DNA of 64,000 nucleotides. Source: an uncultured Acidobacteriota bacterium (GTDB taxonomy: Bacteria; Acidobacteriota; Thermoanaerobaculia; Multivoradales; JAHEKO01). The position numbers and the translations under genes are program-made. Under the pieces are notes generated by a model. The model made no database searches. It was not told the DNA's origin and saw only the letters and a program-made list of their open reading frames with translations. The stretch is from positions 1,440,001-1,504,000 of the forward strand of contig CAVQNG010000003.1 of NCBI GenBank assembly GCA_963713825.1, written 5' to 3'. Within the stretch, counting starts at the first letter, position 1, and every line of letters starts with the position of its first letter. This document shows, in pieces, positions 1 through 64,000 of this stretch.

Positions 1-319
1 CGTAGGTGCTGTGACCGGCCGGGTAGATGGTCGCAACCTCGGGTCGGAAGAGGAGGTGGCAGCCACTCTCCTGAAGCTGCTCGGCGTCCTGCTCCTCGCT
101 TCTCGGGTAGCGCTCGAAATCCTCTCCGGGCCCGAACTGTGTCGGGTTGACGAAGATGGACACGATCACTCGATCAGCCAGCTGCGAGGCGCGGCGAACC
201 AAAGCGAGGTGCCCTGCATGGAGAGCTCCCATCGTGGGCACGAAGCCCACCGAGCGATTCTCGAGTCGCCAGGACTCCACCCAATAGCGAATCTCGTCAG
301 CTGAGCGGACGGTTTCCAC
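1..319 (-). CDS. panC: Pantoate--beta-alanine ligase (5' part; runs off window start)
   Basis: Minus-strand translation from GTG 319 gives VETVRSADEIR...VGFVPTMGALHAGHLALVRR, the PanC N-terminal signature; GAGG upstream; follows panB. Not in the supplied ORF track because it is truncated. Confidence 0.93.
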   Translation of the reverse strand, partial: METVRSADEIRYWVESWRLENRSVGFVPTMGALHAGHLALVRRASQLADRVIVSIFVNPTQFGPGEDFERYPRSEEQDAEQLQESGCHLLFRPEVATIYPAGHSTY

Positions 320-372
320 AGCTGTACCTCGCGTCGTTCATAGTTCTTGGTCCCATCGAGGCCTGATCGACT

Positions 373-1239
373 TCAGCCGTAGATCTTCCTGATCGGCTCA
401 GCGCTGGGAAGCGTCGGGTCGTCGTAGCTCTCCTCAGCAGAAGGGAAGTTGCCCTCACGGACGTCGGTGGCAAAAGCGCTCAACGCTTGGCGCGCTGCCG
501 AGCCGAGCTCAGCGTAGCGCCGGACGAATTTTGGAGAGAGTCGTTCCTCCAACCCCAGAAGGTCGTGGAAGACGAGGACCTGGCCGTCGCAATTGGGGCC
601 AGCACCGATGCCGATGGTCGGGATCTCGACCGCCGCGGTTACTTCCGACGCCAGATCTGCGGGTACACACTCCAGCACCAGGGAGAAGGCTCCGGCCGCT
701 TCGAGCTCCAGGGCCGCATCCTTAAGCGCCCGGCGCGGCCCGTCACCGCGACCCTGAACGCGAAAGCCGCCCAGCTTGTGGATCGATTGCGGCGTCAGGC
801 CAAGGTGGGCCATGACAGGAATCTCGGCCTCGACCAGGGCGGCCACGGTCTCCGGTCGCCGGCCTTCGATCTTTACGGCTTGGGCACCACCCTCTTTGAT
901 GAAACGAACGGCCTCGGCTACGGTCTGCTGAGGACCCAGGTGGAAAGAGCCATAGGGCATGTCAGCTACCAGAAGGGGAGTCTCGACGCCTCTCCTGACG
1001 GCTTTGACGTGGTGCAGCATCTCGTCCACGGTTACCGCCAGGGTGTCCTGATGTCCCAGGACGACCATCGCCAGGGAATCTCCCACCAGCACGATGTCGG
1101 CACCGGCCTGCTCTACCAGTCGAGCCTGGGAAAAGTCGTAGGCCGTCATCATGACCAGGCGCTGGCCGCGGGCGGGAGCTTGCTCGACCCAGGGAACGCT
1201 GATCGGTCGGTTCGGTTGCTGGTTTCGGTTTTCGTCCAT
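373..1239 (-). CDS. panB: 3-methyl-2-oxobutanoate hydroxymethyltransferase
   Basis: MTAYD, LVGDSLAMVVLG, VKIEG, HLGLTPQS and GIGAG motifs; ATG 1239 preceded by AAGGAGG. Confidence 0.97.
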   Translation of the reverse strand: MDENRNQQPNRPISVPWVEQAPARGQRLVMMTAYDFSQARLVEQAGADIVLVGDSLAMVVLGHQDTLAVTVDEMLHHVKAVRRGVETPLLVADMPYGSFHLGPQQTVAEAVRFIKEGGAQAVKIEGRRPETVAALVEAEIPVMAHLGLTPQSIHKLGGFRVQGRGDGPRRALKDAALELEAAGAFSLVLECVPADLASEVTAAVEIPTIGIGAGPNCDGQVLVFHDLLGLEERLSPKFVRRYAELGSAARQALSAFATDVREGNFPSAEESYDDPTLPSAEPIRKIYG

Positions 1240-1281
1240 CGAGTGCCTCCTTCTCTGCGCCGGCTCTTGCGAGTCGACATC

Positions 1282-1317
1282 AAAAAGCCCCTCTGTCCGC
1301 GATGAGACAGAAGGGCT
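1282..1317 (-). terminator. Intrinsic terminator / attenuator in panB leader
   Basis: AGCCCUUCUGUC-loop-GACAGAGGGGCU 12-bp stem ending in a U5 run, ~40 nt before the panB start. Confidence 0.8.
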
Positions 1318-1462
1318 CGGAGAGCCGTAGTACCCTCGACCGCACGATTCGGTCACCCCACTTCGAGGTGCCTGTCCCTGGTTTGAGATCAGGCCCGTGT
1401 GACCGCACTCGTCAGGCGACGGTGCTGGTTTCTTCCGTCTCGGTCCCTACTGGGATCCAAGC
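1282..1462 (-). ncRNA. Putative pan-motif-like cis-regulatory leader of panBC
   Basis: Two similar hairpins on the minus strand, each with a bulged A (CUUGG-A-UCCC/GGGA-CCGAG and CCUG-A-UCUC/GGGA-CAGG), then a terminator hairpin, directly 5' of panB. Confidence 0.65.
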
Positions 1463-2097
1463 GGTACGTAATACTGCGTGCCCTTGATGGGCCTCTGGAG
1501 CTGGCGTACCAACTCCTCGAAATCCTCTGACCGATCGACGAAGTTCAAATTGCGCGTATCGACTACCAGGAGCGGAGACCGGTTGTAGTAATGGTAGTAG
1601 TGATGGTACGCGTCGATCAACTCCGTCAGGTACTCCTCGGACATGTCCCGCTCGAAGCTCCTCTCCCGCTTGTTAATACGCTTCATGCAGGTGTCCAGAT
1701 CTGCCACGAGGTAGAGAACTAGATCCGGAACTGGAATCTGGGGCTCGAGCAGGGTGTAGAGCTTGTCGAACAGCAGCAGCTCGTCGTCCGACAGATTGAG
1801 ATAGGCAAAAATCCGATTCTTCGGAAACGTGTAGTCACTCAAGAGCAGGCGATCGAAGAGCTCTCTCTGCGCGATGTCCTGTTGTTGCTTGAAGCGCGAC
1901 AGCAGGAAGTAGAGCTCGGTCTGGAACGCCGCCCCTGGCCGGTCGCGGTAGAAGTCGGGCAGAAACGGATTGTCGACGTCTTCGAGGATCTTGACGCCTT
2001 CGAAGCGTCGGGCCAGCTTCTCGACAAGAGAGGTTTTGCCCACGCCGATGGGGCCATCGACGGCCAGGTAGTGGAAGGGAAGCGATTCGTTGCTCAT
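1447..2097 (-). CDS. Deoxynucleoside kinase (dAK/dGK family)
   Basis: YLAVDGPIGVGKT P-loop, NPFLPDFY, PDLVLYL; typical neighbour of panBC. Confidence 0.92.
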   Translation of the reverse strand: MSNESLPFHYLAVDGPIGVGKTSLVEKLARRFEGVKILEDVDNPFLPDFYRDRPGAAFQTELYFLLSRFKQQQDIAQRELFDRLLLSDYTFPKNRIFAYLNLSDDELLLFDKLYTLLEPQIPVPDLVLYLVADLDTCMKRINKRERSFERDMSEEYLTELIDAYHHYYHYYNRSPLLVVDTRNLNFVDRSEDFEELVRQLQRPIKGTQYYVPLGSQ

Positions 2098-2099
2098 GA

Positions 2100-3224
2100 T
2101 CAGGTTGCCGTCGGCGACTCCTGCCGCGGGTTGTAGAGCGTATCGCGTTCTACCGGCACGAAACCCGCTTCCTTGACGACGCGTTCCAACTCCGAGCGCG
2201 ACAGTGACTGGTCGGTCTGGGCACCAGCCATGTGGTAGATCGTCTCTTCTACGACAGTGCCGTCGATGTCGTCGGCGCCGAAGCTCAGGGCCACTTGCGC
2301 CAGCTTGGGTGTGAGCATAATCCAATAGGCCTTGATGTGGGGAACATTGTCCAAGACCAGTCGCGAGGTGGCGAGATGTCGCAAGTCCTCACTGCCGGTT
2401 GTGTGGTAAGTCAGCCCCATGTAGTTGTTCTCGGGATGGTAGGCCAGCGGAATGAAGGCATTGAAACCGCCGGTGTCGTCCTGGAGGTCTCTCAGTTTCA
2501 GGAAATGATCCACCTTGTGCTCGGCCTTTTCGACGTGCCCATAGAGCATCGTGCAATTGCTGCGTATTCCAAGGCCATGGGCGATGCGGTGGACTTCCAA
2601 CCACTCGTCAGCATCGAGCTTGCCGTCGCAGATGATCTCCCGTACCTCGGAGTGGAAGATCTCGGCGCCCCCTCCCGGCAGCGAGCCGAGGCCGGCTTCT
2701 CTGAGGCGTAACAAGACTTCCTCGAGGCTCATTCCCTCGCGCTTGGCGAACCATCCGATCTCGATCGCGGTGAAGGCCTTGAGGTGCACCTCGGGGAAAC
2801 GTTCCTTCAAACCCCGTAGCATCTCGAGGTACCAGTCCAGGGACAGATCGGGGTGGAGTCCGCCAACGATGTGGAACTCGGTGACCTGATTGCCGCCCTG
2901 CGTCGCCGCGTGCTCGTAGACCTCATCGTGCGACATGGCCCAGGCGTGATCTTCGCCAGGCAGTGCCGCAAAGCTGCAGAATTTGCAGTTGTAGGTATAG
3001 ACGCAGATGTTGGTGGGGTTGATGTGCCGGTTGACGTTGAAAAACGCCGTTTCGCCGTGTTTCTGCATCCGCACGGCGTTCGCCAGCTGGCCGAGGTGGA
3101 GGAGGTGAGGCGTCTCCAGACAGAGCAGGGCATCCTCTTCGTCGAGCCTTCGTCCAGCGCGCACCTTCGCCGCGAGATCACGCAGGGATTCGGGGAAAAT
3201 CTCGGGCCTGATTTGAGCAGTCAT
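2100..3224 (-). CDS. mqnE: Aminofutalosine synthase (radical SAM)
   Basis: NPTNICVYTYNCKFCSF cluster motif, HIVGGLHP, PGGGAEIF, HIKAYW, DGTVVEETIYHMAGA. Confidence 0.9.
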   Translation of the reverse strand: MTAQIRPEIFPESLRDLAAKVRAGRRLDEEDALLCLETPHLLHLGQLANAVRMQKHGETAFFNVNRHINPTNICVYTYNCKFCSFAALPGEDHAWAMSHDEVYEHAATQGGNQVTEFHIVGGLHPDLSLDWYLEMLRGLKERFPEVHLKAFTAIEIGWFAKREGMSLEEVLLRLREAGLGSLPGGGAEIFHSEVREIICDGKLDADEWLEVHRIAHGLGIRSNCTMLYGHVEKAEHKVDHFLKLRDLQDDTGGFNAFIPLAYHPENNYMGLTYHTTGSEDLRHLATSRLVLDNVPHIKAYWIMLTPKLAQVALSFGADDIDGTVVEETIYHMAGAQTDQSLSRSELERVVKEAGFVPVERDTLYNPRQESPTAT

Positions 3225-3306
3225 CGGGGGTGGGTCCGGTCGAAGGGTCGGCAGTATATCAAGGTGAACCAGGCGGCAGTGGGGTCACCACGGACTGCTT
3301 CGCCCT

Positions 3307-4176
3307 CTAGCCTCGAAGCAGGAAATCGACCCCGGTCGAGAGGAACAACCAACTGGCGAGTAGGCCGTTGGCCTGGAAAAAGGCCGCGTCGAGCCGCGAC
3401 AGATCGCCCGGCCGCACGATCCGATGCTGATAGGTGAGGAGGATCACGCAGCCGGCGACTCCAACCCAATAGCCCAAGCCGAGTCCAGGCGGGTAGATGC
3501 CGGGCAGGAGCGCCAACAACAACAGCATTCCCAGATGCAGAAGGCCGGAGATCCAGAGAGCAGCAACTTCGCCGAATCGGACTGGCACCGAGTGGAGGCC
3601 GGCCCCAAGGTCGAACTCCCGATCCTGCAGTGCGTAGAGGACATCGAATCCTGCGACCCAGAGAAGCACGGCGCCGGCCAGGACCAGGGGTGTTGGTGTG
3701 ACGTCGCCACGAACTGCCACCCATGCTCCCACTGGGGCGCCAGCCAAAGCGAGGCCGAGAACCAGGTGGGACCAGTGCGTGAACCTCTTCGAGTAGGAAT
3801 AGCCGAGCAGGATGAACAGAGCCAACGGAGTCAGGGCCAGGGCCAGGGGATTGAGCCTGGAGGCGGCAAAGACGAGCACCAGACAGTTGGCCAACACGAA
3901 CAGGCCTACGAACGCTGGAGTGACCTGCTGCGCTGGAAGAGCTCGACGCGAGGTGCGGGGATTGGCCGCATCGATCGTGCGATCGACCAGCCTGTTGAAG
4001 CCCATGGCGGCACTGCGCGCCCCGACCATCGCCAGGACAATCCAGCCGACCACCGACCACTCGGGCCAGCCCTCGGCTGCCAGCAACATGCCGAGGAAGG
4101 CGAACGGCAGGGCGAACAGGGTGTGCTCGAATTTGATCATCTCGAGCACGGTCTGGAGGCTTTTGAAACTGCTCAT
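3307..4176 (-). CDS. mqnP: UbiA-family prenyltransferase (MqnP type)
   Basis: MIKFEHTLFALPFA, ARSAAMGFNRLVDRTIDAANPRT, GFDVLYALQD; adjacent to mqnE. Confidence 0.88.
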   Translation of the reverse strand: MSSFKSLQTVLEMIKFEHTLFALPFAFLGMLLAAEGWPEWSVVGWIVLAMVGARSAAMGFNRLVDRTIDAANPRTSRRALPAQQVTPAFVGLFVLANCLVLVFAASRLNPLALALTPLALFILLGYSYSKRFTHWSHLVLGLALAGAPVGAWVAVRGDVTPTPLVLAGAVLLWVAGFDVLYALQDREFDLGAGLHSVPVRFGEVAALWISGLLHLGMLLLLALLPGIYPPGLGLGYWVGVAGCVILLTYQHRIVRPGDLSRLDAAFFQANGLLASWLFLSTGVDFLLRG

Positions 4177-4273
4177 AGCGAGTGCCGTAGCTTACCGTGA
4201 TCGTTCGATCGCCGCCGGGTTATCCAGCAGAGGTCGGGTAGCGTAGACTACAACGCCAGACCTCGCTGAAGAG

Positions 4274-6274
4274 ATGCCGAGACGAACCCTTCGCACCACC
4301 TGCCCGTTGGACTGTCCGGACGCCTGCGCCCTGGAAGTAGTGGTCCAGGAAGGTCGAGTCCAGAAGATCGGCGGTGGACGCAATCATCCGGATACAGCTG
4401 GGTTCATCTGCAGCAAAGTGGCCGGATTTCACCGACGCCTGGAGCATGAAGACCGGTTGCTGCACCCGATGCGTCGTGTGGGCGCGAAGGGAGAGGCCAA
4501 TTTCGAGCCCATTTCCTGGCCCGACGCGATTGCCGAGATCACCCAGCGTTTCCAAGCGATTCGGCAGGATTGGGGTGGCGAGGCGATCGTTCCTTTTCAC
4601 TACGGTGGCTCCAACGGTCTCCTGACGGATGACCTGTTGGATGATTTCTATTTCCGCAAGTTGGGCGCCTCGCGCTTGGAGAAGACAATCTGTGCTGCTC
4701 CGACCACCGAGGTCGCCAAGGGCATGTACGGCAAGATGCCGACGACCGCCTTTCAGGACTTTCCGCTGGCCCGTTGCATCGTGATCTGGGGAGCCAACCC
4801 GAAGGCCTCCAATATCCACCTCGTTCCCTATCTGCGTGAAGCCAAGAGTCGGGGCACATTCATTGCCGTCGTCGATCCGAGGCGCAACTTCTCGGAGGCG
4901 GAGGTAGACCTGCATTTGCCCATCCTGCCGGGTACCGACCTGCCGGTAGCCTTGGCGATGATCGACCATTTTGTGAGGATCGGGCTTGTGGACGAGACCT
5001 TCGTGGAGCACAACGTGGTCGAGCTCGAGCCGCTGTTCGAACAGGCCCAGACATGGTCACTGGAACAGGCGGCCGAGGTCTCAGGTGTCCCGGCCCAGTC
5101 AATCCAGCAGTTAGCCGAGATCTATGCCAAGTCGGAGCCGGCCCTGATCCGGTGTGGCTGGGGCCTGGAGCGCAATCGCAATGGTGGCCAGGCTGTCGCC
5201 GCTGTGCTGGCCCTACCAGCGCTGCTGGGCAAATTCGGGGTTCGAGGCGGTGGCTACACGATGAGCAACTCCGGCGCCTACTCGTTCGATCGCCAACAGC
5301 TGCTGGGCGACATGGACGAGGAGACCCGTAGCTTGAACATGACGCAGCTCGGTCGCTGGCTCAACGACCCCCTGGAGCCCCCGGTCAAGGGCCTCTTCGT
5401 CTACAACGCCAACCCAGTGGCGACGGTGCCGGACCAGAACGCTGTCCTACGGGGCCTCAGCCGTACCGATCTGTTCACCGTCGTCTTTGACCAGGTGGTC
5501 ACCGATACGGCAGCTTTCGCAGATCTTCTGCTTCCGGCAGTGACGTTCCTGGAAGGCAACGATCTGCGGGCCGGGTACGGAAGCTATGCGTTCGGCGGGA
5601 TCAAGCCGGTGATCCAGGCCCACGGCGAAGCAAAGAGCAACCAGGTAGTGTTCGCAGAGCTGGGCCGCTCGATGGGTTGGGACGACCCGCCCTTCCTATG
5701 GAGCGAGGAGGAGCTGCTACTGAGGGCACTCGAGGCTATCGAGCTCGCCGGCCAGCCACCACGCATGCTGGATCTGGCGGAAGGCCGAACCACTCCAGTC
5801 GAGTTCGAAGGCGGCGCTCCGGTTCAGTTTTCGACCGTGTTTCCGCGCACTCCAGACGGCAAGGTCCATCTGGCGCCGGAGGTCCTGGGCAAGACTCCCT
5901 ATCGTTTCCTGGAGAACCCGGTCTCCGACTTCCCGCTGGCCCTCATCACGCCAGCCTCTTCGCGGCGCACGAACAGCACCTTTGGCGAGCTCGAAACGGA
6001 ACCTGTCCGGGCCAAGCTCCACCCTGACGATGCTCTGCGACGCGACATCGAGCCCGGCGATCGCGTACGGATTCACAACGACCTGGGTGAAGTCGTTTGT
6101 CTGGCGGAGGTCGGGTCGGCAGTGCGCCCAGGGGTCGTGGTGATACCAAAAGGGGCCTGGAGGAAGGCCTCCTTCAACGGCTACACAGCCAATGCCCTTT
6201 GCCCCGACCACATCAACGACGTCGCCAACGCCGCCTGCTTCAACGACGCGAGGGTGGAGGTTGAGAAGGCCTGA
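4274..6274 (+). CDS. Molybdopterin-dependent oxidoreductase, catalytic subunit (no Tat signal seen)
   Basis: N-terminal CPLDCPDAC...C Fe-S motif, WGANP, VVDPRR, C-terminal LHPDDA...GD.V molybdopterin-binding domain. Confidence 0.9.
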   Translation: MPRRTLRTTCPLDCPDACALEVVVQEGRVQKIGGGRNHPDTAGFICSKVAGFHRRLEHEDRLLHPMRRVGAKGEANFEPISWPDAIAEITQRFQAIRQDWGGEAIVPFHYGGSNGLLTDDLLDDFYFRKLGASRLEKTICAAPTTEVAKGMYGKMPTTAFQDFPLARCIVIWGANPKASNIHLVPYLREAKSRGTFIAVVDPRRNFSEAEVDLHLPILPGTDLPVALAMIDHFVRIGLVDETFVEHNVVELEPLFEQAQTWSLEQAAEVSGVPAQSIQQLAEIYAKSEPALIRCGWGLERNRNGGQAVAAVLALPALLGKFGVRGGGYTMSNSGAYSFDRQQLLGDMDEETRSLNMTQLGRWLNDPLEPPVKGLFVYNANPVATVPDQNAVLRGLSRTDLFTVVFDQVVTDTAAFADLLLPAVTFLEGNDLRAGYGSYAFGGIKPVIQAHGEAKSNQVVFAELGRSMGWDDPPFLWSEEELLLRALEAIELAGQPPRMLDLAEGRTTPVEFEGGAPVQFSTVFPRTPDGKVHLAPEVLGKTPYRFLENPVSDFPLALITPASSRRTNSTFGELETEPVRAKLHPDDALRRDIEPGDRVRIHNDLGEVVCLAEVGSAVRPGVVVIPKGAWRKASFNGYTANALCPDHINDVANAACFNDARVEVEKA

Positions 6275-6289
6275 CCCTCCCACCTCCCC

Positions 6290-6527
6290 GGGGGTTGAGG
6301 CAGCCGGCGTTCCTTCGGCTGGTCTTTGAGGGCTTGGGGGTTAAGGAGTCCGTCGTACCTCCGGCCTGCCTTTGAGGCCTAGGGCAGTAGGGGCTTAGGG
6401 GCTTGGGGATACTGCAGTCTTGAGCCTTTGTTCCCCCAAGCCCTCGAAGACCGCTCGGCGAAGTCGCCGAGCGCCTCAACCTCAAGCCCTTAAGGAACGC
6501 CCGGCGGAGAGCCGGGCGCCTCACTCC
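6290..6527. repeat. Modular intergenic repeat copy 1: two forward and two inverted ~43-bp REP-like hairpin units around a G-tract
   Basis: GGGGTTGAGGC[hairpin]GGTCTTTGAGGGCTTGGGGG at 6290 is mirrored by CCCCCAAGCCCTCGAAGACC[hairpin]GCCTCAACCTC at ~6433-6483; same unit recurs at 33078 and 44739. Confidence 0.85.
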
Positions 6528-7141
6528 TGCTGAGGGTCTCCCCAGCGCAGACCCTCAGCACCGGCCTCGTGGATCCCGAAGCGGTCGAGCACCCGCAGGA
6601 CGTAGTGATCGAGGAAGCGGTCGAAGTCCTCGCCGCCGACATAGAACGCGGGAACCGGGGGAAGGATCACGGCTCGCAGGTAGGCGAGTCTTCTCAGGTT
6701 CTCGAGGTGGATCGTCGTCAGGGGAGTCTCGCGAAAGCCGAGCACGAACGGCCACTGCTCCTTGAGGGCCACGGCTCCGGCCCTATGGATGAGGGTCGAT
6801 GCGGAGCCGGTAGCAAGCGCCCCGAGACTACCGGCGCTGCACGGGATCACCGCCGTACCGGTCAGACGATAGGAGCCCGACGAGATGGGAGCGTCGAGCT
6901 CGTTGTCACGGTGAACGAGAACCTTGCCGCTTTCAGCCTCTGTCAACTCCGCTGCATCGATGAGATCGCCCGCCCCGGTGGTGCTGCGAGAGAGCTCGTG
7001 CTGCAGTACTTGACTCGCACCACGGGAAACCACGAGATGGACTCTCTCCACCTCGGAGCTCCGTGCCATGGCTGCGAGAACAGCCTTTGGCAGAGCCATG
7101 CCGGACGCTCCGGTCACCAACAGGGCTAAGCGATGCTTCAC
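6521..7141 (-). CDS. ubiX: Flavin prenyltransferase UbiX family
   Basis: VTGASG, APISSGS, PCSAGSLG, RAGAVALKE, RETPL, LPPVPAFY. Confidence 0.9.
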   Translation of the reverse strand: MKHRLALLVTGASGMALPKAVLAAMARSSEVERVHLVVSRGASQVLQHELSRSTTGAGDLIDAAELTEAESGKVLVHRDNELDAPISSGSYRLTGTAVIPCSAGSLGALATGSASTLIHRAGAVALKEQWPFVLGFRETPLTTIHLENLRRLAYLRAVILPPVPAFYVGGEDFDRFLDHYVLRVLDRFGIHEAGAEGLRWGDPQQE

Positions 7142-7148
7142 ACGTTCC

Positions 7149-8609
7149 TCATCTCGCGAAGGCGAGGTCCTTTAGGGTGGCCGCCAGCAATTTGAAGAAC
7201 CTGTCGACCGATGCGACGTGCACGCGCTCGTCTGGGGAGTGCGGGAACTCGATCTGGGGTCCGAAGGAGATCATGTCCATGCCCGGAATCATCTCGCCAA
7301 TCAGGCCACACTCCAGGCCCGCATGGATGGCCTCGATCTTCGGGTCCGTTCCCAGCTCTCGCTCATGTACCTTTCGCACCACCTGTAGGAGCTCGGATTG
7401 GAGGTCGGGCTTCCAGCCGGGATAGCCGCCACCCTCTTCGACAGTAGCGCCTGCCAGGCTGGCGGCTGACCGAATTCGCTGACGGAGCGCCTCGAGAGCC
7501 GATGCAACAGAGCTACGGCTCGAGAGTCCGATCTCCACGGTCCCATTTTGCGGCTTGACCGTTGCGAGGTTCGTGCTGGTTTCGACCAGGCCCGCAATGT
7601 CGTAGCTCATGGAGATGACGCCGTGGGGTAGCGCTACGACCAGCGCCATGACCTTGCCTGTCGAATCATGGTCCCAGACTTCGCCGGGCACATCGACCTG
7701 CGAAATCGAGAACTGAGCACCGGGCTCGGCAGGTCGGAACTCGTCTTGGATGGCTTCGAGCGTGCCTGTAATCGCTGCTTCGAAGGCCGCTCGATCTTGA
7801 TCGGCGAGCACCACCACAGCCGAGGCTTCACGGGGTACGGCATTGTGCTTGTTGCCGCCTTCGAGCCTCGCCAGGTGGAAGGCTGTGTCCTGCCCGACGG
7901 CCCACAGGGCGCGGGTCAGAAGCTGCGTCGCGTTGCCGCGCTGCAGATGGATATCGATGCCCGAGTGTCCCCCTTTCAAACCTTTGAGCTCGACCTTCAG
8001 GGCAACCGAGCCTTCGGGAGCAGGCATCTTCGAGATGGGCAATGACAAGGCGCTGTCGGCACCGCCGGCGCAGCCGACGCAAAGGCTGCCCTCTTCCTCG
8101 GAGTCGAGATTGATGAGTCGCCGGCCTTGCAGCATCTCTGGGTCCAGGTTCGAGGCGCCAGTGAGCCCTGTTTCTTCGTCGACGGTGAAGAGCAGCTCGA
8201 GGGGGCCATGAACCATATCGTCGGCCTCCATGATGGCTAGCATGGCTGACAGGCCAATGCCGTTGTCCGAGCCCAGCGTGGTGCCAGAGGCCGTCAGATA
8301 GTCGCCGTCCTCTCGAGGTTGGATCGGATCCTGGTCGAAGTCGTGATCGACATCCGAGTTCTTCTCGTTGACCATGTCGAGATGGCTCTGCAGGATGATG
8401 ACCGGACTGTCCTCGCAGCCTTCTGTAGCCGGCTTGCTGACCACGACATTGCCGGTTCCGTCCACCTGGAACGGCAACTCCAATTTCTCTGCATGATCCA
8501 CGACGTAGGCTCGAATGCGGTCCTCCTCTTTGGAGCCGCGGGGGATGGTGAGAATCTGATCGAAGTGCCGCCAAAGGGACTTGGGTTCCAGATCTGATAC
8601 GAAAGTCAT
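7149..8609 (-). CDS. pepD: Aminoacyl-histidine dipeptidase (M20C)
   Basis: LQSHLDMV, GTTLGSDNGIG, TVDEETG, GGHSG, IHAGLECG, HSPDE; ATG 8609 with GGAGGAG RBS. Confidence 0.95.
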   Translation of the reverse strand: MTFVSDLEPKSLWRHFDQILTIPRGSKEEDRIRAYVVDHAEKLELPFQVDGTGNVVVSKPATEGCEDSPVIILQSHLDMVNEKNSDVDHDFDQDPIQPREDGDYLTASGTTLGSDNGIGLSAMLAIMEADDMVHGPLELLFTVDEETGLTGASNLDPEMLQGRRLINLDSEEEGSLCVGCAGGADSALSLPISKMPAPEGSVALKVELKGLKGGHSGIDIHLQRGNATQLLTRALWAVGQDTAFHLARLEGGNKHNAVPREASAVVVLADQDRAAFEAAITGTLEAIQDEFRPAEPGAQFSISQVDVPGEVWDHDSTGKVMALVVALPHGVISMSYDIAGLVETSTNLATVKPQNGTVEIGLSSRSSVASALEALRQRIRSAASLAGATVEEGGGYPGWKPDLQSELLQVVRKVHERELGTDPKIEAIHAGLECGLIGEMIPGMDMISFGPQIEFPHSPDERVHVASVDRFFKLLAATLKDLAFAR

Positions 8610-8725
8610 TCGTTGCTCCTCCTGTTCAACGGCATTGTATCGTCTGCAGGCTGGCGGCCGGTCGGTTATTCGGGTCTTTTTTCCGATACAATCCTCAGGA
8701 TTTTCGACTTTCTTCGGAGGGTTCA

Positions 8726-10696
8726 ATGGCCAAGAACACGGATAAGCCGTTCGTTCCTGCTTCAACCCAGATGGCGGAGCTGACGGTCAAAGCGGTGCTG
8801 CTGGGTGTGCTGATGGCAATCGGCCTCGGAGCGGCGAACGCGTACCTGGGAATGAAGGCAGGACTCACAGTTGCAGCGACCTTCCCGGCTGCAGTGGTGG
8901 CGATGGCGGCGCTGCGTCTACTCGGAGGCACGGTCCTCGAAGAGAACGTAGCCCGAACGACCGCCTCGGTCGGAGAAGCCCTGGTGGCAGGCGCCATCTT
9001 CACCATCCCGGCGTTCGTCATCAGTGGAGCCTGGGAGAGCCTGCACTACTGGGAGGCCACCGCGATCATGATGATCGGAGGCATCCTCGGAGTTCTTTTC
9101 GTCATCGTGCTGCGTCGCACGCTGGTGGTAGAGGCCGATCTTCCGTTTCCAGAAAGCGTCGCGGCAGCGGAGATAGTCAAGGCTGGGCAGGGTGGCCAGA
9201 CAGGCGCAGCGTACGTCTTCGGCGCCATGGGTCTGGCAGCTTTGTGGGAGCTCTTCAAGAACTCCAACGGCATCCACCTGGTGCTTTCGAGCGTCCAGAA
9301 GTTCTTCGCTTTCGGCAAGTCCAACATCGAGATCTTGGGTAACAAGATCCAGTATGGCGGCGGCATGTTGCTGGAGACTCCCTCGGCCTCGCCGGCCTTG
9401 GTCGGGGTCGGTTTCATCGTCGGCATGCGGGTCTCAGCGGTGCTGTTCGCCGGCGCCGTGATGGGTTGGTGGTTTCTCGTTCCTCTGGCGATGTTCCTCA
9501 ATCCTTCATTGGCCGAGGGGGTGGACGCCGGCTCCATGCAGGCCTTGGCGACCGATATCTGGTCCAAACAGGTTCGACCTTTGGCGGTGGGAACGATGAT
9601 CGTGGCCGCGTTCTACACCTTGTGGAATTTGCGCGGCTCTTTGATCGCCGGTATCGGCAAGGCGCTGAGAGACCTCAATGTCAAGGGCGGCGGCGAAGAG
9701 ACTCTTCGTACGGAGAAGGACCTGGACTTCAAGAAGGTCTTCATGGCGATCGGTGTCATGGCCGTTGCAACGTTCTTCCTTTACTACTATTTCGCGAAGA
9801 GCGTTCCCGGCGCCCTGGTTCTGACCGTGGTGATGGTCGTTCTCGGTTTCCTGTTCGCAGCCGTGGCCGGTTACCTGGTGGCGCTGATTGGTAGCTCAAA
9901 CAACCCGATCTCAGGCCTGACGCTGAGCGCCCTGTTGATCTCGGCGGTGCTCATGGTTTTGATGGGCCTGACCGGTATCAAAGGCGTCGCCGCGGTGCTG
10001 GGTGTTGCAGGGGTGGTCTGCTGCGCGGCCGGAATCGCCGGCGACATGATGCAGGATCTGAAGGTCGGGCATATTCTCGGTGGTACACCGTGGCGCATGG
10101 AGATCGGCGAGATCATCGGTGTCATCGCGGCTGCGGCGGTCCTCGCGTTTCCCCTGATGGCTCTCGACAAGGTCTACGAGATCGGCTCGGCAGAGCTGCC
10201 AGCGCCCCAGGCAGGGCTCATGGCGCTCATGGCCAACGGCATCGTGGGTGGTGAGATGGCCTGGCCGTTGGTCATCGCCGGCATGTTCCTGGCGGTCGGT
10301 CTGATCCTGATCGGCTCACCCTCACCGATGTTGGTCGCCGTAGGCATGTACCTACCGTTCTACTCCACCGCAGCGATCTTCGTCGGTGGTCTTCTGAAGT
10401 CGGGGTTCGAGTGGTGGGCAGCACGGAAAGAAGCTACCGAAGAGGAACGAACCAGAGCAGAAAACACAGGGATCCTGCTCTCGTCCGGCTTTATCGCTGG
10501 CGAGGCGCTGATGGCTGTAGCGTTGGCCTTTCTGGTCCTTGGTGGGGACTTCTATCCGCCGCTGATCGCGATCCACGACAAGATGGCGGCCAGCCTGACG
10601 GAGATGGGATTTCCAGTGTTCTGGCTCAGCCTCATCATGTACCCGGCTCTGGCCTATCTGCTGGTGTATCTGCCGGTGAAGAAGATGCGCGAGTGA
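8726..10696 (+). CDS. OPT-family oligopeptide transporter
   Basis: ANAYLGMKAGLTV, GSSNNPISG, MQDLKVGHILGGTPW, LPAPQA; many TM segments. Confidence 0.93.
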   Translation: MAKNTDKPFVPASTQMAELTVKAVLLGVLMAIGLGAANAYLGMKAGLTVAATFPAAVVAMAALRLLGGTVLEENVARTTASVGEALVAGAIFTIPAFVISGAWESLHYWEATAIMMIGGILGVLFVIVLRRTLVVEADLPFPESVAAAEIVKAGQGGQTGAAYVFGAMGLAALWELFKNSNGIHLVLSSVQKFFAFGKSNIEILGNKIQYGGGMLLETPSASPALVGVGFIVGMRVSAVLFAGAVMGWWFLVPLAMFLNPSLAEGVDAGSMQALATDIWSKQVRPLAVGTMIVAAFYTLWNLRGSLIAGIGKALRDLNVKGGGEETLRTEKDLDFKKVFMAIGVMAVATFFLYYYFAKSVPGALVLTVVMVVLGFLFAAVAGYLVALIGSSNNPISGLTLSALLISAVLMVLMGLTGIKGVAAVLGVAGVVCCAAGIAGDMMQDLKVGHILGGTPWRMEIGEIIGVIAAAAVLAFPLMALDKVYEIGSAELPAPQAGLMALMANGIVGGEMAWPLVIAGMFLAVGLILIGSPSPMLVAVGMYLPFYSTAAIFVGGLLKSGFEWWAARKEATEEERTRAENTGILLSSGFIAGEALMAVALAFLVLGGDFYPPLIAIHDKMAASLTEMGFPVFWLSLIMYPALAYLLVYLPVKKMRE

Positions 10697-10720
10697 GGCA
10701 AGCCGGCTTCTAGCCGAGCC

Positions 10721-11128
10721 ATGAATCTGCCGACTCGCAAATCGATCCGAGAAGAGGCTCTCGCCGGCGAGAACCTCCTGGAGATGGTTCCTCAACGGGT
10801 TGCAGACTGGGAGGAAGTGGAAGACCGGGTAGTGGTCGAGCGACCTCGGCCGAGCAAGCAAGGGCTGCCGGGTGTCGGCGAGAGGCTGAGCTATTTCCTT
10901 TCCATGCGTAAGATCCGGCTCGACGAACGAGGCAGCTTCCTGTGGCATCTGATCGATGGTGAGCGCAGCGTTGCGGAGGTCGTTGAGGCCATGCGCAGTG
11001 AATTTGGTGAGGAGGTCGAACCGGCCGAGGAGCGCGTCGGTCAGCTGATCCGGCTCTTGCGTCGGGAGTATCTTCTGGCTTACGCAGGCTGGGATCCTGT
11101 CTTCCCGCCGTCGGCGACGGAAAGGTGA
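10721..11128 (+). CDS. PqqD-family (RRE-like) protein
   Basis: LDERGSFLWHLIDGERSVAEVVEAMRSEFG...VGQLIRLL fits the PqqD winged-helix pattern. Confidence 0.8.
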   Translation: MNLPTRKSIREEALAGENLLEMVPQRVADWEEVEDRVVVERPRPSKQGLPGVGERLSYFLSMRKIRLDERGSFLWHLIDGERSVAEVVEAMRSEFGEEVEPAEERVGQLIRLLRREYLLAYAGWDPVFPPSATER

Positions 11129-11214
11129 CGGAGGCGCGGGTGTTAGGATCGTTTCCTCGACGTGAAGTCTCCGAAATTCGAGCTTGAACGATCGATGATC
11201 GAAGGAGTGGAATT

Positions 11215-12354
11215 GTGAGTCCTTGGTGGCTGCGTCCACCGGCCGACGAGCCGGTGAACGATGAAAATCAGGTAGATCCGGTCAGGAAAGAGAAGGCTGG
11301 ATTTGACAGTGCTGCGGACGGGGCGGCCGTAGATTCGCCAGGCAAAGAGACGGCGCCGTCCGAGCCGGCTGTTCGGGGCAGTCAGAGGACCTCCCGTCGT
11401 CGGCCTCAGCGGGGTGGGCAGGCAGGGCGAAATCGTCGCCCGGACGGAGAAGCAGATGCGTCACCAACCCCTTCTCGGCCCAGGAGGCGTGGCAGGAGAG
11501 GCTCCCCGGCCAATAAGAATAGGGGCACCGCGCCTAATGCCGCCGCTGGTGGTGGGGCCAGGGAAGAAGCTAACGGCGCCAGCAAGTCGCCGGAGCGGCC
11601 GCCCCTCGAGGACCGCAGGCTGGCCGTTATCTGTGATCTGGAAAGCGCCACACTGGGAGCCAGAGAGAGCGGTGCAGGGCGCTTCGATATCAACCTGATC
11701 CAAGCACGATTGCTCGACAAAGGCAAAATCGTCGTCAAACGGGCCTATGCGGATTGGGATCGACACCGGGACGATAAACGGAGCTTTCACGAGGCAGGAG
11801 TGGAGCTCATCGATATCCCACAAATGCAACCCTCGGGCAAAGGCGGGGCGGGAATACGAATCGCCGTCGATGCCATGGAGCTTTGCTACTCGAAGCAGCA
11901 CCTGGACACGTTTGTCCTCATCTCAGGTGACGGCGACTTGATACCTCTGGTCTCCAAGCTCAAGGCGAACGACAAGCATGTCATTGGCGTTGGCTCTTCG
12001 GAATCGGCCGCTCCAAGCCTCATCGACAACTGCGACGAGTATCTCTTGTACGAAGATGTTCGCCGGCTAGCCGAGGTGACGCCGCAGTTGGGAAACGTCG
12101 AAGAAAGCCGGGTCGAGGTCTACACGCTTCTGGTCGAGGCCATCGAGGCGTTGATGCGGGAGAATCAACAGACTTTGTGGGGATCTGTGGTCAAGCAGAC
12201 GATCCAGCGCAAGCACCCGTCCTTCAACGAGAGCCAGCATGGGTTTTCTTCGTTTTCGAAGATGCTCGAGGAGGCAGAGGCAGCCGGGGTCATCAAGATC
12301 CGCCGAGACCAGAAATCGGGTAGCTATGTGGTGACAGGGTTTGGTCCGAGTTGA
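11215..12354 (+). CDS. NYN (LabA/DUF88) domain protein with C-terminal OST-HTH/LOTUS and Arg-rich disordered N-terminus (start uncertain)
   Basis: KRAYADW, IAVDAMEL, ISGDGDLIPLVSKLK, NCDEY; C-terminal PSFNESQHGFSSFSKMLE. Confidence 0.85.
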   Translation: MSPWWLRPPADEPVNDENQVDPVRKEKAGFDSAADGAAVDSPGKETAPSEPAVRGSQRTSRRRPQRGGQAGRNRRPDGEADASPTPSRPRRRGRRGSPANKNRGTAPNAAAGGGAREEANGASKSPERPPLEDRRLAVICDLESATLGARESGAGRFDINLIQARLLDKGKIVVKRAYADWDRHRDDKRSFHEAGVELIDIPQMQPSGKGGAGIRIAVDAMELCYSKQHLDTFVLISGDGDLIPLVSKLKANDKHVIGVGSSESAAPSLIDNCDEYLLYEDVRRLAEVTPQLGNVEESRVEVYTLLVEAIEALMRENQQTLWGSVVKQTIQRKHPSFNESQHGFSSFSKMLEEAEAAGVIKIRRDQKSGSYVVTGFGPS

Positions 12355-12462
12355 GGTGGGATCTATGGACTTTTTCCTTGACAGAAAATCGCCTTGAATC
12401 AATGATTTGAAGGCTCAAGGCAGCTATGTGATAGTTTCGCGCTGCTCCCGGAGAGACGAGTT

Positions 12463-12957
12463 ATGCCGACAGCTTACGTCGAGGTCTACGAGGAGGAATT
12501 CGAGCGACTGGAACAGGCGTTGCGACGCCTGCGATACGACTCGAATGCCAAAGCCGTATTCCTGATCGACAAGAATGGTCAACAGATTGCGGCGGTAGGA
12601 GATGTGGACGAGTTCGACACCACGTCTCTGGCATCGCTGACCGCCGGTAACGTGGCGGCAACCGACGGCCTCGCCAAGTTGATCGGCGAGCGCGAGTTCT
12701 CGGTGCTGTTTCACGAAGGCCAGCGCGATCATATTCACATCTCCATTGTCGCCCGCCGAGCTATCCTGCTAGTCATTTTCGACGAGCGCTCCTCGCTCGG
12801 CTTGGTTCGGCTGCGAGTCAAGAGGGCAAGCGCCGAGATGGATGAGATCTTCGAAGACATGAACCGGAAGGAGAGTCGGGGCCCCGGAGGGCAGGTCGAG
12901 ACGAGCCCCTTTTCCGAAATCACGGACGAGGACATCGATTCCCTGTTCGGTGACTGA
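12463..12957 (+). CDS. mglB: Roadblock/LC7 GTPase-activating protein MglB
   Basis: FLIDKNGQ, DTTSLASLTAGNVAAT, SSLGLVRLRV, acidic EITDEDIDSLF tail; directly before mglA. Confidence 0.92.
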   Translation: MPTAYVEVYEEEFERLEQALRRLRYDSNAKAVFLIDKNGQQIAAVGDVDEFDTTSLASLTAGNVAATDGLAKLIGEREFSVLFHEGQRDHIHISIVARRAILLVIFDERSSLGLVRLRVKRASAEMDEIFEDMNRKESRGPGGQVETSPFSEITDEDIDSLFGD

Positions 12958-13087
12958 GCCGAGATTGGGGCGGCGACAAAGGCTCGACCTCAAATTTCCC
13001 AACGTCGGCTTTGCGGGCTGGGACCGAGAACATCGGGAGGTTCGCTGCAAGAGTCGGCCAAGACATCTTGATGCGGATTGAAGCGAA

Positions 13088-13672
13088 ATGACCTTCATCA
13101 ACTACGCTGCGAAGGAGATCAACTGCAAGATCGTCTACTATGGCCCGGGACTCGGCGGTAAGACGACGAACCTGCAGCACATCTACAACAAGACGGCTCC
13201 GGACCGACGCGGCAAGATGATTTCACTGGCCACCGAGGCCGATCGCACGCTGTTCTTCGATTTCTTACCTCTAGATCTGGGATCGATTCGTGGCTTCACG
13301 ACGCGATTCCATCTCTACACGGTCCCTGGTCAGGTCTTCTACGACGCGAGCAGGAAGCTGATTCTCAAAGGTGTGGACGGGGTCGTCTTCGTGGCTGACA
13401 GCCAGACCGACCGGATGGAGGCCAATGTCGAGTCGATTCGGAATCTCGAGTTGAACCTGGACGAGCACGGATTCGATCTGCAAGGCATCCCCTATGCACT
13501 TCAGTTCAACAAACGGGATCTGCCCAACATCATGCCGGTCGACGAGATGTATCGGATGCTGAACTTCAAACGCGAACCCACCTTTGCCGGTATCGCTCCA
13601 CAGGGTGTGGGTGTCTTCGAGACGCTCAAGTCAGTCGCCAAGCAGATACTGGTCGAGTTGCGGAAGAAGTAA
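13088..13672 (+). CDS. mglA: Small Ras-like GTPase MglA
   Basis: [45 protein letters not shown]. Confidence 0.96.
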
Positions 13673-13697
13673 GAGCGCACAACCACTAGGGAGACAG

Positions 13698-14324
13698 ATG
13701 GCGAAGCGGTGGAAGAAACAGGAGATCACCTACCTCAAGCGGTACGCCGAGAAGAAACACGTAGCCGAATTGGCAGAGCGGTTTCGGACCAACAACGACG
13801 AAGTTTCCCGCAAGCTGACCGAGCTCGGCCTCGAGGCCAAAGACAGTGCCTCGATTCGGGCACTTCCACCAGATCCGCAGATCGGGATCTTCGAGAAGGG
13901 TCTCAAAGCTCTCCATCAGAACAAGTGGCGAGAAGCCAGCAAGTACTTCGAGAAGATCCTGGAAGAGACTGGCGAGAGTGACCTCGCTCAGCGCTCTCGA
14001 CGGTATCTGGGTATCTGTCAAAAGAACCTGGCGAAGTCGGGCACGAAGAACAGAGACCCATTTCTGCAGGCGGTCTACGAAAGCAACCGTGGTAACTACG
14101 AAGAGGCTCTGGCGCTCTGCAGCCGGGGTGGTCGGCAGAGCAAGGACGAGCGCTTTGCCTACCTGGCTGCTGCCGTCTACAGCCTGATGGGAGAGCTCGA
14201 GAAGGCGTCGAAGTTCCTCACGGTGGCGATCGAGCTCAATCCAAAGAACCGCATCCATGCCTACCACGACACGGACTTCGAAACGCTCCGAGACAGCTCA
14301 GAGTACCGACATCTCTTCGACTGA
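13698..14324 (+). CDS. Protein with N-terminal Myb/SANT-like HTH and C-terminal TPRs
   Basis: WKKQEITYLKRYA...AELAERF...V..K...LGL, then TPR-like helices (AYLAAAVYSLMGE...AIELNP...A..D.DF..LR); GGGAG RBS. Confidence 0.65.
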   Translation: MAKRWKKQEITYLKRYAEKKHVAELAERFRTNNDEVSRKLTELGLEAKDSASIRALPPDPQIGIFEKGLKALHQNKWREASKYFEKILEETGESDLAQRSRRYLGICQKNLAKSGTKNRDPFLQAVYESNRGNYEEALALCSRGGRQSKDERFAYLAAAVYSLMGELEKASKFLTVAIELNPKNRIHAYHDTDFETLRDSSEYRHLFD

Positions 14325-15330
14325 TCCAACGGCCTCTCGAGCTCCGGCGAGCGCCCTGGTCACCATTGGCGGTGGCAGCGGCCTGTCGGTTCTGCTGCGT
14401 GGCCTCAAGCACTCGGTCGGTGGTCCTATCGGGGATCTCACGGCGGTGGTGACGGTCAGTGACGATGGTGGTTCGTCTGGACGCCTGCGCCGCCAGTTCG
14501 GCGTCCTTCCCCCAGGTGACATTCGTAGCTGTATTGTGGCCTTGGCCGACGACGAGGACCTGTTGGCGCGACTATTCCAATATCGCTTCGACGAGGGTGA
14601 GGGACTTTCGGGTCACTCATTCGGCAACCTCTTCCTCACCGCTTTGGCTGGTATCACCGGGGACTTCTATCAGGCGATCCTCACGGCGGAAGCCGTGCTA
14701 TCCGTGCGGGGCCGGATCCTGCCCGCGACCCTGAGCGATTTGCGCCTGGATGCCCGAGGCCTGTCCGGTCGGACCTACAAAGGTGAGTCTGCAGTAGGAG
14801 TCTCAGGAGAACCGTTGCAGGAGGTGTTGCTCGAGCCAGAGGCCCCCCCTGGGTTTGGCCCCGCAGTCGAGGCAATTCGGCAGGCTGATCTGGTGATTCT
14901 GGGCCCCGGCTCGTTGTACACCTCGGTCATCGCGAATCTCCTGATCCCTGACATCGATGCCGCGATCCGGGAGAGCCAAGGCAAGGTGGTTCTGCCGTTG
15001 AATCTCATGACCCAGCCCGGAGAGACCGACGGCATGAACGCGCTCGACCATCTGGACGCCATCGAGCGATACCTGGGCACCGGTGCCATCGATATCGTGG
15101 TGGTCAACACCGCGCCTTTGCCAGCCGACCGTCTGCCGGCCTACAGTGAGGAAGGCTCAGAGCCGGTGATCCTCGATGAGGCCGCCTTTCGGATGCGGGG
15201 AATCGACATTTTTGGCGATGACCTGCTGGCGCCGGGCCCCCTGATCCGCCACGACAAGTTCAAGCTCGCCCGCACCATCCTGTCGGTTCTGGAGAGCGAC
15301 AGGGAATCGGAAGGTGCCTCGGCCGATTGA
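14257..15330 (+). CDS. yvcK: YvcK/CofD-like (UPF0052) UDP-GlcNAc-binding protein (start uncertain)
   Basis: IGGGSGLS, VTVSDDGGSSGRLR, PPGDIR, GHSFGNL, GPGSLYTS, NLMTQPGET. Confidence 0.92.
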   Translation: MPTTTRTSKRSETAQSTDISSTDPTASRAPASALVTIGGGSGLSVLLRGLKHSVGGPIGDLTAVVTVSDDGGSSGRLRRQFGVLPPGDIRSCIVALADDEDLLARLFQYRFDEGEGLSGHSFGNLFLTALAGITGDFYQAILTAEAVLSVRGRILPATLSDLRLDARGLSGRTYKGESAVGVSGEPLQEVLLEPEAPPGFGPAVEAIRQADLVILGPGSLYTSVIANLLIPDIDAAIRESQGKVVLPLNLMTQPGETDGMNALDHLDAIERYLGTGAIDIVVVNTAPLPADRLPAYSEEGSEPVILDEAAFRMRGIDIFGDDLLAPGPLIRHDKFKLARTILSVLESDRESEGASAD

Positions 15331-15412
15331 GCGCTTGGCAGGCGCAGTGCGCGGCGAGAACTGGACCACGATGACCCGCGGACAGGATAGTCAGTATGAG
15401 AGAGGAGTGCAG

Positions 15413-16801
15413 GTGACGAAACCACAACCCCTATCGGCGGTAATTCTGGCGGCAGGCAAGGGCACTCGGTTGCGATCAGCCTTGCCCAAGGTTCTGCATC
15501 CTGTTGCGGGTAGACCGATGTTGGAATGGGTGCTGAACGCAGCACGGGCCGCAGGCTGTGAGCACATCTATGTAGTGGTGGGGCATGGCGCGGATGCGGT
15601 GCAGAGCGAGATCGAGGCCGACGATGTGACCTGGGTGTTGCAGGAGGAGCAGCTCGGAACGGGCCATGCTCTTCTGCAGGTGGAGAGCCATTTGGAAGCG
15701 CCGGCAACCCTGCTCGTGCTCTCAGGTGATGTACCGCTCGTGGCCCCGGAGACCCTGGATCGGTTGGCGGCCGCCGCGCGTGCGGGTTGGGGCGCCATGG
15801 TCGTGGCGGAGATGGAGGAGCCCGGCTCCCTGGGGCGCGTCGTGGCAACGGCAAGCGGCACTCTCGAGCGCATTGTGGAGGTTGCAGACGCCACTCCTGA
15901 AGAGTTGGAGAATCCCTGGATCAACGCCGGGATCTACGCTCTGCCAGCTCCCGAGATCTTCGATTTCCTGAAGCAGCTGAAGCCCAACAATGCCAAACAG
16001 GAGCTCTACCTGACCGACGCCCTCACCGCGGCAGCCGATCAGTCCCTCGCCCTGGTCTCGCTGGCCGAGGCGGCAGAGGCCTTCGGAGTCAACGATCGGC
16101 TGGACCTGGCTCGCGTCCACGGTGTACTACTGCGACGCAAGGCAGATGCGTTGATGAGAGAAGGCGTGACGATTCTGGACCCGGACCATGTGGTCATCGA
16201 GGCGGGTGTCGAAGTTGGTAGGGACTCGGTGATCCATCCAGGGGTCTCCCTGACGGGCAGGACCCGATTGGGAGAGGGTTGTACCGTTCACCAGGGGGCG
16301 TGGCTGCGGGATGCTTGGCTCGGTGATCGGGTCACGGTGGAGCCCTATAGCGTTCTTGAAGAAGTGGAAGTTGGTGACGCCTGTCAGATCGGGCCTTTCG
16401 CTCGCATGCGACCCGGCGCGGTCATGAAGGAGCGAGCCAAGATCGGCAACTTCGTCGAGATCAAGAACTCGGAGCTCGGCGCCGGCGTGAAGGCGAACCA
16501 CCTGGCCTACGTGGGTGATGCGACGGTGGGGGAGAACGCGAACCTGGGGGCAGGGACGATTACATGCAATTACGACGGCGTCTCGAAGCATCGCACGGAG
16601 ATTGGCAAAGGTGCGTTTATCGGCAGCGACACGATGTTTGTCGCCCCGGTCAGTGTGGGCGATGGCGCCATGACGGCGGCCGGGTCCGTGATCTCCAAGG
16701 ACGTGCCCCCCGGAGCACTGGCGATCGAGCGGTGCGAGCAGAAGACCGTGCCAGGTTTCGCCAAACGAAAGCTCGAGCGGCGAAAGGCCAGAAAGCAGTA
16801 A
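15413..16801 (+). CDS. glmU: Bifunctional UDP-GlcNAc pyrophosphorylase / GlcN-1-P acetyltransferase
   Basis: ILAAGKGTR, QLGTGHA, hexapeptide repeats, GNFVEIK, TCNYDG; GTG 15413 after AGGAG. Confidence 0.97.
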   Translation: MTKPQPLSAVILAAGKGTRLRSALPKVLHPVAGRPMLEWVLNAARAAGCEHIYVVVGHGADAVQSEIEADDVTWVLQEEQLGTGHALLQVESHLEAPATLLVLSGDVPLVAPETLDRLAAAARAGWGAMVVAEMEEPGSLGRVVATASGTLERIVEVADATPEELENPWINAGIYALPAPEIFDFLKQLKPNNAKQELYLTDALTAAADQSLALVSLAEAAEAFGVNDRLDLARVHGVLLRRKADALMREGVTILDPDHVVIEAGVEVGRDSVIHPGVSLTGRTRLGEGCTVHQGAWLRDAWLGDRVTVEPYSVLEEVEVGDACQIGPFARMRPGAVMKERAKIGNFVEIKNSELGAGVKANHLAYVGDATVGENANLGAGTITCNYDGVSKHRTEIGKGAFIGSDTMFVAPVSVGDGAMTAAGSVISKDVPPGALAIERCEQKTVPGFAKRKLERRKARKQ

Positions 16802-16813
16802 ACTTCATTTCTT

Positions 16814-18637
16814 ATGTGCGGAATCGTCGGCTATATAGGGCAGCGTGAGGTTGTTCCCGTGCTCCTTTCGGGACTCGAGAGTCTCGCCTATCGGGGCTAT
16901 GACTCGGCAGGTGTCGTCGTTGTTCGTGAGAGCGAACTGGAGGCCGTCAAGGCCGAGGGCAAGCTGGAGCGCTTGGTCGAGAAGCTGGAGGGCGAGTCCC
17001 TCGTAGGCACCTATGGCCTGGGTCATACGCGCTGGGCGACTCACGGCGAGCCCTCCGAGCGCAATGCCCATCCGGTGATGGACGCGAAGGGCCGATTGGC
17101 CCTCATCCACAACGGCATCATCGAAAATTTCCTGACTCTCAAGAAGAGCCTCATCAGTGAAGGTTGGGAGTTCACTTCCGACACCGATACGGAGGTCGTC
17201 GCCAACCTCATCAGCTTGCACCTGCAGGACGACCTGTTGGCGGCGACGAGACTGGCGCTGCAAGAGCTCGAAGGCATGTACGCGTTTGCCGCCGTCTCGA
17301 CGGTGTCGGGGCAAGCCGAGATCGTTGTCGCCCGACAAGGTCCTCCACTGGTCATCGGGCTGGGTGATGACGAGTACTTCCTGGCTTCGGACCCGGCGGC
17401 TCTGCTGGCTTACACGAAGAACGTGATCTTCCTGGAGAACGGGGACCTGTGTCGGTTGACCGCTGCCGGCCCCGAGATATGGGACGAGGCTGGCGACAGC
17501 GTCGAGCGGCAGACGGTAAGGCTTACCTGGGACCCGATCCAGTCCGAAAAGGGTGGCTTCAAGCACTTCATGCTCAAGGAGATCCACGAGCAGTCCCAGG
17601 CGATCCAGGACACGTTTGCGGGTCGCGTGGACTTCGAGAGCAACAGGGTCAGGTTCGACAACTTCTCGCTGACACCGGAGAAGGCGGCGCAGATTCAGCG
17701 GGTCCAGATTCTGGCTTGCGGGACCTCGTGGCACTCGGGTCTGGTGGGCAAGTTCATGATTGAAGAGTTGGCACGGATACCGGTCGAGGTGGACTACGGT
17801 TCCGAGTATCGATATCGGGATCCAGTGGTCGGAGAGGGTGTCCTGGCGGTGGGTATCTCCCAGTCGGGGGAGACTGCCGATACGCTGTCAGCCATGGAGG
17901 CGGCCAGCGATCGAGGTGCCGAGCTGCTGGCGATCTGCAATGTGCCTGGCAGCCAGGCGACCCGAATCAGCGGCGGCGTGATCTACACCCATGCCGGGCC
18001 AGAGATCGGAGTCGCCTCGACGAAAGCCTTCACGACTCAGCTCACCGCCCTCTATCTTCTGGCTCTCTATCTGCGGCAGCAGCGTGGATTGGCGATCGAG
18101 CCAGAAATGCTCACGGAGCTTGCGAAGCTACCTCACGCTGTGGCGGAGATCATGGATTCCGAAGCGGAGCTCGAAGAGTTGGCTCGGCATTATGCCCGCC
18201 TCGAGGACTTCCTATACCTGGGAAGAGGTATCAACTATCCGATCGCGCTCGAAGGAGCCCTGAAGCTGAAGGAGATCTCCTACAGCCATGCCGAGGGCTA
18301 CCCGGCTGGGGAAATGAAGCATGGTCCGATCGCCCTGATCGACGAAGATTTTCCGGTCGTGGCGATTGCTACCGGCAGCCGCGTGTTCGACAAGGTGTGC
18401 AGCAACATGCAGGAGGTCAAGGCACGGGACGGCGTGGTCATCGCCGTCACGGATCGCCCGGCCGAAGAGCTCGCCGAGATCGCCGACGAGGTCATTCATG
18501 TGCCCCATTCATCCGATTTGCTGCAGCCTCTGATCAATGTCATACCTTTGCAGCTGTTCGCCTATTTTGTTGCCGTTCGCCGGGGTGCCGACGTGGATCA
18601 GCCGCGGAACCTGGCCAAGAGCGTGACGGTCGAGTAG
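16814..18637 (+). CDS. glmS: Glutamine--fructose-6-phosphate transaminase
   Basis: MCGIVG, YRGYDSAG, GHTRWATHG, SQSGETAD, PRNLAKSVTVE. Confidence 0.98.
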   Translation: MCGIVGYIGQREVVPVLLSGLESLAYRGYDSAGVVVVRESELEAVKAEGKLERLVEKLEGESLVGTYGLGHTRWATHGEPSERNAHPVMDAKGRLALIHNGIIENFLTLKKSLISEGWEFTSDTDTEVVANLISLHLQDDLLAATRLALQELEGMYAFAAVSTVSGQAEIVVARQGPPLVIGLGDDEYFLASDPAALLAYTKNVIFLENGDLCRLTAAGPEIWDEAGDSVERQTVRLTWDPIQSEKGGFKHFMLKEIHEQSQAIQDTFAGRVDFESNRVRFDNFSLTPEKAAQIQRVQILACGTSWHSGLVGKFMIEELARIPVEVDYGSEYRYRDPVVGEGVLAVGISQSGETADTLSAMEAASDRGAELLAICNVPGSQATRISGGVIYTHAGPEIGVASTKAFTTQLTALYLLALYLRQQRGLAIEPEMLTELAKLPHAVAEIMDSEAELEELARHYARLEDFLYLGRGINYPIALEGALKLKEISYSHAEGYPAGEMKHGPIALIDEDFPVVAIATGSRVFDKVCSNMQEVKARDGVVIAVTDRPAEELAEIADEVIHVPHSSDLLQPLINVIPLQLFAYFVAVRRGADVDQPRNLAKSVTVE

Positions 18638-18659
18638 AAAGCCAGCCGGACCGTCGCCG

Positions 18660-20855
18660 ATGCCGTCGAATTCCGCCCTCGATCTCGAGCGCGCCCTGAA
18701 CCCTGAGCAGGCTGCCGCCGTCACTCACGGTGACGGGCCCCAGTTGGTACTGGCGGGGGCGGGTTCCGGCAAGACTCGGGTCATCACCTATCGAGTCGCC
18801 TGGCTGGTCCAGGAGCGCCACGTCGATCCTTCGCAGATCGTCGCGATGACCTTTACGAACAAGGCTGCGGGCGAGATGCGGGACCGAGTCCAAGATCTCC
18901 TCGGCCTACATCCATTACCGACGTTCGTCGGCACGTTTCATCGATTCGCTCTCGGCCTGTTGCGACGTCACGGCAAGCACGTCGGCGTCGACCCGAGCTT
19001 CGCGATTTTCGACAGCTCCGATCAGCTGTCCCTGGTGAAGAAGGCCCTGGCTGAAGAGAACCTCTCGGAGTCGGCCTTTCCGCCGCGCTCGATGTTGGGC
19101 ACCATCAGCGCGGCGAAGAATCGACTGCTCGACGCGGAGACCTACGCGGCGGCGGCCGAGAACTTCTACGAGAAGCAGGCGGCCAAAGTGTATCGGCAGT
19201 ACCAACGCCTCTTGATCCAATCGTCGGGGGTGGACTTCGACGACATGCTGCGGTTGGCCGTCAAGTTGTTGACGACCGAGGAGGGTATCCGAGACCGTCT
19301 GCGGCAGCGAATCCGGTACCTACTGGTCGATGAGTTCCAGGACACGAACCATGCCCAGATGCGGATGGTGCAGGAGATCGTCGCCGCGGCCGGGAACCTG
19401 ACCGCGGTCGGTGATGAAGATCAGGGAATCTACCGCTGGCGCGGTGCCGATCTCGACAACGTGCTCAACTTCGAGCAGGCGTTCCCGGGCGCCGTGGTCC
19501 GAGCGCTGGAGCAGAATTATCGGTCGACACAGAACATCCTCGACACCGCTGGCGAGCTGGTGGCGCACAACCAGCGCCGACGCGGTAAGCGGCTCTGGAC
19601 GGAGGCGGGCGAAGGCAGCAAAGTGGAGCTCTATCGTGCGCGCGACGACCAGGACGAAGCACGCTGGATCCTGAACACGTTCGAGGGGCTGCGAGGCCAG
19701 ATTCCGCTGCGCGAGATGGGAATCCTGGTGCGGACCAACGCCCAGACCCGAGCTTTCGAGGAAGAGCTTCTGAAGAGGCAGATTCCCTACGAGCTGGTCG
19801 GTGGTGTGCGTTTCTACGAGCGCGCCGAGATCAAGGATGTCGTGGCCTATCTGCGAGTCCTGCGCAACCCGAGAGACAACTTCTCGTTGACCCGGATCCT
19901 GAACCGACCAGCGAGGGGTATCGGCAAGGCAACACAAGACATGCTGATCCAGATGTCGGCGGAGCATGGGAACTCGCTGTGGGAGACGCTCCGACACGCA
20001 GAGCTGGCGAGTCTGCCAGCTCGAAGCGGCAAGGCGCTGGGTCGATTCCGTGATCTGCTCCAGTCGCTACGCGACGGCCTGGATGAGACGCCCCTACCCG
20101 TGGTGCTGGAGCGTCTTCTCGACCAGACTGGCTACCTGGATCACTATGACAAGGACGACCCTGAGCTTCGCGCCAAGCTGGAGAATCTGGAAGAGCTGGT
20201 GACGGCGGCACAGGAGTTCACCGAAGAAACCGACTGGAGCGACGAGGCCGATCTGCTGAGTGCCTTTCTCGACCACATCTCACTGGTCAGCGACATCGAT
20301 GAGTGGCGCCGAGAGCAGGGCATCTCGCTGATGACGTTGCACAGCGCGAAGGGCCTGGAGTTCGAAGCCGTCTGCGTTGCCGGGCTCGAAGATGGGCTGC
20401 TACCTCACTTCAACAGTGGTGGCACTCAGGACGAGATCGAGGAGGAGAGGCGGTTGCTCTATGTTGGCATGACGCGCGCCAAGCAGCGCCTCTTCTTGAC
20501 CGGGTGCCGGCGTCGCCGCATCGCGGGTCGGTACCAGGATCAGCAGGAGTCTCCCTTCCTACTTGAGATTCCCGGGAAAGATCTGGTAATCAGCGAGAGC
20601 CCCGAGTTGTTCTACGACAGTCGAACGCGGGGTGCGTACGGTTTCTTCGGCCGGCGCGAGCCCGTTGAGATCGAGCCGGAAGTCGTAACTGGCGACGCCC
20701 TGCGACGTGGCCGACGAGTACGCCATCCGACACTCGGCGAAGGCGTCCTCATGGAGCTCGAAGGCGAGGGAGACAACGCCAAATTGACCGTCTTCTTCGA
20801 CCGCTCGGGCAAGAGGAAATTGGTGGCCAAGTACGCCAATCTGGAGCTGTTGTAG
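18660..20855 (+). CDS. pcrA: UvrD/PcrA ATP-dependent DNA helicase
   Basis: AGAGSGKT, TFTNKAA, VDEFQDTN, QNYRST, TLHSAKGLEF, EEERRLLYVGMTRA, Tudor-like C-terminus. Confidence 0.93.
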   Translation: MPSNSALDLERALNPEQAAAVTHGDGPQLVLAGAGSGKTRVITYRVAWLVQERHVDPSQIVAMTFTNKAAGEMRDRVQDLLGLHPLPTFVGTFHRFALGLLRRHGKHVGVDPSFAIFDSSDQLSLVKKALAEENLSESAFPPRSMLGTISAAKNRLLDAETYAAAAENFYEKQAAKVYRQYQRLLIQSSGVDFDDMLRLAVKLLTTEEGIRDRLRQRIRYLLVDEFQDTNHAQMRMVQEIVAAAGNLTAVGDEDQGIYRWRGADLDNVLNFEQAFPGAVVRALEQNYRSTQNILDTAGELVAHNQRRRGKRLWTEAGEGSKVELYRARDDQDEARWILNTFEGLRGQIPLREMGILVRTNAQTRAFEEELLKRQIPYELVGGVRFYERAEIKDVVAYLRVLRNPRDNFSLTRILNRPARGIGKATQDMLIQMSAEHGNSLWETLRHAELASLPARSGKALGRFRDLLQSLRDGLDETPLPVVLERLLDQTGYLDHYDKDDPELRAKLENLEELVTAAQEFTEETDWSDEADLLSAFLDHISLVSDIDEWRREQGISLMTLHSAKGLEFEAVCVAGLEDGLLPHFNSGGTQDEIEEERRLLYVGMTRAKQRLFLTGCRRRRIAGRYQDQQESPFLLEIPGKDLVISESPELFYDSRTRGAYGFFGRREPVEIEPEVVTGDALRRGRRVRHPTLGEGVLMELEGEGDNAKLTVFFDRSGKRKLVAKYANLELL

Positions 20856-20875
20856 GGAGTGCTCGCGTCCCGGGA

Positions 20876-21466
20876 CTATTCTGCCGGCAGGTGGTCGCTG
20901 CGCAGGATCGCATAGAGGTAGTTGTCGATCCTGTCACCGTCCATCACGAAGTAACCTCTGAGGCGACCCTCCTGGCGAAAGCCTAGCTTCTCGAGCACCC
21001 TTTGTGACCCATAGTTTCGGGTATCGCAGCGGGCCTCGATTCGCTCCAGGGGAGAGTTGAGGAAGAGGTCTGCCAGAAGAAGTTGAAGCGCCAGCGCCAT
21101 GATGCCGCGTTTCTGGAAGGGCGTCGAAAGTGCATAGCCGATCTCGGCCAATCCATGGTCCCAATTGGTGATCACGAGCGTCAGCCAGCCAGCCGGCTGT
21201 TCATCGCACCGAATGATCCACTGAAACTTATCCCCTTGCCCGTGGTAGAGGTCACTGATCCTCTGCCGCACGAGCTCGGCGCTCAGCTGTCCGAGTGAGG
21301 CTTCGCCGAGGGGCTGGAATCGTCGCACAGTGGGCTGCCGACGCCAATCGCGGAGCAGACTGGCATCGCCCGGGACCGCAGGTCTGAGTGAGACGCGCGG
21401 GGCCTGGGCTTCGGCCTGGGGATGCAGGACCGATCTGGGCGCGTCTGTCGAATGGGCAGTCGTCAT
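20876..21466 (-). CDS. GNAT (RimJ/RimL-like) acetyltransferase
   Basis: AEIGYAL...QKRGI...NYGSQRVLEKLGFRQEGRLR. Confidence 0.88.
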   Translation of the reverse strand: MTTAHSTDAPRSVLHPQAEAQAPRVSLRPAVPGDASLLRDWRRQPTVRRFQPLGEASLGQLSAELVRQRISDLYHGQGDKFQWIIRCDEQPAGWLTLVITNWDHGLAEIGYALSTPFQKRGIMALALQLLLADLFLNSPLERIEARCDTRNYGSQRVLEKLGFRQEGRLRGYFVMDGDRIDNYLYAILRSDHLPAE

Positions 21467-23010
21467 ATCCCGAGCTCCGCTGCGGCCTCGTCGGTACTGG
21501 TGGCCAGACGCGCCGGCGGTGCTTCCGGGTCGTCGAACCTACGGGTTACTCGCTCGTGTTGGAGAGTCAGATAGGTCATATAGCAGTAGCCGTGCAGGAA
21601 GAGGTAGAGAAACGGCAGGGAAAACCACATCCCCAGGCTACAGGCCACAGTAAAACACAAGATCATGTATCCCGCGAGGAGCAATTCGAAGATTGCGGTC
21701 TTCGTACGGCAGGATTGATATCGCTTGCCGAGCCAACGATCGGCACGACCTTCGATGCAGTATTTGGGAGTGCGCTGGAAAACCCCGCCATCATGCAGCA
21801 AGCCAGAGAAGACAGCGTGGGTGTTGTTGACTGCCAGGCCGACGCCCAGCCCCATCAGAAGCGGAATGGTGCCGAGGCTGCGCCACCGGTTGGCTCCGAC
21901 GACCTGCTGACTGATGACATAGAACAAGACGATGGCGCCCGTCGCGCCGAGAAAGATGGGCAGATCGAGCAGCACCAGCATCCTGGGGTCGGCGTCCCGT
22001 CTCAGGTACATGGCGGGGAACATGAGTAGCGAGAGCAGGATCATCAGCGGATAGCAGGCGTTGCTGGTTAGATGAATCAACGCCTCGACTTTGATGGGTG
22101 TGGCGATCGAGGAGCGCAGAATCCTATCGAGGAGCTTCCGGGCAGTTTGAATCGAGCCCTTCGCCCATCGAAACTGCTGGCTCTTGAAGGCGTGAATGTC
22201 GACGGGCAGCTCGGCTGGAGCGGTGACGGCAGGTAGGAAGAGGAAGTGCCAGCCGCGAAGTTGAGCGCGAAAGGAGAGATCCAGATCTTCGGTGAGGGTG
22301 TCGTGCTGCCAGCCTCCCGCATCGACGATCGCCTCTTTCCTCCAAAGGCCAGCGGTGCCGTTGAAGTTGAAGAACCGGCCCGAGGCATGCCTCGCCGCGT
22401 GCTCGATGGCGAAGTGTCCATCGAGGAGAATCGCTTGAATTCTCGTCAGCAGTGAGAAGCGTCGATTGATGTGCTCCCATCGTGCCTGGACCATACCGAT
22501 GCCGGGATCGGCAAAGTATGGAACCGTTCGTTTGAGGAAATCCGGGCGCGGCGAGAAATCCGCATCGAAGACCGCCAAGAGGTTGCCTCGAGACCTGGCC
22601 AGCCCGTTCTCCAGCGCTCCGGCCTTGAATCCGTGCCGGTGGGTGCGGTGCAGATGGTGGATGTGAAAACCGTTGGCCAAATAGTGCTGCACTCGTTCGG
22701 CAACGATGTCCGCGGTCTCGTCGGTCGAGTCGTCGAGGACCTGGATCTCGAGACGATCTCTGGGGTAGTCCAGGCGGCAGACCGAGTCGATAAGCCTCGA
22801 CGCAACGTACATTTCATTGAAGAGTGGCAGCTGAATCGTCACCATGGGCCAGTGCGTCGGTTCAGCAGTCGGTGGATTCAACCGATGGCGATTTCGGTAG
22901 TAAAGTGCCAGCAACAACAGGCGATGGGAGCCGTAGATCGCCAGACTTCCCAAGGTCAGGTAATAGATTGCCAGCAGAACTTTCTCGAAAAGAATCTCCA
23001 TCCCCGTCAT
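21463..23010 (-). CDS. GT2 glycosyltransferase (cellulose-synthase-like)
   Basis: TIQLPLFNE, VLDDSTD, FKAGAL, FDADF, TEDLD, QQFRW. Confidence 0.92.
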   Translation of the reverse strand: MTGMEILFEKVLLAIYYLTLGSLAIYGSHRLLLLALYYRNRHRLNPPTAEPTHWPMVTIQLPLFNEMYVASRLIDSVCRLDYPRDRLEIQVLDDSTDETADIVAERVQHYLANGFHIHHLHRTHRHGFKAGALENGLARSRGNLLAVFDADFSPRPDFLKRTVPYFADPGIGMVQARWEHINRRFSLLTRIQAILLDGHFAIEHAARHASGRFFNFNGTAGLWRKEAIVDAGGWQHDTLTEDLDLSFRAQLRGWHFLFLPAVTAPAELPVDIHAFKSQQFRWAKGSIQTARKLLDRILRSSIATPIKVEALIHLTSNACYPLMILLSLLMFPAMYLRRDADPRMLVLLDLPIFLGATGAIVLFYVISQQVVGANRWRSLGTIPLLMGLGVGLAVNNTHAVFSGLLHDGGVFQRTPKYCIEGRADRWLGKRYQSCRTKTAIFELLLAGYMILCFTVACSLGMWFSLPFLYLFLHGYCYMTYLTLQHERVTRRFDDPEAPPARLATSTDEAAAELGI

Positions 23011-23057
23011 CTCTGTTCGGTACGCTCGATCTCCGGTCTCTTGTACGAATCGGCTGG

Positions 23058-24359
23058 GTGCCCATCCTAGCCCATGCCGGCCTGCTGCTGACGTGGGATC
23101 TCGCGGCGCATCTCGGGGCTGCCCTGTGCTGGTTGGCGGTCGGCTTTCTCGGATTGGCCCTGGGGAGTCGGCACCTTGCCAAGATGAAAGCGCCGAGCGG
23201 TGCGCTGGTCCTGGCGGTGGCCATCGTGGTTCGTTTGCTGATGCTGCCGTTGCCGTCGACGCTTTCCGATGACATCCAGCGCTACCTGTGGGATGGCAAG
23301 GTCGCCACCGCCGGCATCAGTCCGTACCTCTACGAGCCGAATGCGCCCGAGGTGAGCGGGCTGCGGGACGAGGCCTGGGAGCAGCTCCCGCATCGGCATG
23401 TGCCGACGGTCTATCCGCCACTTGCCTTGGCTCTGTTCAGCGTGGCAGCCAACCTTCCAGCACCGGTCTTCGCCCTCAAGCTGCTGCTGACCCTGTTCGA
23501 TCTGGTGACCTGTGTGCTGTTGCTGATTCTGGCTCGGATAGTAGGTCTGCCCACCCACCGGGTTGTCTGGTACGCCTGGAATCCGTTGGTTTCGCTGGAA
23601 GTCGCAGGCATGGGGCATGTCGATGCCCTGGGTGTGACCTGCATGGTGTTGTTGGTAGTTTGCCTGAGCCACTACCCCAAGCGGGTTGCCGGGGCGGCGT
23701 TGGCAGCGGCGGCAGGGGTACTGGCGAAGCTGATTCCGGTTGTGGGTTTCCCGGTCTGGGCCCGCCAAAGTGGACGGCCACTCCTCTTCCTGTCGCTCGC
23801 TATCGGGGTTTCGCTGATGGCCCTGGTGCCGGTCGTCGTTTCCACGGGTGGGGTACCGACGGGTGTCGTCACCTTCGGCATTCGTTGGGAATTCAATGGC
23901 CCTCTCTTCGAGCCTCTGTGGCGACTTGCCGCCAGCCTCGATGTTCCCTCGGCTGCGAGCAGGCTGCTCGATTGGCTCAAGATCCAGACCGGTGAGCACG
24001 ACTTCTTCAATCACTTCTATCCTCTCAACTACCCGCAACTCTGGGCCAAATTGGTCCTGGGAATCGCGTTGCTGGCGGCAATCGCCGTTGCTGTCGTGCG
24101 ACAACCGCGTCTCGCAGGCATGCAATGGATCTTCGGCAGCATCATCCTGTGCTCGGCAACCGTCTATCCGTGGTACCTGCTTTGGATCCTGCCCTGGGCT
24201 GCCCTGCTTGGGAATCGGGCCTGGTTGCTCGCCTCCGCCACCGTGATCCTGTCGTATATTCCCCAGTTCACGGATGTAGCGCTCTTTCCGTGGATCTATC
24301 TGGCGGTTTGGCTGCCTCCCTTTGCGGTTTGGATCCGACAACGATGGTTTTCCGACTGA
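23058..24359 (+). CDS. Polytopic GT-C-type (GT87-like) membrane glycosyltransferase (start approximate)
   Basis: SDDIQRYLWDG, TVYPP, YAWNPL, GHVD, VYPWY motifs; hydrophobic. Confidence 0.7.
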   Translation: MPILAHAGLLLTWDLAAHLGAALCWLAVGFLGLALGSRHLAKMKAPSGALVLAVAIVVRLLMLPLPSTLSDDIQRYLWDGKVATAGISPYLYEPNAPEVSGLRDEAWEQLPHRHVPTVYPPLALALFSVAANLPAPVFALKLLLTLFDLVTCVLLLILARIVGLPTHRVVWYAWNPLVSLEVAGMGHVDALGVTCMVLLVVCLSHYPKRVAGAALAAAAGVLAKLIPVVGFPVWARQSGRPLLFLSLAIGVSLMALVPVVVSTGGVPTGVVTFGIRWEFNGPLFEPLWRLAASLDVPSAASRLLDWLKIQTGEHDFFNHFYPLNYPQLWAKLVLGIALLAAIAVAVVRQPRLAGMQWIFGSIILCSATVYPWYLLWILPWAALLGNRAWLLASATVILSYIPQFTDVALFPWIYLAVWLPPFAVWIRQRWFSD

Positions 24360-25132
24360 CGCTCTCGTATCGCGGTACTTCATACGCCGGCTGGCAGCGG
24401 CAGAACAACGCCACCACGGTCCAGCAGGTCGTGGAGGAAGCGTTGAGCAACTTATTGGCTCAGCCCGTCCCGATTGTCGGGGCCAGCCGAACCGACGCCG
24501 GCGTGCATGCTCGAGGACAGGTCGTCCATTTGGAGCTACCCATCGACTTTTCGACACGAGGTCTGATTCACGGCGCCAATCAGCGCCTTCCCGAGGACAT
24601 ACGGATCATGGCAGCGGAGCGGATGCCTGAGGGCTTTCACGCCCGCAAGCACGCCGCGAGCAAGTTGTATTGCTACCGGTATGTCCAGACTCCGATCCTC
24701 GCACCACTGGACAGCCTGTTCGCTGTTCATCTACCCCATGAGGTCGACCTGGACGCGATGGTGCGAGCATCCGAGCACCTGCTCGGTGAGCACGACTTCA
24801 CCGCCTTTGCACTCTCCGGGGGGAGCCACACCCAGCCAGTACGCCGCATTGACGAGGCGAACTGGCAGACTGCTAACTGGCAGACCGGCGGTGCAAGCGT
24901 GATGGAGTTTCGAGTTGTCGGTAGTGGCTTCTTGCGAGGAATGGTGCGCTCCATGGTCGGCACTCTGCTGGAGGTGGGTAAGGGGCAGCGTCGAGTCGAT
25001 GACATTCCCCGTCTCCTTCAAGGACGCCCGCGATCCGAGGCGGGCCCGACCGCACCGGCGCGCGGCCTGACCCTGGAAGAGGTCCGCTATCCCCAGGATT
25101 GGAGCCCGCTCGAGGAGCAGGAGAACCACTGA
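24344..25132 (+). CDS. truA: tRNA pseudouridine(38-40) synthase
   Basis: YRGTSYAGWQRQ, ASRTDAGVHARGQ, GEHDF, FLRGMVR, TAPARGL. Confidence 0.96.
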   Translation: MVFRLTLSYRGTSYAGWQRQNNATTVQQVVEEALSNLLAQPVPIVGASRTDAGVHARGQVVHLELPIDFSTRGLIHGANQRLPEDIRIMAAERMPEGFHARKHAASKLYCYRYVQTPILAPLDSLFAVHLPHEVDLDAMVRASEHLLGEHDFTAFALSGGSHTQPVRRIDEANWQTANWQTGGASVMEFRVVGSGFLRGMVRSMVGTLLEVGKGQRRVDDIPRLLQGRPRSEAGPTAPARGLTLEEVRYPQDWSPLEEQENH

Positions 25133-25192
25133 TCTGACTGTCGGCCGGACTCCGGGGTCGCCGCACGGTGTGCTAGATTACTGCCGCACGAA

Positions 25193-25996
25193 ATGCCTGA
25201 TTTTTCGAAGGTAGCGCCAGCTGGCTCGCCTGAAGAGCACCTCCTGCGTCGACTGGATCGATCGCGGCTGCCGCGCCATGTGGCCATCATCATGGATGGA
25301 AACGGTCGCTGGGCGAAGAGTCGTGGCCTGCCGAGAGTAGAGGGCCACAGGGCAGGAGTGGCGGCTGTGCGGGACGTCATCGAGGCCGCGGCCCAGCTCG
25401 GGATCGAAGTCCTTACCCTCTATGCCTTCTCGGTCGAGAATTGGAAGCGACCACGCTACGAGGTCTGGGCTCTCATGAATCTACTCAAGGACTACCTGCG
25501 GCGGGAGTTGTCGAACCTGGTGGAAAACGGCATTCGACTGCACCTCCTGGGCCGCTGGCGTGAGCTGGACCCCTCGGTCGTTGGCGAGTTGGAGCGGGCC
25601 TTGGAGGCCACCGCCGATTGTCAGGGCATGCAGCTCAACATCGCCCTCAACTACTCGGGTCGGTGCGAGATCGTCGACGCCTGCCGTGACATCGTGGCCG
25701 ACTGGGCTGGCGGCGAGAGCGTCGAGATCGACGAAGAAACGATAGGGCGCTACCTGTACACCTCCGGTCTTCCCGACCCCGATCTGCTGATTCGAAGCTC
25801 TGGAGAGCAGCGTGTGAGCAACTTCCTGCTCTGGCAGATTGCCTACGCAGAGATCTGGATGACCGAAACTCTATGGCCTGACTTTCGTAGGCGACATCTA
25901 CTGGAGGCTGTACTCGACTTCCAATCCCGGGATCGTCGATTTGGTGCAGTTGTCGAGGCCGACGAGGAGCCGAAGGCAGATCGGACTTCGGCCTGA
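25193..25996 (+). CDS. uppS: Undecaprenyl diphosphate synthase
   Basis: HVAIIMDGNGRWA, YAFSVENWKRP, DLLIRSSGEQRVSNFLLWQ. Confidence 0.97.
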   Translation: MPDFSKVAPAGSPEEHLLRRLDRSRLPRHVAIIMDGNGRWAKSRGLPRVEGHRAGVAAVRDVIEAAAQLGIEVLTLYAFSVENWKRPRYEVWALMNLLKDYLRRELSNLVENGIRLHLLGRWRELDPSVVGELERALEATADCQGMQLNIALNYSGRCEIVDACRDIVADWAGGESVEIDEETIGRYLYTSGLPDPDLLIRSSGEQRVSNFLLWQIAYAEIWMTETLWPDFRRRHLLEAVLDFQSRDRRFGAVVEADEEPKADRTSA

Positions 25997-26041
25997 TCGG
26001 CTGACAGAGCCGTAACCTATCTACCTGGAGCAGGTTCGATC

Positions 26042-26869
26042 ATGCAGCGTCTACTAACTGCCCTGGTCTGCATTCCCATTGCCCTGCTGGCGGTATTCCG
26101 CCTGCCCGGAGGCTGGTTCCTGCTCGGCGTTGTGGCACTGATCGAGCTCGCCGTCCTCGAGTACATCAAGATTGGAGAGCATTGGGCACCCGGTGGTGTT
26201 CTCCGGTCCCTGCTCGTGCTGGTGCCCGTAACGACCTTTCTGTTGGCCGGTAGCCTCCTGCCGTCGGACCTTGGCGGTCTCGAGTCTGCACTCGTGTGGT
26301 TGGCGTTGCTTCTGATGACGGTAGGCTCGGGAACCCTGGCAATCTCGGCCCGAGCCCCGATCGAACAGGGCGCCGCTTCTGTGGGCTTGCTCGCTTTTGG
26401 GATGCTGTACTTCGCGCTACCTGCGGCCAGCTTGTACGGGCTCCAGGCCTTCGATCCCTGGGTCCTCGTGCTGCTGCTCGCTATTGTCTGGCTGGGCGAC
26501 AGCGGTGCGTACTACATCGGCAAGACTTGGGGTCGGCACAAGCTGGCGCCGAGAGTCAGTCCGAACAAGACCTGGGAAGGGGCGATCGCCAACATCGCTG
26601 CCGGAATGCTGGCCGCCACCGCCTGGAGCTATTGGCGCCTGGGAGAAGTCGATGGCTGGATTCTCCTCTTGGCTGCTCTAGTCTCGACTGCGGCGCAGAT
26701 CGGTGATCTCGCGGAGTCGCTGCTGAAACGCGGTGCTGGTGTCAAAGACTCGGGCCAGATCCTGCCGGGACACGGTGGAATGCTGGACAGGATGGACGCT
26801 CTTCTCTTTGCGGCGCCGGTGATGTGGGTCGGCGTCGAGCTGTTGGGTGCCGGCAGGATGCTGCCTTGA
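26042..26869 (+). CDS. cdsA: Phosphatidate cytidylyltransferase
   Basis: SPNKTWEG, GDLAESLLKRGAGVKDSG..LPGHGGMLDR. Confidence 0.96.
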   Translation: MQRLLTALVCIPIALLAVFRLPGGWFLLGVVALIELAVLEYIKIGEHWAPGGVLRSLLVLVPVTTFLLAGSLLPSDLGGLESALVWLALLLMTVGSGTLAISARAPIEQGAASVGLLAFGMLYFALPAASLYGLQAFDPWVLVLLLAIVWLGDSGAYYIGKTWGRHKLAPRVSPNKTWEGAIANIAAGMLAATAWSYWRLGEVDGWILLLAALVSTAAQIGDLAESLLKRGAGVKDSGQILPGHGGMLDRMDALLFAAPVMWVGVELLGAGRMLP

Positions 26870-28020
26870 GTCGACGAATCGCGCTTCTGGGCTCGACCGG
26901 GTCCATCGGTGAGAGCACACTGCAGGTCATCCTCCATCATCCGGACCGACTCTGTGTCGAGGCGCTGGCCGCTCATGGGAGCAAGCTGGACCGCCTCGAA
27001 GAGCAAGTCCGAGAGTTTCGCCCCAGCCTAGTGGCTGTGCATGATCCGCAGAAAGCGGCTGAGCTCCAAGATCGGGTTGGTGCCACGGCAAAGGTGGTCT
27101 CCGGAGAGGCGGGGCTTGTCGAGGTTGCTCGCTTGGAAGGGGTGGATCTGGTTGTGGCGGCCGTAGTGGGTGCCGCCGGGTTGCCTGCCACCTACGCAGC
27201 CCTGGAGGCCGGGAAGGACGTTGCGCTGGCCAACAAGGAGTCCCTTGTCGTCGCCGGCAAACTGCTCAAGGAGGTAGCCCGGGCCTCAGGGGCCCAGCTC
27301 CTGCCGATCGACAGCGAGCACGTGGCGCTGCATCAGTCGCTGCGCTCGGGTCGCTCGAGCGAGGTCCACCGACTCATGCTGACCGCCTCCGGGGGCCCCT
27401 TTCGAACGCGGGACTTTGCGACCTGGAATGAGATCAGGCCTGAAGAGGCCCTTCGTCACCCGACCTGGCGGATGGGGGCGAAGATCAGCATCGACTCGGC
27501 CACGCTGATGAACAAGGGGCTGGAGCTGATCGAGGCTCACCACCTCTTCGACGTACCTCCGGACAGGATCGAAGTCGTGGTCCACCCGCAATCCATCGTG
27601 CATTCGCTGGTGGAGTATCGGGACGGCAGCTGGCTGGCGCAGATGTCGGTCAACGACATGATCTTCCCCATTCAGTACGCCCTCTCCTATCCCGATCGCT
27701 GGGAGAACGAGTTCGAGCGCCTGGAGCCGCACCAATTGGGCCGTCTAGAGTTCGAGCCGGTCGATGCCCAGCGCTTCCCGAGTGTCGACTTGGCTCGTGC
27801 AACCCTGTCGATGGGTGACTCCGCTCCAGCGGTGCTGAATGCTGCCAACGAGGTGGCTGTCCGCGGCTTTCTGGAAGGCCGGATTCCGTTCCCGGCAATC
27901 GTCGCAACGGCAGAGCGGGTTCTGGAGTCGTGCGAGCCTGGACCGATCACCAGCTTGGACGATGCCCTACAGTACGACGCCTGGGGTAGGGCCCGGGCAC
28001 GAGAGCTCCTCGAGCTCTAG
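26866..28020 (+). CDS. dxr: 1-deoxy-D-xylulose-5-phosphate reductoisomerase
   Basis: LGSTGSIG, LANKES, PIDSEH, LTASGGPF, HPTW.MG.KISIDSAT, NAANE; TTG overlapping cdsA stop. Confidence 0.97.
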   Translation: MSRRIALLGSTGSIGESTLQVILHHPDRLCVEALAAHGSKLDRLEEQVREFRPSLVAVHDPQKAAELQDRVGATAKVVSGEAGLVEVARLEGVDLVVAAVVGAAGLPATYAALEAGKDVALANKESLVVAGKLLKEVARASGAQLLPIDSEHVALHQSLRSGRSSEVHRLMLTASGGPFRTRDFATWNEIRPEEALRHPTWRMGAKISIDSATLMNKGLELIEAHHLFDVPPDRIEVVVHPQSIVHSLVEYRDGSWLAQMSVNDMIFPIQYALSYPDRWENEFERLEPHQLGRLEFEPVDAQRFPSVDLARATLSMGDSAPAVLNAANEVAVRGFLEGRIPFPAIVATAERVLESCEPGPITSLDDALQYDAWGRARARELLEL

Positions 28021-28050
28021 GCCCTGGGGAAGAGCCGCGACTCTCGGGAC

Positions 28051-28578
28051 TCACATGGCCCACAGGTGCCCGGTGTTGACCGGTTTGCCTTGCAGCTTGA
28101 GGTAGTAAAAGAGCTGCCCTTTGTGTTGCAGCGAGTGACGAAGCGAGTGCAGGAGGTGCCTGCCCAGTGCGAACGTCTCGGCTGGATTCCAGGGCGCCGC
28201 AATCTCTCGCTGCGCCAGGTCTGCTTCGTCTACGCTTCGCAGCACCGCGAGAGCCTGCTCTCTGTCCTTGGCGAGCAGCTCCCGGGCGTGCGCCACGCTC
28301 TCCACGGTCGCCATTTTCTCTGCCGGTGGCAGCATCTCTTCAGGCTCCATGTCGTCCAAGCTCATGCCATCAGGCATGCCCCAGTCACCGGTGACGAAGC
28401 CATGGAATCCTGGACCATTGGAGGTGGCGGTGTGCATCATGACTTGCCCCATGGTCATCCAGTTCTCACCGGTGGCCGGCTTCCAGTCGAGTGCTGCATC
28501 GTCGGCGACCGCGAACAGCGCGTCGGTGCCGCGGTAGAGGTACTCCAGTTCTGCGGTCAGTAAATCGGTCCAGTTCAT
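28051..28578 (-). CDS. DinB-family protein
   Basis: LDWKP...MTMGQVMMH...HSLQHKGQLFYYLKLQG. Confidence 0.85.
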   Translation of the reverse strand: MNWTDLLTAELEYLYRGTDALFAVADDAALDWKPATGENWMTMGQVMMHTATSNGPGFHGFVTGDWGMPDGMSLDDMEPEEMLPPAEKMATVESVAHARELLAKDREQALAVLRSVDEADLAQREIAAPWNPAETFALGRHLLHSLRHSLQHKGQLFYYLKLQGKPVNTGHLWAM

Positions 28579-28625
28579 GGCGTCCCCTTTCTGTTGAGTT
28601 CCAAGAAGATTCTACTGGCCTCAAA

Positions 28626-30962
28626 CTACTCGATCATCGGAATGGGCTCGTCCTGCTTGAGAAGCCGTCTCTTTGGCGGTGTGGCTCCCTTTCGAAAGAG
28701 GTCGAGCTCGGCCCCATCGCGATCCCGAGGCACCAGCAAACCGGTCTCGGTCTCGATCCAGAGCTCGACGATCTTGGTTGGGCGGCCGTGGTCCATGGCC
28801 GGTCGCAGTGGAGCGGCTCGTTCCATGAAGGCCTTCCAGATCGGTGCTGCCGCGGCGGAACCCCGCAGCCCCAGTGTCCGATTGTCGTCGAGTCCTACCC
28901 ATACCACTGCCACGATCGACCCAGCCCCACCGGCGAACCACGCGTCGCGCGAGCTGGAGGAAGTTCCCGTCTTGCCGAATGCGGTCGGGTCTGAAATCGC
29001 AGCAGCGGCGGCGGTACCCTGACGAAGTGAGCCCTCGAGCAGGTCTCGAATCAGGTAGGCGGTGGCCGGCTCGACAATCTTGGACGAGGTGGGGCGGCGT
29101 TTCACGAGCAGCCGACCACCGGGCAGGGAGATCCTCTCGTAGGGTCGTGGCCGAGCAGCTCTTCCGAGCGAGCCGAAGACCGTGTAGGCGCGCGCCAGAG
29201 CCAGCGGCGTTGTTTCCATCGCACCGAGCACGAAGGCGGGTGGTGGGTCCTGCGGCAGATCCAAGCCGCTGCGGCGAAGACGTTCGGCCGTCTCGTGAAA
29301 GCCGCACCAGCGTGTTATTCGCACGAACGGCAGATTGAGAGAACGCAGGGTCGCCTGACGCACCGAGACGGAGGACCGGAACCGTCGATCGGGGTTCTCG
29401 GGACTCCAGGGCCCTGATGGCAGCTCTAGTGTCAGAGGCTGATCGGAGACGCGTCGGGCTGGAAACAGTGGGTCCCGGCTGCCGCAGCTCTGAAAAGCCT
29501 CCAAGAGCACGAGCGGCTTGACCGCTGACCCCGGCTGACGCTCGGCCCATCGCACCCGATCGAAGCTGTCCGATCGCAGTCTTGGATCGCCTCCGACATA
29601 GGCGAGCACATCGCCCGTGCGGGTATCGAGCGCCACCAAGGCTGCGGAAAGGGGCAGTCCATTGAATCGCGGATGACCCGACCGCAGCCCGTGCAGGCCG
29701 TCGCGGACGGCAGCGTTGGCTGCTTCCTGCAATAGCGGATCGAGCGTTGATGCAACGATTGCACCGCGGCCGTCCTCAGCGCGTTTGGGGGCGTTGGAGT
29801 CGACCTCGTCTTCGAGCCAGCCCAGGAAATGCGGTGCTTCGGGCGGGGGAGGAGGGGAGAGGTTGAGCTTAGGAAGGCCTGCGCGGCGGGCGGCGTGCAA
29901 CTCTGACGGCGTCAACCAGTCGAGCTCCACGAGGCGTGTGAGGACCCATCTGTAGCGTTCCAGAACGGCTTCGGGATTGCGCACGGGGCTGAGCCGGTTC
30001 GGGCCCTGGATCATGGCCGCAAGCAGCGCTGATTCGCCGCTGTCGAGCTGGCTGGCTGGCTTTGAAAAGTAGGCCCGAGCCGCGGTATCGAAACCGAAGA
30101 TGTGAATCCCGTCCAGGTGCCCGAAATAGACCGTATCGAGGTACGCCTCCAGGATCTCGGTCTTGTCGTATTCGGCCTCGAGAGCCAAAGCGCGAACCGC
30201 CTCTGAGGCTTTGCGCCCCATGGATCGTTTGGGGCTCATGTCGCGAAGCTTGACGAGTTGTTGAGTGATTGTGCTGCCCCCTTGAACGACCCTGCCCGCT
30301 TCGATGTTGCTTAGTGTGGCGCGAGCCAGCGCCTTGGCATCGACCCCTGAGTGCTCGAAGAATCGGGCGTCTTCCGCCGCCAATACTGGTTGCCAGACAT
30401 GCTCCGGTAGCTCTTCAAAGCTCACCCGCGAACGGCGCCCCCGGTTGGTGTCAAAGGACTCCGCCAGCAACTCGGGCTCCAGCCAGAGATGCTTGGTGCG
30501 GAGCGCGACCTCGTTCTCGTCGATGCCCTCGAGGATCATCGCGTCACTGCGACGCAGTTTGAGGCCTATCAGCCGTGCCGGGTACTGTTTCGTGCCGATT
30601 CGAACGGGCCGCCTGTAGAACCAGAACTTCTCGAACCCGAAGAAGAACTCGCCGGGGCGCCGCGGTCGTTCGCCCCGCCGTCGTTTGTAGCCCAAGCGTT
30701 CCAGTCTGCGCGGTAGCTCGAGCTGAGTGATGGTCCGCCCCGGCTCGACCCAGAAGCGACTCGCGTACACTCGGACCTCGTTGCGCCCGAGGTTGTCGGC
30801 CAAGCCGTCAGCTATGACAGATCCCGGCAAGAGCCAGCCGAGGAGCCAGAGGACTGAAAGACCACAGCGAGATCGGACCGAGGCGCCCACCTGTCTTCGT
30901 TCGGGCTGCTCTGAATCGGGAACCGTCTGGTGCCGGGCCTTCGAGGAGGATTTTCTCCGCAT
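28626..30962 (-). CDS. Class A penicillin-binding protein (PBP1b-like; start approximate)
   Basis: AAEDARFFEH, QGGSTITQQLVK, RKASE; transpeptidase SAVK, SLN, KTGT; UB2H-like segment after the TM. Confidence 0.9.
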   Translation of the reverse strand: MRRKSSSKARHQTVPDSEQPERRQVGASVRSRCGLSVLWLLGWLLPGSVIADGLADNLGRNEVRVYASRFWVEPGRTITQLELPRRLERLGYKRRRGERPRRPGEFFFGFEKFWFYRRPVRIGTKQYPARLIGLKLRRSDAMILEGIDENEVALRTKHLWLEPELLAESFDTNRGRRSRVSFEELPEHVWQPVLAAEDARFFEHSGVDAKALARATLSNIEAGRVVQGGSTITQQLVKLRDMSPKRSMGRKASEAVRALALEAEYDKTEILEAYLDTVYFGHLDGIHIFGFDTAARAYFSKPASQLDSGESALLAAMIQGPNRLSPVRNPEAVLERYRWVLTRLVELDWLTPSELHAARRAGLPKLNLSPPPPPEAPHFLGWLEDEVDSNAPKRAEDGRGAIVASTLDPLLQEAANAAVRDGLHGLRSGHPRFNGLPLSAALVALDTRTGDVLAYVGGDPRLRSDSFDRVRWAERQPGSAVKPLVLLEAFQSCGSRDPLFPARRVSDQPLTLELPSGPWSPENPDRRFRSSVSVRQATLRSLNLPFVRITRWCGFHETAERLRRSGLDLPQDPPPAFVLGAMETTPLALARAYTVFGSLGRAARPRPYERISLPGGRLLVKRRPTSSKIVEPATAYLIRDLLEGSLRQGTAAAAAISDPTAFGKTGTSSSSRDAWFAGGAGSIVAVVWVGLDDNRTLGLRGSAAAAPIWKAFMERAAPLRPAMDHGRPTKIVELWIETETGLLVPRDRDGAELDLFRKGATPPKRRLLKQDEPIPMIE

Positions 30963-31163
30963 CTCGCATCCAAGGATACAAGCCATTGGAAGCTCCGGTT
31001 CCGGCATTGGTGAGTCGATTGGGCATGAGAGTTGCTTAGGTGGAAGAGGTTGAGGCAGAGCCAGTTCGCGTAGGCCTATTCGACCGTTCAGCGGAGGCGC
31101 TGAACCCCTGGACTTGATCCTGATGCGTGTTGAGGGGAGAATCACCCCTTATCGAGGCGAGAA

Positions 31164-32486
31164 ATGTCGAATGTTCTGAGTAATTTAGCTGCGTTTATTG
31201 TCGCCCTGGGCGTGATCATCTTCGTGCACGAGGCCGGCCATCTACTGATGGCCAAGGCCTTCGGTATGCGTGTCTTGACCTTTTCTCTCGGGTTCGGAAA
31301 GCGCATCTGGGGTTTCACCCGCAACGAGACCGAGTACAAGGTCTCTCTTATCCCGCTGGGCGGTTATGTGCGGCTGGGTGGTGAGGATCCGGGTGAGGCC
31401 AGTGACGACCCCCGAGATTTCATGAACACGCCACGTTGGCAGCGGATCCTGGTCTATTTGGCCGGTCCCGCCATGAATGTGCTCCTGGCGATCCTCCTCA
31501 TTGCGGGGGTGCTGATGGTGGGGATCCAGGTGCCGACGTTGCCCGAGATCCCTCCGATCATCGGCAGCGTGGCTGCAGAATCTCCCGCCGAGGCTGCTGG
31601 ACTCCTACCTGGTGACGAAGTGCTGACGGCGAACGGCAAGGCAGCCGAGGATTGGGAAGATGTCCATTTCGCTTTCATCACGTCTCCAGAGCGGCAAGTC
31701 GATCTGACCGTCTTGCGACAGGGACAAGAGCGTCAGGTGTCCCTCGTCCCCGCCAAGGTACCCAAGTACGAGTTTGGGTATGCCGGCGCGTTTCCGACCG
31801 TCCTGCCCAGGATCGCGCAGGTCCTGGCAGACAGCCCGGCCGAGGCGGCGGGCTTCCAACCGGGAGACGAGATCCGCAGTGTGGATGGGCAGGCAATCGC
31901 GCAATGGCAGGAGTTCGTCGACTACATCGAGGCCCATGCCGACCAGGGCGTGGCGGTAGAGGTCTTGCGCGAACGGCAGCCGGCGTTGCTTCATGTCGTG
32001 CCGCGGGATGAAGGGGGCAAGGGGCGCATCGGTGTAGCGCACGGCTACTATCAGCAACTGGGTCCAGGTGCGGCACTGGTCGAGAGCGTGCGGTACAACT
32101 GGCAGATTACACGTCAGACGCTGTCGGTTCTCGGCAAGATCGTTACCGGCCAGTTGGCGGCCAAGAGCGCCCTTTCCGGTCCCATCGAGATTGCGGCTCT
32201 GAGTGGAGCGGCCGCCCGGACGGGACTCAAGCACCTGGTGCAGCTGATGGGTCTGATCAGTATCAGCATCGCGATTCTGAATCTCCTACCGATCCCGGTC
32301 CTGGACGGTGGTCAGATCACGATTCTCATGTTCGAAGGCCTGCGACGAAAAGACCTCTCGCTCCGCACCAAGGAGAGAATCAACCAGGTGGGCTTCGTCC
32401 TCATCGTGATGTTGATGGTCGTGGTGCTATATTTCGACGTGGCCAAGAACATCCCACCGGGGCTCCTCCCGGGATCGGATAGCTGA
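31164..32486 (+). CDS. rseP: RIP metalloprotease RseP
   Basis: HEAGH, IPLGGYV, AGPAMN, two PDZ domains, NLLPIPVLDGG. Confidence 0.96.
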   Translation: MSNVLSNLAAFIVALGVIIFVHEAGHLLMAKAFGMRVLTFSLGFGKRIWGFTRNETEYKVSLIPLGGYVRLGGEDPGEASDDPRDFMNTPRWQRILVYLAGPAMNVLLAILLIAGVLMVGIQVPTLPEIPPIIGSVAAESPAEAAGLLPGDEVLTANGKAAEDWEDVHFAFITSPERQVDLTVLRQGQERQVSLVPAKVPKYEFGYAGAFPTVLPRIAQVLADSPAEAAGFQPGDEIRSVDGQAIAQWQEFVDYIEAHADQGVAVEVLRERQPALLHVVPRDEGGKGRIGVAHGYYQQLGPGAALVESVRYNWQITRQTLSVLGKIVTGQLAAKSALSGPIEIAALSGAAARTGLKHLVQLMGLISISIAILNLLPIPVLDGGQITILMFEGLRRKDLSLRTKERINQVGFVLIVMLMVVVLYFDVAKNIPPGLLPGSDS

Positions 32487-32517
32487 TCTCAAGGTTCTCG
32501 AGGGAAAGGTAAGAACG

Positions 32518-33060
32518 ATGGCAGCTACGCTTGTCGTTGGTGAGGAAGCACCCAACTTCGATCTGACCTCGACAGAAGACGTGGTTCTCATGCTGTGCGA
32601 CGAGGTGCCTCGCATGGCCGTGTTGCTGTACTTCTTCGACGGCGATGGTGAGGGAGTGCGGACAGACTTGAAGAGTCTCGCCGCTGAGCAGCACAAGCTC
32701 AAGGAGCGAGGCGCTGTGATCTTGGGTGTTTCGCCGGCCAAGCTGGTCGCACTCAAGGACCTGCAACGGGAGCTACACTTGCAGTTTCCACTCCTGCGGG
32801 ACGATAGGGACTTCTCGTCTCGGTATGGCGTGGCTGTCGCTTCCGAAGGCGAATCGGCAGCGCCGGCTCTGTTCTTGGTGGGTCGGGATCAGAAGGTTCT
32901 GTGGCTGGCCAGTCCTGTGAGGTCGATCGCGAGCGTCCTGGGCGACATCGACAATGTTCTGCAGACCCTTCCCAGCTCAACAGTCAACTATCCCAAGACG
33001 GTCGTCAACCGCGTAGTGAACTGGTGGGTCAACAAGATCCGCTCTCCCCGCGCAGCCTGA
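32518..33060 (+). CDS. Peroxiredoxin/BCP-like redoxin lacking the peroxidatic motif
   Basis: GEEAPNFDL, VLLYFF, ILGVS, LQFPLLRD, PALFLV; no PxxxTxxC. Confidence 0.7.
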   Translation: MAATLVVGEEAPNFDLTSTEDVVLMLCDEVPRMAVLLYFFDGDGEGVRTDLKSLAAEQHKLKERGAVILGVSPAKLVALKDLQRELHLQFPLLRDDRDFSSRYGVAVASEGESAAPALFLVGRDQKVLWLASPVRSIASVLGDIDNVLQTLPSSTVNYPKTVVNRVVNWWVNKIRSPRAA

Positions 33061-33077
33061 ACACCACCCCCCACCCT

Positions 33078-33489
33078 GGGGTTGAAGCGCCCAGTGCATT
33101 GCGCCGGGCGGTCTTTGAGGGCCTGGGGTTGAAGCGTCCGTCGCTTGCTCCGGCCGATCCTTGAGGGTGTGGGGGCTTGAGCCCTGGATCGTTGGTGGTT
33201 CTGGGCCACGCCCGAGGCTTTCCCCCGTCGTCCTGGGCCTCCGGCTGGAGACCTTCGAACGCGGCCTCGCACCTCTGTTACTCCCTTACCCCCTCCTAAG
33301 CCCTTATTGCCTTCAGCGGTGCCGTAGGTTCGTTCGGGTGGTTCGACAGGGGGGCTCTCGACAAGCGCAGCGCAAGAGCCATCGAAGAGCACATCAGATC
33401 CGGCGCGCCGGAGAGCGCAGGTGGTGGCCCACCCGTCGCAGTCTGAGTAGCCACCGCCGTCCCCCTGCGGACCACACGGACGGGCCTCC
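33078..33489 (+). repeat. Modular intergenic repeat copy 2 (two REP-like units, C-tract, 195-nt structured module)
   Basis: Units at 33078-33167 match 6290 and 44739; 33295-33489 aligns without gaps to 44885-45079. Confidence 0.9.
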
Positions 33490-33513
33490 AATCGATAAAG
33501 GTAGTGGCGAGGA

Positions 33514-34365
33514 TCAGTCCAGGAAGGAGCGCAGCAGCTCGAGGTCGCGGCGATGGCCTTCGCTGTCATCACCCATTGGGGTCTCCAGGATCATGGGTCT
33601 ACCCTGCCAACGGGGATCGTTGACCAGGTGCTCGAAGATCTCGAGGCCGAGGTGACCCTCACCCAGGTTGGCGTGGCGGTCCCGCTTCGAGCCCAGCGGA
33701 TGCTGTGAGTCGTTGAGGTGGAAGCAGCTCGGCTCGTCGGGTCCGAAGAGATCTACGACTTGCTGGAAGAAGGCCTCATACCCCTCTTCGACGTCGAGCG
33801 GGTGGCCGGCGGCAAAGGCGTGGCAGGTATCCACGCAGAGACCGAGATTGCCTTCGCAATCGGCCCTTTCGACGATGGCTGCCAGCTGCTCCAACTGGTG
33901 GCCAATGAGGGTGCCCTGACCGGCGGTGTTCTCGAGCAGGACCCTGGTTCGGCATTCGGGTCGAGCGGCGTACACTTCGCCGAGGGACTCGGCGATGCGA
34001 TCGATCCCTTTCTCTTCGCCAGCGCCGAGGTGGGCCCCGGGATGCACCACGAGCCCGGGGATCCCCAGTCGGTGGCAGCGATCCAACTCGTCACCCAGGG
34101 TCGAACGTGAGCGCCGGAGGTTGTCCGGATTGGTCGCTGCGAGGTTCACCAGATAGGTGGAATGGGCCACGAGAGTCGAGATCTCGCTGTCGCGGAGCTC
34201 TTGCGCGAAGCGCTCCACGTCGGTCTCCGTGAGCGGCTTTCCCTCCCACTGACTGGCGTTCTTGACGAAGATCTGAATGGCATCACAGGCCAGATCGGAG
34301 CCTCTCGGGACAGCCCGGAAGACACCGCCTGCGATGGAAACATGGGCACCGAGTAGGGGCTGCAT
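33514..34365 (-). CDS. nfo: Endonuclease IV
   Basis: GAHVSIAGG, HSTYLVNL, HPG, LENTAGQG, DTCH, HLNDS, DRHANLGEG, ILETP. Confidence 0.96.
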   Translation of the reverse strand: MQPLLGAHVSIAGGVFRAVPRGSDLACDAIQIFVKNASQWEGKPLTETDVERFAQELRDSEISTLVAHSTYLVNLAATNPDNLRRSRSTLGDELDRCHRLGIPGLVVHPGAHLGAGEEKGIDRIAESLGEVYAARPECRTRVLLENTAGQGTLIGHQLEQLAAIVERADCEGNLGLCVDTCHAFAAGHPLDVEEGYEAFFQQVVDLFGPDEPSCFHLNDSQHPLGSKRDRHANLGEGHLGLEIFEHLVNDPRWQGRPMILETPMGDDSEGHRRDLELLRSFLD

Positions 34366-34455
34366 GAGAAGGCGTATCTTGACATATCTACGACAGTGGA
34401 GAGAACGGACAGCGGCCCCTTGGGTCTGTCGCTGCCGGCTGCTAGACTCCCGCCG

Positions 34456-35202
34456 ATGCTGAGGGGGGTTACTCGAGCCTTAGGTTGGCTGACCTACGTT
34501 GTCCTGCTGCTGGTGATCTTCACCTTCGCTGGCTACTTCTCGTTCAACCTGTTCGTGCGCAGCGGTGTGACGCAGGTGCCGGAGTTGGTGGGCATCCCGG
34601 AAGCTGAGATTGAAGGCCGCTTGATCGATCATGGACTGATCCTGCGCCGTCTTTGGGCTTCGGATCGATTCGATGATGAAGTGCCTGCGGGTCACGTCTT
34701 ACAGCAATCCCCTCGCTCGGCCAGCCTTGTCAAGCGCGGTGCTGCGGTCGAGGTCGTGGTATCGCTGGGCCCGGAGCGCCTGTCCGTTCCGCTGATCGAG
34801 GGCCAGGCCCTGCAGGAGGCGCAGGTCACGCTGACCGCATCCGGGCTGAGCGTTGGGCGGGTCTTCAACGTCGTCAGCCGGGGCACGACCCCGGGAACCG
34901 TCGTTCTGCAAGCGCCCTCAGCCGAGGCCCAGGCGGGCCGGGGCAGTCCTGTGGACCTCTTCCTGTCTTCGGCCAGCCGTCATGGTACTTTCGTGATGCC
35001 CGATCTCACGTACCGTAACTTCGAAAGAGTGCGCCACTTCTTCGAGCGCCGGGGGTTTCGTCTGGGAAGCGTCAAATTCGAGCCCTACGAGGGCGTTTCA
35101 CCAGGAATCGTTCTGCGCCAGTATCCTCTACCAGGGCACCAACTGCGGAGGCAGGATGTCATCTCGCTGGTGGTGACCACATTCGAGCGTGAAGGAGTCT
35201 GA
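34456..35202 (+). CDS. Membrane-anchored PASTA-domain protein (three PASTA repeats, no kinase)
   Basis: N-terminal TM then VPELVG...VLQQSP, VPLIEG...VVLQAP, MPDLT...VLRQYP repeats. Confidence 0.85.
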   Translation: MLRGVTRALGWLTYVVLLLVIFTFAGYFSFNLFVRSGVTQVPELVGIPEAEIEGRLIDHGLILRRLWASDRFDDEVPAGHVLQQSPRSASLVKRGAAVEVVVSLGPERLSVPLIEGQALQEAQVTLTASGLSVGRVFNVVSRGTTPGTVVLQAPSAEAQAGRGSPVDLFLSSASRHGTFVMPDLTYRNFERVRHFFERRGFRLGSVKFEPYEGVSPGIVLRQYPLPGHQLRRQDVISLVVTTFEREGV

Positions 35203-35869
35203 ATCGATGTTGCTTGCACCCTCCATCCTGGCGGCAGATCTGGCGGATCTCAAGACCGCTGCCGAGCAATGCAGCCGAGGTGGTGCCGACTTCATTCACG
35301 TCGATGTCATGGATGGACATTTCGTCCCGAACCTGACAATCGGCGTCCCCGTGGTCGAGGCTCTGGCAGCCTCTAGCGAGATACCTCTCGAAGTACACCT
35401 GATGGTCAGCAATCCCGAGCGCTTGCTAGAAGAGTACCTGGATGCTGGTGCGCGGTGGCTTTCGGTGCATTGGGAGGCCGCGACTCATTTGGATCGACTG
35501 ATCGGCCAGATTCAGGAGCGTGGTGCTGCCGCTGGTGTGGTCTTGAATCCTGCCACTCCGATCGAGGTTCTCGAGGCTGTGTTGCCGAGGCTGGATTTCG
35601 TCCTCCTGATGTCGGTGAATCCCGGCTTCGCCGGGCAAGCTTTCCTGCCTTACGTCCTGGAAAAGGCACGGAGATTGCGTCACCTCATCGAGCGGCGACA
35701 GGTGGGCGTGACAATCGCCATGGACGGTGGGATCGGTATCGACAACATCGGGCAAGTCGTGGCTTCTGGAGTGGATTATTGTGTCGCAGGATCGGCTGTT
35801 TTCGCGAGTGAGGATCCTGTAGCGAGCATGCAAGAGCTCAGGCGGCAGGCAGAATCGGAGCGGGCATGA
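35189..35869 (+). CDS. rpe: Ribulose-phosphate 3-epimerase
   Basis: APSILAAD, HVDVMDGHFVPN, MSVNPGF, DGGI. Confidence 0.97.
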   Translation: MKESESMLLAPSILAADLADLKTAAEQCSRGGADFIHVDVMDGHFVPNLTIGVPVVEALAASSEIPLEVHLMVSNPERLLEEYLDAGARWLSVHWEAATHLDRLIGQIQERGAAAGVVLNPATPIEVLEAVLPRLDFVLLMSVNPGFAGQAFLPYVLEKARRLRHLIERRQVGVTIAMDGGIGIDNIGQVVASGVDYCVAGSAVFASEDPVASMQELRRQAESERA

Positions 35870-36681
35870 AGATATCGAGCGCTCATCGGCACTTTCGGCA
35901 CTCCCTGTCGCTGACAGTCGCGTTGCTGCTGGTCCTGACTTTGTCGGTCGCGGGCTGCAAGAGCTCCGGCAAATCCGGCATCGACAACGACCCGATACTC
36001 CAGTTGGCTGCTGATGAATCGTTGCAGCGGGGCCGAGAGTTGATGGAGGCGGGCAAATACGGGCCGGCATCTGAATATCTGGCGCATGCCTTCGAAGTAG
36101 CCCCCAACTCGGCGAGTGGTCGTGAGGCGCTGCTGCTGGCAGCCGACGCGATGTACCTCGACGGCGGTGTAGCCAACTACATCAAGGCCCACGCCAAGTA
36201 CACGGATTTCCAGAATCGATTTCCGACCAGCGATCGCAGCCACTACGTTCAGTTCCAGATTGCCAACTGCCTGGAGAAGCAGACACGCAAGCCCGATCGT
36301 GATCAGACTCCGACCAGGGATGCCCTGTATGCCTACGAAGAGCTCGTGCGTCTCTATCCAACGAGCGAACATGTCGATGAAGGCCAGCTGAAGATCGTCG
36401 AACTTCGGCAAGACATGGCGGAGCACGAGTTCATCGTGGGGCGCTACAACATGACTCGAAAGCTCTGGCCCGCTGCTGTGCACCGGTTCGACGGCCTGCT
36501 GGAGCAGTATCCGGACTACCTGGAGACCGACAAGATCCTGTTCTACAAGGGTTCGGCCCAGCGGCGCTGGAAGAAGTGTGATGAAGCCGATCAGACTTTC
36601 GCCGAGCTGCGGTCCGAGTACCCGGAGAGCAAGTACATTAAACAGGTGCCGGACAAGAGGATCAAGGGATGCGACGAATGA
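35866..36681 (+). CDS. bamD: Outer-membrane assembly lipoprotein BamD
   Basis: Lipobox VAGC, TPR helices, PDRDQTPT, LYPTSE, AEHEFIVGRY. Confidence 0.85.
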   Translation: MKISSAHRHFRHSLSLTVALLLVLTLSVAGCKSSGKSGIDNDPILQLAADESLQRGRELMEAGKYGPASEYLAHAFEVAPNSASGREALLLAADAMYLDGGVANYIKAHAKYTDFQNRFPTSDRSHYVQFQIANCLEKQTRKPDRDQTPTRDALYAYEELVRLYPTSEHVDEGQLKIVELRQDMAEHEFIVGRYNMTRKLWPAAVHRFDGLLEQYPDYLETDKILFYKGSAQRRWKKCDEADQTFAELRSEYPESKYIKQVPDKRIKGCDE

Positions 36682-37499
36682 GCCGTGGAACCAGCTGGTG
36701 GGTGATGTCGAGTGTCGTTTTCTTGGGCGCCTGTTCGTCATTCAGTGGTACCCAACCCGACCCCGCTGTGCAAAGCGACCTGGAGCAGATGAAGCAGCGG
36801 ATTCTCGATCTCCAGGAGAAGGCCGCCATGGCCGAGGTAGAAATGGAGCGCTTGCGGCAGCAGGTAGCCAGATTGGAAGCTCGACCGCAAGTCGTGCAGC
36901 CCGTCGTGGAGGTGGTCGAGCCCGAGCTGGTCTTCGAACGGCCAGCACCTGAGCCCGGATGGCAGGGCGGAAATACCCAGCAGGCGGGTGTGTTGGAGGA
37001 ATCGGATCTGCCGCTCGTTCAGGAGTCGCCAGCCTTACAAGAGCCCACGTCGGGGTCCACTGCAGCGACCCCCGAGAATGCTGCCGGGGCGAGCTCGAGT
37101 TCTACAGCCACCGAGCCGGTCGTTCCTGCGGCTCAGGCACTCTACGACCGGGGGTACACGCTCTATCACCAGGGCCGATATCTAGACGCTGAAGCGAGCT
37201 TTCAGCGTTTCCTGCAGGCTTATCCGACGACCGATCTGTCGGACAATGCGCAGTTCTGGATCGGCGAGAGTCGCTACGCACGAGGCGATATATCAGGCGC
37301 CTTGTCGGCCTTTCGCGAAACACTCCAGCTGTATCCTGGAGGCAACAAGGTTCCTGACGCCCTGGTGAAGGAAGGCGACTGTCTAGCTGGTATGGGCGAT
37401 CGGGACGGTGCCCGGCAGAGCTACGAGGAGGTCGTGCGGCGATTTCCTGGATCAGCGGCTGCTGTCATGGCCAGCGAGCGCGTCGCTGATCTCCAGTAG
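36678..37499 (+). CDS. cpoB: Tol-Pal-associated CpoB/YbgF-like lipoprotein
   Basis: Lipobox LGAC, coiled coil, C-terminal TPR FLQAYP...DNAQFWIGE...NKVPDAL. Confidence 0.8.
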   Translation: MSRGTSWWVMSSVVFLGACSSFSGTQPDPAVQSDLEQMKQRILDLQEKAAMAEVEMERLRQQVARLEARPQVVQPVVEVVEPELVFERPAPEPGWQGGNTQQAGVLEESDLPLVQESPALQEPTSGSTAATPENAAGASSSSTATEPVVPAAQALYDRGYTLYHQGRYLDAEASFQRFLQAYPTTDLSDNAQFWIGESRYARGDISGALSAFRETLQLYPGGNKVPDALVKEGDCLAGMGDRDGARQSYEEVVRRFPGSAAAVMASERVADLQ

Positions 37500-37609
37500 G
37501 TAGGGTTGAGGGTCTTCCCTGGGTTTGGCTTTGCAGAACGTTGTTCCAGTGGAGGATCTGGAGTCGAGGAGCCTCCAAGCAAGAGCAGGGGTGCTTGTGG
37601 ATGGGTTCC

Positions 37610-37638
37610 TTGACAGGCCCCAAAATAGTGTGTACGTT
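37610..37638 (+). promoter_or_regulatory. sigma70-type promoter of LysM gene
   Basis: TTGACA-N17-TACGTT ~75 nt upstream of ATG 37712. Confidence 0.55.
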
Positions 37639-37711
37639 TCGTTTTGGATCGTAACGGACTCATTCTAGTTGCTTTACGCGTTTGCAAGAGGAATTCTAAG
37701 GAGGTCCAGGT

Positions 37712-38866
37712 ATGTCGCCAAGCCGCCTTATTTGCCTGGCTCTGTCGGTGCTGTTGATGACCACGGCCGCCGGCCTTGTCGCGGATGAGACACCACCCAA
37801 GCCTCTTCATATGGTCGGGGATCATTGGACGGCTTGGAACCCGCCAACCTCGATACCAGAGGGCACAGAGGTCTACATTGTGCAGCGTGGAGACACGCTC
37901 TGGGATTTGGCCACACAGTTCTATGGGGATCCCTATCTCTGGCCACAGCTTTGGGAACGTAACAGCTACATTCTGGACGCCCATTGGATCTACCCAGGTG
38001 ACCCATTGGTCGTCGGTGTCGAAGTCACACCCGTCGGAGACGTTCTTTCGCCGGACGACGCCGATACCGAAGACATGGCGTCGCAAGATGACGCTAGTGG
38101 CCTAGACACCCTGGCCGCGCCTCCGATGCAGCTCGGCAGTGAATCCGACATCTACTGCAGCGGATTTATCGGCCCCATCGGCCAGGAGTTCGATTTCTCG
38201 ATAATCGGGTCGGAGTACTCGGGATCGTCCTACGATGACCCCCTGAAGGCGGGGTACGGCTCTCGGGAAGGCTACATCATGGACCTGAGTCTCGGTGACA
38301 TCGTCTACATCAGTGGTGGCCGGGAGGCTGGTCTGATGCCGGGTTCGCTTTTCACGGTTGTCGAGTCGAAGGGCGTCGTCAAGCACCCCGTTGGCAAAGC
38401 GACGCTTGGCGAGCACTACCGCTACAATGGCCGGGTTCGGATCCTGTCGACGCAAGACACTACTGCCATCGCGGAGATAGCGCACTCTTGTCATCCGATT
38501 TCCGTCGGCGCTGTCCTGATGCCCTTCACGCCCGAGCCAGTTCCACTCGCTCGGTACTCGGGGATGGTCGGTCTCAATGATCCGGTCACCGAGGAGGCTC
38601 TAGTAGACGCTCCGATCATCGTCTTGTCCGATGCCGGCATTCTCTCACTGGGCCAGGGACACGTTGTCTATATCGACCGTGGTTCCGATGAGGTTGCACC
38701 AGGGGACCTGTTCACGATCTACCGTCCGACGCCGTCGGAGATTCCGCCATTGATGATTGGCGAATTGGCTGTTCTGTCGGTCGGCGAGACTACCTCGGTA
38801 GCCAAGATCCTGGACTCGCGTCAGGTGGTCCACGTCGGTGATCGGCTCTCTCCGAGGGTCGACTGA
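37712..38866 (+). CDS. Secreted LysM peptidoglycan-binding protein
   Basis: Signal peptide; YIVQRGDTLWDLA..FYGDPYLWPQLWERN...HWIYPGD. Confidence 0.85.
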   Translation: MSPSRLICLALSVLLMTTAAGLVADETPPKPLHMVGDHWTAWNPPTSIPEGTEVYIVQRGDTLWDLATQFYGDPYLWPQLWERNSYILDAHWIYPGDPLVVGVEVTPVGDVLSPDDADTEDMASQDDASGLDTLAAPPMQLGSESDIYCSGFIGPIGQEFDFSIIGSEYSGSSYDDPLKAGYGSREGYIMDLSLGDIVYISGGREAGLMPGSLFTVVESKGVVKHPVGKATLGEHYRYNGRVRILSTQDTTAIAEIAHSCHPISVGAVLMPFTPEPVPLARYSGMVGLNDPVTEEALVDAPIIVLSDAGILSLGQGHVVYIDRGSDEVAPGDLFTIYRPTPSEIPPLMIGELAVLSVGETTSVAKILDSRQVVHVGDRLSPRVD

Positions 38867-38906
38867 GTCGCGCCGGAATCCGGCGATCATCGAGCGAAAA
38901 CACGTC

Positions 38907-38934
38907 TTGATCTGACCCCGTGCTGTGGTATTCT
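38907..38934 (+). promoter_or_regulatory. sigma70-type promoter of Fis-like gene
   Basis: TTGATC-N16-TATTCT with TG extension. Confidence 0.45.
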
Positions 38935-38963
38935 GAGCGCTCCTCAGAAGACACGGGGTTGGT

Positions 38964-39236
38964 GTGGTGACGAAGCAGAATCTAAACGGACGACTCTTTC
39001 AGCTTGTCGATGAACTGGTGCGTCGAGGTGTAACCCTCGACCAGGCCAAGCGTGAATTCGAGAAGCAGTACATCGTCGCCATGCTGCGCACGAACGAGGG
39101 CAACCTGACTCGAACGGCAAAAACCATGGGTGTCCACCGGAATACCTTGCGCAACAAGGTCTGCGATCTGGGTATCGTCGCCGGCGATTACGTAGCCCCC
39201 GCGTCGAGCCGTCGGCGTCGCTCGCAGCGACACTGA
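38964..39236 (+). CDS. Fis-family HTH protein
   Basis: FEKQYI..ML..NEGNLTRTAKTMGVHRNTLRNK (HTH_8 pattern). Confidence 0.85.
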   Translation: MVTKQNLNGRLFQLVDELVRRGVTLDQAKREFEKQYIVAMLRTNEGNLTRTAKTMGVHRNTLRNKVCDLGIVAGDYVAPASSRRRRSQRH

Positions 39237-39258
39237 AATTCAAGTCCACACGTGCATC

Positions 39259-39292
39259 AACCCTCGAGCCGAAGGATTCGGTTCGGGTTTCT
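39259..39292 (+). terminator. Putative intrinsic terminator after Fis-like gene
   Basis: CGAGCCGAA-GGA-TTCGGTTCG hairpin followed by GGTTTCT (short U tract). Confidence 0.5.
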
Positions 39293-39424
39293 GTCTGCCA
39301 ACATGGCGGTTCGGAGACGCCAAACTGCCACCCTCCGAGGCGATGTCGAGGCGAGCTGAGACCGAATCCAAGACCCTCGAAAAGCCTGTAAATCATTGCG
39401 CATTGTAGGTGTGACTCGATCCCA

Positions 39425-39440
39425 TGGCACACAGTTTGCT
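39425..39440 (+). promoter_or_regulatory. sigma54 (-24/-12) promoter
   Basis: TGGCAC-ACAGT-TTGCT matches TGGCAC-N5-TTGCW exactly, in an intergenic gap. Confidence 0.8.
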
Positions 39441-39592
39441 AAACTGGGTGTCGAGGGCACACATAGACGCCCGGGCGGCGGCATCGAGGGGAGGAACCCG
39501 ATCGACCGCCGGACTCTCCAAGAACTAACTAGGCCAGATTCTCGTAGAACCCGAATCACTCTGGTTTCAGAGTCATTGCATTGCAGACGCCC

Positions 39593-40351
39593 ATGTCCAT
39601 CGAAGCAATAGAGCCCGCAGCGAAGAAGCTGTTCAAGCGCAGTCGCACCATGCGGGTGGTGATCGCCACGGCTCTGTTTCTGGTCGTCTCCTTTAATTCG
39701 CCGCCGACGCTGCCATCCGTGCCTGACTCCAGACCGGAGCCCCCGAGCCCTGAAGAGATCTACCTGCTGGAAGAGGTGGCCGAGTGGGTGATGGGCAAAC
39801 CGTTGACGGAAGAGTTCAACGCCTTCAGCGAGGCGGATGTCGTCGCGGCGGTCCGTTCGCGGCCGCGAAGCTTCGAGCTGTTCAGAAAGTACGGTGAGGA
39901 AGCCTCACGATGGGATCTGGTGCAGAGCCTGCCCTACGGCGACCTCATCCGATCTACAGCGCAGCGCTATCAAGTTGACAGCCTCCTACTCGCCTCGATG
40001 GTCGAGGCCGAGTCGGGCTTCAATCCGTACGCCATGTCCCCTCAGGGAGCGCTGGGGCTGATGCAGATCATGCCCGAGACCGCCAACCCCTATTCGGTCG
40101 ACGACCTGCTCGAGCCAGCCGTCAACATCGATCTCGGTGCCCGCTATCTCGCCAGGTTGCTCAGGGAGTTCGATGGAGATGTGACTCTCGCCCTGGCCGG
40201 CTACAACTCCGGTCCCGGCAACGTCCGACGGTTCGGTGGTATGCCGCCCTTTCGGGAGACGCGAGACTACGTGGATCGTGTGCTGAGCCGCTACGTCGAT
40301 CACCACCGAGACATCTGGCAGTCATCCGGCGACCAGGACTTCCTGTTCTAA
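39593..40351 (+). CDS. SLT-domain lytic transglycosylase
   Basis: AESGFNPYAMSPQGALGLMQIMP, ALAGYNSGPG, PPFRETRDYV. Confidence 0.92.
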   Translation: MSIEAIEPAAKKLFKRSRTMRVVIATALFLVVSFNSPPTLPSVPDSRPEPPSPEEIYLLEEVAEWVMGKPLTEEFNAFSEADVVAAVRSRPRSFELFRKYGEEASRWDLVQSLPYGDLIRSTAQRYQVDSLLLASMVEAESGFNPYAMSPQGALGLMQIMPETANPYSVDDLLEPAVNIDLGARYLARLLREFDGDVTLALAGYNSGPGNVRRFGGMPPFRETRDYVDRVLSRYVDHHRDIWQSSGDQDFLF

Positions 40352-40401
40352 CTGGCAGTAGCTAGAAGGACTCTGTTGGAGGGACCCCCAAGGGGATCGT
40401 T

Positions 40402-40593
40402 CTACGGGGTTTTGGTTTCCGAGTTGTCGGTTGCGGCGTCTTCCTGATCCGCCGAGTCGCTATTGCTTTTCAGGCCACTCTTGAAGTTGCGTATCCCCTC
40501 ACCGAGGCCTTTGCCGAGCTGCGGCAGCTTCGAGGCTCCGAAGATGATGATGACGATCAGCAAGATGACGAGCAGCTCTTGGAATCCTGGCAT
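40402..40593 (-). CDS. tatA: Twin-arginine translocase TatA/E
   Basis: [33 protein letters not shown]. Confidence 0.93.
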
Positions 40594-40726
40594 CAGGCTC
40601 TTTCTCCTCTGAGAATGCGGCCCGTAACCTGTTCGGGCGCTCGAAGTCTAGCAGATTCTATTTCCCGGACCCCTGGGCGTTTTTGGTCGGTTCGGCCCAA
40701 TCGGGGCCTGTGCCAGCAATGTCCTG

Positions 40727-41704
40727 TCAGGCGCCCAGAATGGGTCGCCAGAGCTCTTCAAGGGTTTCGGCAATGCCTTGTCCCTCGGGGACCCTCTGCA
40801 AGTGGTACAGCGCCCTTCCCAGAGTCGGAGGAATGAGGGGAAGCCGGGCTGGATTGCCCCGTCGGGCAAAGGCCTCGAAGGTCCCGACGACCTTGATCGT
40901 CCTCTGGACGGCCGCACGGTGGTAGGAGAGTCTCTCCGATTCATCGGAGAGGCAGGAGGCCAGCAGGGCGTTCTCCGTCTCGGGCGGTGGGAACAGGCTA
41001 TCGTTGAGAAGGGAGGCGAGATCGTAGAAAGACGGTCCGGCTCGTAGGTCCTGGTGGTCGAGAACACCCACCTTGCATGACGGGCCCATTGGGACCAGGT
41101 TGCGGGCCATGAAATCCCGATGACAGACAACCTGCGGCTCATTGGACAATTGCTCGCAGACTTCTGTCAGGGCCTGCCAAAGCAGCCGCGATTCGTCGGG
41201 GCTGCCAGTCAACTGCCGGGGTGTCAGGTAGATCTCCCAGGTCTGCCGAAGCTCAGCGATCAGAAGATCTCGATCGAGAGCTGGATTCAGGTCGAGGGCC
41301 GTCTGCAGCGGCAGACTCCGGATGCGGCGCCAAAGAGAGATCGACTGTTCGAAGTAGGGAACGAGAGAGTACCAATCCTCTCCTCGTCGATCGTACAGCG
41401 TCGAAGCTCCGAGATCTTCGAGCAGCATGAAGCCTACGGCGCAGTTCGCCCCCAGAATGGCCGGCACTGGGACGGCCAGGTCTTCGAGGAGCTTGGTGGT
41501 GATCTCGAAGCGAGTGCAGGTTTCTTCGAGATCGGATGGGTAGTAGGCCAGGATGGCCGTCTTTCCACCGCCAAGATCGAGGCGAAAGTACCGACGAGGC
41601 GACACATCGCCGACTAGATGCTCGGCTCCGATCACCTCGTATCCGAGCGAGGTGAGCCAGGTATTCAAGAGCGTCGATTTGGGAAGCTCTGTTGACGGAT
41701 CCAT
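40727..41704 (-). CDS. APH-family phosphotransferase, AmgK-like
   Basis: GDVSPRRYFR, LLEDLG, HRDFMARNL, LDHQD, YDLASLL. Confidence 0.8.
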   Translation of the reverse strand: MDPSTELPKSTLLNTWLTSLGYEVIGAEHLVGDVSPRRYFRLDLGGGKTAILAYYPSDLEETCTRFEITTKLLEDLAVPVPAILGANCAVGFMLLEDLGASTLYDRRGEDWYSLVPYFEQSISLWRRIRSLPLQTALDLNPALDRDLLIAELRQTWEIYLTPRQLTGSPDESRLLWQALTEVCEQLSNEPQVVCHRDFMARNLVPMGPSCKVGVLDHQDLRAGPSFYDLASLLNDSLFPPPETENALLASCLSDESERLSYHRAAVQRTIKVVGTFEAFARRGNPARLPLIPPTLGRALYHLQRVPEGQGIAETLEELWRPILGA

Positions 41705-41828
41705 TGCTAGTTGCTGTTTCCGGCAGTGAGGAGTCGGAGTGCGGGTGTCAGACTGCGGATTCACGGCTGGTTGCCACGGCCCCGAATGCGACTCGCGCCA
41801 GACGGTAGCATACTCGGTGGTGACCTGA

Positions 41829-41857
41829 TTGACAGGGGTAGGGGGGCAGTGGATAAT
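41829..41857 (+). promoter_or_regulatory. Near-consensus sigma70 promoter
   Basis: TTGACA-N17-GATAAT upstream of the 97-aa ORF. Confidence 0.6.
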
Positions 41858-41910
41858 CCAGCCAGGTTTCGCAGGCGAATCATCGATGTTGATGGACTGG
41901 AGTTAGCAGA

Positions 41911-42204
41911 GTGGACGCCAAGCTTCGAAGACTGCTGCAGGAACTCAAGGGCGCCATTTCCAAGACGCTCACCGAGTCTCCCGATGTCGAGCGTTCTATG
42001 CAGCGCATTCGAAAAGAGGGTTGGTCGGTCTACCTGGTCGTCGATCGCAAGAGGGAAGACGAGACTCCCGAGGGGATCGAGTTGACCGCTGAAAGCGGAT
42101 CGACGCCAGATGTCATCTTTCGCATCGACAGACAGGACCTGGCGTTTCTGAGATCGATCGGCATCGACCCCACCCGAAGGCTGCGCCGCCGCCGACAGTC
42201 ATGA
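41911..42204 (+). CDS. Small hypothetical protein
   Basis: Own promoter, GGAG RBS, fills the gap between two minus-strand genes; amphipathic helices and DLAFLRSIGI motif. Confidence 0.7.
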   Translation: MDAKLRRLLQELKGAISKTLTESPDVERSMQRIRKEGWSVYLVVDRKREDETPEGIELTAESGSTPDVIFRIDRQDLAFLRSIGIDPTRRLRRRRQS

Positions 42205-42205
42205 G

Positions 42206-42907
42206 CTAGGACCCTGTGGAAGGGTTTCTCCAAACGAGGGTCCAGTTCCGCCCGGCGCGCGGGCCCTCCCGCCGATAGCTCCACAGCCGTTCGACCTCGC
42301 AAGAGGTACACAGCGGCAGGCTCGTAACCTTTCGAATGCCGGCGGCTGTCAGCTGGTACCTGGCGGCCTGCAGCAGATCCAGATGAAGGGCTCCGGAGGG
42401 GCGACGGACCACGACCTCGGTCGAGCTCGAAGCGGCGACTTTATCAGCTACATCTTGACCAACCTCGTAGCAACAGACGCCAATTCCAGGGCCGATCCAA
42501 GCCGCCATTGTCTCAGGCGAATCGGTCATGTGATGCAAGGTGTGGCGCAGAATGCCACCTTCCAGGCCCCGCCATCCGGCGTGAACAGCTGCGCTCTGAC
42601 GTCGCCCGCTGAGAATAACGGGCAGACAGTCGGCTGTTGCCACTCCCATGGCAAGGTCGGCCTGGTCTGTGAAGAGGGCATCAGCCTCGCCACAAAGCCC
42701 TTCAGAGGCCTGAACTGCGGTAGACGAGTGGACCTGGCGTAGCCGGGCAACACGGTCTGGAGATCCTGCCAGGAGGGATAAGACACTCTTCAACTGCGTC
42801 TCGGGGCCGCGGCCAACGAACCGAACCTGGGTGTGAGCGTCCTGGTCTCGCCATACCCAGTGACCACCCGTGGTTCTGTTTGCTTGCAAGTCTTTCTGAG
42901 TTCTCAT
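42206..42907 (-). CDS. pgeF: PgeF/YfiH-family protein (start approximate)
   Basis: QVHS, ADAL, TADCLPV, HAGWRG, IGPGIGVCCYEV, WSYRRE. Confidence 0.9.
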   Translation of the reverse strand: MRTQKDLQANRTTGGHWVWRDQDAHTQVRFVGRGPETQLKSVLSLLAGSPDRVARLRQVHSSTAVQASEGLCGEADALFTDQADLAMGVATADCLPVILSGRRQSAAVHAGWRGLEGGILRHTLHHMTDSPETMAAWIGPGIGVCCYEVGQDVADKVAASSSTEVVVRRPSGALHLDLLQAARYQLTAAGIRKVTSLPLCTSCEVERLWSYRREGPRAGRNWTLVWRNPSTGS

Positions 42908-43091
42908 CACAGGAATGCCTCGGGAGCCGTTCAGCTCGAAGGGCATCAGCCGATTCGGATGACGACTATAGAAGATTTCATCGAAGTGCTGGGATACCTT
43001 GAGTAAACTTGGCACGACCAGGTCGACGTTGATCGGGACCTGGAGCAGACTACAAGGAGCCAGGACGGCAGGCCTACAACGGTCGTCCAGG

Positions 43092-43844
43092 ATGAGAGTG
43101 ATTCAGTTTCTCCATGTGGGTAAGTCTTTCTCGGCTGGCCGGATTGCGCTGGACGACGTGAGCTTCCATCTCGAGAGGGGGGAGTTCGCCTTTCTGAGCG
43201 GCGCCAGTGGGGCAGGCAAGACCACCTTGCTGAAACTGATCTATCGCGAGATCGAGCCCAGCGCGGGCCAGATTCTGGTCAACGGCCGGAACGTCGCCTC
43301 CATCCCGCGCTCCAAGATTCCGTTTCTCCGTCGGACGATTGGTGTGGTCTTCCAGAATTTCCGGCTCATTTCTCGCAAAACAGTGCTCGAGAACGTCAGC
43401 TATCTGCCCAGGATCCTCGGCATGGGTCAGCAGGAAAGGAAGCGCCTGGCCTACAACACCCTGCGTCGCGTTGGGCTGGCTCACCGCATGAGTGCCTTTC
43501 CGAACGAGCTGTCGGGCGGAGAACAACAGCGCGTGACCATCGCGCGAGCTTTGATCAATCGTCCAGAGATCCTCATTGCAGACGAGCCGACCGGCAATCT
43601 CGACCCGGAGCTGTCTTGGGAGATTCTCAGGCTCTTTCTGGAGATCAACGGTAAGGGAACCACGGTTCTACTGGCCACTCATGAGCATAGCTACGTGGAT
43701 GCTCTGGGTGGTCGCTCTCTAGCGCTGGATCGCGGTCGCCTCGTTGCCGACGACCATGTGGAAGGGCATGTAGGGGACCTCGAGTCGGACTCCATCGAGG
43801 AAGCGGAAGCTCTGTCACAGCCTCCAAGAGAGAGGACGGTCTGA
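43092..43844 (+). CDS. ftsE: Cell division ATP-binding protein FtsE
   Basis: GASGAGKT, IPFLRRTIGVVFQ, LSGGEQQR, ADEPTGNLD. Confidence 0.93.
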   Translation: MRVIQFLHVGKSFSAGRIALDDVSFHLERGEFAFLSGASGAGKTTLLKLIYREIEPSAGQILVNGRNVASIPRSKIPFLRRTIGVVFQNFRLISRKTVLENVSYLPRILGMGQQERKRLAYNTLRRVGLAHRMSAFPNELSGGEQQRVTIARALINRPEILIADEPTGNLDPELSWEILRLFLEINGKGTTVLLATHEHSYVDALGGRSLALDRGRLVADDHVEGHVGDLESDSIEEAEALSQPPRERTV

Positions 43845-44740
43845 TGCTGTTCAGGATCTTTGGCTATTTCCTCGCCGAGGCCGCAGTGAGCCTGCGGCGC
43901 GGTTGGAAAGTCAGCCTGGTGGCCATCGTGATCATCGCCATGAGCCTCTTCATCGGGGGTACTTTCCTGCTGCTTACCTCCAACCTGTCGAGAGTGGTCG
44001 AAAGCTGGCGCGGAGAGGCTCGGATCGTCATCTATCTGAGCGGCGATGAAGTGGCGAGACGAGACTCCGAAGTTCTCCAGATCGCGTCCGCCCCTTCCTG
44101 GGTTTCGGGAGTCGAAGAGATCTCCGCGGCAGAGGCACGCTCGAGATTCGAAACGACGTTTCCCAGCGTCAGAGAGCTGTTCAAAGACTGGGAGGAGGAG
44201 CCGTTGCCACCGTCGTTGGAGGTTGCGATCGAGATCGAAGGCGTTGGGGAAGACGAGCTCGACGATTGGCTGATATCACTACGGTCGGATCCGGCTGTAG
44301 TGATGGTCGACGACGATCGCGATTGGCTCCGACAGTTGGAGGCGCTGATCGCCATCCTGACCGGTCTGGGCGCCGTCATTGGCCTGGTCCTGCTGACCGC
44401 GGCGATTTTCACGATTGCTAGCGTCATACGCCTCACCGCTTATCTGTACCGTGAAGAGATCGAGGTCATGCGCCTGGTTGGGGCGACCGAGCTCTACATT
44501 CGGGGGCCCTTTTATGTCGAAGGGGTGATTCAGGGTTTGCTCGGCGGCCTGCTTGCCATGGCGGGATTGTACGGCGGTTACCTGATCCTGAATCCCCAAG
44601 CCAGTACGACATTTCTCGGCAACGTCCTGGTGGACAGGTTCCTCTCCCCGGAAGCACTCCTGTCGCTTCTTCTTCTCGGCAGTCTGGCGGGCCTCTTTGG
44701 CGCGGTGCTGTCTCTCCGACGCGAAGAGCTGGGCCAATGA
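43844..44740 (+). CDS. ftsX: Cell division permease FtsX
   Basis: PLPPSLEV, IRLT...REEIEVMRLVGAT..YIRGPF..EG; coupled to ftsE. Confidence 0.92.
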   Translation: MLFRIFGYFLAEAAVSLRRGWKVSLVAIVIIAMSLFIGGTFLLLTSNLSRVVESWRGEARIVIYLSGDEVARRDSEVLQIASAPSWVSGVEEISAAEARSRFETTFPSVRELFKDWEEEPLPPSLEVAIEIEGVGEDELDDWLISLRSDPAVVMVDDDRDWLRQLEALIAILTGLGAVIGLVLLTAAIFTIASVIRLTAYLYREEIEVMRLVGATELYIRGPFYVEGVIQGLLGGLLAMAGLYGGYLILNPQASTTFLGNVLVDRFLSPEALLSLLLLGSLAGLFGAVLSLRREELGQ

Positions 44741-45079
44741 GGGTTGAGGCAACTGGGCGTTCCTTCCAGCTGGCCTTTGAGGGCTTGAGGGTTGAATCGT
44801 CCGTCGCTTGCTCCGGCCGACCTTTGACGTAGTGGGAGCCACCTCCCATTCCTCTGGAGCCCTAGGCCCTTACGCCCCCACTGCCCTAAGCCCCTATTGC
44901 CTTCAATGGTGCCAGAGGTCCGTTCGGGTGGTCCGACAGGGGGCGCCTCGTCGAGCGCAGCGCAAGGACCATCGAAGGGCACAGTCGATGAGGCGCGATG
45001 ACGAGACGAGGTGGCGGCCCGTCCGTTGGAGTCTGAGTAGCCGCCGCCGTCCCCCTGCGGGCCACCCGGATGGACCTCC
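44739..45079 (+). repeat. Modular intergenic repeat copy 3 (two REP-like units, C-tract, 195-nt structured module)
   Basis: Homologous to 33078-33489 and, for the units, to 6290-6377. Confidence 0.9.
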
Positions 45080-45155
45080 TGTAGGGCCCGCTCAACAGGG
45101 GAAGATCTCATCGAAGCGAAGCTCTTGCCCGACCTCGGCATGCGTTTGGAGCAAC

Positions 45156-45181
45156 AAAAAAGGGGCCGAAGTGGCCCCTTT
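45156..45181 (-). terminator. Intrinsic terminator of the exbB-tonB-TPR cluster (possibly bidirectional)
   Basis: AAAAAAGGGGCC-GAAGT-GGCCCCTTT; gives a U6 tail on the minus strand. Confidence 0.8.
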
Positions 45182-45204
45182 CGAGTACTGCGGATCGAGA
45201 AGCG

Positions 45205-46374
45205 TCAGCCCTGAGGCGGTGGACCACCCGGGAGCTGCTTGAGCTCTTCTTTGAGCCGCTCTTCCTCTTCGGCGAGGGCGCGAATCGTTTCGTTCTCTTG
45301 CTCGATTTGTTGGTTGTACTCGTCGGTCTTCCGATTCTCTTCCACCCGAGCCATCGAGGCGCTGTCGCCAGCATTCTTGTAGGCAGTGACGGCCGCATCG
45401 TAGCTCTTCTGCTTCTCGTACACGAAGCCGAGCTGCTTCCAGACCGTTACCTTGTCGGCGCTCGAAGCGGCTTTGCCCAGAGCTTGTTTGAGCGTGCTCT
45501 CCGCGGTCTGGAACTGCCCGAGCTGGGTGAGAGCCTGGCCCTGGTAGTAGAGTGGCAGCCAGTCGTTGGGATTCTTGCCGGCCGCCTGTTTCAAAGTGGA
45601 CATAGCCCCGTCGTAGTCCTTACCACCGAGTTGGGCTCCAGCCAACAGCATCAAATTGTCGTAGCTGCCGTCGGCCGAGACGACTTTCTGTGCAGCGGTG
45701 GCAGCCTTATTGTAGGCACTGGTCTTGGCATCGCCACGGCTCGTGCGGCCCTGTCGCAGGAGAGCCTGTGCATAGGTCTTCTGCTTGTTGACGTCGTTTG
45801 GATCCAGCTGAACGGCTTTGGCCAGCGCCGTCGAAGCAGTGGCGCCATCTCCAGCCCTCAAGGCGGCAGCACCGTATTGGAACTGGATATTCGCATCATT
45901 GGGCTTCGTCCTGGCGGCTCGCGCCAGCTGGTCGAGTGCACTGTCGGAGTCGCCGGACTTTTCCAGGGCGAGGGCCATCATCTGATGCACGGCAGTCTGC
46001 TGAGCTGCGGGTAGCGACGAAGAGTCGATCCTGCCGAGCAGGCCCGCCGCGTCGTTATACTTGCCAGCGCTCAAATAGACCTTGCCGAGAGCTAGCTGCA
46101 CCCCGACGTTGCCAGGCTCGAGTTCCAGAGCCTTCTGCAGGTGGGACATCGCCTCCTGGTTGCGATTCAACTTGGCCAGGGTCTGGCCCAGCATGTAGTG
46201 TCCCTGAAAGACGTCGGGTCGCTCGTCGACGAATGTCTGGAATTGTTTGGCGGCCTCGGTAAAGTCTCCCGCTTTGAAGGCTGCGACCCCTTCATCCCAC
46301 CCTGCCTCGACCACCGCGACGGTTCCCAGTAAGAGAACAGCAAGCAAGTAACTGATGATCTGTCTTTTCTTCAT
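45205..46374 (-). CDS. Secreted multi-TPR protein
   Basis: ATG 46374 after GGAGGAG; signal peptide MKKRQIISYLLAVLLLG; many TPR repeats; C-terminal coiled coil. Confidence 0.88.
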   Translation of the reverse strand: MKKRQIISYLLAVLLLGTVAVVEAGWDEGVAAFKAGDFTEAAKQFQTFVDERPDVFQGHYMLGQTLAKLNRNQEAMSHLQKALELEPGNVGVQLALGKVYLSAGKYNDAAGLLGRIDSSSLPAAQQTAVHQMMALALEKSGDSDSALDQLARAARTKPNDANIQFQYGAAALRAGDGATASTALAKAVQLDPNDVNKQKTYAQALLRQGRTSRGDAKTSAYNKAATAAQKVVSADGSYDNLMLLAGAQLGGKDYDGAMSTLKQAAGKNPNDWLPLYYQGQALTQLGQFQTAESTLKQALGKAASSADKVTVWKQLGFVYEKQKSYDAAVTAYKNAGDSASMARVEENRKTDEYNQQIEQENETIRALAEEEERLKEELKQLPGGPPPQG

Positions 46375-46723
46375 TGTAAGTACTCCTCCGTCGTTGTAGC
46401 CGCCAACGATCGCACTGTGGCCGAATACAGCATGAACACACCGACCAGGGCACGCTGTCCTCAACCCTCTCGAGCCGGATCTATAGGGCCTTGCATAGAC
46501 TTCGAAAGAACCCGGATGCGACAGCAAGAGGGCGGAAAGCACCGAGGATCGAATCGACCGTCGGCGCTTTCTCCATCCTACTCGATTGTAGACGGTCAAG
46601 CGTGCCGTACTGCTGGTTAGACAGCAGTGAACCGCAAGGCTGAACGTCGTCCTGAAAAAGAACCCGCAGCTCCGATGTCGGAGCCCTCGGAGATCCGCGT
46701 CGGACCTCCGAGTTTGTTGCCGC

Positions 46724-47449
46724 CTATTGGAGGCGGAAATTGACGGTCAAATTGTAGATGACCGCCACCGGCTTGCCGTTCAGGGTGGCCGGCTCGAACT
46801 TCCATTTCTTGACAGCGTCCGCCGCAGCCGAGTCCAGACCCATCGGCAAGCCCTTGAGCACCTTGACGTTCGTCACGTTGCCCTGCTTGTCGATGATGGC
46901 CTCGACGATCACGACTCCCTGAACGCGCGCTTTGCGGGCGATCTCCGTGTACTGCGGCGGAGGAGAAGTGATCTTGACTGGTGGTGCGACATCACCACCG
47001 ACGCGAATCGGACCTTCGGGCTCCTCAGGCGGCGGACCCTCGGGAATCCCGAAGATGATGTCGGTGTCAGGCATGTCGATCTCGGGTTGGTCGATCTCTT
47101 CCGGCAGACGAATGGGCTCGGGCTCATCCGGCGTCGGATCCGGGATCGGCACCTTCTTGGAACGCTGCTTCGGAATATCTTGCTGCTGCTTCGGTGGTGG
47201 GGGCTTGAACCTCACCTGCTGCACGACATAGACCTTGGTCTTCTTGACCTCGCCAGCTTCCGCAATGATCTCGGGAACCTGGATGAGGAAGAGAATGACA
47301 TGGAGAATCACGGCGCCGATGACGGCGATACGCATGATCTTCCGGTCTTCGTCGTATTCGAGTGCGAAAGTTTCCTCGGCCGATGTGGCTACTGCCGGGG
47401 CACCTTTCTTGCCTGTCTTCTGGGGTACGTCTTTCTTCTCTTGGGCCAT
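46724..47449 (-). CDS. tonB: TonB-family energy transducer
   Basis: TM with His (VILHVIL), Pro-rich linker, [16 protein letters not shown]...KWKFEPA. Confidence 0.9.
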
Positions 47450-47454
47450 AGCGA

Positions 47455-47889
47455 TCAGTACCAGAACATGTTGATTTCACGTTGGGTCGGGATGGAGACG
47501 TTCTTGACCTCCATCCCGATCTTTTCTGGAGCTTGTCGCAGCTCATCGAACACGCTGACCATGTAACCGTACTCGGTCATCTCATTGGCGCGGATAATCA
47601 CCGGCTTCATGGGGTTGCGCTCGAGCTTGGGCTTCAAATACTCGAGAATGTTCTCCAGGGGAAGGGGCTTGTTGTCAACCAGCAGGACGCCCCCGGGCTG
47701 GATCTCGATGAGAACGGACTCTTCCTTGTCGACCAACGGGCTGTCGTCCTCTTGCGGTAGCGAGAAGTCGATGCCACGGGTTGCTGCAAAGGTGGTGGTC
47801 ACCATGAAGTAGATGATCAGCAAGAAGGCGATGTCCGCCATCGAGGCGGTGGGGATCTCATCGTTGACCGATCCGCGTTTGAACTTCAT
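47455..47889 (-). CDS. exbD: ExbD/TolR-family protein
   Basis: [17 protein letters not shown]. Confidence 0.9.
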
Positions 47890-47892
47890 TCG

Positions 47893-48327
47893 TCAGCCCT
47901 CCGCACCGGAGTCAATGGTCTCCTGCTCGGAAAGCAGGTAGATCACTCGTGCCTTGGCTTGCTTGAGAGAATCGATGACACCATCGACGTAGCGATAGGG
48001 CACCGACTGATCTGCCTTGAGCACGAATTCCTTCTGCGGGTCCCGGGCGACAACATCCGCAGCGAAGGAGAGGACGTCCTCGGGATGAACCGGAACGCTG
48101 ATCTCCTCGCCACCGCTCACCCGGATCTGCCCGCTTTCGGTAATCGAGATATAGGCAGCTTTCTTGGGAATCTCCAGCCGGATCGTTGTCTTCGGCAGAA
48201 ACACCTGGGTCTTATCGACCTCGAAGTTGATGGTCACCATGAAGAAGATGATCAACAGGAAGGCGATATCCGCCATTGAAGCGGTTGGGATTCCCTGATT
48301 CTGAACCGATCGGACTCTCAGACGCAT
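47893..48327 (-). CDS. exbD: ExbD/TolR-family protein (second paralog)
   Basis: [24 protein letters not shown]. Confidence 0.9.
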   Translation of the reverse strand: MRLRVRSVQNQGIPTASMADIAFLLIIFFMVTINFEVDKTQVFLPKTTIRLEIPKKAAYISITESGQIRVSGGEEISVPVHPEDVLSFAADVVARDPQKEFVLKADQSVPYRYVDGVIDSLKQAKARVIYLLSEQETIDSGAEG

Positions 48328-48363
48328 GGTTTCGCTTTCCTGACGACGCCTCTATGGCGTCGC

Positions 48364-49059
48364 CTAGCTCCCCGCCGGCTTGGTGGGGGCAACAGGACGC
48401 GCACCGGCCACCGGTTCGGGGCTGATGCCGCTACGTTGCATTTCGCCGAAGGTCTCGATCAACATGTTGGTCGAGATCTCGATATCCCGCACGAACTTGT
48501 TGATCTTGCTCATAAAGAAGTTGTAGGCCAACTGCGCTGGAATCGCGACAGCCAGACCTGCGGCCGTGGTGATCAGAGCCTCTGAGATACCGGCAGCTAC
48601 GAGGCCTGGATTCGACAGGCCGGCCTCGGCCAGTGCGTCGAAGGACTTGATCATTCCCGCCACCGTTCCGAAGAAGCCGAGTAGCGGAGAGACGTTGGCG
48701 ATGGTGGCCAACCAGACCAGGTTGCGCTCGAGCCGACCCATCTCGAAGAGGGCCGCGTTTTCGATCGTCTTTTCGACGTCTTCCTTGGGCTCACCATACT
48801 TCAGCAGGCCAGCCTTCATGATCGAGGGAACTGGACCCCGATAGTCCTCGCAAACCTTGGTGGCATCTTTGATCGACCGGTTGGCGATCAGCGCCTTGCG
48901 GATCTTGGCAAGGAATTCGTTGACGTTGATCTTGGCCTGGCGCAGCGCGATAAAGCGCTCGATGATGAAGACCAAGCCGAGGATCGAGAAAATCAGAAGG
49001 GGCCACATGACTGGTCCGCCTTCTCTGAACAGCTTCATGAAAGTTCCGCCGAATTCCAC
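48364..49059 (-). CDS. exbB: ExbB/TolQ/MotA-family proton channel
   Basis: SPLLGFFGTVAGMI, GISEALITTAAGL; GTG 49059 after GGAGG. Confidence 0.92.
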   Translation of the reverse strand: MEFGGTFMKLFREGGPVMWPLLIFSILGLVFIIERFIALRQAKINVNEFLAKIRKALIANRSIKDATKVCEDYRGPVPSIMKAGLLKYGEPKEDVEKTIENAALFEMGRLERNLVWLATIANVSPLLGFFGTVAGMIKSFDALAEAGLSNPGLVAAGISEALITTAAGLAVAIPAQLAYNFFMSKINKFVRDIEISTNMLIETFGEMQRSGISPEPVAGARPVAPTKPAGS

Positions 49060-49297
49060 GTCATTCCTCCTCTGCCTTGAATTTAGACTCAAACGTACTA
49101 GATTGAGTTCCCGAAAAAAATTCCCCGCGCCGGCGCGACTGGACCCAGAGACGCTGAAGATTGGCTCCGGAACCTCTGGTTGTCAACAGCGAGAGTCTAT
49201 TCCTCGCCGGCCGTGGAGACAAGGACGGGATGCTAGCACAGGGTTTGCTGACCATACAAATTGGGCGGCGGGCCGCCAAGACGGACAATCGCATTGT

Positions 49298-49795
49298 CTA
49301 TTGGTCGCCGCCTGCGAGGCGTTCGAAGCGATTGCGATGGGCGTAGCAAATGGCGATCGCCAGGGCATCCGTTGCATCGGGAGAAAGCTTCCGGGTGTCG
49401 AGCGCCAACAGCACCGAGACCATTCGCGCTACCTGTGTCTTGTCAGCCCGACCGCTACCGGCCACGGCACTCTTGATTTCGGCCGGACTGTACTCGGCGA
49501 TCTCGATGTCACGACTCGCCAGGGTCGCCAGCAAGGCGCCCCGAGCCTCTGCCAAGACCACGAGTGAGCGGCTGTTGAGGCCGTGAAACGGAGTCTCCAA
49601 GACCGCCACAGGCGGGCGGAAGCGATCTAGCAACTCGGTCAACTGGTCGACCAGTGAAGCCAATCGGCGCGGGACCGGATGTTTGGCAGGGCAGGATAGC
49701 CGCCCGAAGTCGACAGGTTCGAGACGGTCTCCGCGCGCCTCGAGAAGGGCGAATCCCGTATGCCGGCTTCCAGGGTCCAGGCCGAGTATCAGCAC
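49298..49795 (-). CDS. ruvC: Holliday junction resolvase
   Basis: ILGLDPGS, YSPAEIKSAVAGSGRADK.QV, DATDALAIA. Confidence 0.94.
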   Translation of the reverse strand: MLILGLDPGSRHTGFALLEARGDRLEPVDFGRLSCPAKHPVPRRLASLVDQLTELLDRFRPPVAVLETPFHGLNSRSLVVLAEARGALLATLASRDIEIAEYSPAEIKSAVAGSGRADKTQVARMVSVLLALDTRKLSPDATDALAIAICYAHRNRFERLAGGDQ

Positions 49796-49811
49796 AACAA
49801 CTCTTACCGGC

Positions 49812-50561
49812 TCAGCTAGCCTGTTCCGCCAACAACGAGGCGTCGATGTCGAAGTTGGCCCAAACATGCTGCACGTCGTCGTTGTCTTCCAGGGCTTCGA
49901 GAAGTTCCAGGAGTCTGGGAGCCTGGTCGGCTCCGAGATCGACGAAGCTCTGTGGCAACATCGCGAGCTCCTTGGCTTCGAGCTCGATGCCGCGTTGCTC
50001 GAGCGCATCGAGCACCGGACTGTAATCCTCCGGTGTTGTGAAGATCTCGTAAGTCTCTTCCTCAATCGAGATGTCGTCGGCTTCCAACTCGAGGGCCAGG
50101 TCCATGAAGCCCTCCTCGCTCATCGTTTGCTTATCGATGGCAAAGTAGCCTCTTTTCTGGAACATCCAAGCAACACAGCCGTTCTCGCCCAGATTGCCAC
50201 CGCTCTTGGAAAAGAGATGGCGCACTTCGGCGACGGTCCTGTTCTTGTTGTCAGTCAATGCCTCGACGAGGATCGCGACGCCGCCAGGGCCGTACCCCTC
50301 ATAGGTGATCTCTTCATAAGTGAAGCCTTCCAATTGACCGCTGCCGCGTTTGATGGCGCGGTCGATATTGTCGTTAGGTACATTGGCAGACTTGGCTTCT
50401 TGGATGGCCGTGCGAAGCCGCGCATTGCCAGTCGGATCACCACCGCCGAGCCGCGCTGCAACGGTGATCTCTTTGAGCAGCTTGGTCCAGAGCTGGCCGC
50501 GCCTGGCATCCGTGACCGCTTTCTTGCGCTTGATCTGAGCCCACTTACTGTGACCGGCCAT
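49812..50561 (-). CDS. yebC: YebC/PmpR family protein
   Basis: MAGHSKWAQIK, YEGYGPGG, TDNKNRT, LEDNDDVQ. Confidence 0.96.
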   Translation of the reverse strand: MAGHSKWAQIKRKKAVTDARRGQLWTKLLKEITVAARLGGGDPTGNARLRTAIQEAKSANVPNDNIDRAIKRGSGQLEGFTYEEITYEGYGPGGVAILVEALTDNKNRTVAEVRHLFSKSGGNLGENGCVAWMFQKRGYFAIDKQTMSEEGFMDLALELEADDISIEEETYEIFTTPEDYSPVLDALEQRGIELEAKELAMLPQSFVDLGADQAPRLLELLEALEDNDDVQHVWANFDIDASLLAEQAS

Positions 50562-50865
50562 GAGTCTCCACTGCCCCCATGAGAGTTGTCGCCTGTGATC
50601 GAGGAGCCAGGCGGTGGGTGGATAGCTCTCGTAAGTTCCGCTGGTCGCGGAATTGCCACCCATTCTAGCTCGAATGACGAGCGCGCCCGGCCGAAAATCG
50701 TCCTCGGGCGGAGATTCTGCGGAGTTCGTGCTCGAGGGCTCCTACGTTGACTGCCAGCGAGCATCGGTGTTAGAAACGAAGCGATTCGCAGTAGGTGATT
50801 GGGAGGCGACCCGGCGGCGCAGGCCTTTCGGGAGGGGGCGAGTCGCGAGGTCACGGAACAGCACC

Positions 50866-51713
50866 ATGCCCTGGTTCAGAAGATCGAAGAAGGCCAAGCC
50901 GACGGCAGAGGCTCGTCCAAGGAGTCAGGTGCCCGAAGGGCTCTGGGTCAAGTGTGACGGCTGTCGCGAAATCATCTACTCGAAGGAATTGGAGCGCAAC
51001 CAACAGATTTGCCCGAAATGCGACTTCCACTTTCGCATCTCTGCGTGGGAGCGGATCGATCTTCTCCTCGACGAGGAGAGCCCCAAGGAGCTCTTCGGCC
51101 GAGTGAGTCCGGTGGACCCTCTCAAGTTCAAGGACACCCAGGCCTACAAAGACCGTGTGAAGCAGTACCAGCGCCGAACAGGTAGCCGTGATGCGGTCGT
51201 GGTGGTGGAGGGGCCCTGGATGGATTGCCGGTGATTGTCGCGGCTCTCGAGTACGCCTTCATGGGCGGTTCGATGGGCTCCGTCGTCGGAGAGAAGATCA
51301 CTCGTGCGGCAGAAGAGGCCGTGAGGCGAGACCGGCCGTTGATCGTGGTCTCGGCGTCCGGTGGTGCGCGGATGCAGGAGGGTGCTCTCTCCTTGATGCA
51401 ATTGGCCAAGATCAGCGCAGCATTGGCGCGCCTGAGTGACGCTCGATTGCCCTATATCTCAATCCTCACAGATCCGACGACGGGGGGAGTGACGGCTTCG
51501 TTCGCCATGCTGGGGGACCTGAATATTGCCGAGCCAGGCGCCTTGATCGGCTTCGCAGGTCCCCGCGTGATCGAACAAACCATCGGTGAGAGCCTGCCCG
51601 ATGGATTCCAACGCAGCGAATTCCTACTACAGCACGGGTTCCTCGACCTCGTGGTCGAGCGCTCGGAAATGAAGTCCACTGTGTCCCGATGTCTGCGGCA
51701 CTTTCAGCACTAG
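50866..51713 (+). CDS. accD: Acetyl-CoA carboxylase carboxyltransferase beta subunit, split by a 1-nt frameshift near 51210-51216
   Basis: Frame 1: GLWVKCDGC...CPKC zinc finger, DPLKFKD; frame 2: [36 protein letters not shown]. One extra base in GGGG/CCC joins them. Confidence 0.92.
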
Positions 51714-51714
51714 C

Positions 51715-53058
51715 GTGAACCTCGATCCCTCGAGCGGCGCATTGTTGAAGCGCCTGGAGCAAGACGGGATTCGGCTCGGTCTGGAGACCACTCGCGAGGT
51801 ACTGTCCAGTCTTGGCAATCCGGAGTCTGGCATTCCTGTAGTGCTGGTGGCTGGAACCAATGGCAAAGGTTCCACTGCAGTACAGCTCGCTTCGATCATC
51901 GCGGCAGCAGGCTACCGAACGGGCCTGTACACGTCGCCTCACCTAGAGAATGTCGAGGAGCGGATTCGAGTCGATGGGGTAGCCGTGTCGGCAGAGATCT
52001 TCGGCGGCGGTCTGGCCCGAGTCGTGGAACGGGCTGAGACGGCTCTGGGACATCTGCCTACATACTTCGAAGCCGTAACGGCAACCGCGTTCCTCATTTT
52101 CGCTGAGCAGAAGGTCGACCTGGCTGTCATCGAGGTCGGGCTGGGAGGCCGGCTGGATGCGACGAATGCCTGTGAGCCACGCCTGTCACTGATCACGGAG
52201 ATTGGCCTGGAGCATCGCCAGTACCTGGGTGAGACCCTCTCGAGTATCGCGCGCGAGAAGGCAGGAATTCTGCGGCAGGGGCGCCCGGCCTGGGCCTGGG
52301 TCGAAAGAGACGAAGCCTGGGAAGCGATTCGCACCGTTGGCAACGAGCTCGGGGCGGACCTACGTAGCGGACCGGAGGCTGTGAAGCTCAGCGAAACTAC
52401 ACAGCTCGGATGGGATGGGCGCGAGATCCAGATGGAGACACCTCTGGACAGCTATCGGGTGCGCTCGCCACTCCTCGGGGCGCATCAGGCCAAGAACTTG
52501 GCGTTGGCGATCCTCGGCGCTGAGAGCCTTCGAGAAATGGGATGGAATCGAATCGATCGCCAGGCTATCGAGCGCGGGGCGGCCCGCACCCGGTGGCCGG
52601 GTCGCTTGGAGAGAGTCGAGTTACCGGGCGGTCGAACGGTGATCCTGGACGTCGCTCACAACGCAGATGGGGCTGCGACTTTGACCGGCTTCCTGAGAGA
52701 GCTCGTCGGGCGATTCGATCTGATGTTCGGTGTGCTGGACGACAAGGAGGTGTCGACCTTTCTACCGGGCCTCGTCCGTGATGCAGGCAGAGTGATCCTG
52801 ACGGCTCCGACTAGTCATCGAGCGCTGCCGGTCGATCGGCTGGCTGGTCTTCTACCGAATCGAGCAGTGGTGAGCGAGCCCGATCCTGTGGCGGCTCTTG
52901 TACACGCACTGGAGGAGGGCGACGACCCCCTGGTCATTTGTGGATCCGTGTACTTGGTTGGCGAGGTGCGGTCGGAGCTCAGGCGACGATTCGGTGTCCC
53001 GCCGCCGGCATCGACCGAGCCCTGTTGGCACCTTCAGGCCGCCGAGTCGAGTTCCTAG
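51715..53058 (+). CDS. folC: Folylpolyglutamate synthase / dihydrofolate synthase
   Basis: VAGTNGKGS, YTSPHL, EVGLGGRLDATN, WPGR, LDVAHN. Confidence 0.95.
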   Translation: MNLDPSSGALLKRLEQDGIRLGLETTREVLSSLGNPESGIPVVLVAGTNGKGSTAVQLASIIAAAGYRTGLYTSPHLENVEERIRVDGVAVSAEIFGGGLARVVERAETALGHLPTYFEAVTATAFLIFAEQKVDLAVIEVGLGGRLDATNACEPRLSLITEIGLEHRQYLGETLSSIAREKAGILRQGRPAWAWVERDEAWEAIRTVGNELGADLRSGPEAVKLSETTQLGWDGREIQMETPLDSYRVRSPLLGAHQAKNLALAILGAESLREMGWNRIDRQAIERGAARTRWPGRLERVELPGGRTVILDVAHNADGAATLTGFLRELVGRFDLMFGVLDDKEVSTFLPGLVRDAGRVILTAPTSHRALPVDRLAGLLPNRAVVSEPDPVAALVHALEEGDDPLVICGSVYLVGEVRSELRRRFGVPPPASTEPCWHLQAAESSS

Positions 53059-53074
53059 CTCCGCAAGTCGGAGA

Positions 53075-54328
53075 TCATTCTACGGGCCCGTAGAGTGGGA
53101 ACCTCGTGCAGAGATCCTGCACTTCGGCCTGCACCTCGCGCTGGACCGACTCTTCCTCTGGCTGTCGGAGCACCCTGGCGATCAGATCGGCAATGGCGCT
53201 CATCTCGACCTCCTTCATTTCGCGAGAGGTCACCGCTGCGGTGCCAATTCTGATGCCTGACGCCACGAGAGGAGGGTTGGGGTCGTAGGGGATGGCGTTC
53301 TTGTTGACCGTGATGGCGGCGGCCTCCAGCGCGACTTGTGCCTGCTTACCTGTCAATCCTGAGACCGAGACATCCAGCAGGAAGAGATGGTTGTCGGTAC
53401 CGCCGGAGACAATTCGGAACTCGTGCTGTGCCAGCCTGTCGGCCATCGCCGAGGCGTTGCAGACCAACTGCCCCTGGTAGAGTTTGAAGCTCTCGCCGAG
53501 AGCCTCTCGCAGGGCAACCGCCTTGGCGGCGATGATGTGCATCAAGGGCCCCCCCTGAATACCAGGAAACACGGCCCTGTCCAACTGCTTGGCGAACTTC
53601 TCCTTGCACAGCACCAGTCCACCTCTGGGACCTCGCAGGGTCTTGTGGGTCGTGGTGGTCACGAAATCGCAGTGCGGCAGTGGTGAGGAATGTAGTCCAG
53701 CCGCCACAAGACCAGCGATATGGGCGATGTCGGCCATGAGCAGAGCGCCAACTCCATCGGCAATGCTCCGAAAGCGTTCGAAATCGATTTCGCGACTATA
53801 GGCGCTGGCGCCACAAATAATCAGCTTTGGCCGGTGTTCCTCGGCCAGTCTTCGCACTTCTTCATAGTCGATCACCTCAGTTTCTCTGTCCACACCATAC
53901 GCCACGACTTCGAAATCCCTGCCGGAATAGGAGAGAGGATGGCCATGCGTCAGATGGCCGCCGCTAGACAAGTCCATCCCCATCAGGGTGTCGCCTGGTT
54001 CCAGGCAGGAGAAGTAGACCGCCATGTTGGCCTGGGTCCCACTGTGGGGCTGTACGTTGACGTGCTCGGCGCCGAAGAGCTTCTTGGCGCGGTCAATTGC
54101 CAGGCGCTCGGCAACGTCGACGTACTCGCAGCCACCGTAGTAGCGACGCCCGGGATAGCCCTCGGCGTATTTGTTCGTCATGACGCTACCAGCAGCTTCG
54201 AGCACCGCTCGGCTGACGAAGTTCTCCGAGGCGATTAACTCGATCGACTGGTTCTGGCGCCGTCGTTCGCCCGCGATAGCTTCGAAGATCTCGGGATCGG
54301 CAGCTTCTAAAGAGCGATAGTCGGACAT
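53075..54328 (-). CDS. glyA: Serine hydroxymethyltransferase
   Basis: [34 protein letters not shown]. Confidence 0.98.
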
Positions 54329-54421
54329 GGGGATTCTCCTCCCAGACAAGATTGCCGGGCGGCGACGAGTTCTTCAGCTGGGGGCTGGGAGTGCGCGGAA
54401 GCCCTAGTCTCCGCTGTTCGC

Positions 54422-54850
54422 CTATTCGGCTGCCGTTTTCTTGGCGGTTGATTTCGTGGCCGCGGTCTTTTTGGCGGTCGTCTTCTTGGCGGCGGTCTTC
54501 TTTACCGCAGTCTTTTTGGCGGTCGTTTTCTTGGCGGCGGTCTTCTTTACCGCGGTCTTCTTGGCGGTCGTTTTCTTGGCGGCGGTCTTCTTTACCGCGG
54601 CCTTCTTGGCGGTCGTTTTCTTGGCGGCGGTCTTCTTTGCCGCGGCCTTCTTGGCTGGAGCCTTCTTAGCCGCTGTCTTGGTCGCCGTTTGGCTGCCCTC
54701 TACCTCGGCTACAGCCTCTTTCGTAGCGCTCTTCTTGGCAGGCTTTCGCTGCGAGGGCTTGACCTGAGCCAGTCGCTCGCGACGCCGTTGCCTCAGGCGC
54801 TTCTGCCGGCGTTGTCGTCGTCGTTTCAGCTCACGATCTTTTTCCCGCAT
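54422..54850 (-). CDS. Very basic histone-H1-like protein (Arg-rich N-terminus, KKTAA repeats)
   Basis: GGAG RBS; MREKDRELKRRRQRR...; ~16 KK(T/A)xx pentapeptides. Confidence 0.8.
   Translation of the reverse strand: MREKDRELKRRRQRRQKRLRQRRRERLAQVKPSQRKPAKKSATKEAVAEVEGSQTATKTAAKKAPAKKAAAKKTAAKKTTAKKAAVKKTAAKKTTAKKTAVKKTAAKKTTAKKTAVKKTAAKKTTAKKTAATKSTAKKTAAE
54432..54670 (-). repeat. Coding tandem repeat, 15-bp unit with 45-bp higher-order period
   Basis: TTCTTGGCGGCGGTCTTCTTTACCGCGGTCTTCTTGGCGGTCGTT-like blocks at 54483, 54528, 54573, 54618. Confidence 0.9.
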
Positions 54851-54930
54851 TGGATCTCCTCATTTGGCGATTCCGGCTCTCACAGAGCCGTCAGCTTGTC
54901 CGACCTTGAGTTTGCTGTCAAGGTCACTGG

Positions 54931-56502
54931 TCAGATAGGTAGGTTGCCATGCTTCTTGGGCGGTACGCCTTGGCGCTTGCAGCCAAGCTGTCGCAGAGAG
55001 CGGATGATCTCCGCCCTCGTATGTCGAGGCTCGATGACGGCATCGATGAAGCCCCGTTCGGCCGCGACATAAGGGTTGGAGAACTTCTCTCGGTATTCGG
55101 ACACCAACTCGGAACGCAGTCCAGTGGCATTGTCACCGGCCTTTTCGAGATCTCGGCGATACAGGATGTTGACAGCGCCCTCTGGGCCCATGACGGCGAT
55201 CTCCGCGCTGGGGTAGGCGAGGTTGACGTCCGTTCGCAGATGCTTGCTGGACATGACGCAATATGCCCCCCCGTAAGCCTTGCGGGTGATCACGGTAATC
55301 TTGGGAACCGTCGCCTCGGCGAAGGCGTAGAGCAGCTTGGCGCCGTGCTTGATGATGCCACCGAACTCCTGCTGCGTTCCGGGCAGAAATCCGGGAACAT
55401 CCTCGAATGTCACCAGAGGGATGTTGAAAGCATCACAGAAGCGGACGAATCGAGCCCCTTTGAGAGAAGCGTCGATATCCAAAACCCCCGCCAGGTAGGC
55501 CGGTTGATTGGCTACGATCCCGACGCTCTGGTTGGCCAATCTGCCGAAACCGACAACCAGGTTCTTGGCATAGTCGGCTTGCACTTCGAGGAATCTCGCG
55601 TCGTCGACGACGGACGAGATGAGCCGCTTGATGTCGTACGGCCGGTTCGGATCATCGGGGATGAGAGTGTCGAGGGACTCGTCCACCCGGTCCGGGCTGT
55701 CGTTGCTCCTGCCGGGTGGTGGATCCTCCAGATTGTTGCTCGGTAGAAACGAGAGGAGCTCGCGGATGGCCAGCAGGCAAGCCGCGTCATTGGGAACCGT
55801 GAAATGGCAGACGCCGCTCTTCGTGGCGTGAGTCGTGGCGCCACCGAGCTCCTCCTTCGTTACCTCCTCATGCGTTACCGAGCGAATGACATCCGGCCCT
55901 GTAATGAACATGTAGGAGGTGCCCTGAACCATGAAGATGTAATCCGTGATTGCAGGGGAGTAGACGGCTCCACCAGCACACGGACCCATGATGGCGCTGA
56001 TCTGGGGGATGACTCCTGAGGCCAGGGTATTGCGCAGAAAAATGTCGGCGTAGCCACCCAGGGAGGCAACACCTTCCTGGATTCGAGCTCCTCCGGAGTC
56101 GTTGAGGCCGATGACCGGCGCGCCGTTCTCCATGGCGAGGTCCATGATCTTGCAGATCTTCTGGGCATTGGTTTCGGAGAGGGAGCCTCCGAACACCGTG
56201 AAGTCCTGGGCGAAGACATAAACCAGGCGGTTGTCGATGGTCCCATAGCCGCAAACCACTCCATCGCCTGGAACCCTCTGATCCTGCATCTGGAAGTCCT
56301 GGCACCGATGCATGACCAGGGCGTCGACCTCGACGAACGAGCCGGTGTCCAGTAACAACTCCAGCCGTTCGCGGGCTGTGAGTTTGCCGGCCGCATGCTG
56401 TCGCTCGATGCGCTGCTCTCCGCCTCCCAATCGGGCCTTGGCCAATCTCTCTTCGAGCTCCTGGAGCCTCGGACCGTGGGCACTCTGTTTCGTTTCAGCC
56501 AT
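54931..56502 (-). CDS. pccB: Acyl-CoA carboxylase beta subunit (PccB / methylmalonyl-CoA carboxyltransferase type)
   Basis: [54 protein letters not shown]. Confidence 0.88.
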
Positions 56503-56630
56503 CTCTCTGTCCGTCCTCGATTGGTCTCGAATCCTGCTATAGAGGGTTATCTTATCTACAGCCAAGCTACATTTTCGACGATGACCCCGACCAGCGGTTC
56601 TGCCGTGCGGAGCTATGCGACAATTCGGAG

Positions 56631-57944
56631 GTGCCTCTGTCCGGTCTCGATGCCACCGCAGTTGCTCGTTGTCTGTCGCAGATAGCGGATCATGGTGATG
56701 ATCTGGCGGAAGCCTACTTCGAGCGCCTGGAGGAGGTCGAGTACCCAGCGGCCGACGAGGAGCCGGGGATTCGGGTGCGGCGCGAAGAGGGTTTCGCGAT
56801 CCGATTGGTTCGAGATGGACGTTCCTGGTTGGCGGCTCGAGACCAGATCACGACAGGGGCGTTCGGCGAAGCGATGCGGCAGGTCGCCCGTGCCCTGCCT
56901 GCGGCGCCCTATCCCGAGCCAACCTTGGATCCGGCCCCGTTCCCAACGCTCGAAGACACCAGCCGGCTGGCACGATTCCCGACGGCCGTGACGCGCTCGA
57001 TCCGGCGCCAGCTAGCGGCCTTTCCGATGCGGCTCAGAGTCAAGCGGCATCGGCGGTGGCTGCGCGTGATCGGCACTCAGTTGGCGCCCGAGCCGCAGTC
57101 GGAGAGCTTCTACAGCTGTGACGTCGATCTACCCTGGGGGCGGTTCGGAGCGCTGACACCCGATCTGTCGGGGGGCACAGTGGAGCGTTTAGCCACGAGC
57201 CTGACGACGCTCTTCAGGGCACAGGACGCACCCCGAGTCGAGCCCGCGGAGCGCAGTGTGGTGCTCGCCCCCCCGGCCGCCGCCGTCCTTCTGCACGAGG
57301 TGGTAGCACATGCCTTGGAAACCGATACCCTGATGATGGGAGGTCGGGTCGAGTCGGCCCTGGGGCTCCAGCTCGGCGGTCCACTCTTGAATGTCCTGGA
57401 CGATCCTACGAACGCCCCTGAATCAGTTCGCAGGAGCTCCGACGACGAAGGCATGATCGCGGTACGTCGGTGGCTGCTGAGAGACGGGGTCGTCGAACAG
57501 CCACTGGCCGACCTGTTCGCTGCGCACCACTCGAGGGCACTCATGCCGGGCGCCGCACGACGCGGCAATCGACACCGTTCACCGGCGCCTCGTTCGACCC
57601 ATCTCGAGCTTTTGCCGGGAGACTCGTCACTGCATGAGCTGCTGGCCGCGGCTGACCGAGGCCTGTACTTCCCAGAGGTCTCCAGCGGTCGCCTCGATCC
57701 ACTCTCAGGGCGGTTCAGCATCTTCTTGCCCTACGGTAGGCGGATCGAGGGTGGGGCGCTGGGAGAGCTGGTGGGACCGTGTCGATTGAGGGGCACGGTC
57801 TCCGGCCTGTTGGGCGGTATCAACGGCGTAGGCCAAGACGTGGAGTCCGCGGGTGCCGGTTGGTGTGCCAAGAACGGGCTGAAGCTGCCGGTGTGGGCTA
57901 CCACCCCGGCCATAGGGATCGGGTCCGCGGAGGTGAGAGGGTGA
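56631..57944 (+). CDS. TldD-like metalloprotease
   Basis: [11 protein letters not shown] (HExxxH), DDEG, GWCAKNG; shortened N-terminal region. Confidence 0.8.
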
Positions 57945-59254
57945 CTGGCGATTCGCTCGCCAGCGGAGTTGTCGAGGCGCTTGCCGGGCGCGGCCTCAAG
58001 GACGTCGAGGTTTTTCTGAAGTCGGGTCGATCGCGCCGCTTCGAGATCGGTCCACAGGGCCGAATCGCGAGCTCGAGTCAGGAGGAGGGCTGGGCGGTAC
58101 GGGCGGGCAGCGACCGCTCGTCGTTATTTGTTTCTGGCACGGGCCGACCGGCGACTGTGGGCCCCTGGCCGGATCCCGACGGGCAGCCGCTGCGACTGCC
58201 GCCAGCCGTGGCAGTCCCACTCTGGAACCCCCCTGCGGATTTGGAGGCGCCCCTCTCTGGTGAGATCGAGGCCATCAGACTCTTGGAAGCGATCGAGACA
58301 AGTGTCACCAGTGAGTTGTCGGGAGCCCGACTCCTGCGCGGCCTGCTGGATGAGGGGTCGAGTCAAACGAGCATCCTGAGCACCCGAGGAATCGACGCCT
58401 CCTATCGGGGTCGAGCCGCGTCGCTCTTCGTGGAGATGGCAGGGCCCTGGCCAGGGGCCGAAACGGTCGGAGTCGCGATGGCTCGCCGGGAGATGCGGAG
58501 TTTTCATGCACCGACAATCGCGCGTCGTCTCGTCGATCGTCTGTTGCTGCAACGCGAGGGCCAGTCACCCGATCGCGATCGGGGGGAGTTTCTCCTGGGA
58601 CCAGCTTTGGGAGTGCGCCTGCTGGTGGCTCTGCTACCCCTGGTTCTGGGTGGAGGCAGTGAAGCGATCGTTCGAGCCCTGCGTGACCGCCGGGGGCGCA
58701 TCGGAAGCGAGCTGCTGACGATCAAGGATGATGGCAGGTATCGAGGTGGAATTCTGGAGGCACCGGTCGATGGAGAAGGCCGCCCCACCCGCGAGACGGT
58801 CATCGTTGGCGAAGGCCGCTTCAACCAACCGCTGGTCGGCTGGAACGAGGCGCAGGGCACGGCTGTAGGAGCTTCAGGGTGCGTGCGGAGACCCAGTTGG
58901 CGAGACTTGCCGAGGGTTGCCCCTTCGCATCTCTACCTGGCGCCAAGCCCTGATGTCAAAGTGGCTTCACTGTTGACTGCGGTGACTCGCGGCTACTACC
59001 TGATCGACACTCAGGGAAGTGGGCGTTTCGACCTCGAAAGGGACAGTTTTCGATTGCCGGTTTGTGGATTTGCCTTGCGGCAGGGTCATGCAGCGGTGCC
59101 CCTCGCGGGAGCCTGGCTCACAGGCAGCATCAGCGCCTGGCTGCGCGGCATTCAAGGCGTAGCCCGGGACATCGAGTTCGAGCCCTGGTCTGGAATGATC
59201 GGTTCACCCACCACCCTGGTGACCGGGCTGGAGTTGCGGCGCAACCCCGATTGA
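57941..59254 (+). CDS. PmbA/TldE-like partner subunit
   Basis: IGSELLTIKDD, DGEGRPT, GSPT; no HExxxH; overlaps tldD stop (GTGA). Confidence 0.78.
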   Translation: MTGDSLASGVVEALAGRGLKDVEVFLKSGRSRRFEIGPQGRIASSSQEEGWAVRAGSDRSSLFVSGTGRPATVGPWPDPDGQPLRLPPAVAVPLWNPPADLEAPLSGEIEAIRLLEAIETSVTSELSGARLLRGLLDEGSSQTSILSTRGIDASYRGRAASLFVEMAGPWPGAETVGVAMARREMRSFHAPTIARRLVDRLLLQREGQSPDRDRGEFLLGPALGVRLLVALLPLVLGGGSEAIVRALRDRRGRIGSELLTIKDDGRYRGGILEAPVDGEGRPTRETVIVGEGRFNQPLVGWNEAQGTAVGASGCVRRPSWRDLPRVAPSHLYLAPSPDVKVASLLTAVTRGYYLIDTQGSGRFDLERDSFRLPVCGFALRQGHAAVPLAGAWLTGSISAWLRGIQGVARDIEFEPWSGMIGSPTTLVTGLELRRNPD

Positions 59255-59302
59255 GTGGGACCTGGTGTGCGGTACGAAAGGCGCGCCCCGGAGAGGAGAG
59301 CT

Positions 59303-59854
59303 CTACTCTGGCTTGGCTTTGAGTTTCACTTCACCGTCGTCAGAGGTGATTCGAAATCGAACCTGGTTGCAGCCAGTCTTGCTCCGGATCTTGGCCGTCT
59401 GCTTCACGAGATAGGCCTGAAAGCTATCGAAGTCGGTCTTCTTGCCCCGGCCCGAGCCTCCATAGAGGTCGTCATACAACGCCTGCACGGCGTCCCTGTC
59501 CGGTGACCTCTCGATCACGATACCTCGGCTGGTATCGATCTTCTTCTCCGCCGGGACGGGAGCTTCGCGGGTGGTCCCACCTTCCTCCTGTTCGCGAAGG
59601 CGACGATTGAACTGCACCCAAAGCGTGTTGAACCGGGCTTCCAGGGTGTTGAGCTGGAACCGCTGCGCGACGCTCCTGAGGCGCTCCATTCGGAGGTACT
59701 GGATCTGCTTCTGGATGTTCTGGCGCAGCTGGTCTGGGGGAGTGGCGAGATTGCCGCTGAAGAAGCGCTCGAAGTCGATCTTGAAGCGCTTCAGGTCGCG
59801 ATCGAGTCGCTGTAGGGCTTCGTCCTGCTCGGTGGGAGCTGCGGGTTCGACCAT
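59303..59854 (-). CDS. Hypothetical protein resembling MXAN_5187 C-terminal-domain proteins
   Basis: KIDFERFFSG..PP; C-terminal ..IRSKTGCNQVRFRITSDDGEVKLKAKP. Confidence 0.6.
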   Translation of the reverse strand: MVEPAAPTEQDEALQRLDRDLKRFKIDFERFFSGNLATPPDQLRQNIQKQIQYLRMERLRSVAQRFQLNTLEARFNTLWVQFNRRLREQEEGGTTREAPVPAEKKIDTSRGIVIERSPDRDAVQALYDDLYGGSGRGKKTDFDSFQAYLVKQTAKIRSKTGCNQVRFRITSDDGEVKLKAKPE

Positions 59855-59890
59855 GGAATTCCGGGCTAGAATCAGGGTGGACGTGAAATC

Positions 59891-61252
59891 GTGACGGAAT
59901 CTACAGATATACGCCGACAACTCCCAGCAGTGGACCGCCTGCTGGCAGACCCCAGAATCGAGTCTCTGGCTGCATTATACGGGAGAGAGTTGGTGCGCCA
60001 ACAGGTCAGGCACGAGCTCGACGCCCTCCGTCGTCAGCTGGCAGACGAGGCGTCGACCAGTGAACGAGAGCTGGAGGTTGTCGTCGATCAGCTGATTCAG
60101 AGTGTCGAGACCGTCCTGAACGATGGTGTCGGATCGAAGTTGAGCCGAGTGCTCAATGCGACAGGGATCCTACTGCACACGAATCTCGGGCGGGCTCCGC
60201 TGCCGCGCGCTGTCGCTGACCGGTTGCCGCCTCTTCTCAATGCCTACTGCGACCTCGAGTTCGACCTGGAGTCTGGACGCAGGAGTGAGAGAAACCGAGG
60301 TGCCGAGCTTCTCTTGACGACCCTGACAGGGGCGGAGTCGGCGCTGGTGGCGAACAACAACGCCGGCGCCCTGGTACTGGTTCTGGCCACCTTGGCGGCG
60401 GACCGAGACGTGGTGGTTTCACGCGGCGAGCTGGTCGAGATTGGTGGCTCTTTCCGGGTCCCCGATATCTTGCGGGCTGCCGGATCTCGGCTGGTGGAAG
60501 TGGGTACCACAAACCGTACCCGAATCGACGACTATGAGCAGGCCATTGGGCCCGAAACGGCCCTGCTCCTCAAGGTGCACCCCAGCAACTACCGAATCTC
60601 GGGTTTCGTAGCCAGCACTGGTGTCGGGGATCTGGTGGATCTGGCCCGTCGGCGTGGGCTTCCGCTGGCCGTCGATGAGGGGAGCGGACTGCTTCGACCA
60701 CACCCGGCACCCCAGTTTCAGGGCCATGAAAGTGTCCGCGAGCTCATCAGCATGGGCGCGGATGTCGTCTGCAGTAGCGGTGACAAGCTGCTCGGTGGAC
60801 CGCAAGCCGGTCTGCTGGTCGGTAGCAAGGAGATCATCCAGCGCTGTCATCGTTATCCCCTGTATCGGGCCCTGAGACCGGATCGAGCCGCCTACGCTTC
60901 ACTGGAAGCGGTGCTGCGCTGTCACCTTGCGGAGAGCCCCTTGCCCCTGGATCGACTATGGGTAGACAGGGCGGTGCATAGGAGCCGCCTGGAGGGTATG
61001 GCCCAGAGGCTGGGGTCGGAGATCGTTGGGGCCGAGGCCTTTGTGGGAGGTGGTGCCGCCCCCGAGAGGCCGATTGCAGGAGAAGCGCTCGCCCTGCCAG
61101 GAGACTCGGACCTTCTGTACCGATTGCGCCACGGAGATCCCCCGGTCGTCGGCTACATCCGAGAGGGCCGCCTGATCCTCGACCTCCGAACTGTCGATCC
61201 AGAGGATGACTCTCTATTGGAGAACGCAGTCAAGGCAGCACTCGCCGGCTGA
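59891..61252 (+). CDS. selA: L-seryl-tRNA(Sec) selenium transferase
   Basis: VLNATGILLHTNLGRAPL, SRGELVEIGGSFRVPD, EVGTTNRT, KVHPSNY, SGDKLLGGPQAG. Confidence 0.93.
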   Translation: MTESTDIRRQLPAVDRLLADPRIESLAALYGRELVRQQVRHELDALRRQLADEASTSERELEVVVDQLIQSVETVLNDGVGSKLSRVLNATGILLHTNLGRAPLPRAVADRLPPLLNAYCDLEFDLESGRRSERNRGAELLLTTLTGAESALVANNNAGALVLVLATLAADRDVVVSRGELVEIGGSFRVPDILRAAGSRLVEVGTTNRTRIDDYEQAIGPETALLLKVHPSNYRISGFVASTGVGDLVDLARRRGLPLAVDEGSGLLRPHPAPQFQGHESVRELISMGADVVCSSGDKLLGGPQAGLLVGSKEIIQRCHRYPLYRALRPDRAAYASLEAVLRCHLAESPLPLDRLWVDRAVHRSRLEGMAQRLGSEIVGAEAFVGGGAAPERPIAGEALALPGDSDLLYRLRHGDPPVVGYIREGRLILDLRTVDPEDDSLLENAVKAALAG

Positions 61253-61308
61253 AGCAAGCGTCAAATACCTCATACATTCGGGTCTGGCTCGAAGGGTACA
61301 ATCGGAGT

Positions 61309-62622
61309 ATGCCTGCGGCCCACATTCTGGTGGTGGAAGATCGGGAATCACTCCGCCGCATGCTCGAGCGAGCCTTGCAGCAAGAAGGTTACGAGGTGAC
61401 CGTCTGTGCCGATGGTGAGCAGGCAACGAGCAAACTGGCGGCAGGGTCCTTCGACCTCGTCTTGACCGACCTCAAGCTTCCGGGGATGTCTGGGATCGAG
61501 GTGCTGAGAACTTCTCGAGAGGCGCATCCCCAACTCCCTGTCGTGGTTCTCACGGCCTTTGGTACCGTTGGCACCGCTGTCGAGGCGATGAAGCTCGGTG
61601 CGGCAGACTTCTTGGAGAAACCGGTCGAGATCGAGGATCTGTTCCAGCTGGTCGAGTCGATGCTCGGTGAGGATGAGGAGAGTGCGGTCTTCAAGCTGCC
61701 CGGTGGTCCAACCATCATCGGCCGGCATCCAACCGTGCGCGCGGCTTTGCGGCTCCTGGACCGGGTGGCCAAAACCAACAGCACAGTTCTGCTCACGGGC
61801 GAAAGCGGCACCGGGAAGGAGCTCTTCGCTCGCGCCCTCCATGGCCTCTCAGAGCGCAAGGAGGGCCCGTTTGTTGGCGTCAACTGCGCCGCCATTCCCG
61901 ACACACTCCTCGAGAACGAGCTGTTCGGCCATGAAAAGGGGGCCTTTACCGGTGCCCATCGGCGACAGGTTGGTCGTTTCGAGTCCGCTCATGGCGGTAC
62001 CTTGCTACTGGACGAGATCGGCGAGCTACCCCTGAGAACCCAGAGCAAGGTCTTGCGCGTGCTGGAAGAGAGGACTTTCGAACGAGTTGGAAGCTCGCGA
62101 TCGCTCAAAGCCGACGTTCGGCTCGTGGCAGCCACGAATCGAGATCTCCGTTCCATGGTCGAGGCAGGAGGCTTCAGAGACGATCTCTACTACCGTCTCG
62201 AGGTCTTTCCCATCGAGCTGCCTCCCTTGAGAGATCGCGCCAGCGATATTCCGTTGCTGGCGCAGCATCTGGTCGAGGCCATCGCGGTCAGGCAGGGTGT
62301 CGTGCCGCGGGCATTGACCGGTGAGGCTGCCGGCCTGCTGCAGCACCACGAGTGGCCGGGCAATGTTCGCCAGCTGGCCAACGTCCTCGAGAGAGCGATG
62401 ATCGTCGGCGAAGGGCCCCGCCTCGAAGCTGCGGAACTGAAGGCCCTGCTGGCGGCCGAGAGCGGTCGAAGCGAGCGCCAACGTATCTGTGACGCTCTCG
62501 ATCAGAGCGCCGGTGACAAACACCGGGCGGCCGAGTATCTGGGGATGAGCTATCGCACGCTCCTGCGGCGGATCAAGGAGCACGACCTGGCGGGCTATCC
62601 CGAGTATCGCAGCCGAGATTGA
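61309..62622 (+). CDS. sigma54-dependent NtrC-family response regulator
   Basis: Receiver domain (DLKLP), GESGTGKE, GAFTGA, LDEIGE, WPGNVR, C-terminal HTH. Confidence 0.95.
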   Translation: MPAAHILVVEDRESLRRMLERALQQEGYEVTVCADGEQATSKLAAGSFDLVLTDLKLPGMSGIEVLRTSREAHPQLPVVVLTAFGTVGTAVEAMKLGAADFLEKPVEIEDLFQLVESMLGEDEESAVFKLPGGPTIIGRHPTVRAALRLLDRVAKTNSTVLLTGESGTGKELFARALHGLSERKEGPFVGVNCAAIPDTLLENELFGHEKGAFTGAHRRQVGRFESAHGGTLLLDEIGELPLRTQSKVLRVLEERTFERVGSSRSLKADVRLVAATNRDLRSMVEAGGFRDDLYYRLEVFPIELPPLRDRASDIPLLAQHLVEAIAVRQGVVPRALTGEAAGLLQHHEWPGNVRQLANVLERAMIVGEGPRLEAAELKALLAAESGRSERQRICDALDQSAGDKHRAAEYLGMSYRTLLRRIKEHDLAGYPEYRSRD

Positions 62623-62679
62623 GGACCTCTGCTATATTGCTGAAACCCTGACACGCGGTCGAAGTGAGGCTGCTTTTCG

Positions 62680-63888
62680 GTGACCGAAGAAAAGAAACGA
62701 CCCAAGAGCTACGATTGGTACACGATCTCCGGGGAGGCCATCCGGGGATGGGGGTTCGCTGTCATTGTCGTCGTACTGGTAGTGGCAGGGTATCTGGGGT
62801 ACCGGTTCGTCGAAGGCATGGTCTTGGAGCGCGAAGTAGCGGCCGTGATCCAGGAAGCACAGGATCTCCTGCAAACGGTGAGAGAAGCGGGTGGCGTCGA
62901 CAGCTACCGTGAGGAGTACGACCAGGCCATCGAGCACCTCGAGGAGGCGAAGGCCAGTCGGGCGGGAGGCGAGCTCAAAGAGGCCTACCGAAACGGCGAG
63001 CGAAGTCGAACCCTGTTGTCCTCGATTCTCTCCGCCTTGCGCCTGCGTGGACCCGAGGGCGAGGCAATGTTCGTAGCTGTGGAGGGGGAAGTCGAGTTTC
63101 GACGCGGGGAGAGAGGTTCTTGGCAGAAGGCGCGAAGTCGTGTGTCGCTGAACGCCGGCGACTACGTCAAGACCTCCGCTGGTGGCTCGGCCGAGGTGAT
63201 GACGGTCGATGGGACCCTCTACACGGTGCGACCCGATACGGTGATCCTGGTTGGGCGAGCTCGGCCCGCCCCGGGCGTGGCGCGGCAACAAGCCATCAAC
63301 CTGGAGTTCGGGTGGGTCAATCTCGGCACCGGGCAGGCCGGCAGCCGTGTGTCGACGCCTGGCGCAGAGGCCCGGGTACGGGAAGAGACCTCGGCGCTAA
63401 TCAGCTACAACGAAGAAGAGGACGTCGGCCGTTTTGCGACCTACGAAGGCAGCATGGTCGTGGCGACAGCCGATGGAACCAGTCGCGAGGTGGCGGCTCT
63501 CGAGCAGGTCGTTCAGTCCGAGGGGACCCTGTCGAAGGCTGAGACTTTACCCATGTCCCCCGTCCTCATGGCTCCGGATGATGACTACGAGATCTTCTTG
63601 AACGCTGGCACAGAGCTGGTATTGACCTGGGCTCCCGTTGCGGGAGCCGAGAGCTACGCTCTTCAGGTCGCTCCAAGCCGCTTCTTTGTGCGCAATGTCA
63701 TCGACGTGAAGAACCGCCGAGAGACCGCCGCGAAGGTTGGTCTACAGGGCGAAGGCACCTTCGTCTGGCGAGTGGCAGCAGTCGATGCCAGCGGCATACA
63801 GAGCCCCTGGAGCGAGCTGCGTCGCTTCCGCGTCACGACTGCTGTCGGGGCTGTCGCGTCTGGATCCGATCCGGTCGGATCCAGGTGA
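62680..63888 (+). CDS. Membrane-anchored FecR-like / FN3-like beta-domain protein
   Basis: N-terminal TM, helical segment, LNAGDYVKT...STPGAEARVR FecR-like region, LTWAPV...YALQV...WRVAA...PWS FN3-like end. Confidence 0.6.
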   Translation: MTEEKKRPKSYDWYTISGEAIRGWGFAVIVVVLVVAGYLGYRFVEGMVLEREVAAVIQEAQDLLQTVREAGGVDSYREEYDQAIEHLEEAKASRAGGELKEAYRNGERSRTLLSSILSALRLRGPEGEAMFVAVEGEVEFRRGERGSWQKARSRVSLNAGDYVKTSAGGSAEVMTVDGTLYTVRPDTVILVGRARPAPGVARQQAINLEFGWVNLGTGQAGSRVSTPGAEARVREETSALISYNEEEDVGRFATYEGSMVVATADGTSREVAALEQVVQSEGTLSKAETLPMSPVLMAPDDDYEIFLNAGTELVLTWAPVAGAESYALQVAPSRFFVRNVIDVKNRRETAAKVGLQGEGTFVWRVAAVDASGIQSPWSELRRFRVTTAVGAVASGSDPVGSR

Positions 63889-64000
63889 GCCAGATCGCCT
63901 TGGCCACCTATCTACCTTCCGGTTCTAGATCCTCGTCTCCAATTTCGGGCGTCACTACTCGGGTCTGAAACCCCCGACTCTGGATGTCGAACTGAGCGTC

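Follow-up and report, generated by a model that had tools for sequence, protein, structure and literature searches.

To our knowledge, the known small structured repeats (REP, REPIN, ERIC and bcr1) are almost all simple hairpins, and their mode of spread is mostly unknown. PATEs and omega-RNA ends derived from IS200/IS605 are non-autonomous, possess strand-specific folded ends and a short target motif and cause no duplication, features in which they resemble the element described here. A REP unit is described as a short palindrome of 20-40 bp, one end of which bears a GTAG or CGTC tag that is left unpaired (PMC3733652), and the replicative unit of REPINs as a doublet of inverted REPs that forms one hairpin (PMC3116915). 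Intergenic repeats of 130-155 bp, the positions of which vary between strains, are reported for the Bacillus cereus group (bcr1) and for enterobacteria (ERIC/IRU); in the same account, bcr1 is transcribed and its cruciform-like structure is kept at the RNA level by compensatory changes, and repeats of the bcr1/ERIC type possess TIRs and have direct repeats on their flanks, of 5 bp in bcr1 and of TA in the ERIC type (PMC3184786).

The element described here was identified on a window of 64,000 nucleotides (the whole stretch of DNA analysed) from an uncultured bacterium of the Thermoanaerobaculia (Acidobacteriota), in which a sequence-only reading had drawn attention to a 195-nt module occurring twice. 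The two stretches (33295-33489 and 44885-45079) align without gaps and with 37 mismatches over 195 positions (81.0% identity), as that reading had counted; approximately 20,000 random offsets in the window averaged 26.9% and did not exceed 40.5%. The closing stem that it had proposed, 33326-33353 with 33461-33487, was recovered as 27 pairs with one bulged A (33346), of which 26 are standard pairs in the first copy (copy A) and all 27 in the second (copy B). Six pairs of this stem differ between the copies, five by exchange of Watson-Crick and G-U pairs and one by the change of G-A to G-C, and the compensatory change described for an inner helix (GGTGGTGGC/GCCACCGCC versus GGTGGCGGC/GCCGCCGCC) is real (columns 126-174 of alignment A2, see below). 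Folding energies were -84.9 kcal/mol for copy A (z -2.6) and -105.9 kcal/mol for copy B (z -6.2), with none of 200 dinucleotide shuffles being as good in either case. Upstream genes were also as previously noted, encoding an AhpC/TSA protein at copy A and an FtsX-domain protein at copy B, with a convergent gene facing both sites. The conserved core, hereafter the Y element, covers approximately 180 bases and its parts are listed in Table 1.

Table 1. The two Y-element copies of the window, their structural parts and the features surrounding them (positions are those of the window).
Feature	Position	Strand	Remarks
AhpC/TSA (redoxin) gene	32518..33060	+	upstream of copy A
65-nt GC-rich hairpin repeat (separate family)	33105..33185	+	upstream of copy A
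Degenerate octamer tract (GCCCCTAN-like)	33283..33308	+	directly 5' of copy A
Copy A of the Y element	33309..33494	+	full extent of the covariance/HMM model
Copy A, P1 5' arm (closing stem)	33325..33353	+	pairs with 33461-33488
Copy A, arm P2	33354..33418	+	33354-33368 with 33403-33418; distal part variable; contains the conserved words AGCGC and GGCGCG
Copy A, arm P3	33420..33458	+	33420-33428 with 33450-33458; loop has the conserved AGTCTGAGTAG word
Copy A, P1 3' arm	33461..33488	+	partner of 33325-33353
FtsX-domain gene	43844..44740	+	upstream of copy B
65-nt hairpin repeat (same family)	44772..44839	+	upstream of copy B
Octamer tract	44866..44898	+	directly 5' of copy B; similar tract at the module-less site of genome G005
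Copy B of the Y element	44899..45084	+	top-scoring copy of the genome, 211 bits
Copy B, overall fold	44915..45078	+	P1 44915-44943 with 45051-45078, around P2 and P3
Copy B, P2 and P3	P2 44944-44958 with 44993-45008; P3 45010-45018 with 45040-45048	+	
Terminator-like hairpin of the convergent TPR gene	45158..45182	-	downstream of copy B; kept at the empty sites of genomes G001, G005 and G003

The description of the module as occurring twice holds for the window only. In the genome to which the window belongs (G000; a 5.42-Mb assembly of 38 contigs with approximately 61% G+C), 80 full and 24 partial copies were identified using a profile HMM. The BLAST comparison of the module with its own assembly, which had been suggested as a check, returned 104 hits, all of them short and non-coding, with 74 spanning at least 150 nt. 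Full copies were found on contigs C3 (40), C5 (16), C25 (9), C4 (7) and C14 (4), with one each on C13, C16, C26 and C27 and none on C1 (414 kb). Pairwise identity among copies averaged 81%. Nearest neighbours were mostly approximately 90% identical and, segmental duplicates aside, the closest pair was 97% identical, indicating that recent jumps are rare, which counts against the family being mobile.

Contigs C1, C34, C11, C2 and C10 are all without Y elements and are slightly lower in G+C. Given the density on other large contigs, approximately 7.7 copies would be expected on C1 (Poisson p approximately 5e-4), and these contigs could represent a binning error, a replicon of their own or DNA acquired recently. 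Identical or 98%-identical copies were found at C14:15387, C16:16465 and C13:33116 and at C27:16777, C26:16771 and C3:978854, the latter set, for which flanks were compared, having these in common also. Both sets are segmental or contig-end assembly duplicates rather than fresh transpositions. Many contigs of genomes G001, G002 and G005 begin or stop within a copy; in practice, Y elements fragment the assemblies of sediment MAGs.

Alignment A2 consisted of 70 copies (30 loci first returned and 40 fetched), with four of the 74 copies left out, two situated at contig ends and two on C14. The structure of the Y element was found to be a three-way junction of 50 pairs, 28 in the closing stem P1, 13 in arm P2 and nine in arm P3, with P2 including tandem G-A/A-G pairs that alternate with Watson-Crick pairs. 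RNAalifold paired column 51 with column 180, while covariation instead pairs it with column 119 (C-G 39, U-A 23, G-C 6). Copy A belongs to a minor subfamily, represented by 6 of 70 copies, which has G-C at this pair and in which the base helix of P2 is shifted by two positions. Standard pairs make up 91.2% of the cells of A2, and both sides have changed at 13 pairs (59 cells). None of 500 shuffles reached the observed values on four of five measures, with five doing so on the fifth, and slid controls were 38-52% paired. This covariation, seen in the window's own genome and again in other genera (see below), shows the fold to be real and under selection, as had been proposed from the two copies of the window.

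The argument that the + strand is the folded one, made earlier on the basis of G-U pairs in a single stem, was found to be valid for the whole family. A2 contains 365 G-U cells against 40 A-C cells, which identifies the + strand as that which folds, and predicted stability favours this strand in 70 of 80 copies under RNA parameters and in 77 of 80 under DNA parameters. Conservation was higher at paired columns (0.92) than at unpaired columns (0.84). Polymorphisms of the interior were linked in 129 of 666 column pairs at p <=0.01, indicating that the Y element has subfamilies; U-G/U-A toggles in P1 were mostly unlinked to the subfamily markers. In four copies P1 is lengthened by approximately eight pairs, running into inverted copies of the 5' flank.

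Comparison by BLAST showed that the module is shared by all five other species of the window's genus and by none of 35 genomes of other genera. The covariance model R1, built on A2, reaches beyond BLAST and matched 27 of 45 genomes and 12 of 20 genera of the family. Within a sample of the order, matches were obtained in 19 of 121 genomes and 16 of 58 genera, distributed by family as 10/16 (f1), 3/8 (f3), 1/15 (f7), 1/15 (f8) and 3/10 (f10), with no match in the other seven families sampled; family and order tallies include G000 and an unpublished genome, G006, in which no match was found. Among complete genomes, the element was detected in G016, G019, G023, G143 and G146, while G015, G021, G031 and G032 gave none. 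Among the 24 matches from other genera (14 loci), both sides change at 48 of the 50 pairs and 90.8% of cells are paired (shuffles, 62%; slid controls, 37-47%), although the alignment was fitted to the structure of the model and these pair counts thus lean toward that structure. The junction is constant across genera, as are the words AGCGC and GGCGCG (P2), AGG (junction), CCGU (after P3) and AGUC (P3 loop), and the termini of the element vary freely.

At 6 of the 14 loci in other genera, a second copy was found head to head within 150 nt of the first. These pairs (L192, L193, L196, L199, L201 and L202; - then +) are 23 to 147 nt apart, with a spacing of only 23-24 nt in L192 and L193, and the partners clearly differ in sequence and score, representing different subfamilies. 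This suggests nested insertion at a common target. No head-to-head pairs were found among the 80 full copies of G000. The top-scoring copy from outside the family (L206; G146 C1:2995320-2997497) is situated in approximately 3 kb without a recognisable gene, across which a 725-aa open frame with no Pfam match extends.

As the sequence-only reading had anticipated, the Y element corresponds to no known RNA family: a covariance-model comparison of the whole window with Rfam 15 gave no match at gathering score, and over 33050-33550 no match was found at E values up to 10, including to hammerhead, twister, HEARO and Acido-Lenti-1. Neither was it described in the literature on Thermoanaerobaculia repeats, among the papers listed and judged by title or abstract. 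The Y element represents a real, uncatalogued family of Y-shaped structured repeats that occurs across an order of the Acidobacteriota.

Gene context was derived from our own crude calls, a set of 4455 ORFs that takes up 89% of the genome. The 74 BLAST copies comprised 34 located between convergent genes, 29 between genes of the same direction, nine between divergent genes and two at contig ends, with 20 of the 74 overlapping a called ORF, in most cases a short one. At same-direction sites, the orientation of the copy agrees with that of the genes in 13 cases and opposes it in 16. The Y element thus favours gene ends and has no preferred direction relative to transcription, and these latter counts dispose of the proposal that it is a 3'UTR element. 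Regarding replication, 38 copies were found in each orientation relative to GC skew (76 copies, five large contigs). In G000, GC skew turns from negative to positive near 800 kb of C3, which is likely to be the replication origin or terminus.

No target duplication of at least 5 bp was identified at any boundary pair, the best candidate applying to 4 of 64 copies, and comparison of filled with empty sites gave no clean insertion boundaries, the intergenic DNA being too diverged and too mosaic. In the window's genus, the 5' side of the Y element is formed by degenerate repetitions of the octamer GCCCCTAN. Stringent octamer arrays number 103 genome-wide, of which 41 immediately precede a module on its 5' side and share its orientation, and 57 are alone. 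Octamer arrays also occupy sites without a Y element. Arrays are found, for example, at approximately 6385-6401 of the window (- strand) and at G000 C3:598184-598374.

The 65-nt hairpin repeat, also noted at 33075-33128, is preceded by a GGGTTGARGCG-like word and has at least 42 matches in the genome (40 of 98 candidates were scored); it is found in either orientation to the Y element and often in the same intergenic regions. Some near-identical pairs of Y-element copies have only the module in common. One pair shares a composite of approximately 380 nt, in which the module is combined with another hairpin, with octamers and with a 3' tail, which indicates that the module is one tile of a repeat mosaic. 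A second and different structured repeat family was observed in the same intergenic hot spots of sister species (L101, L107 and the site downstream of ftsX in G003, L121/L129), sharing a 3' tail motif with the Y element.

Comparison of the same sites between species revealed marked turnover. Downstream of ftsX, where G000 has the module on the + strand, G001 possesses an 88-nt spacer with no module beside the same genes, G005 the hairpin repeat and octamers with no module, and G003 a structured element of another kind that points the other way. At the redoxin site, the module is on the + strand in G000 and G003 and on the - strand in G004, and two further sites are empty in G000 and filled in G003 and G004. 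Where copies do share a site, their identities (approximately 80-87%) are near the mean of random pairs, and the same-site copy of G000 ranks only 12th to 66th of 80 in similarity to its sister-species counterpart (six of seven comparisons scored).

Interrupted copies were also found, the inserted sequences being an IS481-type IS, an IS110 and REP-like hairpins, the last of these in the P3 loop. The REP-like hairpin is perfect, carries a GTAG tag and accounts for five long variants in G000 and many in G005; hairpin and IS insertions were located at G000 C3:766596-767936 (L032), L080, L100 and at approximately 22.5 kb of C26 (L131). The split hit at C3:766456/767937 was considered as a possible autonomous parent and was rejected, as it consists of the IS481-type IS (a 343-aa ORF with rve and LZ_Tnp_IS481 domains) within a REP-like hairpin that is itself inside a copy. 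This arrangement recalls IS elements that target the loops of REPs. Sites that are empty, filled or flipped, same-site copies that are not nearest relatives, broken copies and a lack of orientation bias constitute the behaviour of mobile DNA.

The distribution of mutations over the fold was investigated by counting transitions at paired columns in 64 clean rows of A2, six disrupted rows having been dropped. Transitions private to one copy kept the pair in 10 cases and broke it in 13, whereas shared transitions kept it in 147 and broke it in nine (Fisher p 1.7e-8). The rate of private change was similar at paired columns (0.54 per column) and at unpaired ones (0.61). These results, the counts of which are small, suggest that selection acts on lineages that are still being copied and that settled copies drift, although weak purifying selection on every copy would also fit. 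Selection on the lineages still being copied would be due to the fold serving as a substrate recognised by a trans-acting enzyme.

The proposal that copies might abut a RAYT/TnpA(Y1), reverse transcriptase or TnpB gene found no support. RVT_1 (PF00078) and the TnpB zinc-ribbon domain (PF07282) had no matches in G000, a genome that is 96.4% complete, and none of its Y1 genes is flanked by the element. Four Y1_Tnp genes were identified (311-363 aa), with proteins scoring 49-59 bits against the NCBIfam model REP_Tyr_transpos, under its cut-off of 80; their flanks contain no repeats, save that one gene has a 71-nt stretch matched once at another place in the assembly. Across the family, 37 of 45 genomes have Y1 genes, genomes without an element match being among them, elements are present with no Y1 hit in G017, G045 and G059, and in the complete genomes G016, G019, G023 and G053 Y1 hits and elements were not adjacent. 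A RAYT link to the Y element is therefore unsupported by flanks, phyletic pattern and adjacency alike. The idea of an IS110 bridge RNA was likewise rejected, as the three IS110 genes have unrelated flanks, one of them lying beside a broken copy. In the low-copy genomes G146 and G044, no mobile-element enzyme was found among the 10 nearest proteins at six of nine fetched loci, these being ordinary enzymes and one protein without a family; the scan covered these 10.

The stretch was found to be present in 20 sediment-metagenome runs, two of which are RNA libraries with small shares. Runs X19 and X20 (RNA) and X1 and X6 (DNA) were compared over 32300-46300; all consist of contigs and so give no starts, ends, strand or level. 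Contigs of the RNA libraries cover scattered parts of genes and give no usable coverage of the module. One contig of X20, in which 226 unrelated letters precede the match, agrees from 44914 onwards; it derives from a copy at some other locus or in another organism and is no proof of transcription. The greater depth of the module in the DNA runs is due to other copies, and a joint of 33388 to 44992 in X6 is a repeat-bridging contig.

The reading favoured here, with a probability of roughly 0.55, is that the Y element is a non-autonomous mobile element spreading by way of a folded single-stranded + strand intermediate. Among the alternatives listed in the sequence-only reading (a structured ncRNA, a 3'UTR element, a ribozyme-like RNA or a non-autonomous mobile element), the last is the best fit, given the turnover at the same sites; that reading was borne out in part, as to fold and strand and probably as to the mobile element, and mistaken as to the two-copy status and the 3'UTR. 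In the mechanism proposed, a gene-less element of approximately 180 nt would spread within genomes of the Thermoanaerobaculia, its single-stranded + strand folding into the 28-pair P1 with the arms P2 and P3 and fixed junction and loop nucleotides. The folded + strand would then be recognised as a substrate by an enzyme acting in trans. In the window's genus, copies land directly 3' of short octamer arrays, with no target-site duplication. Single-stranded DNA is ranked above RNA as the intermediate only since no reverse transcriptase was found in a genome 96% complete. The only candidate enzymes seen are the four distant RAYT-like Y1 (HUH) proteins, none being linked to the element. In addition, transposition of single-stranded DNA in the manner of IS200/IS605 predicts a lagging-strand bias, and its absence (38 versus 38) is a point against the reading favoured here. 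Should the fold be a Y1/HUH substrate, it would widen the range of what these enzymes move.

A fixed junction and loops together with freely covarying stems, as seen here across genera and families of the order, are also the classic signature of a functional RNA, which counts against mobility. Many or all copies would in that case be transcribed, the Y-shaped RNA acting in protein binding or as a ribozyme and dispersal being a by-product; if so, the family would be a new class of large structured RNA. The ratio of nine G-U cells to one A-C cell and the better conservation of paired columns are in agreement with this, and the P1 toggles could be repeated neutral change in copies under selection. 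However, no promoter-like site was found at either window copy and no terminator after the element, and the narrow spacing of the head-to-head copies in L192 and L193 leaves no room for promoters. Orientation to genes is random, private changes show no bias toward keeping pairs, many copies are broken and copies at the same site are replaced or flipped between species, so that a functional RNA family is regarded as unlikely, if still a serious contender. The invariant three-way junction may alternatively be active in its own spread, as a catalytic or guide RNA or as single-stranded DNA that places an unrecognised enzyme at octamer arrays. The Y element would then be a new self-propagating structured nucleic acid, amounting to a new insertion system directed by RNA or ssDNA instead of a substrate passively moved by transposases of a known family; this is a doubtful proposition and something of a long shot.

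An old spread, with copies kept because they are useful to the host as structural elements of intergenic DNA or mRNA ends in the manner proposed for REP/BIME and ERIC, would account for the location of 34 of the 72 classifiable sites between convergent genes with only nine between divergent ones. It would likewise account for the mosaics with the hairpin repeat, octamer arrays and second structured family, and for the position of copy B between the stop codon of ftsX and a shared terminator hairpin. The element might bind a protein, stabilise mRNA or mark it for processing, or insulate convergent genes from each other. Such a use is difficult to reconcile with a fold that is strand-specific yet randomly oriented to neighbouring genes, with the empty site of G001 beside the same genes and with fast turnover between species, and is considered improbable. 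A classical cut-and-paste MITE, derived from an IS with a DDE transposase and with a closing stem read as TIRs in duplex DNA, is highly improbable. The arms of P1 do form a 28-bp inverted repeat, which the four lengthened copies extend by approximately eight pairs into inverted 5' flank, but the absence of target-site duplications (the best candidate applying to 4 of 64 copies) and the lack of an IS with the same ends in the genome, the 1.34-kb interruption being an unrelated IS481-type IS with ends of its own, do not agree with this. Furthermore, arms that covary around a fixed interior are the opposite of what is seen in transposase-bound TIRs, and an asymmetry of G-U over A-C would be meaningless for duplex DNA.

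Returning to a mobile element with a folded single-stranded intermediate, the Y element can be placed beside known systems as follows. It differs from the IS200/IS605-derived elements in that G000 possesses no TnpB and no IS200-type TnpA sharing Y sequence, in the even distribution of its copies over the two replication orientations (38 to 38) and in that no Rfam match to HEARO or IS605-orfB was found. From retron msr-msd and other RNAs copied by reverse transcriptase it differs by the lack of such an enzyme (no match to PF00078 in the 96.4% complete genome). With bcr1 and ERIC, as these are characterised in PMC3184786, it shares an intergenic location and positions that are not conserved and, with bcr1, compensatory changes; it differs from them in having no duplication, in being branched and in having a core that is conserved across the order.

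Similarity to REPINs and REP-BIMEs with their RAYTs, as presented in PMC3116915 and PMC3733652, extends to being non-coding, extragenic and present in many copies, with a fold predicted for single-stranded DNA or RNA. It also includes a location mostly in convergent or same-direction gaps (34 and 29, versus nine divergent, of 72), the absence of target duplication, mosaics with other repeats, RAYT-like genes in the genome and, in other genera, copies that are often head to head. Compared to palindromes of 20-40 bp, however, the Y element measures approximately 180 nt, is built around a three-way junction and has fixed loops, and the base of its stem bears neither a GTAG nor a CGTC tag. GTAG is found in it only inside the P3 loop word, and on the folded strand the octamers of its 5' flank contain the complement of GTAG, a geometry that differs from that of REP. 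The RAYT-like genes are not flanked by the Y element and their presence does not track it; there are no doublets in G000, and head-to-head neighbours elsewhere belong to different subfamilies. The family combines a branched fold with a fixed junction, selection on one strand and turnover of sites, with no recognisable transposase, reverse transcriptase or TnpB. By analogy, the Y element would appear to work most like REPINs and the RNA-structured repeats bcr1 and ERIC, while being a member of none of these.
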